From Ignavibacteriota bacterium (GTDB lineage: Bacteria; Bacteroidota; Ignavibacteria; Palsa-1295), in the NCBI GenBank assembly GCA_963787835.1, contig CAWBEI010000003.1:288001-352000 (forward strand): a DNA stretch of 64,000 nucleotides, given 5' to 3'. Of this stretch, positions 1 through 64,000 are shown piece by piece (within the stretch, counting starts at the first letter, position 1; each line of letters opens with the position of its first letter). Under the pieces are notes generated by a model. The model made no database searches. It had not been told where the DNA came from and was given only the letters and a program-made list of their open reading frames with translations. The translations under genes and the position numbers were made by a program.

Positions 1-550
1 GCAATAAAAGACCCTCCGAAGCATTCCGGAACGTAAACACACTGGCAAGACCGAACTCCCCTTCTGCGCCACCCTCCTGAAACAGAACAATCTCGCGCTC
101 ATGAGTTGGTACCGTTAAAAAATGCAGGTCGCCGGAACTTCCTTCCCACGGCCTGGAGCGCCACACCTGGTTGGGGCCGTCGGGTTCCATCCGATAAATG
201 GCAAGCTCGTTCACCGGCTCACCCCACTGCGCTGAATATCCTGCAAGGATAAATTTTACCCCTTCTTGAGAAATGACCTGATACGTTACTGTTCTCAACC
301 GGGTGGGTTTTCCTTCCATTGCGCTTTTGGAGGTATGAGCATACCGCTTCATTAGCCGCGCAGGAAATACGTGCGCCAGAAACCGTTCGATGCGGTGGTA
401 GCCACGCTGAGAAATGGTCACTCCCGGTGAATCTAAACGATCGAAGTCTATGACTTGTGCGAGGGCCAGCTTTGGCGAACCCGTCACTGCCATCATAAGC
501 AACACGGCGAGAAAAAACAATTTCCGAATGCCTCGCTTCGAATAATTCAT
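1..550 (-). CDS. Secreted hypothetical protein, partial (runs off window start)
   Basis: Hand translation from ATG at 550: MNYSKRGIRKLFFLAVLLMMAVTGSPKLALAQ (signal peptide), open to position 1; not in the ORF track. Confidence 0.75.
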   Translation of the reverse strand, partial: MNYSKRGIRKLFFLAVLLMMAVTGSPKLALAQVIDFDRLDSPGVTISQRGYHRIERFLAHVFPARLMKRYAHTSKSAMEGKPTRLRTVTYQVISQEGVKFILAGYSAQWGEPVNELAIYRMEPDGPNQVWRSRPWEGSSGDLHFLTVPTHEREIVLFQEGGAEGEFGLASVFTFRNASEGLLL

Positions 551-976
551 AGCCTTAAAATACGTATTTTTCAGGGCCAATGCAAGTGCTTTTCGGAAAT
601 TCTTCGTTTTCGGGCTATTTACGGCATATTTATGTTGAAAATCGTAATGCAGATCCGCCTTTTTCATGGTCATTGCTGAACCCCTTTGATTTCAGGGAAG
701 CTCGGCGAAACTCTTTCCCATTCCTGACGTTTGCTCCAATGCCACGGATGCAGTTCTCTATAATGCTTGTGGCTCTCTTCAACATTTAACAACCGCGAAC
801 CTATCGACGATTTCTACGATTTCTGAGACACCAGCGAGGTGATTGTCATCTAAGAAGGGTGCCCATTCATCCGCGGCCAAACGATTATTTGGTCAATAAA
901 CAGGTCGTTCCTCGTTACACTGCGTGATCCGTAGCGTATTAAGAGGTGTATGTCATATATTCGGAAATAGAAGTCG

Positions 977-3900
977 ATGCGGAACTACATCAATTACCGT
1001 TTTAATCCGGAAGCGCTCTTCGAGCGTCCAAGCATTATGCCTGGACTTTATCGTAGAAACATCTTCCTGCTTCTTTTCGCCTTTTCGTTCGTATTCTTTG
1101 CCGCAGCAACACCACTGCGCGCGCAACTACGCGCGCAACAGCCCGCTACGTTGAGCTATCAGGTGCTTTCGGTAAAGCCGGAGCAGATCCTGATCCGGAT
1201 CCAGCCGAGCTATACCTCACGCACGGTCACCGATAGCCTGGGCCGCTCACTCACGGAAATGACGATCCCGGATGGCATCGTCACGGATTCCACCGGCGCG
1301 CCGGAGATCCAGCGCATTGCCCTTTCACTGCTTGCGCCAAGCCGCCGGCAAGCAACCGTTGAGATCGTAAGCCAGGCGCTCGAAGTACTTCCGGGCATCG
1401 ATCTCGCGCCGGTTCCCACGTATTTCAAACAAAATGGCGACGTGCTCAAACGGTACGTCATTCACTCCGATAGTTACAATAGCCATACCACCGATGACGT
1501 GTTTAGCGTAGGAGCGGTCAGCCCATTCCGGACCGCTTTCTCGGAACGTATTCTCGTCTCGCCGATCCAATACGATGCAGCAACCCATAGCGTCACGCGT
1601 GTAAAATCGCTTACGTTGCGAATCCGGTTTGCGGATGCATCGAATATCACTTCAACGTCATCCACACAAAGTGGCGTTACGATCTCTCCACAGGAAGCGG
1701 AGTTTTTCCGTACTATTTTCTTGAATGGAAAAATTACAAGTTTTTACACGCGGGCAAGCGCGGAGTGGACGTATGCACTTAAATCTCAAGCCGGGTCATT
1801 TCCAACGACTCAATCTGCTAATGGCTCGAGTAGTCAATGGCTCCAAATTACTGTAAATAGCGAAGGCATCTATCATATTACTGCGCAGGATCTCGCGAAC
1901 AATGGGATAACCGGCACGATCGATCCCAGTTCGATCGAACTGTTCGGTATCGGAGGTGCCATGCTCAACGAGAACACCACGGATTCCACCGGCGATTGGA
2001 TCGAATGCGCGGTCGATGTGCGAACCGACGGTCAGAATTTTTCCGATCTGTATTTTTACGCCAATGGCCCAAGCGTTTGGAAATACGATGGTTCCCTTGG
2101 CGGAACCGATGGCCTCTTCCACAATCTTAATCCCTATTCGGGCGCCGGACATTTCTTATTAAAGATCGGTGGGCCGTTGCTTGCAGGTGGGCTTCGAGTA
2201 GTAACGCAAGCTGACTCACTCACTCAAGCGCCTGTTGCAGAAGCCACGGTACTCACCTCAACGTGTCATGAAGTGGATCGCACCATGGAAGATGGAAACA
2301 TCGGCCGCGAAATGCTTGATCAGGGTTTAACGCAGGGCATACCTATACAGGTTACCTTGGATGCACCAGGCTACACCGGCGATTCCTCCGTTATACGCGT
2401 GGCCTATGATGCTCAGATAAGTTCCGACTACGCGGGATCTCTCGCGGTACAGATCAATAACCAGAATGTGGGAACAATCCCCTCTCGTGTCGGTAACTCT
2501 CCCGACCGCAATTGGGATCACACGCTGGTGCTCGACCCAAGTATCTCAACACCACTCAATCTGGGAATTACATTCACGAGTACCGATGTAGCGGCGAATG
2601 CCTGGCTCGATTTCGTGGAATTAGTGTATCAACAAGGCACGGACATTGGCTCGCAATCGATTCCATTCATGCTGCTCGATAACGGGGGTGCCTATCAATA
2701 TCCGTTTACCAGCGCAGCGGGCGGAGAAGTATGGGATGTGACGAATGCACTTGCTCCACATATCATTACCAGTGCTAATGGGGACAATATGCCGGTTACG
2801 CTGCAAGGCCAGCACGGCGCGATGCGCAGGTTCTTTGCATTCTCTACACAATCGGTGCTTTCCCCGACGATCGCTTCGATCCAAGCTCCAACTCTTCGAA
2901 CCACTATCTGCCAGACGGGCGCGGAGGAGATCATCGTGGCACCGCAAGCATTCCTTACCGAAGCCAATCAACTGGCGGAGCTTCGCAGGCAAGGAGGACA
3001 GGCGACCGAGGCAATGTCTGCCACGGTTGTAACGATCGAAAGCATTTATCAGGAGTTCGGCTACGGCAATAACGATGTGGTTGCCTTGCGGGACTTCATG
3101 GCCTATACCCTACACCATGCAGCGACCCGCCCCAGCTATCTTACCCTCCTTGGCGGCGGCCATTGCGATTATCAAAACCACCAAACCACGGCACCGACCT
3201 GGCTTCCAATCTATGAAGCACAAGCTGATTTGTTGGATCCCGGTCTCTTCCGTACTGGTATCGGTGCTGAACCGTACCCGGATGATTGTTTCTTCGTACA
3301 CCTCACTCCCGGTGAAGGAGCACAGGTGTATGACCTTGCCATTGGCCGCATCTCGGCCCGGAATGAGGCCGATGCCGCCGTTTACGTATCGAAAGTCCGG
3401 GAATACGAACATGCAAGCGATACCGGGGCATGGCGCTCCCTTACAACTTTCCTCGCCGATGATCGGAACGATCCGGAATTCTCACCACCGATCGATCCGC
3501 TCGATCATTTCGGCGATACCCAGAACGAGATCACTCACTTGCAGGACCGCGTACTCGTGCATAAGATCTATGAAGTGAGTTACCCCACCGTCATTTCTTC
3601 TACTGGTCAACGCTTGAAACCCGAGGTCAATACGGCCATTATCAACGCATTCAATTCTGGAACCGTACTGTTTTCATTCGTCGGGCACGGGAACCCTGAA
3701 GTATGGACCCACGAGTCGGTGCTGCTCGTTCCGTCGTCGATCAATCAGCTCACCAATTTTGATCATCTCGCGTATGTGACCACGGCGACCTGCGATTTCA
3801 GCGAGTATGATAATTTTCAGGATTTCTCCGGCGGAGAGCAGTTCATGATGAGCCCGGCTGGCGGTTCGATCGGAATGCTTGGAACTTCACGCTCGGTTAC

Positions 3901-5170
3901 GAGTGGTGAACCGCTCGTCCAATGGTTCTATCAGACCTTATTCAATGCTGACTCCGGCCACGGGACTTCGACGGTTGGCGAGGCGCTGATCGTCGGCAAA
4001 TATTACGGCAGTAACTATTCGCTTTTTTATCTGCTTGGGGATCCAGCACAGCGATTGCTGCTCCCGAAGCTTTATATAAATTTCGACTCCGTGAATGGCG
4101 CTGCGCTCTCGGCCGATACCGTCTCCATTCCATCGCTTTCTCAGGTGCGGATCAGCGGTAGTATCCGGAATGGGAACTCAGGGGATTCCGCAATAGAAAC
4201 CGGATTCAATGGTACAGTTAACGTTACGCTCTTCGATACTCCCACGCTGGAGCAGGCTACCTCGACCTTTCTACCGGATACCTACGAGATCCACGATTCC
4301 TATTACGTCGATGGACCTATTCTTTACCGAGGAACCGCAACGGTCACCAATGGGCAGTTTACGGTCAGTTTTATCGTTCCGCGCGATGTGAAGCTCGATT
4401 CCGGCCTTGCAAAGCTTTCCGGTTACGCGTATTCCGGCTCGGATGCACGAACCGCGCTCGGCGATAACCAGACCATTCACTTGATCAGCTCTTCATCCAC
4501 GCAAACCGCCATTGATACAAACGGCCCGTCGCTCGGTGTTTGGCTTGGCAGCCGTTCTTTCCAGAGTGGAGATGTGGTCTCGATGAATTCGACAGTCATT
4601 GTGGATGTCAATGACATTCTTGGGCTTAATACCTCGACGGCAAGCATCGGGCATAGTTTTATCGGATGGGTCGATGACGCAGAGGATTCCGCGATCGACC
4701 TTGCGAGCACCTACGTATCCAAAGAAAATGACTTCACCTCCGGAACGAGCGAACAAGCGATCTCGCTTCCTGCCGGACATCACACATTACATGTTCGCGC
4801 CTTCGATACATACGACAATGCTACCTTCGCAAGTGTAGATTTTGTCGCAAAGGGCGGAACGCCCTATCAGGTCTATGATGTCTCGGTCGTTCCCGATCCA
4901 ATGCAGGATCACACCGTATTCAGTTTTGTGCAGCCAGGTCAGGCTGGAAGCACCGTCAACGTTACGCTCTCGATCTATACGGTTGCCGGACAACTCGTGC
5001 GAACGCTTACAGCATCATCGAGCGAAAGCGCGATCGAGATCCCGTGGGATGGACGCGATGCCAACGGAAACGCTCTTTCGAATGGCGCATACGTGTTCGT
5101 TGCAAACGTGCAGGACATCACGGATGGGACGAGTGCGGTCGCAACAGGCAAATGTATTGTCGCTCGCTGA
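977..5170 (+). CDS. porU: Type IX secretion system sortase PorU (gingipain/C25 peptidase family)
   Basis: 1397 aa, signal peptide, C25 catalytic motifs FVGHG and ATCDFSEYD, C-terminal FlgD-like/CTD (WDGRDANG); directly upstream of porV. Confidence 0.9.
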   Translation: MRNYINYRFNPEALFERPSIMPGLYRRNIFLLLFAFSFVFFAAATPLRAQLRAQQPATLSYQVLSVKPEQILIRIQPSYTSRTVTDSLGRSLTEMTIPDGIVTDSTGAPEIQRIALSLLAPSRRQATVEIVSQALEVLPGIDLAPVPTYFKQNGDVLKRYVIHSDSYNSHTTDDVFSVGAVSPFRTAFSERILVSPIQYDAATHSVTRVKSLTLRIRFADASNITSTSSTQSGVTISPQEAEFFRTIFLNGKITSFYTRASAEWTYALKSQAGSFPTTQSANGSSSQWLQITVNSEGIYHITAQDLANNGITGTIDPSSIELFGIGGAMLNENTTDSTGDWIECAVDVRTDGQNFSDLYFYANGPSVWKYDGSLGGTDGLFHNLNPYSGAGHFLLKIGGPLLAGGLRVVTQADSLTQAPVAEATVLTSTCHEVDRTMEDGNIGREMLDQGLTQGIPIQVTLDAPGYTGDSSVIRVAYDAQISSDYAGSLAVQINNQNVGTIPSRVGNSPDRNWDHTLVLDPSISTPLNLGITFTSTDVAANAWLDFVELVYQQGTDIGSQSIPFMLLDNGGAYQYPFTSAAGGEVWDVTNALAPHIITSANGDNMPVTLQGQHGAMRRFFAFSTQSVLSPTIASIQAPTLRTTICQTGAEEIIVAPQAFLTEANQLAELRRQGGQATEAMSATVVTIESIYQEFGYGNNDVVALRDFMAYTLHHAATRPSYLTLLGGGHCDYQNHQTTAPTWLPIYEAQADLLDPGLFRTGIGAEPYPDDCFFVHLTPGEGAQVYDLAIGRISARNEADAAVYVSKVREYEHASDTGAWRSLTTFLADDRNDPEFSPPIDPLDHFGDTQNEITHLQDRVLVHKIYEVSYPTVISSTGQRLKPEVNTAIINAFNSGTVLFSFVGHGNPEVWTHESVLLVPSSINQLTNFDHLAYVTTATCDFSEYDNFQDFSGGEQFMMSPAGGSIGMLGTSRSVTSGEPLVQWFYQTLFNADSGHGTSTVGEALIVGKYYGSNYSLFYLLGDPAQRLLLPKLYINFDSVNGAALSADTVSIPSLSQVRISGSIRNGNSGDSAIETGFNGTVNVTLFDTPTLEQATSTFLPDTYEIHDSYYVDGPILYRGTATVTNGQFTVSFIVPRDVKLDSGLAKLSGYAYSGSDARTALGDNQTIHLISSSSTQTAIDTNGPSLGVWLGSRSFQSGDVVSMNSTVIVDVNDILGLNTSTASIGHSFIGWVDDAEDSAIDLASTYVSKENDFTSGTSEQAISLPAGHHTLHVRAFDTYDNATFASVDFVAKGGTPYQVYDVSVVPDPMQDHTVFSFVQPGQAGSTVNVTLSIYTVAGQLVRTLTASSSESAIEIPWDGRDANGNALSNGAYVFVANVQDITDGTSAVATGKCIVAR

Positions 5171-5215
5171 CCAATTAAAGTTTAATAGAAGTAAGAAAGA
5201 CCCGATAACACGAAT

Positions 5216-6340
5216 ATGAGGATGAATAAAAGAGATCAAAAAAAGAAGATCATGATCGGCACACTGGTGCTTGCGATGTTTGCCCTTGGCTTGCCGAGGA
5301 GTACCCATGCGCAGAGTTCAGGCTTGGCCATTGTTTCCACGGCAGTCCCGTTCCTCTTGATCGCGCCTGACGCCCGCTCGAGCGGCATGGGGGACGTTGG
5401 CACAAGTACGCCAGAAGATGCTGGCGCGATCTATTACAATCCTGCGGGTCTCGCATTTCAAACCGGTACCTCCGTCGCGCTGACCCATTCGCAATGGCTG
5501 CCGCAGTTCAATCAAAGTGATCTGTTCTATGACAACCTGAATTTCAAATGGAATGATAACGATAAGTTCGGTGGTACCATCGGAGCAAGCATCGTATTCT
5601 TGAATCTTGGTCAGTTCATCTATACCACAGAAGCATCGCCCACCCCTATTACCACGTTCAATTCGTTCGAATATGCCATTGATCTGGCATACGCGACAAA
5701 GCTTTCGGAAGACTGGGGATTTGGTGGCAGTTTAAAGTATATTCAATCTACGTTATCCACGCTGCACGTCGCGGGGGAGCAGTCCAATGGCGTCGGAGAA
5801 TCGGTCGCATTCGATCTGAGCGCACTTTGGAAGCCCGACTCCAGTTACGTCGAAGGTATCGCCAATGCGCTTCAGGTAGGATTTATCCTGGCAAACCTCG
5901 GGCCAAAGATCAAGTATGTCGATGCCCTTCAAGCCGATCCACTGCCAACGGTCCTTCGCATCGGTGCATCCTATAAGCTCTATAGCGATGAATATAATGA
6001 GATCACGCTGGCTTCCGATCTTGGAAAATTGTTGGTGCATCAGGCTCCGGGCGCTCTTACGGCCGATCCACTGCCACAATCGCTCATCACGTCGTGGGAT
6101 GATAGCACCACGCATTCATTCATGTCATCGACCGGCATTGAGTATTGGTACGATCAGTTACTGGCACTTCGTATGGGTTATTACACCGAAGGCTCACATG
6201 TTGGTGGCAGAAATTATCTGACCTTTGGCGCCGGCTTACGCTATGACTCCTATCAATTCGATTTTAGTTACATCGATACGTTCGCTCAGGATAATCCGCT
6301 GGCCAACACCCTCCGATTCACGCTCGGTATAAAGTGGTAG
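5216..6340 (+). CDS. porV: T9SS outer membrane shuttle protein PorV
   Basis: TAVPFLLIAPDARSSGMGD N-terminal motif, NPAGLAF, C-terminal LANTLRFTL. Confidence 0.92.
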   Translation: MRMNKRDQKKKIMIGTLVLAMFALGLPRSTHAQSSGLAIVSTAVPFLLIAPDARSSGMGDVGTSTPEDAGAIYYNPAGLAFQTGTSVALTHSQWLPQFNQSDLFYDNLNFKWNDNDKFGGTIGASIVFLNLGQFIYTTEASPTPITTFNSFEYAIDLAYATKLSEDWGFGGSLKYIQSTLSTLHVAGEQSNGVGESVAFDLSALWKPDSSYVEGIANALQVGFILANLGPKIKYVDALQADPLPTVLRIGASYKLYSDEYNEITLASDLGKLLVHQAPGALTADPLPQSLITSWDDSTTHSFMSSTGIEYWYDQLLALRMGYYTEGSHVGGRNYLTFGAGLRYDSYQFDFSYIDTFAQDNPLANTLRFTLGIKW

Positions 6341-6377
6341 CACGTGCATCGCGTCCCTGAACTATGAACCATGAAGT

Positions 6378-7298
6378 ATGAATGTAATTTCGATTCGGCG
6401 CTCATGTTTGATCGCCTTGTTCCTGCTTCATGGGTGCTGGTTGCTCGTCCCCTTTTCGGCAAAAGCGCAATTTCTTACTCCTGACAAGGCAACAGAGGCA
6501 CACACTTCGCTCAACAATCTCGTCGCAAGCTATGCGATGACGAGCATTCCCGCACCTCCGCGCGATACCGTTCCGATGTTGTTTGCGTCGGACAAAACCA
6601 CCGTTTCTGTACATAAGAGCGTTTTTCTTGCTGCAGCATTATCAGCTATTTTGCCGGGGCTTGGTGAGTACTATGTTGGGGACAACATCTGGCGGGGACT
6701 CGTCTTCACGGGAGTTGAGGCGGGCCTGTGGGTCGGCATGATACGCTGGAACCAACGCTTCAATGATTCCCTCAATGGCTTCTATGCGTTCAGCGACAAA
6801 CACTGGAGCACCACTCGATATGGCGATAGCCTGAATGCAGCCCTTAGCGCATACCATGTTTCCGATTCGTGCAACTGTTATGCGATGGGAAATAATATTG
6901 CTTCCATCAATCGTGCGGAAGCAGCACTCGATAGTATTTTTGCATCGAATCCGTTCGGAGATCCCTACGGACATCGTCTTGTCAACCCAAGCACCGATAA
7001 TCAGCAGTATTACGAAATGATCTCGAAATACCCCGATCCTTACACAGAAGGTTGGGATAATGCTTCAAATTTCAATTTAGCGGGGTTCATGCGCGCCGAT
7101 GCGAACGCGCAAGCCGATGTAGCAAATATCTTTTTGTATGGGATCATCCTGAATCATTTGCTTTCGGCCATCGATGCTGCACTTTTAGCTCGAGACCATA
7201 ATTCACCGGTGAACGTGTTCGGTAATGTCATCCAGCATACGATGCCGGATGGTTCGATGGCCTATTTCCCCACGGCTCATTTCGAATATCGCTTTTGA
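6378..7298 (+). CDS. Secreted/outer-membrane hypothetical protein
   Basis: Signal peptide, SAILPGLGEYY motif, C-terminal aromatic residue. Confidence 0.7.
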   Translation: MNVISIRRSCLIALFLLHGCWLLVPFSAKAQFLTPDKATEAHTSLNNLVASYAMTSIPAPPRDTVPMLFASDKTTVSVHKSVFLAAALSAILPGLGEYYVGDNIWRGLVFTGVEAGLWVGMIRWNQRFNDSLNGFYAFSDKHWSTTRYGDSLNAALSAYHVSDSCNCYAMGNNIASINRAEAALDSIFASNPFGDPYGHRLVNPSTDNQQYYEMISKYPDPYTEGWDNASNFNLAGFMRADANAQADVANIFLYGIILNHLLSAIDAALLARDHNSPVNVFGNVIQHTMPDGSMAYFPTAHFEYRF

Positions 7299-7912
7299 GA
7301 GTCTCCCTTTTTCTTTAGATACTTCCAGTTCCGTATCTTCCCTTCGGCCATCCATTCGATCGCTGTCGCGAGCCGCGTCTCTCTTGTGGCTTCTGACTTC
7401 GCATCCGTTAGCCAGTCGATGTATTCCCGCTTGTTAGAGGGGCTGAACGCATCAAAGGTCTTTTGTGCTTTGGAATTTTTCTTTAATGCTTTCGTCAGAT
7501 CCTCTGGCACAACAACATTACTGGGTGCAGACTTTGTTTTGGTAACTTTCGTCCCGGCATCGTTCAGCTTCATGGCCTGACGAATAAAACCAGATAGTAC
7601 CGCTTCGCTGGGAAGATCGCTCATCGAGCGCAATTTCCCAATGCTTCCCATTCCCTCGTTCGTCACAAGAACATGCTGGGGATCCTCGAGCAATGCAGCT
7701 TTCCAAAATCCAAATGCAGCATGTTCTTTAAATGCCGCCATGCTGGCCATCATCTCGCCCTTATAATCGAAGTGCGGAAAACTCCACTTCATTTTTTCTT
7801 CGCAATCCGGACAGACCTCATGCACTAACCGGCGCAGATGTTCAAGTATGGGTCGCGCAAAGGGCGCAGATTTCGCAATATAGGCATCAACAAGCTTATC
7901 CTTCTTTGGCAT
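7277..7912 (-). CDS. YdeI/OmpD-associated (DUF1801) family protein
   Basis: VDAYIAKSAPFARPIL, EKMKWSFPHF, C-terminal KREYIDWLTDAKSEATRETRL; start taken at MPKK. Confidence 0.85.
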   Translation of the reverse strand: MPKKDKLVDAYIAKSAPFARPILEHLRRLVHEVCPDCEEKMKWSFPHFDYKGEMMASMAAFKEHAAFGFWKAALLEDPQHVLVTNEGMGSIGKLRSMSDLPSEAVLSGFIRQAMKLNDAGTKVTKTKSAPSNVVVPEDLTKALKKNSKAQKTFDAFSPSNKREYIDWLTDAKSEATRETRLATAIEWMAEGKIRNWKYLKKKGDSQKRYSK

Positions 7913-7923
7913 AACAGACTCTT

Positions 7924-8931
7924 TCAATTACTCTGGGTTGGGCTGCTATTCATTCCTCTCTGCCGCTTCGATCTGAGTTCTATGATCGTGAGCATACAAA
8001 ATAATACAAACAAAAAAAATAAGCCCCAGAACAGCCATTTCATTGCAGTAAAAGGATAATGAGGGCTGCGGCTATCTTCGATAATATAGTGTGTATCGTT
8101 CGAGCCAAGCATCAGCATTCGAATTCCACGAGACATGCGCAAGGGAAGCCCATCGAAGATCGAAGCGATCGGCATTAGCCATCCATAGCGATGGGCATAG
8201 CGCCACCTGAAATCATTATTGGCATGGAGCATCGCCCCCGGCACGAGCAGTATTAGTTCCGACCGGATATCGGCATCCGGGCGCTGCTCCGCATTGGTGG
8301 AATATCGGACCAAATGTACCATCATCGGCTGGTTCAGAAGTGCATTGCGCAACACTGGAACGCCGATAGCGATGCTGTCGCTGCCAAGGGTAAAGTAACA
8401 ATGATAGTAAGGATCAAGCGCGATCCATTTTCCGGTGGGAGCATCGAAGATTTCGAGTAGATTATGGCCGATCCCACCAAGTTCGAATGCGCCGTTTATA
8501 TCCCACAATCGTGCAAGAATATTATTCTTTGCGAATAATGCGCAGACCCCGATATCCGCATTATAGCAATGAACACGCTTACCCTCTTCGAGAAGGCGTT
8601 GGCACGTATCGGGTTGATCGATCGCCGGCAACGCATCTCCCGGAAGCATTGGGTGTGTGGAGTCGAAATGTTGAAGTATAGCCACTGCAACGGAAAATTG
8701 AGAAGCACTTTTGTTTTGTGGATCTGCCATGTACCGAAACGAATCGGAGGCAGCAATATCTGCGCTCGAATCAACGATCTTATAGGACCCAATAATGAGC
8801 CGAAGCCGATGCTGAGAACTAACAAGCACGATGAGCGCTGCAAATAGCAGTAGCGATAGGAGAGCAAAAACCGGCGCCAGTAATCGGCGGCGTACCATTG
8901 GGGTGCGGTCGGGCTGACGAATTACGGGCAT
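7924..8931 (-). CDS. Membrane-anchored transglutaminase-like protein
   Basis: TM helices at both ends; Cys (HCYN), His (GHNLLE) and Asp (WIALDPY) in transglutaminase-like order. Confidence 0.55.
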   Translation of the reverse strand: MPVIRQPDRTPMVRRRLLAPVFALLSLLLFAALIVLVSSQHRLRLIIGSYKIVDSSADIAASDSFRYMADPQNKSASQFSVAVAILQHFDSTHPMLPGDALPAIDQPDTCQRLLEEGKRVHCYNADIGVCALFAKNNILARLWDINGAFELGGIGHNLLEIFDAPTGKWIALDPYYHCYFTLGSDSIAIGVPVLRNALLNQPMMVHLVRYSTNAEQRPDADIRSELILLVPGAMLHANNDFRWRYAHRYGWLMPIASIFDGLPLRMSRGIRMLMLGSNDTHYIIEDSRSPHYPFTAMKWLFWGLFFLFVLFCMLTIIELRSKRQRGMNSSPTQSN

Positions 8932-9039
8932 GTATGGATCAAGAACACCATGAGTGGCAATGGTTCACAAAACAGTGGCAACAGTCTGTATAAAACGGAC
9001 GATCTTATTACATAACAATCTGCAAAGCTGTTCCTCACA

Positions 9040-11316
9040 TCACCCAACATTCAGATAGGATTCCTCATCGCGGTACAGGCGGAGGAATTCTTCGCGTGTC
9101 GCATGATTCGTCGGTAACCGGAGTTGTGGATCGGCAGCAATGATGGCTTCAGCATCTTTGAGGGTGTGCTCAACAATGTCGGTATCGGTCGCTAAATTAG
9201 CGATTCGGAGCATGACGCGGCCTGATTGTTTAAGTCCCAAAATATCTCCCGTCCCTCGGAATTGAAGATCTGCCCTTGCGATCTCGAAGCCATCGGACGT
9301 TGCCACCAGTGTGTGAAGCCGTTCGAGTGCGATGGATGATTGTTCGAGTTCGTCACTCGTCATCATGCCGTCTCCGGAATCCAATTTTTCACTCGCGACG
9401 AGCACACAGGCCGAATCCGCACTACCGCGTCCTACGCGACCTCGTAGCTGATGAAGCTGTGCCAGCCCAAAACGCTCTGCATGTTCGATGATCATGACTG
9501 TTGCGTTCGGAACATCGATCCCAACTTCGATCACGGTCGTCGCGATCAGAACATCGAATTCTTTTTCGCGAAAGCGTCGCATTGCATCCTGTTTATCATT
9601 AGAGGACATCTTTCCATGCACCAGTCCAACACGAACGTGCTTAAAGTCATGCGACTTCAGATATTCGAATGCTTTCTCGGCAGCTTCGGAATCAACTTTC
9701 TGCGATTTTTCTCTCAAGGGATACACAATAAAAACCTGCTCCTGTTTTTGCTCGATGCGGCGCAGAGCAGCCTTATAGATCTGTGGGTGATCGTGTTCGA
9801 AAAACAGCATGGTCTTGATCGGCTGCCGTCCGCGTGGCATTTCACGGATGGTACTCACTTCCATATCGCCATATAATGTAAGTGCCAACGTTCGGGGGAT
9901 CGGGGTTGCCGTCATGAGAAGAACATCCGGCGCAACCGGCTGCGGGGTATGGATCTTCATTCGAAACAGTTCATGCTCGATCTCATCGAGGCTTGCAGCA
10001 TCTGCGCCTTTTTCTGCAAGCGCCTTTCGTTGAGCGACTCCAAAGCGATGCTGTTCGTCCGTCACAACAAATCCAAGTCTGTTAAATCGTACGGTCTTTT
10101 GAATGAGCGCGTGTGTGCCAACAACAATATGAGTCTCCCCTGCTGCAATGGTTTCGAGCACGCTCTTTCTTTCCCGTTTTCCCTGACCGCCAATAAGCAA
10201 AACGGTTTTGATAGCTGTATCTTTCAGGATAGTTGTAAGCGTGTTGAAATGCTGCGCTGCAAGCACTTCCGTAGGCGCCATAAAAGCACATTGATAACCA
10301 TTTTCTATCGCTACGAGCATCGCAAGAATGGCAACGATGGTCTTGCCGCTGCCCACATCGCCTTGCAAGAGCCGGTTCATCGGATAGCTTCGGCCTCCTT
10401 CTTTTGACATATCATGAAGAATATCGAGCAAGGATTTCACCTGATCCGATGTAAGCTTGTATGGCAAGGAATCAAGGATAGTCTCGGCAATGCCACGCTC
10501 AAAAAAGGGCTTTTTATTAAGAGCGCCAACCATCCTCGACACATCGTATTTCACCACTCCCGTCACCGCCATGCGCATACGTTGGCGCTCCATGGCAAGC
10601 CGCAGTTGCATGAAAAATACTTCTTCATATTTTAACCTTCGACGCGCTGATTCCACCCGTTCAGGACTCCGAGGACGATGTGCCTCGCGGATGGCTTCGG
10701 CACGCGGCATGAGTCGTTCGTGATCCAAAACTTCATCAGGCAGGATCTCGTGAAGAACCCCGAGTTTTTCCCCCATCTCGATCGCGGATTGGATGAGGTC
10801 GCGAAATTGCTTATCACGAAATCCGGCTTTGCGCAGCGCTGGCGAAAGATAATACAGTGGCAGCATCTGCCCACGAACAAACTCCTCCGGGTTCATCAGA
10901 TGCTCGATGAAGGGCGGCTGCACGATCTGCACCACATTCTGATACTCACCGGCATATCCCGCAGCAAGATATTCCTCCCCCTCCTGGAATTGCTTTGCCC
11001 GCCATTCGGGGAAATCGAAAAAGACCAATTGCAACACCCCGCCGGAATCGTCCTGCATAGCAATGACGGCACGCGCGCGGCGATGCCCGGGAATGCACCG
11101 TGCGGAGATAACCTTACCTCGTACACTCACGGGTTTTCGAAGATGTTTTCGAATCTCCGCAAGTGGAACAAGCTGCCTGGCATCCAAATACCGTCCTGGA
11201 AAATGAAGGATCAGATCTTCAAGCGTAGCTATTCCGGCACTAACGAGCGCCTCCGCCTTTTTGGGCGTAACGCCGGGGAGCTTGCGAAGGGATTGGGCTG
11301 GAATTGTGGAAATCAA
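9040..11316 (-). CDS. recG: ATP-dependent DNA helicase RecG
   Basis: RLLQGDVGSGKT, DEQHRFGVAQR, MTATPIPRTL, QLHQLRGRVGRG. Confidence 0.97.
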   Translation of the reverse strand: MISTIPAQSLRKLPGVTPKKAEALVSAGIATLEDLILHFPGRYLDARQLVPLAEIRKHLRKPVSVRGKVISARCIPGHRRARAVIAMQDDSGGVLQLVFFDFPEWRAKQFQEGEEYLAAGYAGEYQNVVQIVQPPFIEHLMNPEEFVRGQMLPLYYLSPALRKAGFRDKQFRDLIQSAIEMGEKLGVLHEILPDEVLDHERLMPRAEAIREAHRPRSPERVESARRRLKYEEVFFMQLRLAMERQRMRMAVTGVVKYDVSRMVGALNKKPFFERGIAETILDSLPYKLTSDQVKSLLDILHDMSKEGGRSYPMNRLLQGDVGSGKTIVAILAMLVAIENGYQCAFMAPTEVLAAQHFNTLTTILKDTAIKTVLLIGGQGKRERKSVLETIAAGETHIVVGTHALIQKTVRFNRLGFVVTDEQHRFGVAQRKALAEKGADAASLDEIEHELFRMKIHTPQPVAPDVLLMTATPIPRTLALTLYGDMEVSTIREMPRGRQPIKTMLFFEHDHPQIYKAALRRIEQKQEQVFIVYPLREKSQKVDSEAAEKAFEYLKSHDFKHVRVGLVHGKMSSNDKQDAMRRFREKEFDVLIATTVIEVGIDVPNATVMIIEHAERFGLAQLHQLRGRVGRGSADSACVLVASEKLDSGDGMMTSDELEQSSIALERLHTLVATSDGFEIARADLQFRGTGDILGLKQSGRVMLRIANLATDTDIVEHTLKDAEAIIAADPQLRLPTNHATREEFLRLYRDEESYLNVG

Positions 11317-11404
11317 GTAAAATTAAAGAATTAAGAATTGAGAGTTATGGTTCGGTTATTCCTCCAATGCTTCTGTAATTGTATTTCTCTATTTTATATT
11401 TTTC

Positions 11405-13660
11405 GTGATACGAGATCAGATCCTCCAACTCCTTCGCGATCACCAGGGTGAACTTTTCAAAACGAATGAGATCTCGAAAATGCTCGCCATCAAATCCGAT
11501 AGCGAGCACAACCAAGATCTTCGGCGAACACTCGACGCCTTAGAACACGAAGGCACGATCATCCGTGGATCGCGCCGAAGGTATGGGTTACCAAAAATAG
11601 TTCTGACCGAGATCGAAGGTGAGCTGCATGTCAAATCCAATGGCAACGGTATTGTTACGCCATCCCCGGAGTTCGATATTGGCGATACCGTGCTCATTCG
11701 CGTTCGCAATATCCGCTCTGCCATGGATGGCGATATGGTGCGTGTTCACCTGTTCGCAGCAAAAAAAGGAGAACGCCCGCAGGGTGAAATCACAGAAATT
11801 CTTCGGAAAGCCGCGCATCGGATAATAGGAACCATCGAGCGTACCCGCCAGGGATTTTTTGTTCGCCCGGAAAGCGGCAAGATCAAGCGCGATATTTTTA
11901 TTGCCCGAAAAGATCTGCATGGCGCTCGTGAGGGCGACCGAGTTACGGTCGAGCTTTATGAATGGATCGATGAATATCTCCAACCCGAAGGCTTTGTATT
12001 GAACATGCTCGGTGCAGTGGCGAAAGAAGGGTTCTCCAATGCGGCGATCATCTCAGAGTACAATCTTCCCGAGCAGTTTCCAAGCGCCGTGCTTAAGGAA
12101 ACCGACAAGCTCGCTGACACCATACCAGAATCGGAGATCAAGAAACGGCTCGATCTTCGAGGCGAAACGATCTTTACCATCGATCCCGAGGATGCAAAGG
12201 ATTTCGACGATGCTGTTTCACTTACCGAGAACGATGACGGCACCGTTACCCTTGGCGTCCACATTGCCGATGTCAGCCATTATGTCCGGGAAGGTTCTGC
12301 ACTGGACCAAGAGGCACTCACTCGCGGCACCAGTGTATATCTTGTTGGCGGCGTGATCCCGATGCTTCCAGAGCGTATCTCGAACGAGCTTTGCTCCCTG
12401 CGGCCCGACGAGGACAAACTTGCCTATTCTGTCTTTCTTCGCATCGATCCGGAAACCGGAAAAGTGAAAAAAGCAGAGATGAAGAAAACCGTCATTCGAA
12501 GCGTCATGCGATTTTCCTATGAAGAAGCAGAAAAGCGAATCAACAGCGGACGTGGAAAACATGCGAAACTTCTACGGCAAATGCGCGCGCTAAGTCTTAA
12601 AATGTATGATCTTCGAAAAGAATCCGGTTCCATTGATTTCGAGTCTATGGAATACCGGTTTCGATTTGAAGGAGGCGAGCCGGTGGAATCCGTGCGAAAG
12701 GAGCGGCTTGGCTCCATGCGAATGATCGAAGATTTTATGCTGGCTGCCAACCGGGCTGTCGCCGAATTTATTACACGAAAGGCAAAGCAAGACAGTGAGC
12801 GGCCTTTCCTGTACCGTATCCATGCTGAACCGGACTCTGCCAAGATCCGTGAACTTGCTCAATTAGCAAAAACCCTCGGCTATAAATTATCTGCCGAGAA
12901 CCCTACACCTCGCGTCATTCAAAATTTCCTGGAGTCACTGAAAGGCAAACCGGAAGAACACTTACTCAATCAGCTCATGCTTCGCTCGATGGCTAAGGCT
13001 GTCTATGCCGAGCATAACGTAGGCCATTTTGGACTTGCCTTTTTACATTACACCCATTTTACTTCCCCGATCCGCCGCTACCCCGACCTTATCGTTCACC
13101 GGATGCTCGCCGAATATCAGCGACCTGGTGGAATGAACCGCGAACGCGAACATCATTATTATGAGATCCTTCCGGAGATCGCCGATCAGACCAGTGCGTC
13201 GGAACGTCATGCAACCGATGCAGAACGACAATCCATCAAGCTTGCACAAATTCACATTCTGAAGAAAAAGGTGGGGGACGATTTCGATGGCGTTATTTCC
13301 GGCGTAACCCATTTTGGGATTTTTGTAGCACTCGATTCAGGAGCAGAAGGTCTCGTACATATCCGGGAACTTCCCGGTTACTATGAATTCGATGAAGCGC
13401 ACTATGCGCTCATCGAACGGCATGGGCAATTCGGACCGAAGGGTGAAGGCCGAAGATTCCGCGTTGGTGACCAGCTACGCGTACAGTTAGTGAAAGTGCT
13501 CGAAGAGAAACGGCAGGTCGATTTTAGGTTAGCGGAGATCGATTATGCCGACGGCACCCGGCCGATCAACTTGCCGCCGCCACCTGCGTTGAAACAACGC
13601 GGGCGTTCCGTTGCCGGAGGACCTCGAAAAGAGCTACGCCACAAGCGACGCTCGCGTTAA
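11405..13660 (+). CDS. rnr: Ribonuclease R
   Basis: TIDPEDAKDFDDA, HFTSPIRRYPDL, cold-shock and S1 domains, basic tail. Confidence 0.96.
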   Translation: MIRDQILQLLRDHQGELFKTNEISKMLAIKSDSEHNQDLRRTLDALEHEGTIIRGSRRRYGLPKIVLTEIEGELHVKSNGNGIVTPSPEFDIGDTVLIRVRNIRSAMDGDMVRVHLFAAKKGERPQGEITEILRKAAHRIIGTIERTRQGFFVRPESGKIKRDIFIARKDLHGAREGDRVTVELYEWIDEYLQPEGFVLNMLGAVAKEGFSNAAIISEYNLPEQFPSAVLKETDKLADTIPESEIKKRLDLRGETIFTIDPEDAKDFDDAVSLTENDDGTVTLGVHIADVSHYVREGSALDQEALTRGTSVYLVGGVIPMLPERISNELCSLRPDEDKLAYSVFLRIDPETGKVKKAEMKKTVIRSVMRFSYEEAEKRINSGRGKHAKLLRQMRALSLKMYDLRKESGSIDFESMEYRFRFEGGEPVESVRKERLGSMRMIEDFMLAANRAVAEFITRKAKQDSERPFLYRIHAEPDSAKIRELAQLAKTLGYKLSAENPTPRVIQNFLESLKGKPEEHLLNQLMLRSMAKAVYAEHNVGHFGLAFLHYTHFTSPIRRYPDLIVHRMLAEYQRPGGMNREREHHYYEILPEIADQTSASERHATDAERQSIKLAQIHILKKKVGDDFDGVISGVTHFGIFVALDSGAEGLVHIRELPGYYEFDEAHYALIERHGQFGPKGEGRRFRVGDQLRVQLVKVLEEKRQVDFRLAEIDYADGTRPINLPPPPALKQRGRSVAGGPRKELRHKRRSR

Positions 13661-14348
13661 GCGAAGCAGTTTTTCCGAACATCGGAATGGCCGCTAACTT
13701 TTCGCATCGCTCCCTTACTAAGCGATGTAAGCCTTTTTCTTCGCTGCCAATAATGAGACAAATGGGTCCGATAAGATTGATTTCGTAAATTGACTCGGTC
13801 GCTTCACCGGCAAGCCCACAGCAGGTTACGCCAAATTCCTCCTGCAATTTGCGGATCGTTTCGGCGAGATTGCCATATTTCACGATCGGCAAGTGGTTTG
13901 CCGCACCTGCACTGGCTTTATAGACGGCCGGTGTCAGCACAGCTCCACGTTTGGGTAAAAGAACGGCCGTCGCGCCAGCTGCTTCCGCAGAACGAATGAT
14001 CGCACCGATATTGTGCGGATCTTCAATGCCATCGAGTGCAACAAGGATGGGATTCGAATTCTGTGCAAGCACAGCTTCCAACTCCTGATAGCCGCGTTGT
14101 GCAATGAGTACGATCACTCCTTGCGAATCCTCGTCGCGCGCCACACGGCTCTCCAGTTCCCGGAATTTGCCACGATCCACTTCACTGAATGCGATCCTAT
14201 TAGTTCGTAATAAATGAAGAAGCTCCCCTATCTGCGGTCCGTGGTTCCCATGCGCGATATAGACCTTCTCAATTCTGGTACGCGAGGCATCGTCGCGCAG
14301 TAATTCGAGCGCGGCGCGTCGGCCAACAATATATTCGCTATCCGTCAT
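13566..14348 (-). CDS. rlmB: 23S rRNA (Gm2251) 2'-O-methyltransferase RlmB
   Basis: DPHNIGAIIRSA, GSEEKG, SLNASVA SPOUT motifs. Confidence 0.92.
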   Translation of the reverse strand: MTDSEYIVGRRAALELLRDDASRTRIEKVYIAHGNHGPQIGELLHLLRTNRIAFSEVDRGKFRELESRVARDEDSQGVIVLIAQRGYQELEAVLAQNSNPILVALDGIEDPHNIGAIIRSAEAAGATAVLLPKRGAVLTPAVYKASAGAANHLPIVKYGNLAETIRKLQEEFGVTCCGLAGEATESIYEINLIGPICLIIGSEEKGLHRLVRERCEKLAAIPMFGKTASLNASVACGVALFEVLRQRNARVVSTQVAAAS

Positions 14349-14352
14349 CGTG

Positions 14353-14922
14353 TTATTTTATTATTTCGAGTTCCGGTAATGCTCGTTGTGGACCGAAGTG
14401 CTGGAGCAGCGCATCCACAGCAGTTTCTGGTGTATCGTGATATTGAATAAGATGCAGCCATGGCGCAAATTGCGGCTCACTGCTAACATAATCAACAAAT
14501 CCCTTCCAGTTTTCACCTATGAGAAGGATCGGCTTATGGGGCAGAAATCCTTTCGTCAGAAAATCCCAGGCCATTGCAATCTCGGCGAGCGTTCCGGTTG
14601 AATTCCCTATTGCGGTCCACGCATCCGGCAAGTCCAGCAATTCCATCAAACGGTCTGTCGCGCTTTTCACGCGTACCTCGCGAGATAAATAAGAATTCCC
14701 TTCGCGACCACGAGCATAATAAACTTCAGCGGTCACGCCGATAGCAATCCCGCCGGACTCTCGCGCGCCTTTCGATGCTGCTTCCATGATGCCATCGTAC
14801 CCACCGGTCACCACCCCGAATCCTGCATTAGCGAGCAAGCTTCCAAATCGCTTCGCCTCGCGATAAAGAGGATCGGTTGCTATAATGTTTCCAGGCCCGA
14901 ATACTGCGATAAGTTTTTTCAT
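14353..14922 (-). CDS. LOG family (lysine decarboxylase-like) protein
   Basis: TGGYDGIMEAASKGA, GTLAEI motifs. Confidence 0.8.
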   Translation of the reverse strand: MKKLIAVFGPGNIIATDPLYREAKRFGSLLANAGFGVVTGGYDGIMEAASKGARESGGIAIGVTAEVYYARGREGNSYLSREVRVKSATDRLMELLDLPDAWTAIGNSTGTLAEIAMAWDFLTKGFLPHKPILLIGENWKGFVDYVSSEPQFAPWLHLIQYHDTPETAVDALLQHFGPQRALPELEIIK

Positions 14923-17144
14923 TAGTCAAGAAAAGCCCAAACGACATCCAGCCGCCAGTGGAAACCATTGCGCGGATACAGCGTGGTGCTGTAATCCGGA
15001 GCGCCGAGAACATTCAGGAACTCCATGCTTACCTGCGCGCGCCGATCGACCTCCGCCGATAGCAGAACATCGAAGATCGGCTGTATTACGTTCAGCCTGG
15101 AATCGTACGACTGGATCTTTTCCAGGGCAGAATCCCCTACCACGGAATACGCGTAACCTCGATAGACATAATAATCGGACGCTGGGTCATAGGAGATCTG
15201 CGGATCGAGCTGGCTAATGAAACGCACTCGCGGGCCGACTATGAACCGAAGGTTCCCTTCACCGACCTCATTCTCGAAATAGAGACCGGTGTTACCAAAG
15301 AACCTGTTTGGAAGATCACCCTCAAGCGCTGGTGTAATAGTGTACGGTGTAATAGGAACATTCTTGGGGAAATACGTGATAGCGGATCCCCAATGAAACT
15401 TGGAAATATATCCATCGAAAGCCAGCGTATAGGATTGAGAATGAAGATCGTTATTCGAAAAAATGGGGAGGGTATGATTGATGTCGTTCGGATAGGGATA
15501 CACGATACCCTCCGGTTCATGACGGTCGAGGAAACCAGCGTGAAGCGCAAGGCTATCATGGGCTGCAAATGCAAAATGTGCATCGAACCAGCCACCGAGA
15601 TTCCGCAATTGATACGTCTCGCCGGGATTCGGACTGAGCGTTGCGCGGTCCATTGAATACTGGTAGCTTGCGTGGAACGAAATAGCATCCGTGATGCCGA
15701 TCGAGCCGCTAAGTCCAGCCGAAGGCAATACTGCTGCGGAAAGCGGCCCTCCTCCGATCGACAAATTCGACTCAACCGTCCTCACAAAACCAAAAAGAGA
15801 AATTCGGAGTGCAGTTTTTAGCGCAAGTGAATCGCTCGCCGTTGCGGAGAGACGTGTCTCCGTGATGGGCCGCGTATAAGTAAAGACCGAATCCTTGGCG
15901 ATGCGTTCGGCATCGCCGCGAACGTTCGCGCTCGTCATGAAATCACCGATGGCGAGCCGAAGCGGCTGTTCGAGCATAAGCCCGAAGCGGGAACCTTGCG
16001 AAGAACTCGAAACAAACGATGGGAATGTGCTGGCAGGCGATAAAATGGTGCGGGTTTCTAACGAGGCATAACCGGCAAGCTCGGTCCGTGCCTCGGCGAG
16101 GAGCGGCATTTGAAGTTCGACGAGCGCGTCGGCGCGCGTGCGATGGTCGAACGTGCTATCGTCACGCACCTGCGCATTGACCTGATCAAACACGTCACTG
16201 GAATCGGTCGCACCAATTCCGTTATTAAGGCCGCTAAAGGCAGAGCTGTATTGCGCCCAGATGAGCAGATCGAGCGTTTTTGCGCGCGCTGCCGGCGTTG
16301 CAAGAATGGAATCGATCTTATGCTCGGTCATGGTGCTATCGGTGGGAAGCGTTCCGAGATATTTATCGATCGACATTTGCCCACGCGCGCTCCAGGTATC
16401 CGTTCGCGGATTGAAGGAAAGGTCGTATGGCACCGGAGTCGAGCCAGAAGTGTGCCGCGAGATCGCGAACGTCAGATTCGTAGCACGGGAAGCATTCAGA
16501 CTGAACAAACCATCGAAATTAGAATTATCGCGTGCCAGATCCTGCGTAAAATGAATGCGGGAGTAAGGAACCGGCGCGCGAAACCGCTCTATCGTAAAAT
16601 TAACATCGTCGCTGGACGCAAAATCTGCACCGGTCATCGATGCTCCTTCCGCACCACTGTTCATGCGAATACTGCTATACACATCGATCGGGAAATAATT
16701 CATCATCGTCACGCCATTGAGGATGCTGTTCATCGGCAGGACGTCATCCATGGATGTCGAGGCGATATCCTCGCTCGTGCGCGAAGTCATCACAAAGGAC
16801 TCTCGCCCGTAACCCTCATCCGAGAGCACCAGCGGATATGGCCCGCCCGACTCCTCGAACAATTCCGGAACGGTGTTCTGCGTACCGTAATAACGCATGG
16901 CCTCGTTGGAGTAAAACAGATTGCCGCCATCGCGCTGCACTTGCGGCTTGCGCCACAATCCATTCTCGGGCTTTGGTGAGTATGGCAGCGTGGAATCACC
17001 ACCCTGCCGTTGTGAAGGTATTTTCGCGGTATCCATCCCAGGAACGGGCAAGGCGCGGATAGTATCCGAACCGATCGGAGTTTGCGCGCGAACGCTTGCC
17101 GCCATTAGGCAGATAAAGAGAAGAAGAAGTGGCGTGATACGCAA
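14922..17144 (-). CDS. Putative outer-membrane beta-barrel/porin-like protein
   Basis: Signal peptide, amphipathic beta-strands, C-terminal WAFLD. Confidence 0.6.
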   Translation of the reverse strand: MRITPLLLLFICLMAASVRAQTPIGSDTIRALPVPGMDTAKIPSQRQGGDSTLPYSPKPENGLWRKPQVQRDGGNLFYSNEAMRYYGTQNTVPELFEESGGPYPLVLSDEGYGRESFVMTSRTSEDIASTSMDDVLPMNSILNGVTMMNYFPIDVYSSIRMNSGAEGASMTGADFASSDDVNFTIERFRAPVPYSRIHFTQDLARDNSNFDGLFSLNASRATNLTFAISRHTSGSTPVPYDLSFNPRTDTWSARGQMSIDKYLGTLPTDSTMTEHKIDSILATPAARAKTLDLLIWAQYSSAFSGLNNGIGATDSSDVFDQVNAQVRDDSTFDHRTRADALVELQMPLLAEARTELAGYASLETRTILSPASTFPSFVSSSSQGSRFGLMLEQPLRLAIGDFMTSANVRGDAERIAKDSVFTYTRPITETRLSATASDSLALKTALRISLFGFVRTVESNLSIGGGPLSAAVLPSAGLSGSIGITDAISFHASYQYSMDRATLSPNPGETYQLRNLGGWFDAHFAFAAHDSLALHAGFLDRHEPEGIVYPYPNDINHTLPIFSNNDLHSQSYTLAFDGYISKFHWGSAITYFPKNVPITPYTITPALEGDLPNRFFGNTGLYFENEVGEGNLRFIVGPRVRFISQLDPQISYDPASDYYVYRGYAYSVVGDSALEKIQSYDSRLNVIQPIFDVLLSAEVDRRAQVSMEFLNVLGAPDYSTTLYPRNGFHWRLDVVWAFLD

Positions 17145-17256
17145 TGTGTGGAGGCGGTTGCTTTCTAAGTCCCACTCTAACGAAGGCAGCGGCAGATTGT
17201 TTTCGTCACTGTGAAAACGACTTTAGGCGTGTTAAGTGTTCACTAATACCGCAAAC

Positions 17257-17321
17257 GGTGTGTACACTGGGTTTTAACCCGGTGCAGAATTTCCCACCGG
17301 ATTGGAACCCGGTGTACACCC
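17257..17321. repeat. GTAC-flanked REP-like doublet, copy 1
   Basis: GTGTACACTGGGTTTTAACCCGGTG...CACCGGATTGGAACCCGGTGTACAC; related copy at 24715-24790. Confidence 0.7.
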
Positions 17322-17333
17322 AGCTATAATATT

Positions 17334-19613
17334 ATGAGAGCTTTCCTTCAACGCACGCTCTTTGTTCTTCTAACACTGCTCGCGGCGCGAGGGGATGGGT
17401 TGCATGCACAGTGGAAGATCGTAGCGCCGAATGTGGTTGCTCCAAATCCACAGGGAAACCAAGGTTATGGCGCAATGACATTTAAAGATGGAATTTTATG
17501 GGCTGGATTTTATAATCTCGCCTATAGCACTGATACTGGACGAAACTGGACAACTACGAGCTTACGAATTGATCAAATTAACGACATTTCATTCCTAAAT
17601 AGGGACAGTGGAATTATTGCTTCTACCTCTGGAACACTCCAAACTATTGACGGCGGAAATTCTTGGACATCAATTTTGGGACTTGGTTATGGTTTCAGAA
17701 TAATCTATGCCTCATCAACAGTACTATTTCAAAATAATGAAGGGTATGATTTTTATTCATCGCTAGACGGTGGACGAACATGGCGGCGAGCTAATTTAGG
17801 ATTTCCTACAGGAAATTCGTTTGCACTTGGTGCGGACGGAACGATATTATTGCTTGCTGGATCTGTCCCTAATTCCAGTCCTGCATTGAACGATGTCCTT
17901 ATAAGTAAGGATTCTGGAACAATATGGACCCAGGAGCCAGGTTTAGTTCAGTATGACAGCTGGTCAATTGATATGGATTCATGCCAAACGAATCTTTATG
18001 TTGAAAGTGAAGATTATTTTGATCCTGAAAGCCCTGACGACAGCACATCCACTCTATACTCAAGTAGCGATGGGGGAGAAACCTGGATAATAGGATTTGC
18101 ACATCATGTGCCATATTTGACAGGTGCTTTCTCCGAATCTAAGAATGCTCAGTTCGCATTGGCTTTAAACGATGGGGTTCTTCGCTCAACAGATCACGGA
18201 ATGACATGGATTAATATCGGGGGTCCTCCGGGATGTGTCGTAGACAGTCGAACGATTTGCGCTGTTAATGATAATATTCTTTTTGTTTTAGATTCTGCAG
18301 GGAATGTTTGGGGAACGTTCAATAGTGGTGGAGATTCTATTCTTTCTTCAAAACCATTTTTCGCGTCGCCCTACACCTTGTTTCAAATGGATACTGTCCG
18401 TTGCGACAGCATAACACGATCCACTGTTTTTACAAGACTTGGGTGCGATCCTCCTATTGCTATGTCTTCAAAAATAGTTGGACCGGATTCAGCAAGTTTT
18501 ACCGTGAGCAATTTTTCAGATGACTCTATTCAAGTGACCCTACATGGGACGCAGCAAGGCAGTAAACATGCCCTCATGATTCTTTCGATTGATAATGGTT
18601 CAAGCGATACAATTACACTTGCAGGCTTTGTCAATATTCCACCAGATAATTTGACCCTCTCAACAACGGAATTGTTCGGAACCGATTCAATCTCCTGCGA
18701 TACCATTACTCGTTCGCTTATTTATAACAATGGGGGGTGTTCCGCATTGTCTGTAGCGAGCAGTTCAATAATTGGTGCAGATTCGGCAAGTTTTAAAGCC
18801 AACAATCTCTCATCTGATTCAATATCTGTAGCGCTCTATGGCATTAAACAAGGCAATCAACATGCTCTGTTACTCTTAAATCTCAATAATGGCTCAAGCG
18901 ACACAGTCTCTCTTGCTGGCTATGTTAATCTTATTCCTTCTGCAATCACCCTCTCTACCCAAAACGTCCAAACCGATGTCGTTGGCGGGACTGTCTCGGT
19001 TCCCATAACACTCGTCAATTTGGAACGTCCGGAGAATGTCAATCTCATTCTCCATTACGATACCATACTCCAATATCAAGGTTCATTCAATGCGGCGAAT
19101 GTGAAGTTGGATATTCCTAACGAGCAGTGGCCAGGGCACTCGGAGCTAAATATCCCGCAGGCGCAATCGGGTGTGATCGCGGGCTACGCGCGCTTCACCG
19201 TCTTCGCGGATTCGGTTGCAAAACCGCAAGTTACATTCGATTCGCTGGATGTTCTCTCAGCGGTTTCTCCGTGCGAATACACACTGCCTGCACCGGCAAC
19301 GAGCATCATCACTCCGCCATACGGCTGCGGAACGACAATCCTTTCGCAATTTATAGAAGATAGTGATCGGCTAATACTCAGCATTCGCCCAAATCCAACA
19401 ATGGGCGATGTCGAGCTAACCTCCTCGCTCGATCTCGGCAATGCCGAAGTTGAAATTTATGATGTCCTCGGAGTTAAACGCGCAGATCTATGGGTCACCC
19501 TCTCGAAAGACGCACCCGCGCAATTTTCGCTGCCGGATGGCGCGGGTATTTATTATATTCGCATCAATTCCACAGTGGGCGTTCGTAGCATGAGTGGGGT
19601 TGTAGCGAAGTGA
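17334..19613 (+). CDS. T9SS cargo: BNR/Asp-box beta-propeller protein with tandem Ig-like repeats and CTD
   Basis: Multiple SxDxGxxW Asp-boxes, duplicated ~95 aa unit, C-terminal RPNP...IYDVLG...GIYYIRI. Confidence 0.85.
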   Translation: MRAFLQRTLFVLLTLLAARGDGLHAQWKIVAPNVVAPNPQGNQGYGAMTFKDGILWAGFYNLAYSTDTGRNWTTTSLRIDQINDISFLNRDSGIIASTSGTLQTIDGGNSWTSILGLGYGFRIIYASSTVLFQNNEGYDFYSSLDGGRTWRRANLGFPTGNSFALGADGTILLLAGSVPNSSPALNDVLISKDSGTIWTQEPGLVQYDSWSIDMDSCQTNLYVESEDYFDPESPDDSTSTLYSSSDGGETWIIGFAHHVPYLTGAFSESKNAQFALALNDGVLRSTDHGMTWINIGGPPGCVVDSRTICAVNDNILFVLDSAGNVWGTFNSGGDSILSSKPFFASPYTLFQMDTVRCDSITRSTVFTRLGCDPPIAMSSKIVGPDSASFTVSNFSDDSIQVTLHGTQQGSKHALMILSIDNGSSDTITLAGFVNIPPDNLTLSTTELFGTDSISCDTITRSLIYNNGGCSALSVASSSIIGADSASFKANNLSSDSISVALYGIKQGNQHALLLLNLNNGSSDTVSLAGYVNLIPSAITLSTQNVQTDVVGGTVSVPITLVNLERPENVNLILHYDTILQYQGSFNAANVKLDIPNEQWPGHSELNIPQAQSGVIAGYARFTVFADSVAKPQVTFDSLDVLSAVSPCEYTLPAPATSIITPPYGCGTTILSQFIEDSDRLILSIRPNPTMGDVELTSSLDLGNAEVEIYDVLGVKRADLWVTLSKDAPAQFSLPDGAGIYYIRINSTVGVRSMSGVVAK

Positions 19614-19623
19614 TCGAGGGGGT

Positions 19624-19682
19624 GTCGGGCTGGAAGCACCGACCTACGCGAGGGAAAACGGACGTGCGCAGCACGTCCCTAC
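19624..19682 (-). repeat. Two GTAG-type REP-like hairpins
   Basis: Minus strand reads GTAGGGACGTGCTGCGCACGTCC and GTAGGTCGGTGCTTCCAGCCCGAC. Confidence 0.6.
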
Positions 19683-19717
19683 GGTTATCGGATTTTCAAA
19701 AATATTTTTGCATTTAC

Positions 19718-19746
19718 CTGACTTCGGCGTTTTAAGTGCGTATATT
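19718..19746 (+). promoter_or_regulatory. Sigma70-type promoter of element copy 1
   Basis: CTGACT-17 nt-TATATT, position-homologous to TTGACA-17-TATATT in copy 2. Confidence 0.6.
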
Positions 19747-19754
19747 AGTATCTA

Positions 19755-19956
19755 CTTTGATAGGCACCTATATCAATTCCCGTTAAGAATTGAGAATTAA
19801 ACGTAGGTGCTACATTTGCTCTTTGAAAACCGTTGACATTAGTGTTCGTTATGAACGAGTTCTCTGTGAAAAGAATTTGTTGCAACAAATGGCGAAAACG
19901 GCTTGGAAATGACAGTTCATCGGGAACTCACAAGAAAGAAAAATGGCACCTATTTC
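19755..19956 (+). ncRNA. Candidate structured ncRNA/leader element, copy 1 (unknown family)
   Basis: Shares 22, 20, 20 and 16 nt identical blocks with the inverted copy at 24419-24640; GCACCTA/TAGGTGC hairpin and GAGTTCTC/GGGAACTC stem. Confidence 0.5.
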
Positions 19957-20027
19957 TGGTTGAAAAACAAAATAAAATTCAGGCGTAATCAAACGAGTAC
20001 ACCATGAATAGGTGTTAGCTGAGTTCT

Positions 20028-21248
20028 ATGGATTCACCAAGTCCCCTTTCCCCACGGATGATCACTCATCCTCTTCGCATCGCTCTTTTTGGCTCTACCG
20101 GCTCGATCGGCGTGAACACGCTGGATGTGGTGCGGCGGAATCCGGATCGGTTTGCGGTCACCGCGCTTGCGGCACACCGAAATATCGATGTACTTGCTGC
20201 GCAGATCGCGGAGTTTCATCCGAAGGCGGTTGCCGTCAGCGATCTTGACGCAGCGAAGGAATTGCGATCAAGGAATCCGGGATGTGAAGTTCTTGCTGGC
20301 CCGGAAGGACTCGTTGAACTTGCGCGGCGCGGCGAGTATGATACATTCGTTGGTGCGCTTGTCGGGTTTGCCGGGCTTGCCCCAACCGTCGAAGCAATTA
20401 AACTCGGCAAACGCATTGCATTGGCAAATAAAGAGACGCTCGTTGTTGCCGGAGAACTTCTTTCGAGCATTGCGGAACGTTCGGGAAGCGAGATCCTTCC
20501 CATCGATTCGGAGCATTCTGCGATTTATCAATGCCTCGTCGGTGAATCTCGCGAGAGTATTCGAAGAATAATCCTCACCGCAAGCGGAGGGCCATTTCGA
20601 ACGCTATCGAAGGAATTATTTCCCAAGATATTGCCGGAAGCAGCGCTTCGGCATCCAAAATGGATCATGGGCAAGAAGATAACTATCGATTCTGCTACGC
20701 TGATGAACAAAGGGCTTGAGATCATCGAAGCAAAGTGGCTATTTGGGGTTCCGCTCTCAAAGATCGACGTGATCGTTCATCCGCAGTCGATCGTCCATTC
20801 CTTTGTGGAATTGGTTGATGGAAGCATAAAAGCACAACTTGCCATGCCAGATATGCGTCAGCCGATCCAGTATGCACTTGCTGCACCCGAGCGATTGAAT
20901 GAATCCTATAGCCTGCTGGATCTTGCTACCAGCGGCCCGCTGGAATTCTTCCCGCCGGAATACGATAAATTCCCTTGCCTGACACTCGCTCGTAAGGCCG
21001 GTGAATGCGGTGGCCTTTCCCCCTGCATTCTGAACGCGGCGAACGAAGTTGCGGTGGAGGCATTCCTCGATCGTCAGATCTCATTTACGCAAATAGCCGA
21101 TCTTATAGAATCCGCAATGGATGCCCCCGAGCTTAATGCTTCAGCGATAGCAACTGAGGAACATGCTGCACTCGCTCAAATCATTTCATGCGATGCGGAG
21201 ACTCGGAAGTGGGCAACGCATCATTTACCATCGGTTTCCAGATCTTAA
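20028..21248 (+). CDS. dxr: 1-deoxy-D-xylulose-5-phosphate reductoisomerase
   Basis: GSTGSIG, LANKETLV, PIDSEHSA, LTASGGPF, ITIDSATLMNKGLE; start may be ATG 20058. Confidence 0.97.
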   Translation: MDSPSPLSPRMITHPLRIALFGSTGSIGVNTLDVVRRNPDRFAVTALAAHRNIDVLAAQIAEFHPKAVAVSDLDAAKELRSRNPGCEVLAGPEGLVELARRGEYDTFVGALVGFAGLAPTVEAIKLGKRIALANKETLVVAGELLSSIAERSGSEILPIDSEHSAIYQCLVGESRESIRRIILTASGGPFRTLSKELFPKILPEAALRHPKWIMGKKITIDSATLMNKGLEIIEAKWLFGVPLSKIDVIVHPQSIVHSFVELVDGSIKAQLAMPDMRQPIQYALAAPERLNESYSLLDLATSGPLEFFPPEYDKFPCLTLARKAGECGGLSPCILNAANEVAVEAFLDRQISFTQIADLIESAMDAPELNASAIATEEHAALAQIISCDAETRKWATHHLPSVSRS

Positions 21249-21900
21249 GCTGTTGATTCAGAAAATATTTCCCATTCCAGCCAGTGTTCAGCCGGACGAG
21301 GTATCCGATCTCAGGTGCATACCAGAAGAGGGTTCCATCCAGCCAATCCGTTCCTTCATATTGGCGAACATCGACGATCTGAAGTTTCGAGCATTGGTAA
21401 CTCTTTTCTCCGACGGAAACGGCATCCGAGCCAATGACCTGTGTCGTGCGCTGGTGCGGCATATTATAATCGCGACCATAAATATTTCCACTATCTGCCG
21501 GGAGTGTATCAACGATGATTTTTCCAACGGCCATCCCAAATGGGAGGCGGTTCCAGATGGTATCTTTACCAAGCACGCGCATAAAGATATCACCATTGGC
21601 GGCGTAAGAGATCAGCGTGGTATCCGGATGCGATTTCGCCACGATCACCACACAATTGGAACGTCTCAGCCATTGAACACCCGACTGGACAACGAAAAGG
21701 GTATCATCGTTCACCTCGGGATCCACGACCGATTTAGGAACGATCGCTCCCGAGGAGTCCGTCACATAATAGGTATTTACGATCATCGTGCCGACCGATG
21801 GCAGCACGATAGTGGTCTTGCTTTTATTATGAGACTTTTGCGCAAGCAAAATTCCCGGAGTGAGTAGCAGAAAAAACAGAACGATATAGCGATGAAACAT
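21181..21900 (-). CDS. Secreted hypothetical protein
   Basis: Signal peptide MFHRYIVLFFLLLTPGILLA; WYAPEIGYLVR beta-rich C-terminus. Confidence 0.75.
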   Translation of the reverse strand: MFHRYIVLFFLLLTPGILLAQKSHNKSKTTIVLPSVGTMIVNTYYVTDSSGAIVPKSVVDPEVNDDTLFVVQSGVQWLRRSNCVVIVAKSHPDTTLISYAANGDIFMRVLGKDTIWNRLPFGMAVGKIIVDTLPADSGNIYGRDYNMPHQRTTQVIGSDAVSVGEKSYQCSKLQIVDVRQYEGTDWLDGTLFWYAPEIGYLVRLNTGWNGKYFLNQQLKIWKPMVNDALPTSESPHRMK

Positions 21901-21939
21901 TTGATTTTACAGGTATAAGAAGAACGTGCAGAATGGACG

Positions 21940-23808
21940 TTAGTTCAGTTCTAAAGTTTCGTCAGGGGCTTTTGGCGAGGTGCTTCTCATCATCCAAACT
22001 TCAGTGGGATATGGGCCATGTGAAAACCGAGCAATCATAGAATCCTGCGCGGATAGAAGCGGGTCGCGACCCGCCGAACCATGAAAACGATCTATGTCTA
22101 ACTTCGACTGAAGCAAAATATACGAATTAGGTTCTCTCCGCATCCCATCCAGAATGCGGGGAAGCATAATGGAATCGGTAAGGTAAGTTCTTGGAAAATC
22201 GCTTCGGCCCAAAACGGCGAGCGCATCGAAGACAAACCCACCGGGAAACGTTGGCTGCTCGGCAAGCTTCGTTTCATCATCTTTCCCAGTGAGCGCTCCA
22301 TGACCGGCTATGCCATAAAGCGTGTAATCCGTGACGGCAAGAACCGAACCCTTCGGCAGATTTAGAGCACTCCATTGAACTGCATCGTTGGCATTTTGGC
22401 GAACATCACGAACTTCACGCAACAGGCGCTCTTCATGGACGATGCGCGGCCAAATTCCCACGAGGAGCATGCCAGCGATCACGATCAATGATAAAGATCC
22501 CATCCAACGAAATGCTTTCTTCATTCTGAATGGAAGGATCGCTTGCTGAATATCCTCCGCCCAAACGCACCATGCCCATGAAGACAAAATGGATGTGAGT
22601 AAAGCCGCTTCAGTAAGCTGAGTCTTTACTAATTGAATTGTGAACAGCAATGCGCCAATCGCAATGACCAGACATGCCGCAAAGGGCAATAATCGTCGAA
22701 CACGCTCCCGCTCCGGACCTGGTAGTGTAGCAAGCGTGACGACAATAAATGCTACAATGGGAACCGATATCAGAATATTTTGAAAAAGAAGTAAGCTGAG
22801 AACGATCGCAAGAATCGAAATCAACGGAACTTGCATTCCTTTCCGCACTTTTATTCGATGAAAAAGCATCGACCGTAAAAACGCATACACCAGTGGCGAA
22901 AAAAGCAGAATGCGAGCCGTAACGGAGAGATAGGTAGCACTGTAATACTCGATACGTTCACGAACAAAATAGCGAAGTTCCGGCGAATGTAATGGGAAAA
23001 ATCGATTGGCTTTTGTAGGCGAAACAAGTGCAACCCACGCAGTGATACCAAGCAAAATCGCATATCCTGCAATGGCAATGTATCTGTTCGATCGAGACGT
23101 TGCATCCCAAGCAACCCTGATATTTCCCAGCTCCAGAAGAAACGACCCGAATAACACCAGATGGACTAAGATAAAGGCTGGTTCTTTCGAAAGCACCGCC
23201 ATCGAACCAAGGCCCATTGCAAGCAACCAAAATCCTAACTTGGCTTCATAAAGACCGCGAAGCCCGAAATACCAGGCTGATGCTGTAAAAGCAATTTCAA
23301 GACCGAACGTTAGGTCGCTATACCAAAAGAAAATATTAAGTATCGGCAAAAAAGTCAGCCAATATAGCGCGATCGAAATTTCAAGTGCATACCATCGCTG
23401 AATGAGATAACGCGCTGTCAGACCCGTAAATGTGATACCAATAAGTAGCGTCAGATCGAGCGTCAGATGCCACCAGAACGGGTGTTCCCATCCCGCAAGA
23501 CGGGTAAGAAGAAACGCCGTAAGCGTAAAGACCGGACGAAAGCTGTTGATCATTTGCCCATTGATAGGATCGAGAATATCATGCGCAGAATGGGTTTTAG
23601 CCCACAGCATCAGCAGGACATCATCGAGGCGGAACGGCATTCGGTAGCGCGTAGTGAACAGCGCAAGAATGCCTACTCCCGCCAAAAGGAAGAATATATC
23701 GAATTTGCGTTTCAGGGGTGTTTTGTTTATGAATGCTTCGTTAGGAACACTGTGGTCGATATTTCGTTTAAGTTTTCTGCAAGTAGTTTGATGGCGCGCG
23801 AATTTCAT
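21940..23808 (-). CDS. Polytopic membrane protein, GT-C glycosyltransferase-like
   Basis: About 12 TM segments, acidic DD pair after TM1 (RLDD), LSKEPA motif; true start probably downstream of 23808. Confidence 0.6.
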   Translation of the reverse strand: MKFARHQTTCRKLKRNIDHSVPNEAFINKTPLKRKFDIFFLLAGVGILALFTTRYRMPFRLDDVLLMLWAKTHSAHDILDPINGQMINSFRPVFTLTAFLLTRLAGWEHPFWWHLTLDLTLLIGITFTGLTARYLIQRWYALEISIALYWLTFLPILNIFFWYSDLTFGLEIAFTASAWYFGLRGLYEAKLGFWLLAMGLGSMAVLSKEPAFILVHLVLFGSFLLELGNIRVAWDATSRSNRYIAIAGYAILLGITAWVALVSPTKANRFFPLHSPELRYFVRERIEYYSATYLSVTARILLFSPLVYAFLRSMLFHRIKVRKGMQVPLISILAIVLSLLLFQNILISVPIVAFIVVTLATLPGPERERVRRLLPFAACLVIAIGALLFTIQLVKTQLTEAALLTSILSSWAWCVWAEDIQQAILPFRMKKAFRWMGSLSLIVIAGMLLVGIWPRIVHEERLLREVRDVRQNANDAVQWSALNLPKGSVLAVTDYTLYGIAGHGALTGKDDETKLAEQPTFPGGFVFDALAVLGRSDFPRTYLTDSIMLPRILDGMRREPNSYILLQSKLDIDRFHGSAGRDPLLSAQDSMIARFSHGPYPTEVWMMRSTSPKAPDETLELN

Positions 23809-23839
23809 AATTCATACTTCATCATTCATACTTGCCCAT

Positions 23840-24338
23840 GGGGATGCATTGGCTTCGACGGGGAATACTCAGTCGATGTAAGCATGAGCGATCATGCTTG
23901 GTGCGCACCGAGTGGGGCCGCGAACGCTCGATCCTTAAAACTCCCTCTCCCTTTGGGAGAGGGTTGGGGTGAGGGGACTCAAACTCGCAGCAAAACATAA
24001 TTGCGAACACTTATAGCTACGCAATGGCTGCCTAAGCTCCTTTAGAGAAATCTGAAGTCGATGCTGCTATCTCGCCTAACAGCGGGAGGGTGCCCATCTC
24101 CGCAGGATCTTAGACCAGACGGTTCTGCAATGGAGGTGTCGCGGATGAGCGATCATCCATGTCAGGTCTCTTTCGGCAAGAACGCTTTTCGCTTGCTGGG
24201 AGTATTCAGGAAGAGCGGTGCTTTGGGATCGGTCGTTTCCTGCTATGGTCCTGGAACACGCTATTTAATCAGGAAACTATGTGCGTAGTGCCCATCGGTG
24301 GTGTTTTTCGGACAGGGGTTCGACTCCCCTCATCTCCA
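23840..24338 (+). ncRNA. ssrA: tmRNA (tag ANTYSYAMAA at 24003-24035)
   Basis: 5' GGGGATG...TTCGAC; 3' T-arm GGGGTTCGACTCCCC and CATCTCCA acceptor; ATAATT-GCG resume context; tag ends AA-stop. Confidence 0.95.
23941..23976. repeat. CCCTCTCCC-type palindromic element inside tmRNA
   Basis: CTCCCTCTCCCTTTGGGAGAGGGTTGGGGTGAGGGG. Confidence 0.75.
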
Positions 24339-24347
24339 CAGCGAATA

Positions 24348-24380
24348 CAGAACAGCCCAATACGGGCTGTTCTGCATTTT
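24348..24380 (+). terminator. Intrinsic terminator of ssrA (possibly bidirectional)
   Basis: CAGAACAGCCC-AATAC-GGGCTGTTCTG followed by CATTTT. Confidence 0.75.
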
Positions 24381-24418
24381 AAAGAAGTAGGTCAGGCCAT
24401 TTCGTCCATTGTCTTATC

Positions 24419-24640
24419 GAAATAGGTGCCATTTCTTTTTCTTGTGAGTTCCCGATGTCCCCTGCTCATCCCTCGTTTCCGAGCCAATTTCGCCATTTGT
24501 TGCAACAGGTATTCATAAAAGTCCCTTCACAGAGAACTCGTTCATAATGAAACCTATCGTTTCCATTTTCAATGAGCCACTGAGCACCTATTCTTAATTC
24601 TCCATTCTGAATTGAAAACTGATATAGGTGCTCATCAAAG
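24419..24640 (-). ncRNA. Candidate structured ncRNA/leader element, copy 2 (unknown family)
   Basis: Reverse-complement homolog of 19755-19956; perfect 11-bp TGAGCACCTAT/ATAGGTGCTCA stem. Confidence 0.5.
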
Positions 24641-24647
24641 CAACAGC

Positions 24648-24676
24648 AATATACGGACTTAATTTGGAGATGTCAA
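24648..24676 (-). promoter_or_regulatory. Sigma70-type promoter of element copy 2
   Basis: TTGACA-17 nt-TATATT on the minus strand. Confidence 0.7.
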
Positions 24677-24714
24677 GGATTTCCAAAATTTTCTCATGTT
24701 CACCATCCAAGTTC

Positions 24715-24790
24715 GTGTGTACACCCGGTTTCAACCCGGTGTGTGATTCTAAACGGGCGGAGAGCAACGGGTTAAAACCCGTTGTACACA
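24715..24790. repeat. GTAC-flanked REP-like doublet, copy 2
   Basis: GTGTGTACACCCGGTTTCAACCCGGTG...CAACGGGTTAAAACCCGTTGTACACA. Confidence 0.7.
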
Positions 24791-24896
24791 GGACAGGAGT
24801 CGGAACCACCTTTATCGGAAGAATCTTAGGGAGTAGTGTATTCCTTCATGCTAATCTCGTCTGTGAATTCGAATGGTTTTGAGATACTTGTAACTT

Positions 24897-25859
24897 ATGA
24901 TAAAAACATCGTCGTTCCTGATCGTGTGCGTCCTACTGATTGCTGGCCATCGTGCCAATGGACAGGAATTATTTTTAAAAGGCACTTTGAAAAAAGTAAA
25001 AGGTGAAAAGCCGCTCACAGTCGACAGTTTACCAACAGGTTGTCAGCTTCTCTATAATGAAGCTTTGTCTTACGATAATAATGAAGACTGGCAGATGGCA
25101 TACGACACTGCAAGGAAATTAGTCGAGCAATGTGCAAATACTAATTTCGGCCTCGGTCATGCAGCAGATGGTTTTACAGATATGCAACAGGCTGCTGACG
25201 GCCTTGGAAACTACGGCGCTGTTCGTTCAAATTTCTACGCGTGGTTAAAATCGGTGCTCTATCTAAACACGACAGATCTTGATTATTTCTGCTCTTGCGT
25301 GTACACAATGGCTGGCGAAGTACCGATCCCAAACCATATCTATCCCGATACCGGATACAATTGGAACCTTGCATTGATCAATTGGCTCATTAACAATACG
25401 AACTGCGATTCTGCAGGCCTTAGACAACTCTATAAAGGCTCCCGCACTACTCAATATCAAGACTGGTCAAATGCATCTGGTGAATACGCGCTTGACACTA
25501 TACTACCTCCGCTCGATTCGATTAACCCCGGCCTTAATGCATTGCTAAATAAGCATTTCCTTTATGCGAGTGTGAGTGAATCACAAGGGCCTGGAATTCT
25601 TTCCAATGCCACAGCTAACCCCAACCCTGTAAATGTAGGAACCGTAATTTCATTCGGCATCAGCAAAGAAGCTTATGTAAAGATCGAGCTGTTCGATGTG
25701 CTTGGCAAAGAGGCATCTTCTTATGGAGATGAATGCCTGTTCGAACCGGGAAATAAATCGGTTTCCTTCTCGCTTGCGGGGCTTCCTTCGGGCACATACT
25801 ATGCACGCATCATCACAGCGTATGGGGAAGTGCAAACGGTGAAATTGGTGAAGGAATGA
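24897..25859 (+). CDS. T9SS cargo protein (Cys-containing N-domain plus CTD)
   Basis: Signal peptide; C-terminal NPNP...FDVLGK...LPSGTYYARI...VKLVKE. Confidence 0.85.
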   Translation: MIKTSSFLIVCVLLIAGHRANGQELFLKGTLKKVKGEKPLTVDSLPTGCQLLYNEALSYDNNEDWQMAYDTARKLVEQCANTNFGLGHAADGFTDMQQAADGLGNYGAVRSNFYAWLKSVLYLNTTDLDYFCSCVYTMAGEVPIPNHIYPDTGYNWNLALINWLINNTNCDSAGLRQLYKGSRTTQYQDWSNASGEYALDTILPPLDSINPGLNALLNKHFLYASVSESQGPGILSNATANPNPVNVGTVISFGISKEAYVKIELFDVLGKEASSYGDECLFEPGNKSVSFSLAGLPSGTYYARIITAYGEVQTVKLVKE

Positions 25860-25917
25860 CCACGATCTACAGGTTTAACATGATCTAAGCAGGTTTTTGG
25901 GAGAATGCATTCCACTC

Positions 25918-25955
25918 CAAAGCCCCGGCTCATTGCCGGGGCTTTGTTTGTTTTA
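25918..25955 (+). terminator. Intrinsic terminator
   Basis: CAAAGCCCCGGC-TCATT-GCCGGGGCTTTG followed by TTTGTTTT. Confidence 0.8.
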
Positions 25956-26019
25956 GGGACATCGAATATTTCCCAAATCAAGCGCCAGGGCCTTCACGGC
26001 CTTATTTTTGTGGTCTTGC

Positions 26020-27798
26020 ATGAATAATTGGTCCATAAAAAGAGTCCTTCGATTCCTTTTACCATTCCTTGGCCTGATAGCCGGCCCGATGGCAGGTTTC
26101 GCGCAGGATTCGGCGAACGTCTCTGCCACAGGCTCGAACCTGTTCCGTTATGGCACCGGAACAACGACCAACGGTTTTGGAAGTCCGATCGACAAACAGT
26201 ATCTGGAAGAAATAGCCGACGCCCATATCTTCTATCAGAACTTTCAGCTTGGGTTACGCTGCGAGTTAGACGACCCCAGCGAGGTAGGCCGTTCGTATCC
26301 TGCCACGCTTGGCGAGACACAGCAGCCGGAGTTCCGCCGCCGATGGCTTGCCTGGAAGAACGAAGATGTTGATCTTCAGGTCGGAGATGTTAGTGCGCTG
26401 TTCGGGCGAGGGCTTGCAATTAATCTTTTTGAGTCCCGTCCGCTTAATTATGATTCATGGCTCGATGGCGTCTTCGGTAAAGGGGAATATGAGATTCCCA
26501 AAACCATTCTCGATCTCGATGCCTCCATCAAAGTTCAGGCGGTCGGAGGCGAAGAAACTTTTTTTCCGGTGGATACGACCCAGCTCCCTATGAATATAAC
26601 CGCTCGATCGGCTAATGCCGAGTTCGGGTTTTTAAAACGGAAGTTCGTGCTGGGCGCAACGTTCGTTCAGGCTTCGACAAGTACGAGCCAGCCGGAAGCA
26701 GCGAACTCGGTCGCTACCACAGCCCGTAAGGTTGACGAGCCGGATCTCTATGCCGACCTGAATACCGGGGAGTTCGAAGCCTTCGCAGAGTGGACGGAAA
26801 ACCGCACCAATGTGAACGAACTTCTTGGCGCGCCGATCGATACAAACCATACAGGTTATGCAACGTATGGCTCACTCAGTTATTCAAATTCCTTCCTCGG
26901 GCTTACCTTCGATTACAAAAATTATAGTTATTTTCTTCACGATCCGGGAGATCTCTACACGAACGTCTTCAGTAAACTTCCAATAGCAAGTCCGCCGGAA
27001 GTATATAAGGATTTTACGTTCACCTCGATCACTCGAACGACCCATGCCGTGAACTTCGATGACGAGCTTGGTTACCAGCTCGAAGCTAATATCACTGCGA
27101 TACCACAATGGTTTATCGACCTTGACGCTGCGGCCTCGAGTTCGCACGACAAATATAATTCGTCTGGTGTAGCCATCGAAAACACCAGTGTTCTTCCAAT
27201 ACTCTCCGATCAGGGATTCTATCCTTTTTGGGAAGCATACGCAGAAGCCGAGTGGGATTTCGATAAAGCGAATGATCTAAATTTTGTGAAGATCGCGATC
27301 CACCACCGGAACGATCTCATCGCCTATAGTGCATCGAGTGCCTCCGCAACCGACGACCGCTGGACAACAACCATCGCCGGAAAAGTGCAATACGAAACCG
27401 CCTCGAACCAAAGTTTTCTCGGCATCCTCGAACACCAATGGGAATATGATGGCTCACTTCAGACATCGGACAAGCAAAGAATAAACGAGCTGCTGACGCT
27501 GCAATACTCCTTCGACCCCACGATCTCATTCGGTGCGATATTTGACTATGCTCTATACTGTGACAATGGACCACTCGCCATTGATGAATCCACGTTCGGC
27601 GGATGGAACCTGCATCTTTGGGGAAACGCCGTTCTCGATCATTTGCCAGAATTTTTTGCTTCCCTTCGGATCGGGCAATCTCATGCATTACAAGTATCCT
27701 ACGGCGCAGAGCGCGGCGGACTCATTTGCACCGGCGGCATTTGCCGGGTGCTCCCGCCGTTCGATGGGTTCCGATTTACTCTGACAAGTCAGTTCTAA
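26020..27798 (+). CDS. DUF6029-like outer-membrane protein
   Basis: Signal peptide, FGRGL motif, C-terminal RGGLICTGGICRVLPPFDG...SQF. Confidence 0.7.
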   Translation: MNNWSIKRVLRFLLPFLGLIAGPMAGFAQDSANVSATGSNLFRYGTGTTTNGFGSPIDKQYLEEIADAHIFYQNFQLGLRCELDDPSEVGRSYPATLGETQQPEFRRRWLAWKNEDVDLQVGDVSALFGRGLAINLFESRPLNYDSWLDGVFGKGEYEIPKTILDLDASIKVQAVGGEETFFPVDTTQLPMNITARSANAEFGFLKRKFVLGATFVQASTSTSQPEAANSVATTARKVDEPDLYADLNTGEFEAFAEWTENRTNVNELLGAPIDTNHTGYATYGSLSYSNSFLGLTFDYKNYSYFLHDPGDLYTNVFSKLPIASPPEVYKDFTFTSITRTTHAVNFDDELGYQLEANITAIPQWFIDLDAAASSSHDKYNSSGVAIENTSVLPILSDQGFYPFWEAYAEAEWDFDKANDLNFVKIAIHHRNDLIAYSASSASATDDRWTTTIAGKVQYETASNQSFLGILEHQWEYDGSLQTSDKQRINELLTLQYSFDPTISFGAIFDYALYCDNGPLAIDESTFGGWNLHLWGNAVLDHLPEFFASLRIGQSHALQVSYGAERGGLICTGGICRVLPPFDGFRFTLTSQF

Positions 27799-27960
27799 GA
27801 CTTGTCAGTTCTAAAAATATAGAGCAATTTTGGTGCCCAACATGTCAATATGTTGAAGATAATGTTGATTGTAATGGCTTCGTAATGGTTAGGAAACACA
27901 CCCGGCCTGTTTTCAAAGGTTTCCAATATGAGGGGAAGCCAATATTACCGTCGTATTTTT

Positions 27961-28884
27961 GTGAAAGTGCTTATCTCTGATTTTCTCCGCCAGCTCGAAA
28001 CAGTCGTGCCGCTAAGTGCGGTTGGCTATGCTCGGGATTCTGTCGGGTTGCAAGTTGGCGACGAATCCGCCGAGCTTAGCGCTGCTTTGTTCGCGTATGA
28101 GGTCACGCCGGAGATCATCGCCGAGGCACGCAAGCGTAGCGCAAATCTGATCGTTTCATTTCATCCTCTCATTTTTCCGAACCTTTCTGCCGTTACGGAT
28201 AAGACACGCGCCGGACATCTGGTACAGCAGTTGATTAAGCATGATATTGCACTTTACATCCAGCACACCGCGTTCGACGCACAACCAAAGTTTGGAACGA
28301 GCATCCTCATGGCCGAAGCATTAGGACTCCAAAATATTACAACACTCACCAAAGCCGATACTACAATTCAGCCTGCATTTGAGGGCTTGAACTTTGGCAT
28401 GGGAGCGATCGGAGCGTGGCCCAAAGGAAAAAAGCGGAGCGAAGTTCTGAGCATCGTGGCTGAAACGTTTATGTCATCGTGCGTAAGACATAATGCAGCG
28501 GGCCCATCGAGCATTCGTACCCTCGCAATGCTTGGCGGTGCTGGAATGGATTATTACGACACCGCTCGTGCCATGGGGGCCCAAGCATTCATAACCTCAG
28601 ATGTTCGTTATCATGACTTCCATCGCGCCGATCATGATAAGAATCTTTTGATCGATGCCGGACACGCAGAGACCGAAAGTTTTGTTACTATCGGGATGGT
28701 CAATGCAGCACGGAAATCTCTGGATCCGAACGGATCCCTGTCGAAAGCCGTAAATATGTATGGCCATGATGCAAAACGGCTCTTATTACTCGCGCATTCG
28801 GAGCCAAATGCCGTGCAATATTATTGCCATGGAAACAACCGGAATATGAGCCGCAGCAAACGTGCCCCTCATAAACCCTCCTGA
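27961..28884 (+). CDS. Nif3-like dinuclear metal center protein (YbgI family)
   Basis: DSVGLQVG, FHPLIF, HTAFD, DAGHAETE; GTG start. Confidence 0.88.
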   Translation: MKVLISDFLRQLETVVPLSAVGYARDSVGLQVGDESAELSAALFAYEVTPEIIAEARKRSANLIVSFHPLIFPNLSAVTDKTRAGHLVQQLIKHDIALYIQHTAFDAQPKFGTSILMAEALGLQNITTLTKADTTIQPAFEGLNFGMGAIGAWPKGKKRSEVLSIVAETFMSSCVRHNAAGPSSIRTLAMLGGAGMDYYDTARAMGAQAFITSDVRYHDFHRADHDKNLLIDAGHAETESFVTIGMVNAARKSLDPNGSLSKAVNMYGHDAKRLLLLAHSEPNAVQYYCHGNNRNMSRSKRAPHKPS

Positions 28885-28924
28885 ACATCATTGGCGGCAA
28901 ATACAATTTAATACTATATACCAC

Positions 28925-29701
28925 GTGAACGACTCACTCATACATCTTTACGAGCTCCAAAAAGTAGATCGCCATCTCGATGAATTGATCGAAAGCCGAG
29001 GCGAATTGCCTGATCGGGTCAATGATATGCGCCGCCAGGTCGAAGAGCAACGCCATCAGGTCGATCAGGTTCGGCGGGACCGGCACGAGATCGAAACTCG
29101 GTCTAAGGAACTTTCCAGCGAAAGCGTTGACCTTCGCGAGAAGGTCGATCGCTACAAGGCCCAGCAATTCGAGGTCAAAACGACCCGCGAATACGACGCC
29201 ATCACCTTTCAGCTTGAAGACGCCCAACGCAGGCTTCATACCAACACCGAAGCCGTTGGCAGAATGGGCATCGAACTCGAACAACTGAAGATGGATGACG
29301 AGCAGATGACGGTGGATCTCGCAGAAATGGAACGCGACCTGGAAGAAGCCGAAGAAGCCCTCAAAGAAGTGCTTGCCGGAACCGAGGAAGAAGAAAAGGA
29401 ACTTCTTGCACGTCGCGAACAGCTTGTCAAGCAGGTGCAGCCGTTCTATCTGACCATCTACAATCGCGTACGTCCTGCGAAGGAAGGAATTGCCGTCGTA
29501 GCGATCAAGAATGGCGTATGTGGCGGCTGTTTTAATGCAGTTCCCCGCCAGCTTGCCTTGGAACTTCGCAAAGGCGAGAAACACGCCGTCTGTGAATATT
29601 GCGGTCGTATCATTGTAGGTGAACCGATCGCGATTGCGGTCGATGGCGAACCGCAACCCGTGACGTATGAAGTTGAAACGGACGAAGAATCGGATGATTA
29701 A
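28925..29701 (+). CDS. Coiled-coil C4-type zinc-ribbon protein (DUF164)
   Basis: LYELQKVD, long coiled coil, CGGC...CEYCGRI; familiar Nif3-DUF164-rnpB order. Confidence 0.88.
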   Translation: MNDSLIHLYELQKVDRHLDELIESRGELPDRVNDMRRQVEEQRHQVDQVRRDRHEIETRSKELSSESVDLREKVDRYKAQQFEVKTTREYDAITFQLEDAQRRLHTNTEAVGRMGIELEQLKMDDEQMTVDLAEMERDLEEAEEALKEVLAGTEEEEKELLARREQLVKQVQPFYLTIYNRVRPAKEGIAVVAIKNGVCGGCFNAVPRQLALELRKGEKHAVCEYCGRIIVGEPIAIAVDGEPQPVTYEVETDEESDD

Positions 29702-29715
29702 CCACAAACAATTTT

Positions 29716-30159
29716 AGAGTTTCTGCCATCGGGCAACCGCTTTTGAAAATTTTTTCAGAAGAGGAAAGTCCGAACTCCGCAGGGCAGCGTGCCGGCCGAG
29801 ACCAATGCGCGATCAGCAATGATCGATCATCGACTCAAGTTCGGGGAACAGCCAATAAGGATAACACCGAAAAACTGTTCACAGCGCAGTGTCACAGAAA
29901 ACAAACCGCCTGTCCCTATCAGAAATGATGTGTGCAGGTAAGGGCGAAACGGCGGTGTAAGAGACCACCGCTCGATGAGCAATCATCGGGGTCACGATAA
30001 ACCTCGCGCGGAGCAAGACCATGTATGGAACATCGCCGTGAGCGATCACGACACCTGCTGCCCACAGGAATGGTTCCGGGTAGGTCGCATCAGAGGAATG
30101 GTTGCCTCCTTATCATTTGATAAGAAGACAGAATTCGGCTTATAGATGGCAGAGACTCT
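29716..30159 (+). ncRNA. rnpB: RNase P RNA
   Basis: GAGGAAAGTCC, ACAGAAA, GAGCAAG, ACAGAATTCGGCTTAT; terminal P1 AGAGTTTCTGCCATC/GATGGCAGAGACTCT. Confidence 0.96.
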
Positions 30160-30176
30160 TTTTTCGTTATTTCAAC

Positions 30177-30234
30177 TGTCATTGCGAGAAGAGAATCAAG
30201 CGGCGATAGCCAATTGATTCTCGACGCAATAACA
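30177..30234. repeat. Truncated GTCATTGCGAG palindromic element
   Basis: TGTCATTGCGAG...CGCAATAACA; related to 58178, 62003 and 63671 copies. Confidence 0.55.
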
Positions 30235-30247
30235 ATACTCCGAATTC

Positions 30248-30568
30248 ATGTCTCGCTTAGAAAAACTTCAGGATCTCCTTGCGCTCGACCCCACCGATAG
30301 CTTCACGCGATATGCTATTGGGTTGGAATTTGCTAAGGCAGAAAAATATGAGGATGCCATCCACACCCTTGAAGAACTGCGCGAGCGAGATCCCGCGTAT
30401 GTTCCCACCTACTACATGCTCGCCGGATATTATCATAAGACCGGCGATAATGATAGTGCAACCCTGATCTATCGGGAAGGCATTGTAACCGCAAGAAACG
30501 CTAACGACCGCCATGCGATGGGCGAACTTCAAGCCGCGCTGGCCGGATTAGATGACGAACAGGATTAG
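30248..30568 (+). CDS. Small TPR protein
   Basis: DPTDSFTRYAIGLE, DPAYVPTYY. Confidence 0.85.
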   Translation: MSRLEKLQDLLALDPTDSFTRYAIGLEFAKAEKYEDAIHTLEELRERDPAYVPTYYMLAGYYHKTGDNDSATLIYREGIVTARNANDRHAMGELQAALAGLDDEQD

Positions 30569-30595
30569 AGACGAACACCGTTTCGACGACGAATT

Positions 30596-31237
30596 ATGAC
30601 ACTCGAACAAGAAGCAATAGAATTTTTCCTTCGCGAAGAAGTCCTGAAATTTGGAGATTTCACTCTCAAAAGCGGACGTAAATCACCCTACTTTTTTAAT
30701 ACAGGGTCGCTTTGCACTGCGGGGCAGCTTGCCAGAATGGGCGAGCTGTATGCGGCAAAACTCCGCGCCGAAAGCGTGTTCCAAAATGCCGATGTCGTCT
30801 TTGGCTCAGCCTACAAAGGCATCCCTATCGCAGTAGCTACAGCCATCGCGCTTGCGAGTACGGATAGATCGAATATCCGGGCTGTCAGCGACCGGAAAGA
30901 AGCAAAAACGCATGGAGATAAAGGTGGCTTTCTTGGGATTTTGAATCCCGGAGATAACGTCGTGATCGTCGATGATGTCATCGCCACCGGAGGCACAAAG
31001 CTTGAGGCTGTCGAAAAGCTAAAGCAAGCAGGGGCAAATCCGATCGGCCTTATCATCGCGTTTGATCGCGCCGAGCCGGCAGAAGGTTCAAAACTTACGG
31101 CAAAAGAGAATTTCGAAAAAGAGACGAACTTGCCTGTTTTTGCACTGGCGAATATCCATGATGTTGCGCGCCTCCGGCCTGACGTTCGGGAAGCGATGAC
31201 TCGCTATCTCTCTCAATTCGAGGTAATGGCAGAGTAG
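30596..31237 (+). CDS. pyrE: Orotate phosphoribosyltransferase
   Basis: FTLKSGRKSPYFFN, AYKGIP, RKEAKTHG, IVDDVIATG. Confidence 0.96.
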   Translation: MTLEQEAIEFFLREEVLKFGDFTLKSGRKSPYFFNTGSLCTAGQLARMGELYAAKLRAESVFQNADVVFGSAYKGIPIAVATAIALASTDRSNIRAVSDRKEAKTHGDKGGFLGILNPGDNVVIVDDVIATGGTKLEAVEKLKQAGANPIGLIIAFDRAEPAEGSKLTAKENFEKETNLPVFALANIHDVARLRPDVREAMTRYLSQFEVMAE

Positions 31238-31243
31238 GCGCAC

Positions 31244-31573
31244 TTAAGGCGAGAGATCGTTCGCAGATGGCTCCCAGCCTTCCCCACCGCATGGAGTGTA
31301 GTCGATCCGGACATGTTCATCGAGTTTGGTACATAATGCCTCGCGAGGCGCAAGATGTTTACAGGTAGCACAAAGTGCATTTTGATTCGCTCGTCCGATG
31401 GAATTCAAATGCCGTCGCCATGCAAGTTGTGCCGGATAGATAACGACCACCGAAATGGCAATGAAGAACATCGTCCACCAATCGCTATAATTTGGAACAA
31501 AGCTATAGAGCACCCACGCGCCGACAAGTACAAGCGCGAACCGAATAAGACCCCAGTAAATTATTTCTCCCAC
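31244..31573 (-). CDS. Small membrane protein with C-terminal four-Cys motif
   Basis: Two TM helices then CATC...C...C. Confidence 0.7.
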   Translation of the reverse strand: MGEIIYWGLIRFALVLVGAWVLYSFVPNYSDWWTMFFIAISVVVIYPAQLAWRRHLNSIGRANQNALCATCKHLAPREALCTKLDEHVRIDYTPCGGEGWEPSANDLSP

Positions 31574-31612
31574 ACAGAGAACTAAGCCACTTCGAATTGA
31601 AATGATTCGCGT

Positions 31613-31726
31613 ATGAGATCGATTTCTTTTATCAATGCGGTCCCTCGGATCATTGCGGCGATCCTGCTCTTCGTTGTATCGATCATTACCTTGCTAAAAC
31701 GGAAGCGGAAGGGAAAACGAAAATAA
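31613..31726 (+). CDS. Putative 37-aa single-pass membrane protein
   Basis: Hand translation MRSISFINAVPRIIAAILLFVVSIITLLKRKRKGKRK; fills an intergenic gap. Confidence 0.5.
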   Translation: MRSISFINAVPRIIAAILLFVVSIITLLKRKRKGKRK

Positions 31727-31798
31727 CGATGTAACCTGGAATCGCTCCTGCACAACATGTGTTCATTTTTTGCTTCTCAGCATTATTACAAGGTCATT

Positions 31799-32212
31799 AT
31801 GAAAAAGCTTCTCGGAATCAGTATTCTTGTTGTGTGGGGATTAATAGCGATAGGGACAAATAGTTCTTGCTCATCATCCCCTTCTACCCCTTCTGAGCCG
31901 GATACGATCCATCTGGCCTTCCGAACAGCACCACCCTCGTTCACCACTATCAACGGGATTGATACAAGTCAGATCTACCTCACCTGCGGCTGTCCGTTTG
32001 TACTCAATGCAAATAATAGCGGCGGTGATACCTCGGTATTTCAGATCGTCGATCTCGATACCATGACAACCAAGATATCTCCGCACTATCTTCAGATCAA
32101 GATCAAGCCCGGAACACCAAGTGGAACATATAACGCGTGGTATGCATACTGGGCCGTCGATCATTTAGGCGGAACCGACAGAGATACTCTCCAGATCTCT
32201 GCAAAATTTTAA
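31799..32212 (+). CDS. Putative lipoprotein
   Basis: MKKLLG...TNSSC signal and lipobox-like Cys. Confidence 0.7.
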   Translation: MKKLLGISILVVWGLIAIGTNSSCSSSPSTPSEPDTIHLAFRTAPPSFTTINGIDTSQIYLTCGCPFVLNANNSGGDTSVFQIVDLDTMTTKISPHYLQIKIKPGTPSGTYNAWYAYWAVDHLGGTDRDTLQISAKF

Positions 32213-32238
32213 CGGATAGACAAATTCAAACTTTTGCT

Positions 32239-33069
32239 CTATTTGCCCTGAACGCGCGATTTAAAATGCTTCCGAAACCGCTCGGCTGACCATAGACAAA
32301 CATCCCACAGATCGGCCGTAGGCTCGCCGGTTGCCGGAACTGTGTGCATATACGTAGGAGGGCCATACTCTGGAACGAAGGTCAGCGTTTTTTCACCTCG
32401 CACAAGATGGGCTGCAATGATCTGATCCCACCATGATTCGTGCTTATGCACCCTGTCTTTCCATTCATCGGCTCGAGGATCAGGCACTTGCGGACCGTTC
32501 TCAAACCCGACCCGCCCGTGTAAATGGATCGCGCGTCTGGCGGCGATGGCAAGCGCTTCGCTGTGATCTTCAAGCATGGATTCCGTGACGACACACCAAT
32601 GGCTGAAATCGGCATTGATATGAAGATCGGGCAATTCTCGAAGAAGCACCATCGTGTTCATAGGAGAATATAATGGACGTCGCCTGTGTGTTTCGTGAGC
32701 GATCGGAATCCCCAATTCTTCTTCAACACGTAGGGCTTGTTCAAAAAAACGAATGGTCTTACCAAAACTCATCGTATCGCGACCGGCATGTGCCACGATC
32801 CTCAGCGGATCGTATTTCATCGCCTCACCAACTCTGCGCCGGAGTTCTTCTCCATGATCCTGACTCTCGGTGTAAACAATGGCGGTGTATTCCAGACCGT
32901 GGTCGTGAAGCAATTGTTGGAATACTTCGGGAGTAACCGCATTACTTCCTGTGCCAATATCCTGCGGAGCATTTTCAACACCCTGATAGCCTGCCGCACG
33001 TATCCGCGCAAATTGTTCTTCGATTGGGCCCGTCATGCCCCAGAGCGATTTATAGATTTTTAAGTCCAT
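32239..33069 (-). CDS. Sugar phosphate isomerase/epimerase (xylose-isomerase-like TIM barrel)
   Basis: HETHR, DFSHW, HGRVG, PEYGPP motifs. Confidence 0.85.
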   Translation of the reverse strand: MDLKIYKSLWGMTGPIEEQFARIRAAGYQGVENAPQDIGTGSNAVTPEVFQQLLHDHGLEYTAIVYTESQDHGEELRRRVGEAMKYDPLRIVAHAGRDTMSFGKTIRFFEQALRVEEELGIPIAHETHRRRPLYSPMNTMVLLRELPDLHINADFSHWCVVTESMLEDHSEALAIAARRAIHLHGRVGFENGPQVPDPRADEWKDRVHKHESWWDQIIAAHLVRGEKTLTFVPEYGPPTYMHTVPATGEPTADLWDVCLWSAERFRKHFKSRVQGK

Positions 33070-33200
33070 GTCTTTATCTCGATCGTTGATGAATGCGTTG
33101 CTCTAAACATAACCTATTTGAAGGCAGAACTGTTGTCGTATTTTTGTAGGAAACGGCGGTTATTAAATATTAGGATTTCTACCAAAAAATGATACTAAGT

Positions 33201-33218
33201 GGCATGAGCGATCATGTT
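33201..33218. promoter_or_regulatory. Possible operator (dyad CATGAGCGATCATG) upstream of the sugar kinase cluster
   Basis: Near-palindrome with central CG resembling LacI-family operators, in a divergent promoter region. Confidence 0.3.
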
Positions 33219-33230
33219 TAGGTTCTAACC

Positions 33231-34199
33231 ATGGAAAAACAACTCGACCTTATAGGAATCGGCGAATGCCTCGCCGAATTTAGCGATATCGGCAGCGATC
33301 AATTCCAGATCGGTTATTCTGGCGATGTACTTAATGCGCTTTCTGCGGCAGGACGGCTCGGCCTCTCCACAGGCTTAATCTCTGCTATTGGTGACGATCC
33401 ATTCACTTCTGGATTGCGCCAAATTCTTGAAGAAGAGAACATTGACCTCTCACATGCCCCAGTGCTCGAAGGCAAGCCAAATGGAGTTTACTTTCTTTCC
33501 ATTGATGCGATGGGTCTTCCATCCTTCCATTTTCTCCGCGATAATTCGGCTGCCCGAGAGATGTTCCGTTGCCAGCCACTCGCTTCGCTTATCGAATATG
33601 TTAAATCTGCGCGGGCGCTACTGTTCTCCTCGATCCCAATGGCGGTTATCAAGGATCGAGATAAACTCTTCGAATTGCTGTGGGCAGTCAAGGGCGAGAC
33701 CATCCTTGCCTTCGATCTCAATATTCGTCGCGTGCTGTGGAAGGATGTAGAGGAACTTGTTGGCTTGCTCGGCTTGCTTGCTCCTCTTTTGGATGTACTG
33801 TTTATTACGAATGAGGATGATACCATCCTTTTCGGCCCGCGCACGGCCGCGGAAGCACTTGCTGATTATACAAAACGAGGGTTTAAGGAGGTTGTCATCC
33901 GTCGTGGCGGATTGCCAACACTGGTAAGCTCCAATGGCGAAAGTTTCGAGGTACCTGTTCCACATGTCGCAAATATCGTCGATACTACGGGGGCCGGTGA
34001 TGCTTTTGACGCGGGCTATATTGCCGCCATGCTTCGGCAACATCTTTCCTACGAGTGTGCATCCGTAGGCAACGCAACGGCTGCCGTCAGCCTTGAATCA
34101 CGTGGAGGCCGTGCCATCGGATTAACAATTGAGGGAGTCGAAAAACTCTATCGTCCGCTTGTGAAATGGGGCACGTTTCATGTTCCAGCTCGTAGGTAA
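33231..34199 (+). CDS. PfkB-family sugar kinase (KdgK-like)
   Basis: IGECLAE, SGDVLN, FDLNIR, VDTTGAGDAF. Confidence 0.85.
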   Translation: MEKQLDLIGIGECLAEFSDIGSDQFQIGYSGDVLNALSAAGRLGLSTGLISAIGDDPFTSGLRQILEEENIDLSHAPVLEGKPNGVYFLSIDAMGLPSFHFLRDNSAAREMFRCQPLASLIEYVKSARALLFSSIPMAVIKDRDKLFELLWAVKGETILAFDLNIRRVLWKDVEELVGLLGLLAPLLDVLFITNEDDTILFGPRTAAEALADYTKRGFKEVVIRRGGLPTLVSSNGESFEVPVPHVANIVDTTGAGDAFDAGYIAAMLRQHLSYECASVGNATAAVSLESRGGRAIGLTIEGVEKLYRPLVKWGTFHVPARR

Positions 34200-36501
34200 C
34201 GCGCCGCGCATGATCGGTCATGCGCATCTCGATCCGGCATGGATGTGGCGCATGCCGGAAGGCTTAGAAGCATTCGCCGCTACCTGCCGATCGGCTCTCG
34301 ACCGAATTGAGGAATTTCCTGGATTTATTTTTACGGCATCCAGCGCCGCGCATTATGCGTTTGTCGAGGAAACCGATCCGGAATTATTTTCAAGAATTCA
34401 GCAGGCTGTAAAACAAGACCGATGGGCGATAGTTGGAGGATGGTGGGTTGAGCCTGATTGTAATCTGCCAAGTGGTGAAAGTTTTGTTCGGCAAGCATTA
34501 CTTGGGCAACGGTATTTTCAATCTCGCTTTGGAAAGATCGCAACTGTTGGATATAATATCGATAGTTTTGGGCACAACGCAAATCTTCCACAATTGCTTA
34601 GCAAGGCAGGACTAAAATCTTATGTGTTCATGCGTCCTCAGCAGGAGGAAAAACGGCTTGGAGCAGCCTTATTCCGATGGGAGTCGCCGAGCGGAGATCG
34701 AGTAGCAACCTATCGGCTTCCTCTTCACTATTCGAATTGGTTGCATTCGGTTCGCGAGAAGCTCCGGTTACTCCCCTCGTATGAACTTTTCAACCAGGAA
34801 CAACCCTGGATGATCTTTTTCGGTGTTGGGAACCACGGCGGTGGGCCAACGATCGCGCAGCTTCGCGAGATCGAATCCATTCGAAGCGAAGGACAAGCCG
34901 TCGAATATAGTGATCCAGATCGGTTCTTTGCTAATATTGACAGAAACTCTCTTCCCGTTATTAGCGGCGACATGCAACCTCACGCGATCGGTTGTTACAG
35001 CGCCCATAGTGAGATCAAGCGTTTGAACCGTCTCGCCGAGAACACACTTGGACAGGCCGAAGCCGCTCTTGTCTTGCTCAAACTTGTTTTTAATGAGGAC
35101 GCAGCAAAAGAATCACTCCAGCAAGCATGGAAAAATGTTTGCTTTAATCAGTTCCACGATATTCTTGGGGGCGTTGCGATCAAGGAAGCCTGCGACGATG
35201 CGATCACGATGTATAGAGAAGCCATTTCTATTGCCCAGCGCACCATCCGCACGACTTTGCAAAAAATTGCCTCACAGATCGATACCCACGCTCATATCGA
35301 AAATCTTGTCGTATTTAATTTAAGTGCACACGCGAGAGAAGAATGCATCGAATTCGAACTCTGGCATCCAGAGGCAAGTGAGTGCGGTGACATTTTAGCA
35401 TCTGTTAATCTCGTTACAACGAATGGTGAGAAGATTCTGACGCAAAAGATCGAAGCTTCTGGCAAGATCGGTGAAGACCGCGTAAGATTTACTGGAACGG
35501 TAAGCGTCCCTCCGCTCGGATGGAGCACATTTGGGATCGAACGTTCTTTCGAGAAGGAAGCTGAAACAGTACGAGACGTGAAGTTACCATCCTTCTACTC
35601 TCCTGCGATCATTTTTCATGATGATTCTGATACGTGGTCGCATGGCATTCATTCCTTCACTGATTACGAATCCGAATTTGAAGTCAAGTCGGTTCAGATT
35701 ATCGAATGCGGCCCTGTTCGTTCCGGTATTCGTGTTAAAAGCAAAGCGCGGTCATCGCGAATGGAAGAAGAACTATATTTCGAGAACGGAAGCAATATCG
35801 TCAATCTAAGAATATTCCTCGACTGGCATGAACAGCATCGGATGGTAAAAATGCGTTTTCGACATGGATGCGCAGACCCCGTCGCTCATTATGAAATTCC
35901 GTACGCATGGATCGAACGCCCCATTGGACCATATGAATATCCTGGACAATCCTGGCTCGATGTTTCCGAGCGCGATCATTCACGAGGGTTTGCGATCATC
36001 ACGGATTCGAAATATAGTTATTCGGTCGATAAAGAGTATGTCTATATTATTGCTGCTCGAAGCCCACTCTATGCCCACCATGTTCCGCCGCATGAAATGA
36101 GAACCGGCGAACGAGAACGGTATCAGGATCAGGATGAGCAGGAATTTCGAATCCTCCTGATACCCCATAATGGTGAATGGAGTGGCGAGAATATTTCTCG
36201 CCTTCAAAACCCGCTTGTCGTTCATTCAGAATCAGGACATAAAGGTAAACTTCCAAAAACATTTGCCGGACTTGAGCGAAACAGCACCGCTGTGCATGTT
36301 GGAGCGCTGAAAATGGCAGAAGATAGTCATGGGATCATTCTACGAGCCGTGGAACAAGCAGGAGAGACAAGTGAAGCCACGATCAGATTTCCAACGCTTG
36401 GCACCGAATGCCGAACAACTTTCTCTCCATTCGAAATAAAAACGTTCCTTTTTGAGGGTCCGCGCGTTACCGAAGTCGATCTTCTCGAGCGTCCAATATG
36501 A
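34180..36501 (+). CDS. Glycoside hydrolase family 38 (alpha-mannosidase-like), no signal peptide
   Basis: GHAHLDPAWMW, DSFGH nucleophile, GNHGGGPT, NQFHDIL. Confidence 0.92.
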   Translation: MFQLVGNAPRMIGHAHLDPAWMWRMPEGLEAFAATCRSALDRIEEFPGFIFTASSAAHYAFVEETDPELFSRIQQAVKQDRWAIVGGWWVEPDCNLPSGESFVRQALLGQRYFQSRFGKIATVGYNIDSFGHNANLPQLLSKAGLKSYVFMRPQQEEKRLGAALFRWESPSGDRVATYRLPLHYSNWLHSVREKLRLLPSYELFNQEQPWMIFFGVGNHGGGPTIAQLREIESIRSEGQAVEYSDPDRFFANIDRNSLPVISGDMQPHAIGCYSAHSEIKRLNRLAENTLGQAEAALVLLKLVFNEDAAKESLQQAWKNVCFNQFHDILGGVAIKEACDDAITMYREAISIAQRTIRTTLQKIASQIDTHAHIENLVVFNLSAHAREECIEFELWHPEASECGDILASVNLVTTNGEKILTQKIEASGKIGEDRVRFTGTVSVPPLGWSTFGIERSFEKEAETVRDVKLPSFYSPAIIFHDDSDTWSHGIHSFTDYESEFEVKSVQIIECGPVRSGIRVKSKARSSRMEEELYFENGSNIVNLRIFLDWHEQHRMVKMRFRHGCADPVAHYEIPYAWIERPIGPYEYPGQSWLDVSERDHSRGFAIITDSKYSYSVDKEYVYIIAARSPLYAHHVPPHEMRTGERERYQDQDEQEFRILLIPHNGEWSGENISRLQNPLVVHSESGHKGKLPKTFAGLERNSTAVHVGALKMAEDSHGIILRAVEQAGETSEATIRFPTLGTECRTTFSPFEIKTFLFEGPRVTEVDLLERPI

Positions 36502-37850
36502 GGGCTGTAATTGGTATCGATATTGGTTCTTCCGCGATTAAGGCGGTTCTGTTCGACACGGAGGGTATGCTCGAACTTCATTCCGAACATAGAGCACTCA
36601 ACTCTCGAATAGCCGACACTCTTCAGAGTCATTTTGAAGAGAATCCCAAGCTCGTTCGTGCTCAAGTGTTCGACATTCTTCGTTCGTTCGCTCGATTTGC
36701 TCGCGAGAGTGCAATCACAATTGAGGCAATCGCATTCACGGGTCAAATGCATGGCGGCCTGCTCGTCGATGCTAATCTTGACCCGGTAACAAACTTCATC
36801 ACCTGGCAGGATAAACGCGGGGATGAACCTTACGCCCGAAAAAAAAGCTTTGTTGAGAAATTGCGAGCATCCGCTCTAAGTGATCCAACCGGAGTTGGTA
36901 TTCACACAGGATTTTTAATTTCGACATTATTTTGGCTAAAACAGCAGGAAAAAATTCCTTCTCGGACCCAATACGTCCTCGGCATTTACGATTGGCTGAC
37001 AAGCATCCTCGTCGGACGACCAGTCACTGATATATCAAGTGCAGCGGCTTGGGGTATGTTTGACCCGATCGCCAAGGCCTGGCGGACAGACCTCCTGGAT
37101 CTCGCAGGAATTCCTTCATCGCTCTTACCAGATGTTGTAGAGCCGGGCATCGATCTTGGAACTATATCCGCCGCGGTCACGGAGGAACTTGGCTTGACTC
37201 AGGGCATTCACATTCATGCTTCGATCGGCGATACGCAAGCGGCCTATCTTGGCTCTGAATGTAAACCGAATGAGATCCTTCTAAATTTTGGAACCGGCTC
37301 TCAAAGTATGTGGGAAACAACGCGCCTCGAAGCAACTCTGGGCATTGACATTCGCTATCTCCGAAATGGGAGCTATATAGCATGTGCTTCGACGCTGGCT
37401 GGTGGCGAGGCCTATCGCATAGCCGCAAACTTCTTGATGGAAGTTGTTAAACAGTTTACATCGAATGAGATACCGCTCCCCCGGACCCTTGAGATAATGG
37501 ATCGGCTGGCACTGATTTCCAATTCTGACGGAATGACGATTGATCCGATCTTCCGAGGCAGCAAATTTCGAGCGAACTCCGATCGAGGGTCGATTCTTGG
37601 GGTTAGCTCTGATAATTTACATCCTGGCGCGGTCGTTCGAGCACTTGCAGAAGGAATGATCGAAGAGGTCGCTGCTCCGTATTTCAATCGCAATGAAAAC
37701 CAACAATTTGTCGGGATTGTAGGCGAAGGAAGTGGTTTTCGGCGGAATCCTGCTCTTCAGGCTATTGCTCAGGCTCGGTTTGGTCTTCCGATCCGTACTG
37801 GGCGATTTGAAGAGGGTGCGGCTGTTGGGGCAGCAATGTTATGCCTTTAA
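36498..37850 (+). CDS. FGGY-family carbohydrate kinase (sedoheptulokinase-like)
   Basis: GIDIGSS, TGQMHG, ITWQD, GDTQAA, LNFGTGSQ. Confidence 0.82.
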   Translation: MRAVIGIDIGSSAIKAVLFDTEGMLELHSEHRALNSRIADTLQSHFEENPKLVRAQVFDILRSFARFARESAITIEAIAFTGQMHGGLLVDANLDPVTNFITWQDKRGDEPYARKKSFVEKLRASALSDPTGVGIHTGFLISTLFWLKQQEKIPSRTQYVLGIYDWLTSILVGRPVTDISSAAAWGMFDPIAKAWRTDLLDLAGIPSSLLPDVVEPGIDLGTISAAVTEELGLTQGIHIHASIGDTQAAYLGSECKPNEILLNFGTGSQSMWETTRLEATLGIDIRYLRNGSYIACASTLAGGEAYRIAANFLMEVVKQFTSNEIPLPRTLEIMDRLALISNSDGMTIDPIFRGSKFRANSDRGSILGVSSDNLHPGAVVRALAEGMIEEVAAPYFNRNENQQFVGIVGEGSGFRRNPALQAIAQARFGLPIRTGRFEEGAAVGAAMLCL

Positions 37851-38082
37851 TCAGATAAGTTGAATGCCCAGCAAATGACCAAAAAAGTCGAAATTCAAGC
37901 GGAGAGACAATTTTTCTCGTATTTTTGCAAGTCAGTTTTGAATCCTAACCGTAACAACGTAAAAAAATCGGCGCTGTCGCTACTTTCATGGGCGTCATGT
38001 GTTCTTGATATCAAACCCTTTTGCGTAACGGGACCATCAATTTTTTAGCACCGATCTTTCTAAGTTCACGTTGAGTTCATAT

Positions 38083-39744
38083 ATGAAGCGATTCCATTTC
38101 TCATTATCGATCACGGCTTTTTTTTTGGTTACAGCACTTTCGGTAATCGGCTGCAAGGCCCCAACGGTCGATTACCAGCTTTCTCAATTCGCCACCTTGC
38201 GCGTCATGAATTTTTCGCCCAATTGTACGGCGCCGATGGACGTATTTTGGACACTTGCCGGGCAGGCTCGGGCTCCTCAGGCCAATGTTTATAACCTCCA
38301 GTATGGTGCAGCAAGCGTTTATACTAATCTACTTCAGGCTGGCAATTACAATGTTCTTGTCACTCCCCACCTGATCCCGACTGAAAGCGACTTGATGACT
38401 AACATTACCCTTGCTGCGAATCAAAAATATACATTAGTCATCACAAGGCCTACTCAGTCTGGAGCATTCAATACAGCTCTGATACAGGATGGGGTATCTA
38501 ACCCATCTCCGACCCTCACCTACGTTCGCTTCATGAATTTGCAGCCCGGGGTTGGGCCGCTCACGGTTCACGTGAATGATCCCATTACAGGAGCCCAGAT
38601 TAATCCGGTTGCCGACACCTTTGGTCAGGTCAGCTCTTACGTTACTCTGGGTACTGCTCTCGATACCAGCTATACGTTCTTTGTCACAAATTCAAGCAAT
38701 CAGGTCATTGCGCGTCTTGGGTATCAAACATTTACTGCCGGGAATTGCTATAGTTTGGTCTATGCTGGGGATCTGTGTAACACCGTTTTAAATAACCCTG
38801 CCCACAGTACCCAAAGTTCTGACGACACGCTTCGTCTTCGCGCCTTCGACGATAACTCATTGGGAAATGACTTGACTAACCCCGTTACTGCCTCATTCCG
38901 GTATAATATTGTTAATGGCATTGCACCGTTGAATCAGGCTGGGGCTGCCCAAGAGTATTACGATGCTCAACACCCTAATGATACTACACTCGGATTTCTC
39001 GTGAACGGGCAGGGATTCCCAGAATTTTATGGGTATTCCATTCCACCCGTGCCTGCCTTCCGGGGTGGTGGCGAAAATGTTGGTACCTTCGTCAACGGAG
39101 CCCTTGAGGTAAATTACCAAAGTGCCATTGTCCCGAATCCTCTTGTCGTTCAAGCATTTGCAACAAACGCCAATGGCACGTATCAGCAATCTGCTTTCTC
39201 CGCCGGGGGCACGACATACCCACTGAGTGAAACTCCTCTGCTATCAAGCAGTGGATGGAACAAGCCATATACCTTGCTCTTTTACGACACAGTGCCAACT
39301 CCATGGTCTAATTTGGATTCAACTGCAACTTCGAAATTTGAGCTAATTCCGATACCAGATGTATCCAACCCTAACGCTGCTACCATTGTGTTCATCTGTG
39401 GCATCATTCCTCAGAATCCTAATAAATCAACGACTGCCAACTATACCAGTTGGTGGGCAACTAATGCGAGCAATAGCACCACTTATGTTCCACCGAGCAA
39501 TGCACAGAAAGGTCTTTCCAGCGGTCATTCCTCTACGTTAACCATTCCCATTACCGCTGGTTCCACTGCTCAACTGGATGTAATTGACTCGATCGGTGAA
39601 GGTGGATCGGCCACGAACGTGCGAGTTCCAGGTAATTCAACGAGCTTTACAGCCCAGGCCGGTGGAATCTACGAGATCATAAGCTTGGGGACTAAGGTTA
39701 ACCCTCACCTGCTTATCATGCATGTAAACGCAAATCAGCAATAG
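38083..39744 (+). CDS. DUF4397-like lipoprotein
   Basis: Lipobox VIGC, repeated xRxMN(F/L)xP beta units. Confidence 0.7.
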   Translation: MKRFHFSLSITAFFLVTALSVIGCKAPTVDYQLSQFATLRVMNFSPNCTAPMDVFWTLAGQARAPQANVYNLQYGAASVYTNLLQAGNYNVLVTPHLIPTESDLMTNITLAANQKYTLVITRPTQSGAFNTALIQDGVSNPSPTLTYVRFMNLQPGVGPLTVHVNDPITGAQINPVADTFGQVSSYVTLGTALDTSYTFFVTNSSNQVIARLGYQTFTAGNCYSLVYAGDLCNTVLNNPAHSTQSSDDTLRLRAFDDNSLGNDLTNPVTASFRYNIVNGIAPLNQAGAAQEYYDAQHPNDTTLGFLVNGQGFPEFYGYSIPPVPAFRGGGENVGTFVNGALEVNYQSAIVPNPLVVQAFATNANGTYQQSAFSAGGTTYPLSETPLLSSSGWNKPYTLLFYDTVPTPWSNLDSTATSKFELIPIPDVSNPNAATIVFICGIIPQNPNKSTTANYTSWWATNASNSTTYVPPSNAQKGLSSGHSSTLTIPITAGSTAQLDVIDSIGEGGSATNVRVPGNSTSFTAQAGGIYEIISLGTKVNPHLLIMHVNANQQ

Positions 39745-39765
39745 GATTACCAATAAGATAGTGTT

Positions 39766-39800
39766 TCAAAAGCCGGGTTCCATCCCGGCTTTTGACATTT
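39766..39800 (+). terminator. Intrinsic terminator
   Basis: TCAAAAGCCGGG-TTCCAT-CCCGGCTTTTGA. Confidence 0.8.
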
Positions 39801-39804
39801 TAGG

Positions 39805-40485
39805 ATGGACGAATGTTATCCTAATATGGTACCCATAGATTTTGCACTCCTCCTGCTTGGTGGCTTTCTCGGAGAGGAAGTATTACCCACTCTCGAATGG
39901 ACGGCTGGTTCCAAGTTGATCGTCTCCGCCGATAGCGGCGCCGAGCATGCCCGAAAACTTGGACTTCAAGTCAATACCATCATCGGCGACCTCGATTCCA
40001 TCTCTCCAGAAACCCTCCGATTTTTCGAGGATCAGAAAAATCCCAGATGTGTGATTATTCAAGTGCCCGAACAAGAGCATAATGACTTCGAAAAAGCCCT
40101 TAACTATCTGTCTGAGCGATGGAACGGTGCCGTTCGCATTCTCGGAATGACTGACGGGCGCACCGATCATACCCTCTCCAACCTTAGCGTCATGCTCCGA
40201 TATTCCGATAAATTTTCGAGCATCGAAGCCTTCGATGGCGAGTTCATTCATTCCTTTCTCACTACCAAGCATAATCATCGTTCCATCGAGTGCCCCATTG
40301 GCACCACCATTTCACTTATGCCTTATGGAGAAGCTATCGGCGTTACCACCGAAAATCTCCGATATCCACTCTCAAAAGAAACCCTCCGCCTCGGCGAGCG
40401 TGAAGGGCTCAGCAATATATCTACCGCTTCGCCCGTCTCTATCTCGATAGAAAGCGGGGCATTATTAATTAGTATTAAACAGTAA
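39805..40485 (+). CDS. thiN: Thiamine diphosphokinase
   Basis: ADSGA, IIGDLDSI, NDFEKAL, GRTDHTLSN, NLRYPL. Confidence 0.9.
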   Translation: MDECYPNMVPIDFALLLLGGFLGEEVLPTLEWTAGSKLIVSADSGAEHARKLGLQVNTIIGDLDSISPETLRFFEDQKNPRCVIIQVPEQEHNDFEKALNYLSERWNGAVRILGMTDGRTDHTLSNLSVMLRYSDKFSSIEAFDGEFIHSFLTTKHNHRSIECPIGTTISLMPYGEAIGVTTENLRYPLSKETLRLGEREGLSNISTASPVSISIESGALLISIKQ

Positions 40486-40487
40486 AT

Positions 40488-40565
40488 TGTCATTCCCGCG
40501 AAAGCGGGAATCCAGACACCGCAGAAGTAGTAACCCGATGGATTCCCGCTTTCGCGGGAATGACA
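40488..40565. repeat. ATTCCC-N8-GGGAAT doublet palindromic element (dRS3/RPE-like)
   Basis: TGTCATTCCCGCGAAAGCGGGAATCCA...TGGATTCCCGCTTTCGCGGGAATGACA perfect inverted pair. Confidence 0.85.
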
Positions 40566-40642
40566 TATTAAAATCGTTATCCATACTTCAAATTCACGTT
40601 TTAGAAGTCAAGGCACAATCGCCCGTTCATCTGCGTTTCCCC

Positions 40643-40688
40643 AATCCTGTTTTTAATCCTGTTCATCCTGTAAATCGTGGTCAATCCT
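40643..40688 (+). repeat. ATCCTG short tandem repeat, left of ffh
   Basis: AATCCTGT units; 18-mer ATCCTGTAAATCGTGGTC shared with 42852-42869. Confidence 0.65.
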
Positions 40689-40701
40689 ATAAATCTCAGT
40701 C

Positions 40702-42048
40702 ATGTTTGAATCACTATCCTCCCGTTTCGAGGACGTCTATAAAAAAATTCGCGGCCATGCACGGCTGACAGAAAGCAACGTCGCCGATATTGCCCGCGAT
40801 CTGCGCCGCACCTTGCTCGACGCCGACGTCAATTACAAGGTCGCCAAGAAATTCGTTGACGATGTGCAGGCCAAGGCGCTCGGCGCCGACGTGCTCCGTT
40901 CTATCAACCCGGAGCAGCAGTTCATCAAGATCCTCTATGACGAACTCGTCCTCATCATGGGCGAGACCTCGAAGGACATTGGCTTTGCACCGCAGCCGCC
41001 GACCATCATCATGGTCTGCGGATTGCAAGGTTCCGGTAAAACGACGTTTTCCGCCAAACTTGCTAATCTTCTCAAAGCGAAGAACCGCAAGCCGTTGCTT
41101 ATCGCTGCCGATATTTATCGCCCCGCCGCTATCGAGCAGTTGAAATTGCTCGGCCTGCAGATCGAGGTTCCCGTTTTTTCCATCGATGGCGAAAAAAATG
41201 CGGTAAAGATCGCCGAAGAAGGTCTCCGTTTCGCTCGCGAACATGCCAACGAAACCATCATCATCGACACTGCCGGACGCCTCACCATCGATGAAGTGAT
41301 GATGCAGGAAGTCGCTGACATTAAATCCCACGTCAAGCCACACGAAATCCTTTTCGTCTGTGATGCGATGATCGGACAGGATGCCGTAACGACGGCCAAG
41401 GCGTTCCACGACAAACTGAAATTCGATGGCGTCGTCCTCACCAAAATGGATGGCGATGCTCGCGGCGGCGCGGCGCTTTCGGTGCGTTCGATTGTCAATG
41501 AGCCGATCAAGTACATTTCGACGGGTGAAAAACTCGATGCCATCGAGCTGTTCCATCCCGACCGCATGGCTTCGCGAATTTTGGGCATGGGCGATGTCGT
41601 GTCGCTCGTCGAAAAGGTCGAGGCGCAGATTTCGGAAGAGGAAGCGAAGAAAGTCGAAGAGAAACTTCGCAAAGCGGAGTTCACCTTCGATGATTTCCTC
41701 ACCCAGCTTGGCCACATCAAAAAGATGGGTTCCATGCGCGATCTGCTTTCCATGATCCCCGGCGTAAATTCCGCGATGCTCGGCGATAACAGCTTCGACG
41801 ACAAAGCCATGGCCCGCGTCGAAGCCATCGTCCATTCGATGACAAAGGACGAACGCCGGTTCCCAAGCCTTCTGAATGGCCCGCGCCGCGCCCGTATTGC
41901 GCTCGGTTCGGGAACCAGCGTCCAGGAGGTGAACCGCTTAGTAAAGCAGTTCACCGAAATGCAGAAAATGATCAAAAAGATGTCGCGCGGTAAAATGTCC
42001 AATCAGGTCAAGGATCTGATGAAAGCCAAAGTGCCGGTGGACGCGTAG
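40702..42048 (+). CDS. ffh: Signal recognition particle protein
   Basis: GLQGSGKTT, DTAGR, TKMDGDARGG, FHPDRMASRILGMGD, Met-rich M domain. Confidence 0.98.
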   Translation: MFESLSSRFEDVYKKIRGHARLTESNVADIARDLRRTLLDADVNYKVAKKFVDDVQAKALGADVLRSINPEQQFIKILYDELVLIMGETSKDIGFAPQPPTIIMVCGLQGSGKTTFSAKLANLLKAKNRKPLLIAADIYRPAAIEQLKLLGLQIEVPVFSIDGEKNAVKIAEEGLRFAREHANETIIIDTAGRLTIDEVMMQEVADIKSHVKPHEILFVCDAMIGQDAVTTAKAFHDKLKFDGVVLTKMDGDARGGAALSVRSIVNEPIKYISTGEKLDAIELFHPDRMASRILGMGDVVSLVEKVEAQISEEEAKKVEEKLRKAEFTFDDFLTQLGHIKKMGSMRDLLSMIPGVNSAMLGDNSFDDKAMARVEAIVHSMTKDERRFPSLLNGPRRARIALGSGTSVQEVNRLVKQFTEMQKMIKKMSRGKMSNQVKDLMKAKVPVDA

Positions 42049-42092
42049 CAAAGTGCTGGAATTTTTATCTGCCCTTTCAGAGTTAAGTGTGC

Positions 42093-42347
42093 ATGGAAAC
42101 CCAAGCTTTCGGTTCATCCGCAAGAGATGAAATGTTCATGAGGATCGTCTCCGATCCCGATACATTGCATGGTAAACCGCGCATCAAGGGAACGCGCATC
42201 CCGGTGTATCTTATTGTCCAGCTTATCGCTGCCGGCGAGAGCATTCCTGCAATACTCGAAGACTACCCTTCCCTGACGAATGAAGACATCAAAGCTGCCC
42301 TGCAATATGCTGCAAAACTTGCAGAATACGAAGCCTACGCGATATGA
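42093..42347 (+). CDS. DUF433 antitoxin-like protein
   Basis: GKPRIKGTRIPV...ILEDYPSLT..DIKAALQYA. Confidence 0.9.
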   Translation: METQAFGSSARDEMFMRIVSDPDTLHGKPRIKGTRIPVYLIVQLIAAGESIPAILEDYPSLTNEDIKAALQYAAKLAEYEAYAI

Positions 42348-42715
42348 GTGCTTCGGCGTTCCTGCTCGATGAGAACATTCCCTATTCCCACATCGCATTT
42401 CTTGAAAAACGTGGATACACCACGCATCATGTACGCAAGCTTGGAAAAGCGGGAATACGAAACGGTGAAGTCTATGCATTGGCAGTCAGCTTATCTGCGT
42501 GGATCGTCACGCGAGATAAGGACTTCCGAAATCTCGTAAAGTTCTTATCCTACGACGTTCCAGGAATTATTGTGATCGAGTCGGAGACAGAATTAACACG
42601 CGCTCAAATTGTGCAGGTCTTTGACCGCTTTCTCCCAAAGTTCGAAGACTTGAAAACAGAGAAGAGACTTATACTGATCGAAGACGATGAGATCCGAGTG
42701 CTTAGTGATGGATAA
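42344..42715 (+). CDS. DUF5615 PIN-like toxin
   Basis: FLLDENI, IVTRDKDF; 4-nt overlap with the DUF433 gene. Confidence 0.85.
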   Translation: MSASAFLLDENIPYSHIAFLEKRGYTTHHVRKLGKAGIRNGEVYALAVSLSAWIVTRDKDFRNLVKFLSYDVPGIIVIESETELTRAQIVQVFDRFLPKFEDLKTEKRLILIEDDEIRVLSDG

Positions 42716-42814
42716 TTATCCCCATCCCATTCATCCCACGCTTCAATCACCACCTATGGTGCGCATTAATCACGGTTCAGACATTCCCCCTTCTTGCCTC
42801 CCCATCCTTCCCTT

Positions 42815-42870
42815 ATCCTGAAAATCCCGGAAATCGTGGTCAATCCGGGAAATCCTGTAAATCGTGGTCC
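42815..42870 (+). repeat. ATCC short tandem repeat, right of the TA pair
   Basis: Two AAATCGTGGTC units; matches 40665-40682. Confidence 0.65.
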
Positions 42871-42968
42871 ATCTTTCTTCTTTTCCCCACGTTCCCTTCC
42901 CCAAAAATGCATGCCGCAAAGGGTGATGGAAAAGCGAACTTAACCAAAGATTAGGGCATTAGTATTGC

Positions 42969-44684
42969 ATGTTAGTGAGGGTAGTCTTTTGCATAATTAC
43001 GCTTTGTGGGTCGCTCCCAGTCACCCCTTCTTCCGCGCAAACTGAGCAAGGTGCGTATGGCAAGGAATTTTATCTTGCATTTGGCCCAAATGAGGGAGGA
43101 GAAGGCACTCCGTCCACACAGGATGTTGATGAGGTCTACATTACAAGCCAGGTTCCTACCCAGGGCATCATAGAAATTCTTGCGCTCAACTATTTTCAAA
43201 CGTTTACAACGGTACCGGGGCAGGTTACAACGATCGAGCTTCCAAATGGAAACAATAATACGCAGACTGTTGAACTTTCCAGCACGGCAGATCAACAAGT
43301 GATCCGCGGAATGGCTGTGCATATCAAAAGTGATAGCGATGTCGCGGTCTTTGGATTAAATCACAAATTATATTCGAGTGATGCGTTCATGGGTCTTCCG
43401 AATAATGTTCTCGGCACCGAATACCGCACAATCAATTACAATACTTCTAATAATCTGGGCGATATACTGCCGGGTGAGTTTTGGATTGTTGCTGTTAATG
43501 ACTCGACCAATATCACAATTACCCTCAAAGATATTTCCTCGATCGGAACTAAACCAGATACCCCAATTACCATTCAACTGAATCAAGGGGATGCTTACCT
43601 TGTACAAGGAAGTGTTTCGGACACTGCAAACGACCTCACGGGCAGCCTTATCCGATCGGACAAACCGATCGCGGTCTTCAGTGGCCATGAACGCACCGCC
43701 ATTCCAGATACTGCCATAAATGTTCAGGGCGGGACGAGCCGCGATCACCTTGTCGAAGAACTCGTGCCCGTTGCTGCTTGGGGCGATAGCGCTATTGTGG
43801 TACCGTTTGCTACTTCTGAGCTGTCAGATCTTGTCCGGATCGTGTGTGCGAAGGATAGCACACAAATTTCTGTCAACGGAACACTTGTTCCAAAAATATT
43901 AAATGCCGGAGATTTTTACGAGATCACACATCTTCAAGGCGCAACATCGATCCTGACATCTAAGCCGATCGAAGTTGGGCAATATATGCATTCGAGCCTG
44001 GGAAGTCTGGGTGATCCCAACGTCCCCGCTTATGGCGACCCTGCTCTTTCGCTCGTGTTTCCGATGGAACAGTTTGCCATGAATTACACAATTGTGAGCA
44101 TTGTAAACCCGAATTCATTCACTGAAAACTTTGTGAACATTGTTGCTCCGGCCGATACACTCGCGAACGTGCTAATCGATGGTGCTCAGATTGAGACTTC
44201 TGAGTTTCACTCGATACCCAATACTCGATTTGCGTATGCGCAGCATCAGATAACACAAGGATCGCATAACCTTTCGAGCACAAGGCCATTCGGAGTAACA
44301 GTGTATGCCCTCGGGCCGGTCGATAGCTATGCCTATCCCGGTGCTGTTCTCATTCCCGCGACGTACTCACTAACCTCGATTGTCGGTGCAACAAATGCAG
44401 CTGGTTTTTCAATTGTGAGCGCGTGGCCAGACCCAATTTCATCCTCCGACAATCGGGATGTGCTGGTTCGTTATCAAACGCAAGTTCCCACTCACGCGAC
44501 ATGTACCGTTTGGGATGAACTTGGCCGCAAGACCGGTTCTCTGAACGTACTGCTCTCCGCTCCAAGCGGAGATATACATATTCCCCATTCATTTCTACCT
44601 AAATCAGGAACCGCAACGATTGAAGTAATGCAGCAAACGGATAATGGCCCGATCTTCCAAAGGGTTAGAGTTCAAGTTGAGTAA
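42969..44684 (+). CDS. IgGFc-binding-domain secreted protein with degenerate T9SS CTD
   Basis: GKEFYLAF, SDKPIAVFSGH, DHLVEEL.PV.AWG, GDPAL, SYAYP. Confidence 0.8.
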   Translation: MLVRVVFCIITLCGSLPVTPSSAQTEQGAYGKEFYLAFGPNEGGEGTPSTQDVDEVYITSQVPTQGIIEILALNYFQTFTTVPGQVTTIELPNGNNNTQTVELSSTADQQVIRGMAVHIKSDSDVAVFGLNHKLYSSDAFMGLPNNVLGTEYRTINYNTSNNLGDILPGEFWIVAVNDSTNITITLKDISSIGTKPDTPITIQLNQGDAYLVQGSVSDTANDLTGSLIRSDKPIAVFSGHERTAIPDTAINVQGGTSRDHLVEELVPVAAWGDSAIVVPFATSELSDLVRIVCAKDSTQISVNGTLVPKILNAGDFYEITHLQGATSILTSKPIEVGQYMHSSLGSLGDPNVPAYGDPALSLVFPMEQFAMNYTIVSIVNPNSFTENFVNIVAPADTLANVLIDGAQIETSEFHSIPNTRFAYAQHQITQGSHNLSSTRPFGVTVYALGPVDSYAYPGAVLIPATYSLTSIVGATNAAGFSIVSAWPDPISSSDNRDVLVRYQTQVPTHATCTVWDELGRKTGSLNVLLSAPSGDIHIPHSFLPKSGTATIEVMQQTDNGPIFQRVRVQVE

Positions 44685-44693
44685 GGCATAGTA

Positions 44694-44753
44694 TCACAAC
44701 CCCACCCTCTCAAAAATCCTATCGACGTGCTTGGTGGCTTGTGCGGGGTCGAA
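44694..44753 (-). repeat. Duplicate of the purB 3' end
   Basis: 51 of 57 nt identical to 45229-45285; encodes FDPAQATKHVDRIFERVGL-stop. Confidence 0.9.
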
Positions 44754-44757
44754 CGTA

Positions 44758-44949
44758 TTATAGCCCCAGCGTTTTGCGAAATTCCTCGTAGGGAACTCCG
44801 GGATCGTCCGCGTTCACTCGCATGGCTTCTTCGAGGTCGAGGAGGTCTTCGTAATCCTCGGCCTTTTCCTTTAGGGATTTAAATTCGTCTTTCGGCAGAA
44901 CGACAACCGGCGTCCCGTTCTCGATTCTTTCCGTTGCGTGTAAGTACAT
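44758..44949 (-). CDS. Putative antitoxin
   Basis: 63 aa acidic, VVVLP..EF..L.E..EDYEDL, downstream of relE-like gene. Confidence 0.75.
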   Translation of the reverse strand: MYLHATERIENGTPVVVLPKDEFKSLKEKAEDYEDLLDLEEAMRVNADDPGVPYEEFRKTLGL

Positions 44950-44961
44950 GATCTTTTACTC

Positions 44962-45210
44962 CTATCTGTAAGCGTCTTTCCGAGGTTTGATCGAATGGAT
45001 GACGATCTGAGTGCCCTCGATTTCGAACAGCACCCGATAACGTCCTACCCTTAGTCTATATCGCGGGATGAAGTTCTTTAGTTTCTTGACATCCCCGGTA
45101 AGGTCGTTCTCGAGCTTAAGAATTGCCGTGTCGATGCGTTCTTGTTCAACGGCTGGAAGCGCTGCAAGTTCCTTGCGCGCTTCTTTCTTAATTATGATAT
45201 TATATCTCAT
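44962..45210 (-). CDS. RelE/ParE-family toxin
   Basis: VKKLK...YRLRVGRYRVLF...RKDAYR. Confidence 0.9.
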   Translation of the reverse strand: MRYNIIIKKEARKELAALPAVEQERIDTAILKLENDLTGDVKKLKNFIPRYRLRVGRYRVLFEIEGTQIVIHSIKPRKDAYR

Positions 45211-45222
45211 GACAAGGGCTCA

Positions 45223-46539
45223 TTAGACTAACCCCACCCGCTCAAAGATCCTATCGACATGCTTGGTGGCTTGCGCGGGATCGAAGGCTTTATCGAGATC
45301 GGCTGTGGAGAGGCGTCCGGCTACGTCAGCGTCTTGTTCGATGAGTTTGCGGAATGTTATTTCGGGCTGCGCGCCACTGGCGGCAAGTTCCCACACTTTC
45401 ATCGCGTTGCGCTGGACTATTTTGTAGGACTCTTCGCGAGAAAGTCCCGATTTAGCGAGCAACAACAGCAGCGGCTGGCTAAATACGAGTCCGCGCGTGA
45501 GATCTAAGTTCCTTCGCATTGCTTCGGGATAAACGAACATCGTTTGCACCGAATTTGCCATGAGCGACAGCATATAATCGAGCGCGATCGTTGCGTCCGG
45601 CCCAATGACGCGCTCGGTAGAGGAGTGCGAAATGTCGCGCTCGTGCCACAGCGCCACGTTCTCCATTGCGGTAACAGCATAGCCGCGCAGCAGCCGCGCC
45701 AGACCTGACACGCGTTCCCATGTGATCGGATTGCGTTTGTGCGGCATCGCGCTGGAGCCTTTTTGTCCTTTAGCAAAAAATTCTTCCACCTCGCGAACTT
45801 CCGTTCGCTGCAAATGGCGCAGTTCCGTCGCAATTTTTTCGAGACTCGCACCAACGAGAGCGATAGCAGTGAAAAACTCGGCGTGTCTATCTCGCTGCAC
45901 TATCTGCGTGGAAACCGGCGCAGCCTCCAAGCCTAATTTTGCGCATACATATTCCTCCACGCTGGGATCCAAATGCTCGAACGTACCAACCGCTCCGGAA
46001 ATCTTCCCTACGGAGATCGTTTTTACAGCATGTTCCATGCGCTCCTTTGCGCGTTTCATTTCCGCATAAAGCACCGCGAGCTTTATTCCAAATGTCGTCG
46101 GCTCAGCATGAATGCCATGCGTTCGCCCGATCATGGGCGTGTGCTTAAATTCCCGCGCTCTCGCACCCAGCGCATCGATGAGCTTTTGTATCCCATCCAA
46201 CAATAACCTACCCGCCTGCATACACTGCACCGAGAACGCGGTATCGACCACATCGCTCGAAGTCATGCCGAGATGGATAAATCTTGAATCCGGCCCAACG
46301 GATTCTGCCACGTTTGTGAGAAAAGCAATGACATCGTGCTTCGTCTCGCGCTCGATCTCATCAATGCGCGCGGCCTGGAATGTCGCGATCGGGCGTATTT
46401 TCGCCGAAGTGCCGATCGGCACAATGCCCAACTGCTCCTGCTTTTCCATGGCGAGCAGTTCGATCTCGAGCCATATCTTGTATTTGTTATCTTCGGTCCA
46501 GATGGCCCCCATTTCGGGGCGTGTGTAGCGTGGGATCAT
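45223..46539 (-). CDS. purB: Adenylosuccinate lyase
   Basis: MIPRYTR, HLGMTSSD, GRTHGIHAEP, GSSAMPHKRNP. Confidence 0.98.
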   Translation of the reverse strand: MIPRYTRPEMGAIWTEDNKYKIWLEIELLAMEKQEQLGIVPIGTSAKIRPIATFQAARIDEIERETKHDVIAFLTNVAESVGPDSRFIHLGMTSSDVVDTAFSVQCMQAGRLLLDGIQKLIDALGARAREFKHTPMIGRTHGIHAEPTTFGIKLAVLYAEMKRAKERMEHAVKTISVGKISGAVGTFEHLDPSVEEYVCAKLGLEAAPVSTQIVQRDRHAEFFTAIALVGASLEKIATELRHLQRTEVREVEEFFAKGQKGSSAMPHKRNPITWERVSGLARLLRGYAVTAMENVALWHERDISHSSTERVIGPDATIALDYMLSLMANSVQTMFVYPEAMRRNLDLTRGLVFSQPLLLLLAKSGLSREESYKIVQRNAMKVWELAASGAQPEITFRKLIEQDADVAGRLSTADLDKAFDPAQATKHVDRIFERVGLV

Positions 46540-46625
46540 GAATTCGGTTTATTTTTTAAGAATTGTGATGATGCGATTAACATAAATGGGGTTTGCTTAG
46601 TGGCAATGTCGTAATTTTGTAGGAA

Positions 46626-47342
46626 ATGTCTGAAACACCACTTGCCTGGATTGTCGGCGGCTCGCGCGGAATCGGCTTTGCCTGCGCAGAAGCGCTCGGC
46701 GCGGAGGGGTATGCCATAGCCCTTTCAAGCAAAACCAAAACCGCCCTCGATGCATCAGATGTAAAACTTCGAGAGCATGGAATCGACGTGACACCCTTCA
46801 CATGCGATATTACGGAAGAGGAAAATGTCACTTCGACATACAGCCAAATCAAGCGTGTATTCGGTCGTGCGCCGGATGTGCTCATCAATAGCGCGGGAAT
46901 TTCTCCATGGAGCACATTCACGGAAACAAGCACTAAAGAATTCGATGAAGTCCTTGCGATCAACACAAAGGGAATGTTTCTGACCTCGCGCGAAGTCTTA
47001 GCGGATATGTATGCGCGGAAATCAGGTGCCATCGTCCAGATCCTTTCCGTTGCAGCACTCAAAGGATATAAGAATGGCGCGGCGTATGTAGCAAGTAAAT
47101 TCTCGTCGCTCGGATTTACAAATTCGTTGCGTGAGGAAGCGCGACAGCACGGTGTGCGCGTTATCTCCGTGTTTCCCGGTGCAACAGAAACGGAACTTTG
47201 GAGTGAACACCAGCGTGAGAAATATCATGAACGCATGATGCAACCGGGGGACATCGCGCTGGAAATTGTATCTGCTCTAAAATTGTCAAGCCGCGCACTA
47301 GTGGAAGAAATTGTGTTGAGACCTATTCACGGTGATCTTTAA
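46626..47342 (+). CDS. Short-chain dehydrogenase/reductase
   Basis: GGSRGIG, NSAG, YVASK. Confidence 0.9.
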   Translation: MSETPLAWIVGGSRGIGFACAEALGAEGYAIALSSKTKTALDASDVKLREHGIDVTPFTCDITEEENVTSTYSQIKRVFGRAPDVLINSAGISPWSTFTETSTKEFDEVLAINTKGMFLTSREVLADMYARKSGAIVQILSVAALKGYKNGAAYVASKFSSLGFTNSLREEARQHGVRVISVFPGATETELWSEHQREKYHERMMQPGDIALEIVSALKLSSRALVEEIVLRPIHGDL

Positions 47343-47345
47343 CTC

Positions 47346-49025
47346 ATGCAAGCATTGAATACCAAGTGGACTCTGAAACGAGGCGGCGCCATCCATGCGC
47401 CGCACGGCACCACGCTTTCCTGTAAAGGCTGGCAGCAGGAAGCGGCCATGCGAATGCTAATGAACAATCTCGACCCCGATGTGGCCGAGCGCCCCGAAGA
47501 ATTGATCGTCTATGGTGGCTCCGGCAAAGCGGCCCGTAATTGGGAATGTTACGATGCGATCGTTCGGGAATTGCAATCGCTGGAAAACGACGAGACCCTC
47601 CTTGTGCAATCTGGCAAACCTGTTGGTGTTTTGAAGTCGTATCCGACAACGCCGCGCGTTGTGATAAGCAATTCTCAGCTTGTCCCCCACTGGGCAACAT
47701 GGGACGAATTCCGACGTCTCGAACAGCTCGGCCTCACCATGTTCGGCCAAATGACCGCCGGAAGCTGGATCTACATTGGCAGTCAGGGCATCGTGCAAGG
47801 CACCTTCGAGACATTAATGGCCTGTGCAAATAAACATTTTGGCGGTTTGTTATCAGGAAAGATCGTTCTTACCGCCGGACTTGGTGGAATGGGTGGCGCA
47901 CAGCCGCTTGCCGCTACCATGGCCGGCGCAGCGTTCCTCGGTGTGGAAATAGATGAAGCCCGCATCCAAAAACGTATCGCGTCAGGATATTGCGACCGAA
48001 TGACGAGCAGTCTCGATGAAGCGCTTGAAATAGTTACAAACGCAAAAGAACGGGGTGAAGCGATCTCTGCCGCACTTCTCGGAAACGCGGCGGAAATCCA
48101 TCCCGAACTGGTATGTCGCGGTTTTATCCCGGATATAGTTACCGACCAAACCAGTGCGCATGATGTGCTCAATGGTTATTATCCCGCCGGCTTTACTAAG
48201 GATGAAGCCGATGCTCTGCGAATAAACGATCCCGAGCGATACATGGCTGAAGCGCGCAAATCCATTGTAATCCATGTCGAGGCAATGCTCGAAATGCAGC
48301 GGCGTGGTGCGATCGCCTTCGATTATGGCAACAATATTCGCGGCGAAGCAAAGGCAAACGGCCTCGCCAAGGCGTTCGATATTCCCGGATTTGTACCGGA
48401 GTATATTAGACCTTTATTTTGCGAAGGAAAAGGGCCGTTTCGGTGGGTTGCCCTCTCTGGGGATCCCGAAGATATTCTCACCACAGACCGGGAACTACTG
48501 AAATTATTCCCGAATGACGAAACCCTCCATCGCTGGATACCGCTGGCACAAAAGCATATCCATTTTCAGGGATTGCCTGCGAGAATCTGTTGGCTTGGGA
48601 TGGGTGCTCGAGCAAAAGCTGGATTGTTGTTCAATCAACTTGTTCGTGAGGGCAAAGTGTCCGCCCCGATCGTAATTGGCCGTGACCATTTGGATACCGG
48701 AAGCGTCGCCAGCCCCAACCGCGAGACCGAGGGGATGCTCGACGGCAGTGATGCCATCGCCGATTGGCCTGTCCTTAACTTTGCAATGAATGCAATCGGT
48801 GGAGCAACGTGGGTTTCTTTACATCATGGAGGGGGTGTAGGAATAGGCAATTCTATTCATGCAGGAATGGTTATCGTCTGCGATGGTAAACTGGAAACCG
48901 ACGAACGTCTCTCGCGGGTTCTAACCTACGATCCCGCACTCGGGCTCCTGCGTCATGCGGACGCGGGTTACCAAACAGCCCGCAACGAAGCACAGCTCCA
49001 CGGCTTGATTATTCCCATGAACTAA
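47346..49025 (+). CDS. hutU: Urocanate hydratase
   Basis: [34 protein letters not shown]. Confidence 0.98.
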
Positions 49026-49029
49026 GTTT

Positions 49030-50682
49030 ATGCTCGACGAAACCACAGGACTTGGAGAACGCCGTGCGCGAACGATCGTGATCGTCGTGCTTGTGGCCGA
49101 AACGCTGTGGGTGTTTTTGACGAAATATTTGCCGCTCGATTCCGGACTCTGGGCATTGCAAGCCGAGCTTGTACGCCAACACCTTGCCGGGCATGTTCAT
49201 GATGGTTGGAAGCTTATTCCCTACCCAGCATCCAATATCGGCGCGCCGATCTTGTCAGCAGTATTAACCGTGTTGTTCCCAGGAGAAGTAACCATCCGGA
49301 TCATGCTCACATTGGGAGCTATTTTTGCTCGCGGTATGGGAATGCTTTCACTCTTTCGCGTACTCCGGGTTCGCGATGCCGCCATCTATTTCCTCATTCC
49401 CGTTCTTGCCATGACCGGCCTCTGGTTTACCGGCGCACTACCCTACTTGATGGCGGAAACGCTTGCGCTTTGGGTGCTCGTTTATTTTTTGTCGCAAGAT
49501 CACCCCAGGGCCACTGCGTATTGGATCTTGAGCATAGGATTGTTGTGCATTTCCCTCTTGAGCGGCCTTGTGTTTCTCCTGATGGCCGTTGTGGTGATAA
49601 TGATCATGCTCGAACAGCGCCGAAGCGTGCATCTTTCTCAAGGATGGCTGAATGAGCCTCGCGCCGTATTAAGTTTGCTCGGACTGGGCACACTCGCCTT
49701 GATTCTGGCATTCCTTGCCGGCGAGCCGATTCTACGGTTATCCTCTACTGGATTCCTTCCCACTGGACTTTCAAGACTTCTGTTCCTCATAACCCCCGCA
49801 CCTCGTGTTCTGGAAGCAACGTTTCGCTATGGGGATATTCTTCATGCCCTCGTTACACTGCTGTTCATTTTGGTACTGCTTGGGTGTTTTGCACGAGCCT
49901 ACCTGCTGGCCATGGAGGAAGTCACCTGGCAGTCCCGCGCCGTCCGAAGTGCAGGCTATGTGCTCCTCATTCTCGCTTTATGCAGCCCGCTCCTGACCGG
50001 GATCGGGATCGAAACCTCTTCAGGGATCATACTTGCAATTATATTCATTTTGGCGGGTTCGTATTCTCGTGGTCCCGCTGTCCGAAGAACTCCGATGGAT
50101 CGCCTGATCTACGTTTCTACAGTGATCGTCGTGATCGCATCGATAGGAATGAATGCGTTCTCAATCGTGCGCGGCAGCGCTGCGGCACTGGATGTCATCC
50201 ACTCTGCTCGGTCGCTGGTCTCCGGAGAACGAGAAACTACCCGTGAGGATGAGCACCTTCGTGATATCCGAATTCGCTTCGTAATGGATTCCTCGCTTGG
50301 GGCGCATGCCACGTTCGTTGGAACATGCTCCTATTCAGCAACTGCACCAATCTATCTTTTTACTGGCGGCGATGTGCTTGATAATGTCGCTGCTTTCCAG
50401 CCGGCAGGTGGAGCGGTGAGAACTAAAAACTCTGGTAAGTTCTCCGTCAGCCCTGTCATACCGGTGATGCTTGGCTCCGAGGACAAGTATATCGACTCGA
50501 CGGTTCGCATTCTTGCGGCCCTTCCAATGGGATCACTTGTTTCGAATTCTTTCGGGCCGTTCGAACTATCGATCGTCGAGGATGCAAAAATTAATATTGA
50601 TAAAGGCGAAACACAATTTCATCTCGGGATCGGGAAATTACGAGCCGGCCGCCCCATCGAGATGGCTCAATTCAAGAAATAA
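49030..50682 (+). CDS. Polytopic membrane hypothetical protein
   Basis: About 12 hydrophobic segments followed by a soluble C-terminal domain. Confidence 0.7.
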   Translation: MLDETTGLGERRARTIVIVVLVAETLWVFLTKYLPLDSGLWALQAELVRQHLAGHVHDGWKLIPYPASNIGAPILSAVLTVLFPGEVTIRIMLTLGAIFARGMGMLSLFRVLRVRDAAIYFLIPVLAMTGLWFTGALPYLMAETLALWVLVYFLSQDHPRATAYWILSIGLLCISLLSGLVFLLMAVVVIMIMLEQRRSVHLSQGWLNEPRAVLSLLGLGTLALILAFLAGEPILRLSSTGFLPTGLSRLLFLITPAPRVLEATFRYGDILHALVTLLFILVLLGCFARAYLLAMEEVTWQSRAVRSAGYVLLILALCSPLLTGIGIETSSGIILAIIFILAGSYSRGPAVRRTPMDRLIYVSTVIVVIASIGMNAFSIVRGSAAALDVIHSARSLVSGERETTREDEHLRDIRIRFVMDSSLGAHATFVGTCSYSATAPIYLFTGGDVLDNVAAFQPAGGAVRTKNSGKFSVSPVIPVMLGSEDKYIDSTVRILAALPMGSLVSNSFGPFELSIVEDAKINIDKGETQFHLGIGKLRAGRPIEMAQFKK

Positions 50683-50684
50683 CT

Positions 50685-51023
50685 ATGACTCTATTCGAGA
50701 AGATCGCGAACCATGATATCCCTGCGACCCTTGTATATGAGGATTCTGACATCATCGCGTTCAACGACATAAATCCGCAGGCTCCCTACCACATTGTTAT
50801 TGCTCCACGCAAGCCGATTCCATCGCTCGACTATGTCACGTCTGACGATTCGGAATTATTGGGGAAAATGATCGTCGTGGCAGTCGATCTCGCAAGAAAG
50901 TTTGGCATTTCGGATACGGGTTACCGGCTGGTGTTTAATTGCGGCAAACATGGCGGCCAAACGGTAGATCATCTCCATCTGCATTTGCTCGGTGGCCGGC
51001 AGCTTGGCTGGCCGCCAGGTTGA
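50685..51023 (+). CDS. Histidine triad nucleotide-binding protein
   Basis: DINPQAP, GQTVDHLHLHLLGGR, WPPG. Confidence 0.93.
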   Translation: MTLFEKIANHDIPATLVYEDSDIIAFNDINPQAPYHIVIAPRKPIPSLDYVTSDDSELLGKMIVVAVDLARKFGISDTGYRLVFNCGKHGGQTVDHLHLHLLGGRQLGWPPG

Positions 51024-51064
51024 ATTAATTATTAAGAAGTAAGAGTTAATTGTCAGGAAGTAGG

Positions 51065-51880
51065 ATGCTGATGGCTACATACTCAACAGGACAGGTTACA
51101 CTCGGCAATCTCACGGTTCATCGACTGGGGTTGGGAACTAACCGCATTACCGACACCGATACCGCTCGTGCCGTGCTTCTGCGCGCGGTAGAGCTCGGAA
51201 TTAATTTTATCGACACGGCCGATCTCTATCAGAAAGGCCAAAGTGAGGAAACCATCGGTCGCACTTTTTCACCGTATCCGGAGGGTCTTATTATTGCGAC
51301 GAAAGGAGGAATGTCCTGGAATGATGGCAGCGGCATCAACGATCCAACCTATTTACGGAACGCATTGGACGCGAGCTTGAAACGGCTTAACCGGGATTAC
51401 GTGGATCTTTATCAACTACATCGCATTGAGCCAGGCATTCCCATTGAAGAAACGGCACAGGTATTGAGTGCGATGAAAGAGTCTGGCAAGGTTCGGAATA
51501 TAGGCCTTTCCGAAGCAACGGTCGAGCAGATCGAACGCTTCCGGAAAATCGTCGATATTGTCTCGGTTCAAAACAAATATAATATTTTCGAACGAAAATA
51601 TGAAGCCGAACTGAAGTATTGCGAAGCAAACGGCATTGCATTTATTCCCTGGTATCCTCTGGCAAAAGCAAAACTTGAAAGCCATGCACTCGAACAGATC
51701 GCGCACGAGCATCATGCTACGACCGCACAGATCGCGATCGCCTGGCTACTGGCTCGGTCCCTGGTGATGCTCCCCATTCCAGGAACTTTGTCGATCGCGC
51801 ACCTTGAATCGAATCTTGCAGCAGCGAATATTAGACTCGATGAGAAAAATATGGGGGTGTTAAATTCGATCACGGCATAA
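51065..51880 (+). CDS. Aldo/keto reductase
   Basis: FIDTADLY, DLYQLHR, IGLSE, LPIPGT. Confidence 0.92.
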   Translation: MLMATYSTGQVTLGNLTVHRLGLGTNRITDTDTARAVLLRAVELGINFIDTADLYQKGQSEETIGRTFSPYPEGLIIATKGGMSWNDGSGINDPTYLRNALDASLKRLNRDYVDLYQLHRIEPGIPIEETAQVLSAMKESGKVRNIGLSEATVEQIERFRKIVDIVSVQNKYNIFERKYEAELKYCEANGIAFIPWYPLAKAKLESHALEQIAHEHHATTAQIAIAWLLARSLVMLPIPGTLSIAHLESNLAAANIRLDEKNMGVLNSITA

Positions 51881-51930
51881 AATGATGTGTTACGGAGCTA
51901 CACATTGATTTTTAATGTTAAGATTCATCC

Positions 51931-53365
51931 ATGGATTCTTTGATCGAGAGCGAACCGTCAATAACAACACCTCACCATTTAAGCACCACCGCTTTGGAGG
52001 ATTCCTCCAAAACACGTTCACAAACAAACGGCGACGAAGGGAATTATCTTCTCGATGTCAGCCGCCGCGCGCATTTCCTTCGAGCAGCGGGGGTAGGCCT
52101 ATTGGCAGGCGGCGTTGCAGTAGCATTTCAACACGCGCTTGACATCACCGAAAGCGGAAGGATTGCGTTGCTCGGGACATTGCAACATTTCCCTGCGTGG
52201 GGATGGGCGGTACTCCCTGTCATCACTGGACTATGCGGGGCTGCGGCTGGATATATCACAGATCGATACGCACCGGCTGCAGCCGGTAGTGGTATTCCGC
52301 ATATTCGCGCTGTGCTCGCCGGAAAACGCACATTAGATTGGCGGCGTATTTTTCCGGTCAAGTTCATCGGAGGAATGCTGGCATTGGGCTCTGGCTTTTC
52401 GCTGGGCCGCGAGGGACCAACCGTACAGCTTGGCGCCAGCGCCGGAGCTGCGCTCTCAGAAAAGATGAAGTTGGACCCTCATTCGAAAAGGAATCTTATC
52501 GCATCAGCGGCCGGCGCCGGACTTGGAGCTGCTTTTAATGCTCCACTTGCGGGGTTCATTTTCGTCATCGAGGAATTGCAGCGTGAGATCTCGCCGCTTA
52601 CGCTCGTAAGTGCCTTGATCGCATCTGTGATCGCGGTAGCTGTCAGCAGGATTTTTACCGGCCAACTCCCATCGTTCCATATTCGAAACTTTCCCCTTCC
52701 ACCGCTGACCGCACTCCCGTTATTTGCCATTATGGGCCTCGTCGCAGGATATGCTGGAGTTCTCTTTAATCGCACTCTCATTTGGTCCGTGAAGGCATCG
52801 CAGCGCACTCAGCTTCCTACCTGGAAAAAGGCTGCCATCGCCGGAGCGATCACCGGGCTTGCAGGATGGTGGCTGCCAGACGCCCTGGGTGGTGGGCATC
52901 GAATTGCCGAGAGCATTTTGCGTGGGGATTTTACATCCGGAAGCGTTACTCTTTTTCTATTTATCCTTCTCGCCGGAAAATTTATGTTAACGATGTTGGG
53001 CTATTCGTCAGGAATTCCAGGGGGTATCTTTGCCCCGCTCCTGGTGCTCGGTGCAATAATTGGTCAGCTTTTCGGCCATTTAAGCGCTGTGATGTTTCCT
53101 ACAATTGGAACAACTCCGGCAGCGATATGCCGTCGTGTGCATGGCCGCTATGTTCACCTCCATTGTGCGTGCACCATTGACGGGAATTGTATTAATCCTT
53201 GAGATGACCGGGAATCAGGAGCAGCTATTTGCGCTTTGCACAACATGCCTTGTTGCTTATCTTGTTGCGGAACACGCGCGCTGTGAGCCTATTTATGATT
53301 CACTGCTGAGTCTCGATCTGGATCGGGATAAAAGTGATCTTGAAGATGTATCACATCTTCATTAA
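51931..53365 (+). pseudogene. clcA: H+/Cl- antiporter ClcA, frameshifted near 53125
   Basis: GSGIP, GREGPT, GGIFAP in one frame; IVRAPLTG...EMTG...PIY continues in another frame after one extra base. Confidence 0.85.
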
Positions 53366-53396
53366 CCGATACTCACCATACGATTGAGGCGACTGC

Positions 53397-53969
53397 TTAC
53401 TTCTCAGCAAGCAACGGTTTGAACATTGCCTCGACAACGGTATCGGTACGCCAGCCGGTAAAGCTGGAACGGATCATTCCCTTACGATCGATCACGAACG
53501 TAACGGGAATAGATGACATCTCTCCATAAGAAGCCGTAACCTTTGGGTCTGGAAGCAGGATAGGATAACTTACGGGATGGTTTGCAAGCCAGGGCTTCAC
53601 TTTTGCAAGACCCTCATCATCGAGTGCTATGCCGACGAACTGAATGCCCTGAGCGCCAAAATCCTTTTGGAGTTGGGCGAATTCTGGTATCTCTTTTCTA
53701 CACGGGGGGCACCACGTAGCCCAAAAATTGAGCATAACTACTTTGCCGCGATAATCCGAAAGGTGGTGCACGGTACCATCGACATCCTGAAGAGAGAAAT
53801 CGGGCGCTGGTTTGGGTACCATCACAGAATCTGAGGGATTCATGATTGCGGCCATTGCCGAATCTGGCTCAATACCATGTGACGCTGTGAGCTCATACAC
53901 CGCAATAGCCCCGACCAAAACAAGAATCGTTACGATAGGAACAATAAGCTTAGAATTCCGAGATTTCAT
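53397..53969 (-). CDS. TlpA-family thiol-disulfide oxidoreductase
   Basis: N-terminal anchor, APDFSL, NFWATWCPPC, IPVTFVID. Confidence 0.92.
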   Translation of the reverse strand: MKSRNSKLIVPIVTILVLVGAIAVYELTASHGIEPDSAMAAIMNPSDSVMVPKPAPDFSLQDVDGTVHHLSDYRGKVVMLNFWATWCPPCRKEIPEFAQLQKDFGAQGIQFVGIALDDEGLAKVKPWLANHPVSYPILLPDPKVTASYGEMSSIPVTFVIDRKGMIRSSFTGWRTDTVVEAMFKPLLAEK

Positions 53970-54153
53970 GAGAAATGTGCAAAATTAGTGACCGACTGAA
54001 AATTCACTGTTACTTTGAAACATTACAGACATCAGAAAGTGCCGGTTTTTCAGGGAAATGGTTTGCTGAGTTTGGAGTGATCTCCGCAACCCTCTTGGCA
54101 TATTCCATGTTCGGCGGCCTCAATAAGTCAACCACTGTTTACGCTATCCATAT

Positions 54154-54531
54154 ATGGCTCGCTTATTTTTTCTTGCATTCTCGCTATCCGTTCTTTCGGC
54201 TTGCGCAACCCCGCAGCCTCCTTTTCATGGCTTCCCCGATCAGGCATCGCTGAATAATCAGGATGCTATCGTAATGCAGCAATCCGTTACCGGCGGCCCG
54301 CTCGACCCCCTGAGTCTTGCTCAGGATGATCAGCGATATGGCCATGATAATATTGCATACGACCGGATCGAAGAAGGTTATTACCAGTGGGGGCAGAAAC
54401 TATATGCTATGGGCTACCGTGATGAATTTTACGTTCGCGACCTCGCGCCAAAGGCATTCCATCATGACATTCTCGATACCTACGATCATGCTATCGCGAA
54501 AGGCTTCGAGGATGCATCCGGCAAAAAATGA
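54154..54531 (+). CDS. Putative lipoprotein
   Basis: Lipobox LSAC. Confidence 0.75.
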   Translation: MARLFFLAFSLSVLSACATPQPPFHGFPDQASLNNQDAIVMQQSVTGGPLDPLSLAQDDQRYGHDNIAYDRIEEGYYQWGQKLYAMGYRDEFYVRDLAPKAFHHDILDTYDHAIAKGFEDASGKK

Positions 54532-54581
54532 AGATTCCGGAATTCCTTAGCAGTATTTTTTGTCCTCCTCAACTGTAATAA

Positions 54582-56459
54582 ATGTTATCTGAAACCGAAG
54601 CCAATCCCGTGACTGAAACACCCCGAACCCCTTCCGTCGAGAGTCCTGAACGCCTGTTCGAACAACTGCTCTCCAAAGGCTCCCAAAGTTCCGGCATTGA
54701 TGCTTTTCTTGATCTAACCAAAGATGCTTCGGATAAGTACTCCTTTGTGTTGACTTCCGATGGAGAATCCCTCGACCAGATCTACAAACAAGCATCCCGC
54801 ATCGCCGATGAAAAGGGCATGGATGACCGCGATGTGCTGGAACGCATTAGCGAAGTAGAATCAAAATGGCCGTCACATCCCGGAATTGTCGAAAATGCGA
54901 TCAATGAATTGATCGAAGCTTCGAATACCGATCAGGCCCTCGATCGATGCGAGCAAGCCATTGCCGACTGGTCATCGACCATCTCTAAGGCCGGAGTAAA
55001 ACTTGCTTCCGACATTTCCGCAGCCACTGGCGCTGGACCTCTTTTCATTCAACTACTCGCGAATTACGAATTTGCACTTGAGCGCAGCGGAAAGCTTGAA
55101 GAAGCTCTCTCAGCGGCTCAGCTTTCACGATCGCTCGATCCCTCCGATCCTGAAAATGTATTAAGTTCCATCATCAGCCTCTACATTCGGGTTGGAGATC
55201 CCATGTCGGCATTGCGCCAGCTTGAACCGCTGACGGAATCCCTGGCCCCGTATGTACTCTATGGTCGTGCGCTTGCGTATTATGCTCTTGGCCAGCAGGA
55301 GAACGCTCAGTTTGCCATCCAGGCGGCCCTGCGGCGTTGGCCGGACGTAGCGCAAGCCCTGACTCGCGAATGGAAAGGCGGAACGCCGATGCCGCGTCCC
55401 GGAGAAGCTGTCAGCGAATTGCAGGTGCTCTTCGGATATTACGAAGTATTTGGCCCGGCCTGGAAATCCGTAGCCGGCGCAGTAGAGTGGCTCCGCGAAG
55501 CTGCCAAAAGCGTTGCTCGCATGGGAACGCGCAGGGAACGATACACTGGCCTCACCCGCTCCGGCGAAACCGCCGGCGCTCCTGAAACCGAAGCCGCAGT
55601 GCAGAAAGAGCAAGCGGAGCTTATCCGCAAAGCGCAAGTCATCGGAGAAGATGAATTCGTCCGGTTCCTCGAAGTCCGGCCCAACGTCTATGTCTATGAC
55701 CTTACCGAGCGCGGCAAGGAGCTTGACGAAGAGCATAATGCGCTGTATCGAAAAGATATGAAGATCGCTGCTCGTATTGCAGCGATCGAAGAACTTCTGA
55801 AGATCTGGCCCGGTCACGCCAATGCTGCCATAGCACTGGCGAGGTTCCACGCCCAGAAGGAGCACTTCGGCGATGCCATCGACCTGCTCGAACCAGTCAT
55901 CTTCGATCTCCAAAAATCCTGGCCTGACGACCTCGTCGGAGCGGGAAGAATTCCCTCCGAGTGGCCTGGTAATAAGCCGATACTAAGCGCATACGCCTAT
56001 ATGGTCACCGACTTAGCAGAATCCGGTGATCATCCAAGCGCCAAGGCTTATGCCAAAGATGTACTGACATTCAACCCCATGGATAACCTCGGCATTCGCC
56101 AAAAAGCGATAGAACTTGCTATTGCCGATGGCGAATATCACGATGCGCTCCGCTTGATCAACGAGGCCCCCGATCCCATGTCGGCATACAACCTCTTTGG
56201 CCGTGCCTTGCTGGGCTTTGTGCTTAAAACCTCGGATGCCGAAACTGCACTGAAAACTGCAGTACAAAGCCGCCCATTGGTCTGGCGGGAACTTGCCGCT
56301 TCGAAACATCGCATGCCGCACCACTATAATCCGGGATGGGTGCGATATTTCTCGGCAGAAGAAGCCTATAATTACAATGAACTATGGTCCGGATTGTGGC
56401 TTCGAAAACATGGCGCCCTCCTTTGGCTAAAAACCGAAGGAAAGAAATATGCCGTCTGA
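54582..56459 (+). CDS. TPR-like helical protein with internal duplication
   Basis: Twice-occurring GRAL and GAxxWL motifs; NPMDNLGIR. Confidence 0.75.
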   Translation: MLSETEANPVTETPRTPSVESPERLFEQLLSKGSQSSGIDAFLDLTKDASDKYSFVLTSDGESLDQIYKQASRIADEKGMDDRDVLERISEVESKWPSHPGIVENAINELIEASNTDQALDRCEQAIADWSSTISKAGVKLASDISAATGAGPLFIQLLANYEFALERSGKLEEALSAAQLSRSLDPSDPENVLSSIISLYIRVGDPMSALRQLEPLTESLAPYVLYGRALAYYALGQQENAQFAIQAALRRWPDVAQALTREWKGGTPMPRPGEAVSELQVLFGYYEVFGPAWKSVAGAVEWLREAAKSVARMGTRRERYTGLTRSGETAGAPETEAAVQKEQAELIRKAQVIGEDEFVRFLEVRPNVYVYDLTERGKELDEEHNALYRKDMKIAARIAAIEELLKIWPGHANAAIALARFHAQKEHFGDAIDLLEPVIFDLQKSWPDDLVGAGRIPSEWPGNKPILSAYAYMVTDLAESGDHPSAKAYAKDVLTFNPMDNLGIRQKAIELAIADGEYHDALRLINEAPDPMSAYNLFGRALLGFVLKTSDAETALKTAVQSRPLVWRELAASKHRMPHHYNPGWVRYFSAEEAYNYNELWSGLWLRKHGALLWLKTEGKKYAV

Positions 56460-56482
56460 ACCATCAACTTGGGCTGTCCAGA

Positions 56483-56782
56483 CTATTCCTGATCCGTAAT
56501 TTCTTCCATCAGCTCCGCCGGTTGCGGCTGAGGAGCCTGCGCTACTCCGATCACGCCCGTCTTCAGCGCACTCAAGAAAACAACCTGACCACACCCGTTG
56601 CAGGTCATGGAAATCACAGGCTTGACTGAAGTCTGGCCGGCTGGGTCGGTGCCGAATTCGCGAAGTTCGAAGATCTTATCCTCTACCTGCCAACTGCCGG
56701 AGCCGCAGATAGCGCAGGGTTGGCGAAGAATGTTTTGGAGATGTGCATGGAGGCGCTGGAGCCCGTCTTGATTAAGTGTCAT
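56483..56782 (-). CDS. Small zinc-ribbon protein
   Basis: CAIC...CNGC; start taken at MTLNQ. Confidence 0.75.
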   Translation of the reverse strand: MTLNQDGLQRLHAHLQNILRQPCAICGSGSWQVEDKIFELREFGTDPAGQTSVKPVISMTCNGCGQVVFLSALKTGVIGVAQAPQPQPAELMEEITDQE

Positions 56783-57062
56783 GTTTGTTATTGTTAAAAT
56801 TGTTCGTCCAATGAATGGCTCCCGGACGTTGAAACGCCACCAATAGTTTCCGGAAATCTTGATTTCTCTTGAATTCCCGCATAATGTTTTTTGATTTCGA
56901 GTCATTTTTGTAGCTATTTAGTATCTCTATTAGTGATTCAAGTATTGCAAGAATACCTCATATTTAGTGGTTTTCTAAGGCGATCTGATCAACACCTAAA
57001 AAATGAAACTTCTTGGCCCGATTTTGGCTTTGAAATAGAGTAAAAAAATGGTCTGATCTGTT

Positions 57063-57617
57063 ATGAAACGACTTTTATCCGCACTACGTATTCTTGGGTC
57101 ATCCGCGATCCTGATTTCCCTTGCAAGCACAGCCTCGATGGCGCAATTTCGCAGCGACGTCAGCCATAGCGATCCGCCGCTGAACACGGCGAGCGCCATG
57201 CAGGGCGGCGATTTCCTTTCGCAGCTCTTCGATGCGAATCATTTTAGCATGCACCAAAGTTTTTCCTCGAGCTTTATCTCGGGCGGCGGCGGCAGTTTAG
57301 GCATCAGCATGTTCACGAACACGTTCGCCTTCCATCCATCGGATAACCTCTTCGTATCGGCCGATCTATCGGCGGTGTATTCTCCATTTAGTTCCTTCGG
57401 CAGCGCGTATTCGAATTCGTTGAACGGCATCTATCTAACCAGCGCGCGCCTCGACTGGAAACTGAGCGATAATACCTTCATGCGCGTCGAATATTTAGGC
57501 GGTCCGACGGCTGGAATGTATGGTGCGTACAGCCCATATTACAATCCGTTCTACATGCCCTCAGCGCCGGCGGCTCCCGGAGGATTTGCCGCCGGTGGCG
57601 GTGTGCAAGTCCATTAA
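57063..57617 (+). CDS. Secreted hypothetical protein
   Basis: Signal peptide ending ASMA-Q; Ser/Phe-rich beta strands. Confidence 0.75.
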   Translation: MKRLLSALRILGSSAILISLASTASMAQFRSDVSHSDPPLNTASAMQGGDFLSQLFDANHFSMHQSFSSSFISGGGGSLGISMFTNTFAFHPSDNLFVSADLSAVYSPFSSFGSAYSNSLNGIYLTSARLDWKLSDNTFMRVEYLGGPTAGMYGAYSPYYNPFYMPSAPAAPGGFAAGGGVQVH

Positions 57618-57659
57618 TGCCGGCCATCGCTCCAATAATGCTCGCCAACGCTCCACCAT

Positions 57660-58169
57660 TTGTCCGACCAACCGCTGCTTGAACGACTCTTTGGTTCCGA
57701 ACGAAAGCGCAAACAACTCCAGCAGCGCGCGTTGCAGATCCTTTCCTGGTTATTCGTCGCGTTCGTTGGCGCCATCGTCGTGCTACTGGCGTGGCAATTT
57801 GTCATGCGAACCTTCGTGACGCACCCGGTCAGCGGCGAGATCGACCGGCCCGATATGCTCGTCCGTAAGGGCGAGCGAATCCAGATCAACGTTCTCAATG
57901 GCTCCGGACGGATGCGCATGGCACAGAAATTCACCGATTTCCTGCGCGCGCGTCAATTCGATGTGGTCGATATGGAGAATTACAAGGACACCACAGTCCC
58001 ACGCACGTTTATTATCGACCGGGTCGGCGACAGCGTTTCAGCACACAAGATCGCGTATGCGCTCGGCGTTTCGGATTCGCTGGTCACACGCGAGATCGAT
58101 ACCGAAGAATATGTTAAGGCCGATCTTATCATTGGCCGGGATTTTCAAATGTTGAAACCAATGAAATAA
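57660..58169 (+). CDS. LytR C-terminal domain protein
   Basis: TM helix, INVLNGSG, DLIIGRDF. Confidence 0.85.
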   Translation: MSDQPLLERLFGSERKRKQLQQRALQILSWLFVAFVGAIVVLLAWQFVMRTFVTHPVSGEIDRPDMLVRKGERIQINVLNGSGRMRMAQKFTDFLRARQFDVVDMENYKDTTVPRTFIIDRVGDSVSAHKIAYALGVSDSLVTREIDTEEYVKADLIIGRDFQMLKPMK

Positions 58170-58177
58170 ACCTAAGA

Positions 58178-58321
58178 TGTCATTGCGAGCAGTCTATCGA
58201 GGCGACAGCGGAGATAGACTGCGAAGCAATCTCTTCGCAGCAGGATAGAGATTGCTTCGTCGTATCGAACAAGCATCGTCGGCGATGCGCCTCCGGTCGT
58301 TCGATTCTCCTCGCAATGACA
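58178..58321. repeat. GTCATTGCGAG/GAAGCAATC palindromic element (RPE-like)
   Basis: TGTCATTGCGAG...GAAGCAATCTC...GAGATTGCTTC...CTCGCAATGACA. Confidence 0.85.
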
Positions 58322-58359
58322 AAATGATACATTGTCAAAAATAAGTAAAGGAACAGACC

Positions 58360-58995
58360 ATCTCAAAATCTACTACATCGAAAGCAAAATCGAAGACGGC
58401 CCGGACAGGAACCGTCTCTAAAACAGTCACCACAAAACCGGCTCGCGCTGCCACAAAAAAGCCACCTCGGAAAACGGAACCCTCCGCAGCAGAAGGTATT
58501 CGCGCGGCTGCGATGAAGGCCGCCCAGTACGCTCTTGAAAAAAAGGCAACGGATATTCACGTGCTCGATCTGCGTGAGATCACCTCGATGACCGATTATT
58601 TCGTAGTCGCGACGGGCACCAGCGACCGGCAGGTGAAGGCGATCGCCGAGAACGTCATCGCGGAAATGCGCGACACCGAAGGCGTCGGCGCGTGGCGCAG
58701 TGAAGGATGGGACAGCCTCCACTGGGTCATTATTGATTTCGTGGATTTTGTTGTTCACGTTTTCCAGACAGAATCCAGGCAGTTCTATAATATAGAACGC
58801 CTCTGGGCCGATGCCCCAATGACCGAAGTGAAAGACGAGATTTCCACTCCAAAAACAAAAGCTCCGACGAAGAAAAAACCCGCCGCTGCCAAGGCCACGC
58901 GTGCGAAAAAAGTAGCAGCAGTTAACGCCACGACCGGACCGAAGATCAAGGTCATCAGTGATTCCAGAAATAAGGCTACTCAGAAATACATCTAA
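58360..58995 (+). CDS. rsfS: Ribosome silencing factor RsfS with Lys/Ala-rich extensions
   Basis: EKKATDI.VLD, DYFVVATG.SDRQVKAIA, WVIIDFVDFVVHVF, FYNIERLW; frame open from 58345, proposed ATC start at 58360 (first ATG is 58513). Confidence 0.9.
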   Translation: MSKSTTSKAKSKTARTGTVSKTVTTKPARAATKKPPRKTEPSAAEGIRAAAMKAAQYALEKKATDIHVLDLREITSMTDYFVVATGTSDRQVKAIAENVIAEMRDTEGVGAWRSEGWDSLHWVIIDFVDFVVHVFQTESRQFYNIERLWADAPMTEVKDEISTPKTKAPTKKKPAAAKATRAKKVAAVNATTGPKIKVISDSRNKATQKYI

Positions 58996-59002
58996 GCAGT
59001 TC

Positions 59003-60637
59003 ATGGAGCGATTTTTAGAACGAGCATTTGAAACTGCCATCTATGAGCTTGGCGCTCCATCCGGTACGCCCATAAAATTCGAGCAGCCGCAGAACGAAGA
59101 ACATGGCGATCTCTCGACGAACGTCGCCATGTTGCTTACCAAGACGCTCAAGCGTCCACCGCGCGAAATTGCGAAGGAGATCATCGCCAACTTGCATCTC
59201 GATTACGGTCACATCCGAACGGTGGAGATCGCAGGCCCCGGGTTTATCAATATCGCGTTCGACGACCAGCATTTCACTAATGGCCTTCGTGAACTGATCG
59301 CTGCCGGAGCGGAATTTGGACTGGGTCATTCGAACGATGGAAAAGCGATCAACCTTGAATGGGTCAGCGCGAATCCGACGGGGAATCTTCATGCGGGACA
59401 TGGCCGTCAGGTATGTATGGGGCAGGCAATCGCAAATTTGCTGGATTGGACCGGCGCGAACGTCACGCGCGAATATTATTTCAACAATGCAGGTAACCAG
59501 ATGGCGAATCTGGCAAAATCTGTTCGCGTCCGGTATTTGCAGGAACTTGGCGATGAAATAGAATTACCTGAAGATGGTTACCATGGCGTCGAGATCGTTG
59601 AGATCGCCAAAGAGTTAGTGCGGCAGTTCGGTGCGGAGAAACGCTCTGCTCCGCTCTCCTTCTTTCAATCCTTTGGCGAGCAGGAGAATTTCAAGCATAT
59701 CCGCGCCACGCTCGACAGGCTCGGTGTACATCACGATATTTTCTTCAACGAAAATTCGCTCTATGAGTCCGGCGTGATCGTTGAAACGATCGAGGAGTTC
59801 AAAACCCAGGGCCTGGCCTACGAAAAAGATGGCGCGCTATGGCTCAAGCTTTCCGAAATGGGCGAGAAGGATGACCGCGTCATCGTAAAATCCTCCGGCG
59901 AGCCAACCTATCGACTGCCGGATATTTGCTATCACCGTAATAAACTTTCGCGCGGGTATGACGAACTTATTGACATTTTCGGCGCCGATCATATCGGCAC
60001 CATACCCGATGTGCTTGCAGCGTTGCGGGCATTGGGATATGATACATCGAAGATCAAAGTGGTGATCCATCAGATGGTCTCGTTCATAGCTGGCGAAGAA
60101 CTGATAAAGTTCTCGAAACGAAGCGGCGGCGCGTACACGCTCGATGAATTGCTCGATGATGTCGGCACCGATGCGGCGAAATTCTTCTTCAATATGCGCT
60201 CCGCAGGGAGCCATCTTGAGTTCGATGTGGCCTTAGCGAAGGAGCAATCGGATAAGAATCCCGTCTATTACGTGCAATATGCTCACGCCCGCATTGCAAG
60301 CATTCTGCGATTCGCAGCGCAGCAAGGGTTGCAGGTCGATGGCGCTGTTGATGAATCCCTGGATCTGCTACGCCATGCCGAGGAACTCCGACTCATAAAA
60401 GTGCTGCTGCGGTTTCCGGAAACCGTGGAGCGTTCCGCTGCTGCGCTTGCGCCGCATCATATCTGCGAGTATCTTCGCGATGTTGCAGCGCAGTTTCACC
60501 GGTTTTATCAGGAATGCCGTATTGTTGGAGGGCCGAAGGAACTCGAGATACCACGTCTTCTACTTGCCATGGCTGCGAAACGTGTGATCTCGAACGGATG
60601 TGCCATTCTTGGTGTGACGGCTCCCGAAAGTATGTAA
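59003..60637 (+). CDS. argS: Arginine--tRNA ligase
   Basis: HGDLSTN, GPGFIN, SANPTGNLHAGHGR, FSKRSG, YVQYAHARI. Confidence 0.97.
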   Translation: MERFLERAFETAIYELGAPSGTPIKFEQPQNEEHGDLSTNVAMLLTKTLKRPPREIAKEIIANLHLDYGHIRTVEIAGPGFINIAFDDQHFTNGLRELIAAGAEFGLGHSNDGKAINLEWVSANPTGNLHAGHGRQVCMGQAIANLLDWTGANVTREYYFNNAGNQMANLAKSVRVRYLQELGDEIELPEDGYHGVEIVEIAKELVRQFGAEKRSAPLSFFQSFGEQENFKHIRATLDRLGVHHDIFFNENSLYESGVIVETIEEFKTQGLAYEKDGALWLKLSEMGEKDDRVIVKSSGEPTYRLPDICYHRNKLSRGYDELIDIFGADHIGTIPDVLAALRALGYDTSKIKVVIHQMVSFIAGEELIKFSKRSGGAYTLDELLDDVGTDAAKFFFNMRSAGSHLEFDVALAKEQSDKNPVYYVQYAHARIASILRFAAQQGLQVDGAVDESLDLLRHAEELRLIKVLLRFPETVERSAAALAPHHICEYLRDVAAQFHRFYQECRIVGGPKELEIPRLLLAMAAKRVISNGCAILGVTAPESM

Positions 60638-60662
60638 TGTTTCGACGAATGAACGCTCTCGA

Positions 60663-61979
60663 ATGATTCCTGCTGAGATCCTTTTCATCCTCGTCTGCAT
60701 TGTTTTGCATGCGTATTTTTCGCTTGCAGAAACAAGTATCCTGACCATCCGCAAAAGCAGATTGCGCGAAATTATTGACGATCCCGAAACGCCGGAACTG
60801 CGCATTCGTCGCGCCACGACGATCCTGTCGTTTAAACTCGCTCCAGAGGATTTTCTTGCCGCAATCGAATTGGCATCCGTAGGTTTAAGTATTTTAGGTG
60901 CCATAATCGCAACGATCCTGTCGATCCAGTGGGCTTTACTCTATCCGTTCGGGAATACGGAGTGGTCTTCCATTATTCCCTTTGTCGTAACATTAGGAAC
61001 CGGAGCCGCGATCGATATTACGTTCGGTGCGCTGATACCGAAGTCGATCGCGCTGCACCAAAGCGAGCCGATCGCGTTTGCGATCGCAGCGGTCATGAGT
61101 TTCCTGATGCGGTTGCTAAAGTTACCAACGCGCCTTCCGGTGTTGGTCTCGCGTATCGTGCTGAAGCCGTTTCAAGCGAGAGCCCTGACCACAAGCCGGA
61201 TTTCAGAAGAGGAACTTCGCGTCATGCTTGAAGAAGGGGCCGAAAGCGGCGCCATCGACAAGACCGAGAACGAACTCATTGAAAATATCTTCGACTTCAA
61301 TGAGCGAACCGCACGCGAAACGATGGTTCCAAGAATTAAAATGCTCGCGCTCGATGCCGGCCTGCCTCGGGAAAAGCTCATCGAGCGCATTATCTCCGAG
61401 GGCTTTACACGGCTGCCCGTCTATCAGGATACGCTCGACAATATTCTCGGAGTCGTCTATTCCAAGGATGTCCTGGCGCTGATCGAGCATCCGAACCTCA
61501 TCATTCTGTACGATATTATCCGTCCTGTTCCCTTTGTGCCCGAAACGAAGCTGTTAACAGAACTCTTACGGGAGTTCCAGCGGGAACGGTTGCACATGGC
61601 GATCGTCATAGATGAATTTGGTGGAACGGCCGGCTTGATAACGCTCGAAGACATTTTGGAGGAGATCGTTGGCGAGATCCAGGATGAATACGATACCGAG
61701 CAACAAAACTTCCAGATCGGGGCGGACCAAAAGTCCATCACACTATCGGCAAATTATTCTATCGCCGACGCAAATCAGGAGCTTGAAAAAGTATTCGAGG
61801 AATTTCAGATCCCCGAAGACGAGGAATACGAATCCGTAAGCGGATTCGTCAATAAATTATTCGGCCATATCCCCGAGATTAATGAAGAGCGTAATCTGGA
61901 TGGGGTTCGGATTATCGTCACAGCAAAAGGCCCTATGAATATCTCCGAAGTCCGCATCGAGCAAGCGGAACATATATAA
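60663..61979 (+). CDS. Hemolysin/CNNM (DUF21-CBS-CorC) family protein
   Basis: FSLAETS, TRLPVY, DEFGGTAGLITLEDILEEIVGEI. Confidence 0.92.
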   Translation: MIPAEILFILVCIVLHAYFSLAETSILTIRKSRLREIIDDPETPELRIRRATTILSFKLAPEDFLAAIELASVGLSILGAIIATILSIQWALLYPFGNTEWSSIIPFVVTLGTGAAIDITFGALIPKSIALHQSEPIAFAIAAVMSFLMRLLKLPTRLPVLVSRIVLKPFQARALTTSRISEEELRVMLEEGAESGAIDKTENELIENIFDFNERTARETMVPRIKMLALDAGLPREKLIERIISEGFTRLPVYQDTLDNILGVVYSKDVLALIEHPNLIILYDIIRPVPFVPETKLLTELLREFQRERLHMAIVIDEFGGTAGLITLEDILEEIVGEIQDEYDTEQQNFQIGADQKSITLSANYSIADANQELEKVFEEFQIPEDEEYESVSGFVNKLFGHIPEINEERNLDGVRIIVTAKGPMNISEVRIEQAEHI

Positions 61980-62002
61980 TAAGGAACAAACTTCAAATTC
62001 AT

Positions 62003-62102
62003 TCATTGCAAGTAGCAGGTACGAGCGACGAAGCAATCTCCAAAGATTAAGTTGAATCTCAATGGATTGCTTCGTCGTCCCTCCGGGACTCCTCGCAATG
62101 AC
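62003..62102. repeat. GTCATTGCGAG-family palindromic element
   Basis: TCATTGCAAG...CGACGAAGCAATC...GATTGCTTCGTCG...CTCGCAATGAC. Confidence 0.8.
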
Positions 62103-62138
62103 GTTCATTAGAATGACTCTATCAGAGATTCTTTGGAT

Positions 62139-62573
62139 CTAATCCTCAATATTCTTCGAGCGCATTCGCTTTTTCTCGCCGGCTAATTTCTTCGAATGCA
62201 ACCGTGTCTCTTTCGCAGTTCGGGAAGGTTTTGTTTTCTTTCGGGATTTGGGCCGCTCCATGGCTCCTGCAATGAGCGATGCCAGCTTCTCTAATGCTGC
62301 CTCTTTATTCCGAAGCTGACTTCGGTACGATTGGGAATTTACATGCAGTTTACCAGACGAATCCAGGCGCGTAGCAAGCTTCGGGAGCAACCAGGCTCTG
62401 TCTTGCTCCGCAATAGATGGCGAATGCTCAAGATCGAATGAAAGCTCGGCCTGCGTGGAAGTCTTGTTCACATGCTGACCGCCGGGACCGCTCGACCGCG
62501 TGAAGGCGATCTCGATCTCCTCCAACGGAATGCTAAGTCTGCTATTGATGCGAAGGGAGTGTTCTTCTGTCAT
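62139..62573 (-). CDS. arfB: Alternative ribosome rescue factor ArfB
   Basis: RSSGPGGQHVNK, RSQLRNK, basic C-terminal tail. Confidence 0.94.
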   Translation of the reverse strand: MTEEHSLRINSRLSIPLEEIEIAFTRSSGPGGQHVNKTSTQAELSFDLEHSPSIAEQDRAWLLPKLATRLDSSGKLHVNSQSYRSQLRNKEAALEKLASLIAGAMERPKSRKKTKPSRTAKETRLHSKKLAGEKKRMRSKNIED

Positions 62574-62929
62574 TACCCTGCTTTCGGAAAAAATACGCGA
62601 ACGTACGCCGCGAAAATCAGGAATATAATAATAACATGCACCCCAATTCGTAAAAGTGCTCCTCCGCCCGCATCCAGTTTGGAGATCATTTTAAGAGTGC
62701 CACGAATAACCGGCTCGATAATGCGAAGCGCAAACGCAAAAACGCCGATCACGCCAACCATGAGTAACAGCGCTTTGATGTACGGCGAAAGCGTGAGGTG
62801 CGTCAGGGTGTCCGTCATTATTCCTTCGGCAAGGCCAAGCAAAAGGCCCGTTTCCAGCAGCACTAAGGCGCGCCGCGTTGGGACGGCTTTATTCGCCGCC
62901 TTTGCAATTGGGCTTTTTTTCGCAGGCAT
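62573..62929 (-). CDS. Small three-TM membrane protein
   Basis: Start taken at MPAKK; upstream start overlaps the SRP RNA. Confidence 0.7.
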   Translation of the reverse strand: MPAKKSPIAKAANKAVPTRRALVLLETGLLLGLAEGIMTDTLTHLTLSPYIKALLLMVGVIGVFAFALRIIEPVIRGTLKMISKLDAGGGALLRIGVHVIIIFLIFAAYVRVFFPKAG

Positions 62930-62952
62930 GAAAAACTGGGGTAATAAAAAAA

Positions 62953-63052
62953 GGGACCAAGCTGGCCACGTCACCCGCGGACTTCGCTGAGAGCTGCTTC
63001 CTTCCGGACCTGACTCGGTTGGGCGTGTCCGCGCCGCGTGGGACTCGGTCCC
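62953..63052 (-). ncRNA. ffs: SRP RNA (4.5S)
   Basis: Minus strand TCAGGTCCGGAAGGAAGCAGC; GGGACC/GGTCCC terminal stem followed by a T-run. Confidence 0.95.
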
Positions 63053-63123
63053 TAAACTTCTATTTTCAACGGTAAATGGAACGCACGTAACGGGATGGCT
63101 TGAGGCGAGGTTCCGGATGATCG

Positions 63124-63642
63124 CTACTTCCTATCGAACCCCAGTGCCACCGAATTCATGCAATAGCGCAGCCCGGTTGGTTGCGGGCCATCGTCGAAGA
63201 CGTGGCCCAAATGGCTGCCACAGCGGGCGCAGAGCACTTCGGTGCGCGCCATGCCGAAGGTGTTGTCGGTCTTTTCAATGACGCGGGTGGAATCGATCGG
63301 CGCCCAGAAACTCGGCCAGCCCGTGCCGGATTCGAATTTCGTATCCGAACTGAACAATGGGTTCCCACATGCCGCGCACACAAAGATCCCATGCCCATGC
63401 TCATTGAGTAATGTTCCGGTGAACGGGCGCTCCGTGCCTGCATTCCGAAGAACGTCGAATGCTGCCGGTGAAAGTGTCGCTTGCCACTCTGCATCGCTCT
63501 TTTGAACTTTATCGCTCGCTTTCGGATAAGTAGAAAGATCGAAATTCGATGGATTCCCATTCGTAGGAACACTACCCGCAGGCTTCTGCGCGCAGGCGGT
63601 TAGCGTGGATAGTAAAAGTAGTGCGTATAAAGTAATTTTCAT
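63124..63642 (-). CDS. msrB: Peptide-methionine (R)-S-oxide reductase, lipoprotein
   Basis: GTERPF, SGTGWPSF, HLGHVFDDGP, RYCMNS; lipobox LTAC. Confidence 0.95.
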   Translation of the reverse strand: MKITLYALLLLSTLTACAQKPAGSVPTNGNPSNFDLSTYPKASDKVQKSDAEWQATLSPAAFDVLRNAGTERPFTGTLLNEHGHGIFVCAACGNPLFSSDTKFESGTGWPSFWAPIDSTRVIEKTDNTFGMARTEVLCARCGSHLGHVFDDGPQPTGLRYCMNSVALGFDRK

Positions 63643-63670
63643 AATAAATCTAAAAACAATTTTATTTCTC

Positions 63671-63798
63671 TGTCATTGCGAGGAGAATCGAACGACCAAA
63701 GGGAGTTCGATTCGACGAAGCAATCTCTCCGCTGTAAGATGGAGATTGCTTCGTCAATCATTCTCCGCTTCGCTACGAATGATTGCCTCGCAATGACA
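63671..63798. repeat. GTCATTGCGAG-family palindromic element
   Basis: First 27 nt are the exact reverse complement of the right end of the 58178-58321 copy. Confidence 0.85.
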
Positions 63799-63813
63799 TT
63801 TGAACAAGATTCA

Positions 63814-64000
63814 TCATTCTTCATTCATCATTTCTTCCCCCGTCCCATCATTCCCCGAAAGAATAACGACGCACTCTCCTTTCACGGATTCCGGAAAGCG
63901 TTGTTCCACTTGGGCGAGCACTTCGGGTATCGTCCCACGCACAAATTCTTCATGAATTTTGGTGATCTCCCGCGCTAACGCGACCCTCCGCAACGGCCCG
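63814..64000 (-). CDS. rsmI: 16S rRNA (C1402) 2'-O-methyltransferase, 3' part
   Basis: Hand translation AREITKIHEEFVRG...KGECVVIL...EEMMNEE-stop. Confidence 0.85.
   Translation of the reverse strand, partial: GPLRRVALAREITKIHEEFVRGTIPEVLAQVEQRFPESVKGECVVILSGNDGTGEEMMNEE

Follow-up and report, generated by a model that had tools for sequence, protein, structure and literature searches.

The two inverted, diverged sequences that an original prediction had singled out in the window (the whole 64,000-nt stretch of DNA analyzed here) belong to a family of short DNA modules that number about 50 per chromosome in a lineage of uncultured Kapabacteria. These copies mark polar hotspots and border swappable accessory genes on the 3' side. 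New here are a predicted LexA box, a core whose parts are phased without covariation and the polarity of the hotspots. Our tentative proposal for the element is a recombination platform that exchanges accessory genes and is switched by the SOS response, a reading to which we accord slightly less than an even chance.

BLASTN aligned copy 1 with copy 2 at E = 1e-36, far beyond chance, and the copy-number search uncovered 52 full and 2 partial copies in the source genome (G000), distributed over all 7 contigs in either orientation. This genome also carries 14 modules of the promoter-box type with different interiors, which brings the modules of all types to about 66. Four close, high-copy relatives (G002, G006, G009 and G014) likewise harbor many copies, and the sequences are homogenized within each genome, box R2 at the element 3' end reading ATGGCACC in 47 of 52 copies of G000 and ACGGCACC in 28 of 39 copies of G002. 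Because copies occur on all contigs and in both orientations, the pair is not special, and its arrangement face to face across dxr and tmRNA, emphasized in the original prediction, carries no meaning. On the other hand, the multi-copy, non-coding and promoter-retaining nature that had been anticipated was borne out, and the element does behave as a non-autonomous mobile or recombining entity would. The shared ATG frame is indeed not conserved; among 51 copies, the length of such frames varies between 2 and 165 aa, and a coding role was rejected. With respect to the next gene, 37 of the 54 copies point into it (dxr being one case, and presumably rplO, rpsL, rplJ, rplS and thrS, as named by us from translations), and 17 point at its 3' end, as at tmRNA. 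The dxr site holds a promoter-box module with another interior in G006, G009 and G014 and none in G001 and G002; the tmRNA site lacks the element in 5/5 relatives examined, and metagenome locus L268 has it. A GTDB scan returned 8 short matches, 2 of them from the source lineage, and no published description of the repeat or of its box motif was found in the open-access papers searched, supplements aside.

Both copies and their −35/−10 elements with 17-nt spacers were confirmed in the sequence. Copy 1, on the plus strand, starts with a sigma70-type promoter at 19718..19746 (−35 CTGACT, 19718-19723; −10 TATATT, 19741-19746), followed by box R1 (19751..19768), a predicted LexA operator of family consensus GGTGC-N8-GCACC with a weak left half; the −10 plus box combination was found in 50/52 copies. 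R1 of copy 1 overlies the predicted transcription start. The variable leader (19769..19817) contains heptamer repeats together with a GGTGC half-site in inverted orientation. This half-site corresponds to the GCACCTA...TAGGTGC hairpin proposed earlier, which occurs in only 14/50 copies. Downstream lie a boxA-like 12-mer (19818..19829), detected in 41/52 copies by strict pattern and absent from 11/52, and of the same class as a motif upstream of the 16S gene that we take to be boxA, and then a conserved core of the 125-bp class (19840..19964) made of helically phased blocks. The four identical blocks (in copy 1, 19849-19870, 19878-19897, 19918-19937 and 19941-19956) and the diverged, indel-bearing linkers are present in both copies, as predicted. 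In box R2 (19941..19966), which forms the 3' end, a GCACC half-site and a second, degenerate box (CCTAT-N8-GAAA) overlap. Two palindromes seen in the sequence just 5' of the promoter (19626..19678) are presumably REP-like. The promoter-side cargo of copy 1 is an accessory gene (17334..19613, plus strand) for a 759-aa Vps10/BNR-type secreted protein, whose homologues are cargo at a different element site in G002, and dxr (20028..21248, plus strand) follows copy 1 as its conserved 3' neighbor. Copy 2, on the minus strand, comprises a promoter at 24648..24676 (−35 TTGACA, 24671-24676; −10 TATATT, 24648-24653), R1 at 24627..24644 (GTTGC-N8-GCACC, 14.4 bits on a lexA/recA-trained matrix), a boxA-like 12-mer at 24566..24577, a core of the 146-bp class at 24411..24556, two helical turns longer than that of copy 1, and R2 at 24409..24434 as its 3' end. 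On this 3' side, a hairpin at 24347..24375, likely a terminator, separates it from the 3' end of the conserved, convergent tmRNA gene (23840..24341, plus strand); the hairpin is kept in G006, whose tmRNA site is devoid of the element. The promoter-side accessory gene (24897..25859, plus strand; 320 aa, no Pfam match) is transcribed away from copy 2.

The element had been taken for a structured functional RNA, outside the known Rfam families. The latter point was upheld, since neither copy matches Rfam under gathering or E-value thresholds, up to E = 10, and the only matches in the window are tmRNA, RNase P and SRP. Structure did not hold: RNAalifold with default settings yielded no consensus over 81 cores, and single-copy folding gave z-scores averaging −0.8 over 30 cores. 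The proposed complementarity of GAGTTCTC and GGGAACTC exists (inverted arms GAGTTCT and GGGAACTC in copy 1, the latter at 19922-19929), and the stem appears under permissive RNAalifold settings (123 cores), but substitutions break its pairs without compensatory changes. Spacing between blocks 1 and 3 clusters at 71, 81 and 92 bp (122 copies), and blocks and both boxes keep helical phase in 10-11 bp steps. Over 50 G000 copies, the R1-R2 distances are best described by an 11.25-bp period (R = 0.63, a value reached by 0/2000 random sets), with the caveat that relatedness of the copies overstates both this phasing and the Fisher P-values. Indels come as whole helical turns, which is a DNA-level signature, and this phasing, combined with the lack of covariation, points to a protein-bound DNA platform rather than a structured RNA. 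In three metatranscriptome runs, 5-7% of words were present, almost all from tmRNA. Two low-depth contigs of run X2, from related copies, lie over the core; they show neither strand nor ends, and the presence of a contig in an RNA run is no proof of transcription; we therefore excluded them as evidence.

The motif GGCACC is one half of the palindrome GGTGC-N8-GCACC, which we predict to be the LexA box of this family. Searching for TGY-N8-GCAC or its reverse in upstream regions located the box ahead of lexA in 21/21 and of recA in 17/17 family genomes, as compared with 0/9 and 0/12 outside the family, and never within the two genes themselves. It also precedes ssb, two dinB genes, DUF72, recQ and alkD, with a strong right half-site and a variable left half, and the genome encodes a canonical LexA (C6:57595-58272 in G000), complete with its DNA-binding domain and an S24 domain. 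The median R1 score is 9.7 bits, and a fraction of 1.5e-4 of genome positions lies above 8 bits; with the palindromic matrix, R2 registers only as a half-site, and the left half of R1 is weak in many copies. In several species, the lexA leader is built of the same modules as the element. We presume that Fibrobacter uses a similar TGC-N8-GCA core, and Kapabacteria combined with LexA was not found in the literature searched. Most genomic copies of the predicted box sit in a repeat, not ahead of repair genes. The original prediction had missed both the likely operator identity of the GCACC motif and the location of the copies at the edge of exchangeable accessory DNA.

Polarity was assessed by comparing 38 element sites of G002 with G000 over unequal spans, 15 kb upstream but 4 kb downstream. 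Unshared gaps of at least 2 kb occurred at 24/25 element-spanning gene junctions vs 19/226 elsewhere, and synteny breaks at 13/25 vs 7/226. Unshared DNA lay nearly always on the promoter side, with medians of 4.6 kb upstream and 255 bp downstream (29 scorable sites); counting 7 unscorable downstream sides as positive gave 35/38 upstream vs 9/38 downstream. This cargo includes genes for secreted proteins, restriction-modification, toxin-antitoxin and CRISPR-Cas9 systems, as well as Y1 transposases. Clean insertions of cargo plus element between genes adjacent in G000 were evident at L185, L201, L211, L216 and L184, and one and the same cas9 cargo, preceding copies whose promoter, R1 and boxA are nearly identical, adjoins a different core gene in each of G000, G002 and G006. 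Loci L257 and L271 have 1,190 bp in common with 1 mismatch, a tract that ends 21 nt past R2 and gives way to different genes. Within G000, comparison of the 600-bp stretches preceding the promoters gave 8 pairs of copies with at least 200 bp in common; no pair had this much in common downstream. Part of this common upstream DNA consists of REP-like repeats and is not cargo. At L178, the interior between the boxes has been replaced and the DNA on either side is conserved. A single crossover point, first suggested by the cas9 cargo, was rejected once more pairs were compared, exchange points being scattered upstream of the promoter (L179, L187, L191 and L202), just after R1, at the 5' block of the core or just past R2. 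Many element sites are old and common to several species, and the 8 junctions inspected showed neither a fixed target motif nor a target duplication, in pairs of diverged species that blur the ends.

We also looked for enzymes that could act on the element. The source genome (98% complete) has no match to TnpB or to reverse transcriptases (retron, group II intron, DGR), none of 15 genomes of the genus encodes IntI over the TIGR02249 cut-off, and Y2 HUH (IS91) transposases are missing from G000, G002, G006, G009 and G014, matching in 1/41 genomes and in no control genome. G000 does contain 10 Y1 matches, one IS110, XerC-like and XerD-like proteins, one phage-like tyrosine recombinase (integrase) and one split serine resolvase; no dedicated recombinase was found, none of these genes displaying the promoter-box architecture or an evident link to the element. 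A phage attachment site, for which viral contigs gave 0 matches, and a Cas9 guide-RNA role (the locus is cargo, and its 47-nt repeat is unlike the core by inspection) were rejected as well. Inspection revealed no MITE terminal inverted repeats, the ends being same-strand GCACC boxes. A PDB sequence search produced no match, and neither protein tried was found in the Atlas.

A candidate helper of the element is a 261-aa protein of RecA/DnaB/KaiC fold that lacks a Walker A motif and whose gene has strong predicted SOS boxes (15-17 bits). Its best structural match scored Z 13.8 (rmsd 4.0, 193 aligned), with DnaB, KaiC and RadA tied, and neither this protein nor the 51 homologues tested match Pfam. 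The family numbers 1 to 7 matches per genome. At one locus the gene ends directly in a core; no such core follows its orthologues in G001, G003 and G010. Neighbors at the loci examined include rplY, murI, typA and CRISPR-Cas9 (names based on translations), and not imuB or dnaE2. The available portion of PMC9578287 presents ImuA and SulA as inactive RecA-like SOS proteins; the 261-aa protein is alike in fold, missing Walker A and SOS box, and differs from ImuA as covered there in having neither a Pfam match nor, at these loci, imuB/dnaE2 neighbors.

On our preferred reading as a switched platform, LexA dimers on R1 and R2 would form a phased loop that keeps the promoter closed. Upon DNA damage, LexA would be cleaved and non-coding transcription would proceed through the purine-rich core, which, once opened, could engage in RecA-type strand exchange with another copy on the same chromosome or on incoming DNA, whereby upstream DNA would be copied or replaced, possibly with help from the 261-aa protein. 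A wider version, which we regard as possible and on balance doubtful, envisages integrase-free, SOS-switched gene capture at dozens of sites, assisted by a dedicated, catalytically dead RecA/DnaB paralogue, as a distributed counterpart of the integron; accessory genes would thus be copied from platform to platform and the chromosome rearranged. The scattered exchange points fit ordinary homologous recombination among repeats, for which no switch is needed, and promoter supply could explain part of the pattern, given the share of copies pointing into the next gene.

Other readings explain portions of these observations. We consider unlikely a selfish one-ended mobile element, whose core plus R2 would be the end recognized in trans by a transposase or recombinase (Y1 HUH/RAYT, IS110 or phage-like integrase), with LexA boxes tying movement to DNA damage and variable upstream DNA carried along, like IS91 when termination fails. 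A fixed end opposite variable DNA, new sites between G000-adjacent genes, the 1,190-bp tract stopping just past R2 and the resident Y1, IS110 and integrase genes, with Y1 also as cargo, agree with it; the near absence of IS91 transposases, candidate enzyme genes without the promoter-box architecture, junctions without a fixed target, the age and wide sharing of many sites, and an ACGG variant that disrupts the R2 hairpin do not. Quite unlikely, in our judgment, is a passive mobile SOS promoter, for which gene conversion would have spread a lexA-like promoter with its leader, recombination being a by-product, and copies would be kept at island borders for transcription and boxA antitermination of the downstream core gene. 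Closely similar promoter regions do precede non-homologous genes, as in the descriptive class of putative mobile promoters. The orientation of most copies, the modular lexA leaders and the frequent boxA-like motif favor the passive reading, and promoter reuse is documented in the accessible part of PMC3575422. This proposal nonetheless leaves unexplained the conserved, phased 125-147-bp core and R2, 17/54 copies face the 3' end of the next gene, and LexA repression is ill-suited to ribosomal genes.

The conserved promoter and boxA would equally imply a transcript, and the arms that pair under permissive folding could belong to a small RNA, multi-copy and induced by damage, that serves as decoy, guide or scaffold and has the blocks as protein-binding sites. 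We find this improbable in view of the missing default consensus, the uncompensated stem, whole-turn indels, the lack of a terminator after R2 in most copies (by inspection), and the absence of an Rfam match and of a TnpB or reverse transcriptase partner; moreover, a trans-acting RNA would not predict polar cargo. Nor would LexA titration, in which about 130 extra sites (two boxes in each of about 66 modules) set the SOS threshold, or damage-inducible replication origins, to which a 9-mer that we liken to the DnaA box (12/52 cores) and the DnaB-like fold of the linked protein might allude. We deem this pair of ideas very improbable, as 40/52 cores are without the 9-mer and there is no replication-strand bias (30/54 copies on the presumed leading strand, P = 0.5).

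If the switched platform is real, genome shuffling would be tied to DNA damage via a repeated non-coding DNA switch, not a regulated integrase, with a bearing on why accessory and defense genes cluster at fixed hotspots, and SOS would be connected with non-coding transcription and recombination in a way that can be tested. Whatever the mechanism, the analysis predicts, for one Kapabacteria family, a LexA motif and regulon that did not come up in the literature searched, and it provides a case of operator copies lying mostly in a repeat family as well as an uncharacterized family of SOS-boxed RecA/DnaB-fold proteins.

The element shares with rrn leader boxA antitermination a 12-mer of the same class as that upstream of the 16S gene, and differs in that this 12-mer is missing from some copies, makes up 12 of about 250 bp and precedes no long untranslated RNA. 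Its box belongs to the same length class (GGTG-N10-CACC) as the LexA boxes of Geobacter (GGTT-N10-AACC; PMC8565304) and E. coli (CTG-N10-CAG type; PMC9578287), lies before lexA, recA, ssb, dinB and recQ, in tandem at lexA, and is not among the motifs described in the available parts of these papers. Relative to mobile promoters and promoter-bearing repeats (Correia, ERIC, REPIN; PMC3575422, in part), similar promoter modules likewise stand before unrelated genes, but the ends are same-strand operator boxes instead of terminal inverted repeats, and a phased core, polar cargo and predicted SOS control are added. IS91/ISCR one-ended rolling-circle transposition, as outlined in the accessible sections of PMC13181058, also combines one conserved end with variable captured DNA opposite, whereas here there is no Y2 transposase, no fixed target tetranucleotide was seen and sites are often old and re-used. 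Integrons, built of IntI, attI, attC and Pc with a LexA box at PintI (PMC8876359, in the extract available), are similarly SOS-linked sites stockpiling and exchanging accessory genes on one side of a fixed platform; the element differs from that account in being without IntI (15 genomes of the genus), in its about 66 dispersed platforms vs one array, in a promoter that faces away from the cargo lying behind it, in a LexA box on its own non-coding promoter and in scattered exchange points. Finally, at Neisseria garP/G4, non-coding transcription from a cis promoter starts Rec-dependent pilin gene conversion (PMC13463697, available portion), the very step that we propose for the element; that system, as described there, is a single locus with a G-quadruplex and no LexA control that varies one gene, whereas the element would exchange gene blocks at dozens of sites.

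Sequence comparison confirmed the collinear homology of positions 19718-19966 (+), next to dxr, and 24409-24676 (−), next to the tmRNA gene, together with their promoters, blocks and indels as originally described. Judged by the names of its homologues, the source organism belongs to Candidatus Kapabacteria. A core-profile search of the 3.57-Mb source genome (G000) retrieved 52 full copies (E < 1e-20) and 2 partial ones, with a sharp fall to noise below, and 14 more promoter-box modules, the lexA leader being one of them, carry other interiors. BLAST matches to the element occur in 12 of 40 relatives and are numerous in four, all of the same genus; counted by 3' sequence pattern, the relatives G002 and G006 hold 38 and 28 copies. 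From 5' to 3', the element consists of an A-tract, a sigma70-type promoter, a first box (R1), a variable leader that heptamer repeats often fill, a boxA-like 12-mer, a core of 122-148 bp and a closing half-site box (R2), after which conservation stops. A −10 plus box was evident in 50 of the 52 copies, with a −35 match in 20 and an extended −10 in 24; R1 overlies the predicted transcription start, and the 12-mer (41/52 copies) belongs to a class also present upstream of the 16S gene. Within each genome the copies have a homogenised 3' end. At the dxr site, the module of three relatives has another interior and two relatives lack a module, and the tmRNA site is devoid of the element in all five relatives compared. 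REP-like palindromes lie immediately upstream of both promoters (19626-19678 and 24719-24793), and at several shared sites the point at which the upstream accessory genes (cargo) switch coincides exactly with such repeats; the source genome yields 10 Y1 transposase matches. At two G002 loci (L192, L206) a different, box-less promoter module is fused exactly at the core 5' edge, and G045, which belongs to a different genus in the family, contains an enlarged set (20 matches) of near-identical promoter-box modules of its own, which suggests an independent expansion.

R1, with the family consensus GGTGC-N8-GCACC, is a predicted LexA operator. At recA, phylogenetic footprinting of upstream regions revealed the full palindrome; at lexA it revealed tandem boxes separated by 16 bp. 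Across the 30 lexA and 29 recA loci retrieved, the fixed box pattern was found upstream of lexA in 21/21 family genomes versus 0/9 outside, and upstream of recA in 17/17 versus 0/12, with none in in-gene controls. The −10-plus-box layout recurs 2-41 times in each of 35/35 family genomes (reversed controls, 0-1). The promoter-box layout also precedes recQ, ssb, dinB and a gene of alkD type, and additional boxes lie between a second dinB and DUF72. On a matrix trained on the lexA and recA loci, nearly all from relatives, R1 scored a median of 9.7 bits, and the R2 half-site is overlapped by a degenerate second box resembling those at lexA. In Geobacter, the LexA motif is GGTT-N10-AACC (PMC8565304). 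The lexA leader (L073, C6:58272-58460 in G000) is itself a promoter-box module made of the repeat's blocks in G000, G002, G005, G009 and G014, possibly the origin of the repeat family or a site colonised by it. The same promoter-box stands on accessory genes of the source genome, namely two DNA methylases, a Sir2-like gene and unknown ORFs (C2:461405, C4:132013, C5:198140, C2:1521364, C4:49400 and C2:25143), and several of these genes stand back-to-back with an element, so that some of the cargo may itself be damage-inducible.

The original prediction of a structured RNA was not supported. Rfam and ARAGORN searches of the window returned tmRNA, RNase P and SRP only, matching neither copy; neither copy folded better than its shuffled versions (z = −0.65 and −1.72), 30 cores averaged a z of −0.8, and default RNAalifold of 81 cores gave no consensus structure. 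The proposed stem does appear under permissive settings (123 cores), but variants break its pairs without compensation. A multi-copy small RNA is improbable. Block spacing falls into classes of 71, 81 and 92 bp, and R1-R2 distances in 50 G000 copies, spanning 146-240 bp in many distinct classes, have a best period of 11.25 bp (R 0.63) matched by 0/2000 random sets, a statistic overstated because the copies are related. In vivo, loops that proteins form on supercoiled DNA have a periodicity close to 11 bp.

As for known RNA genes, the window holds RNase P RNA (29721-30158, +), SRP RNA (62952-63050, −) and tmRNA (23840-24341, +), the last having the tag ANTYSYAMAA and a long insertion close to the 5' terminus. 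Elsewhere in the genome, a second-type module (C4:405904-406030) lies ~850 bp ahead of a 16S gene (C4:406882) followed by neither tRNAs nor 23S; tRNA-Ile and tRNA-Ala (C6:65855-66464) flank a small gene for a four-helix-bundle-like protein, framed by heptamer repeats.

Comparison of 38 G002 sites (all those listed by 3' pattern) and 2 G006 sites with G000 uncovered a marked polarity: the first upstream ORF has no G000 orthologue in 35/40 sites and the first downstream ORF in 6/40, against a background of 317/684 that spurious ORFs inflate. Where a junction joins syntenic orthologues, gaps of at least 2 kb were scored in 24/25 element-spanning junctions versus 19/226 others, and synteny breaks in 13/25 versus 7/226; 13 of the 38 sites have no syntenic orthologue on one side and contributed no spanning junction. 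Some sites have clean insertions between genes neighbouring in G000, with no common left end or duplication visible there. A Pfam scan of 92 cargo ORFs left about half without a match; the cargo includes secreted proteins (BNR/Vps10 and T9SS-tagged), enzymes of restriction-modification, a Schlafen helicase, an IS1595 transposase, BrnT, PemK, Fic and RhuM.

Copies also exchange sequence. In G000, G002 and G006 a cas9 cargo precedes the element, each time at a different place in the chromosome; it is accompanied by promoter, R1 and boxA, whereas DNA past R2 agrees with the local site. Pairs with common upstream DNA (n = 7, some REP-driven) have a promoter identity of 0.80 versus 0.60 in the background and a post-R2 part at background identity, and in 12 pairs at a common site the core linker is linked to the post-R2 part; among the pairs listed, individual exchange points are scattered. 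Two metagenome loci have 1,190 bp in common with one mismatch, a tract starting inside paralogous cargo and stopping 21 nt past R2. Within G000, 8 pairs share upstream DNA and none downstream DNA. The Cas9 cargo (C2:1212089-1216400 in G000; loci L230 and L231) includes a 47-nt-repeat array; cas1-like and cas2-like ORFs occur in G002 and G006, and G000 shows only a remnant of the first, before the array. The CRISPR-Cas9 block of G002 and G006 separates the gene of the linked protein described below from the core, and the G002 junction retains ~18 nt resembling the core start.

This linked protein is encoded in G000 by a 261-aa ORF (C2:1411540-1412325; L039:2541-3326), preceded by two boxes and ending directly in a core; two paralogues (L040:3575-4384, L041:4752-5522) precede other core types. 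No type-1 core follows the orthologue in G001, G003 or G010. The family occurs in 18/41 genomes, all 18 within the same taxonomic family, numbers 131 representatives among 1.84 billion proteins searched, and has neither a Pfam match nor a Walker A motif in its alignment. Its predicted structure (pLDDT 81) resembles RecA-type folds, with matches tied between DnaB, T7 gp4, KaiC, RadA and RAD51 paralogues. The genes have strong predicted LexA boxes ahead of them, the longer proteins (390-495 aa) bear an acidic insertion, and the typA site is taken by different paralogues in different species. L041 (C2:1-14000), close to where the contig begins, has an inverted duplication of typA and the paralogue gene that includes frameshifted copies and may be an assembly artefact.

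For the observed copy number, operator-like boxes, phasing, polarity, exchange and homogenisation, we tentatively favour an SOS-switched recombination platform, in which LexA would loop the element, DNA damage would drive transcription through the purine-rich core (71% purine in its 3' half), RecA-type exchange would follow and the linked protein may act as helper. ComEC is present, so incoming DNA is possible. A one-ended mobile element is a lesser possibility. Searches found no IntI above the cut-off in 15 genomes of the genus, no IS91 transposase in G000, no TnpB or RT, and no match to the element in viral contigs. That the repeat is a passive mobile promoter seems unlikely, and a titration or origin role very improbable. 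If true, the integrase-free, SOS-switched gene-capture reading would be categorically new. The element's working would resemble that of a distributed integron, yet it is no integron, and it falls under the loose definition of a mobile promoter (PMC3575422).
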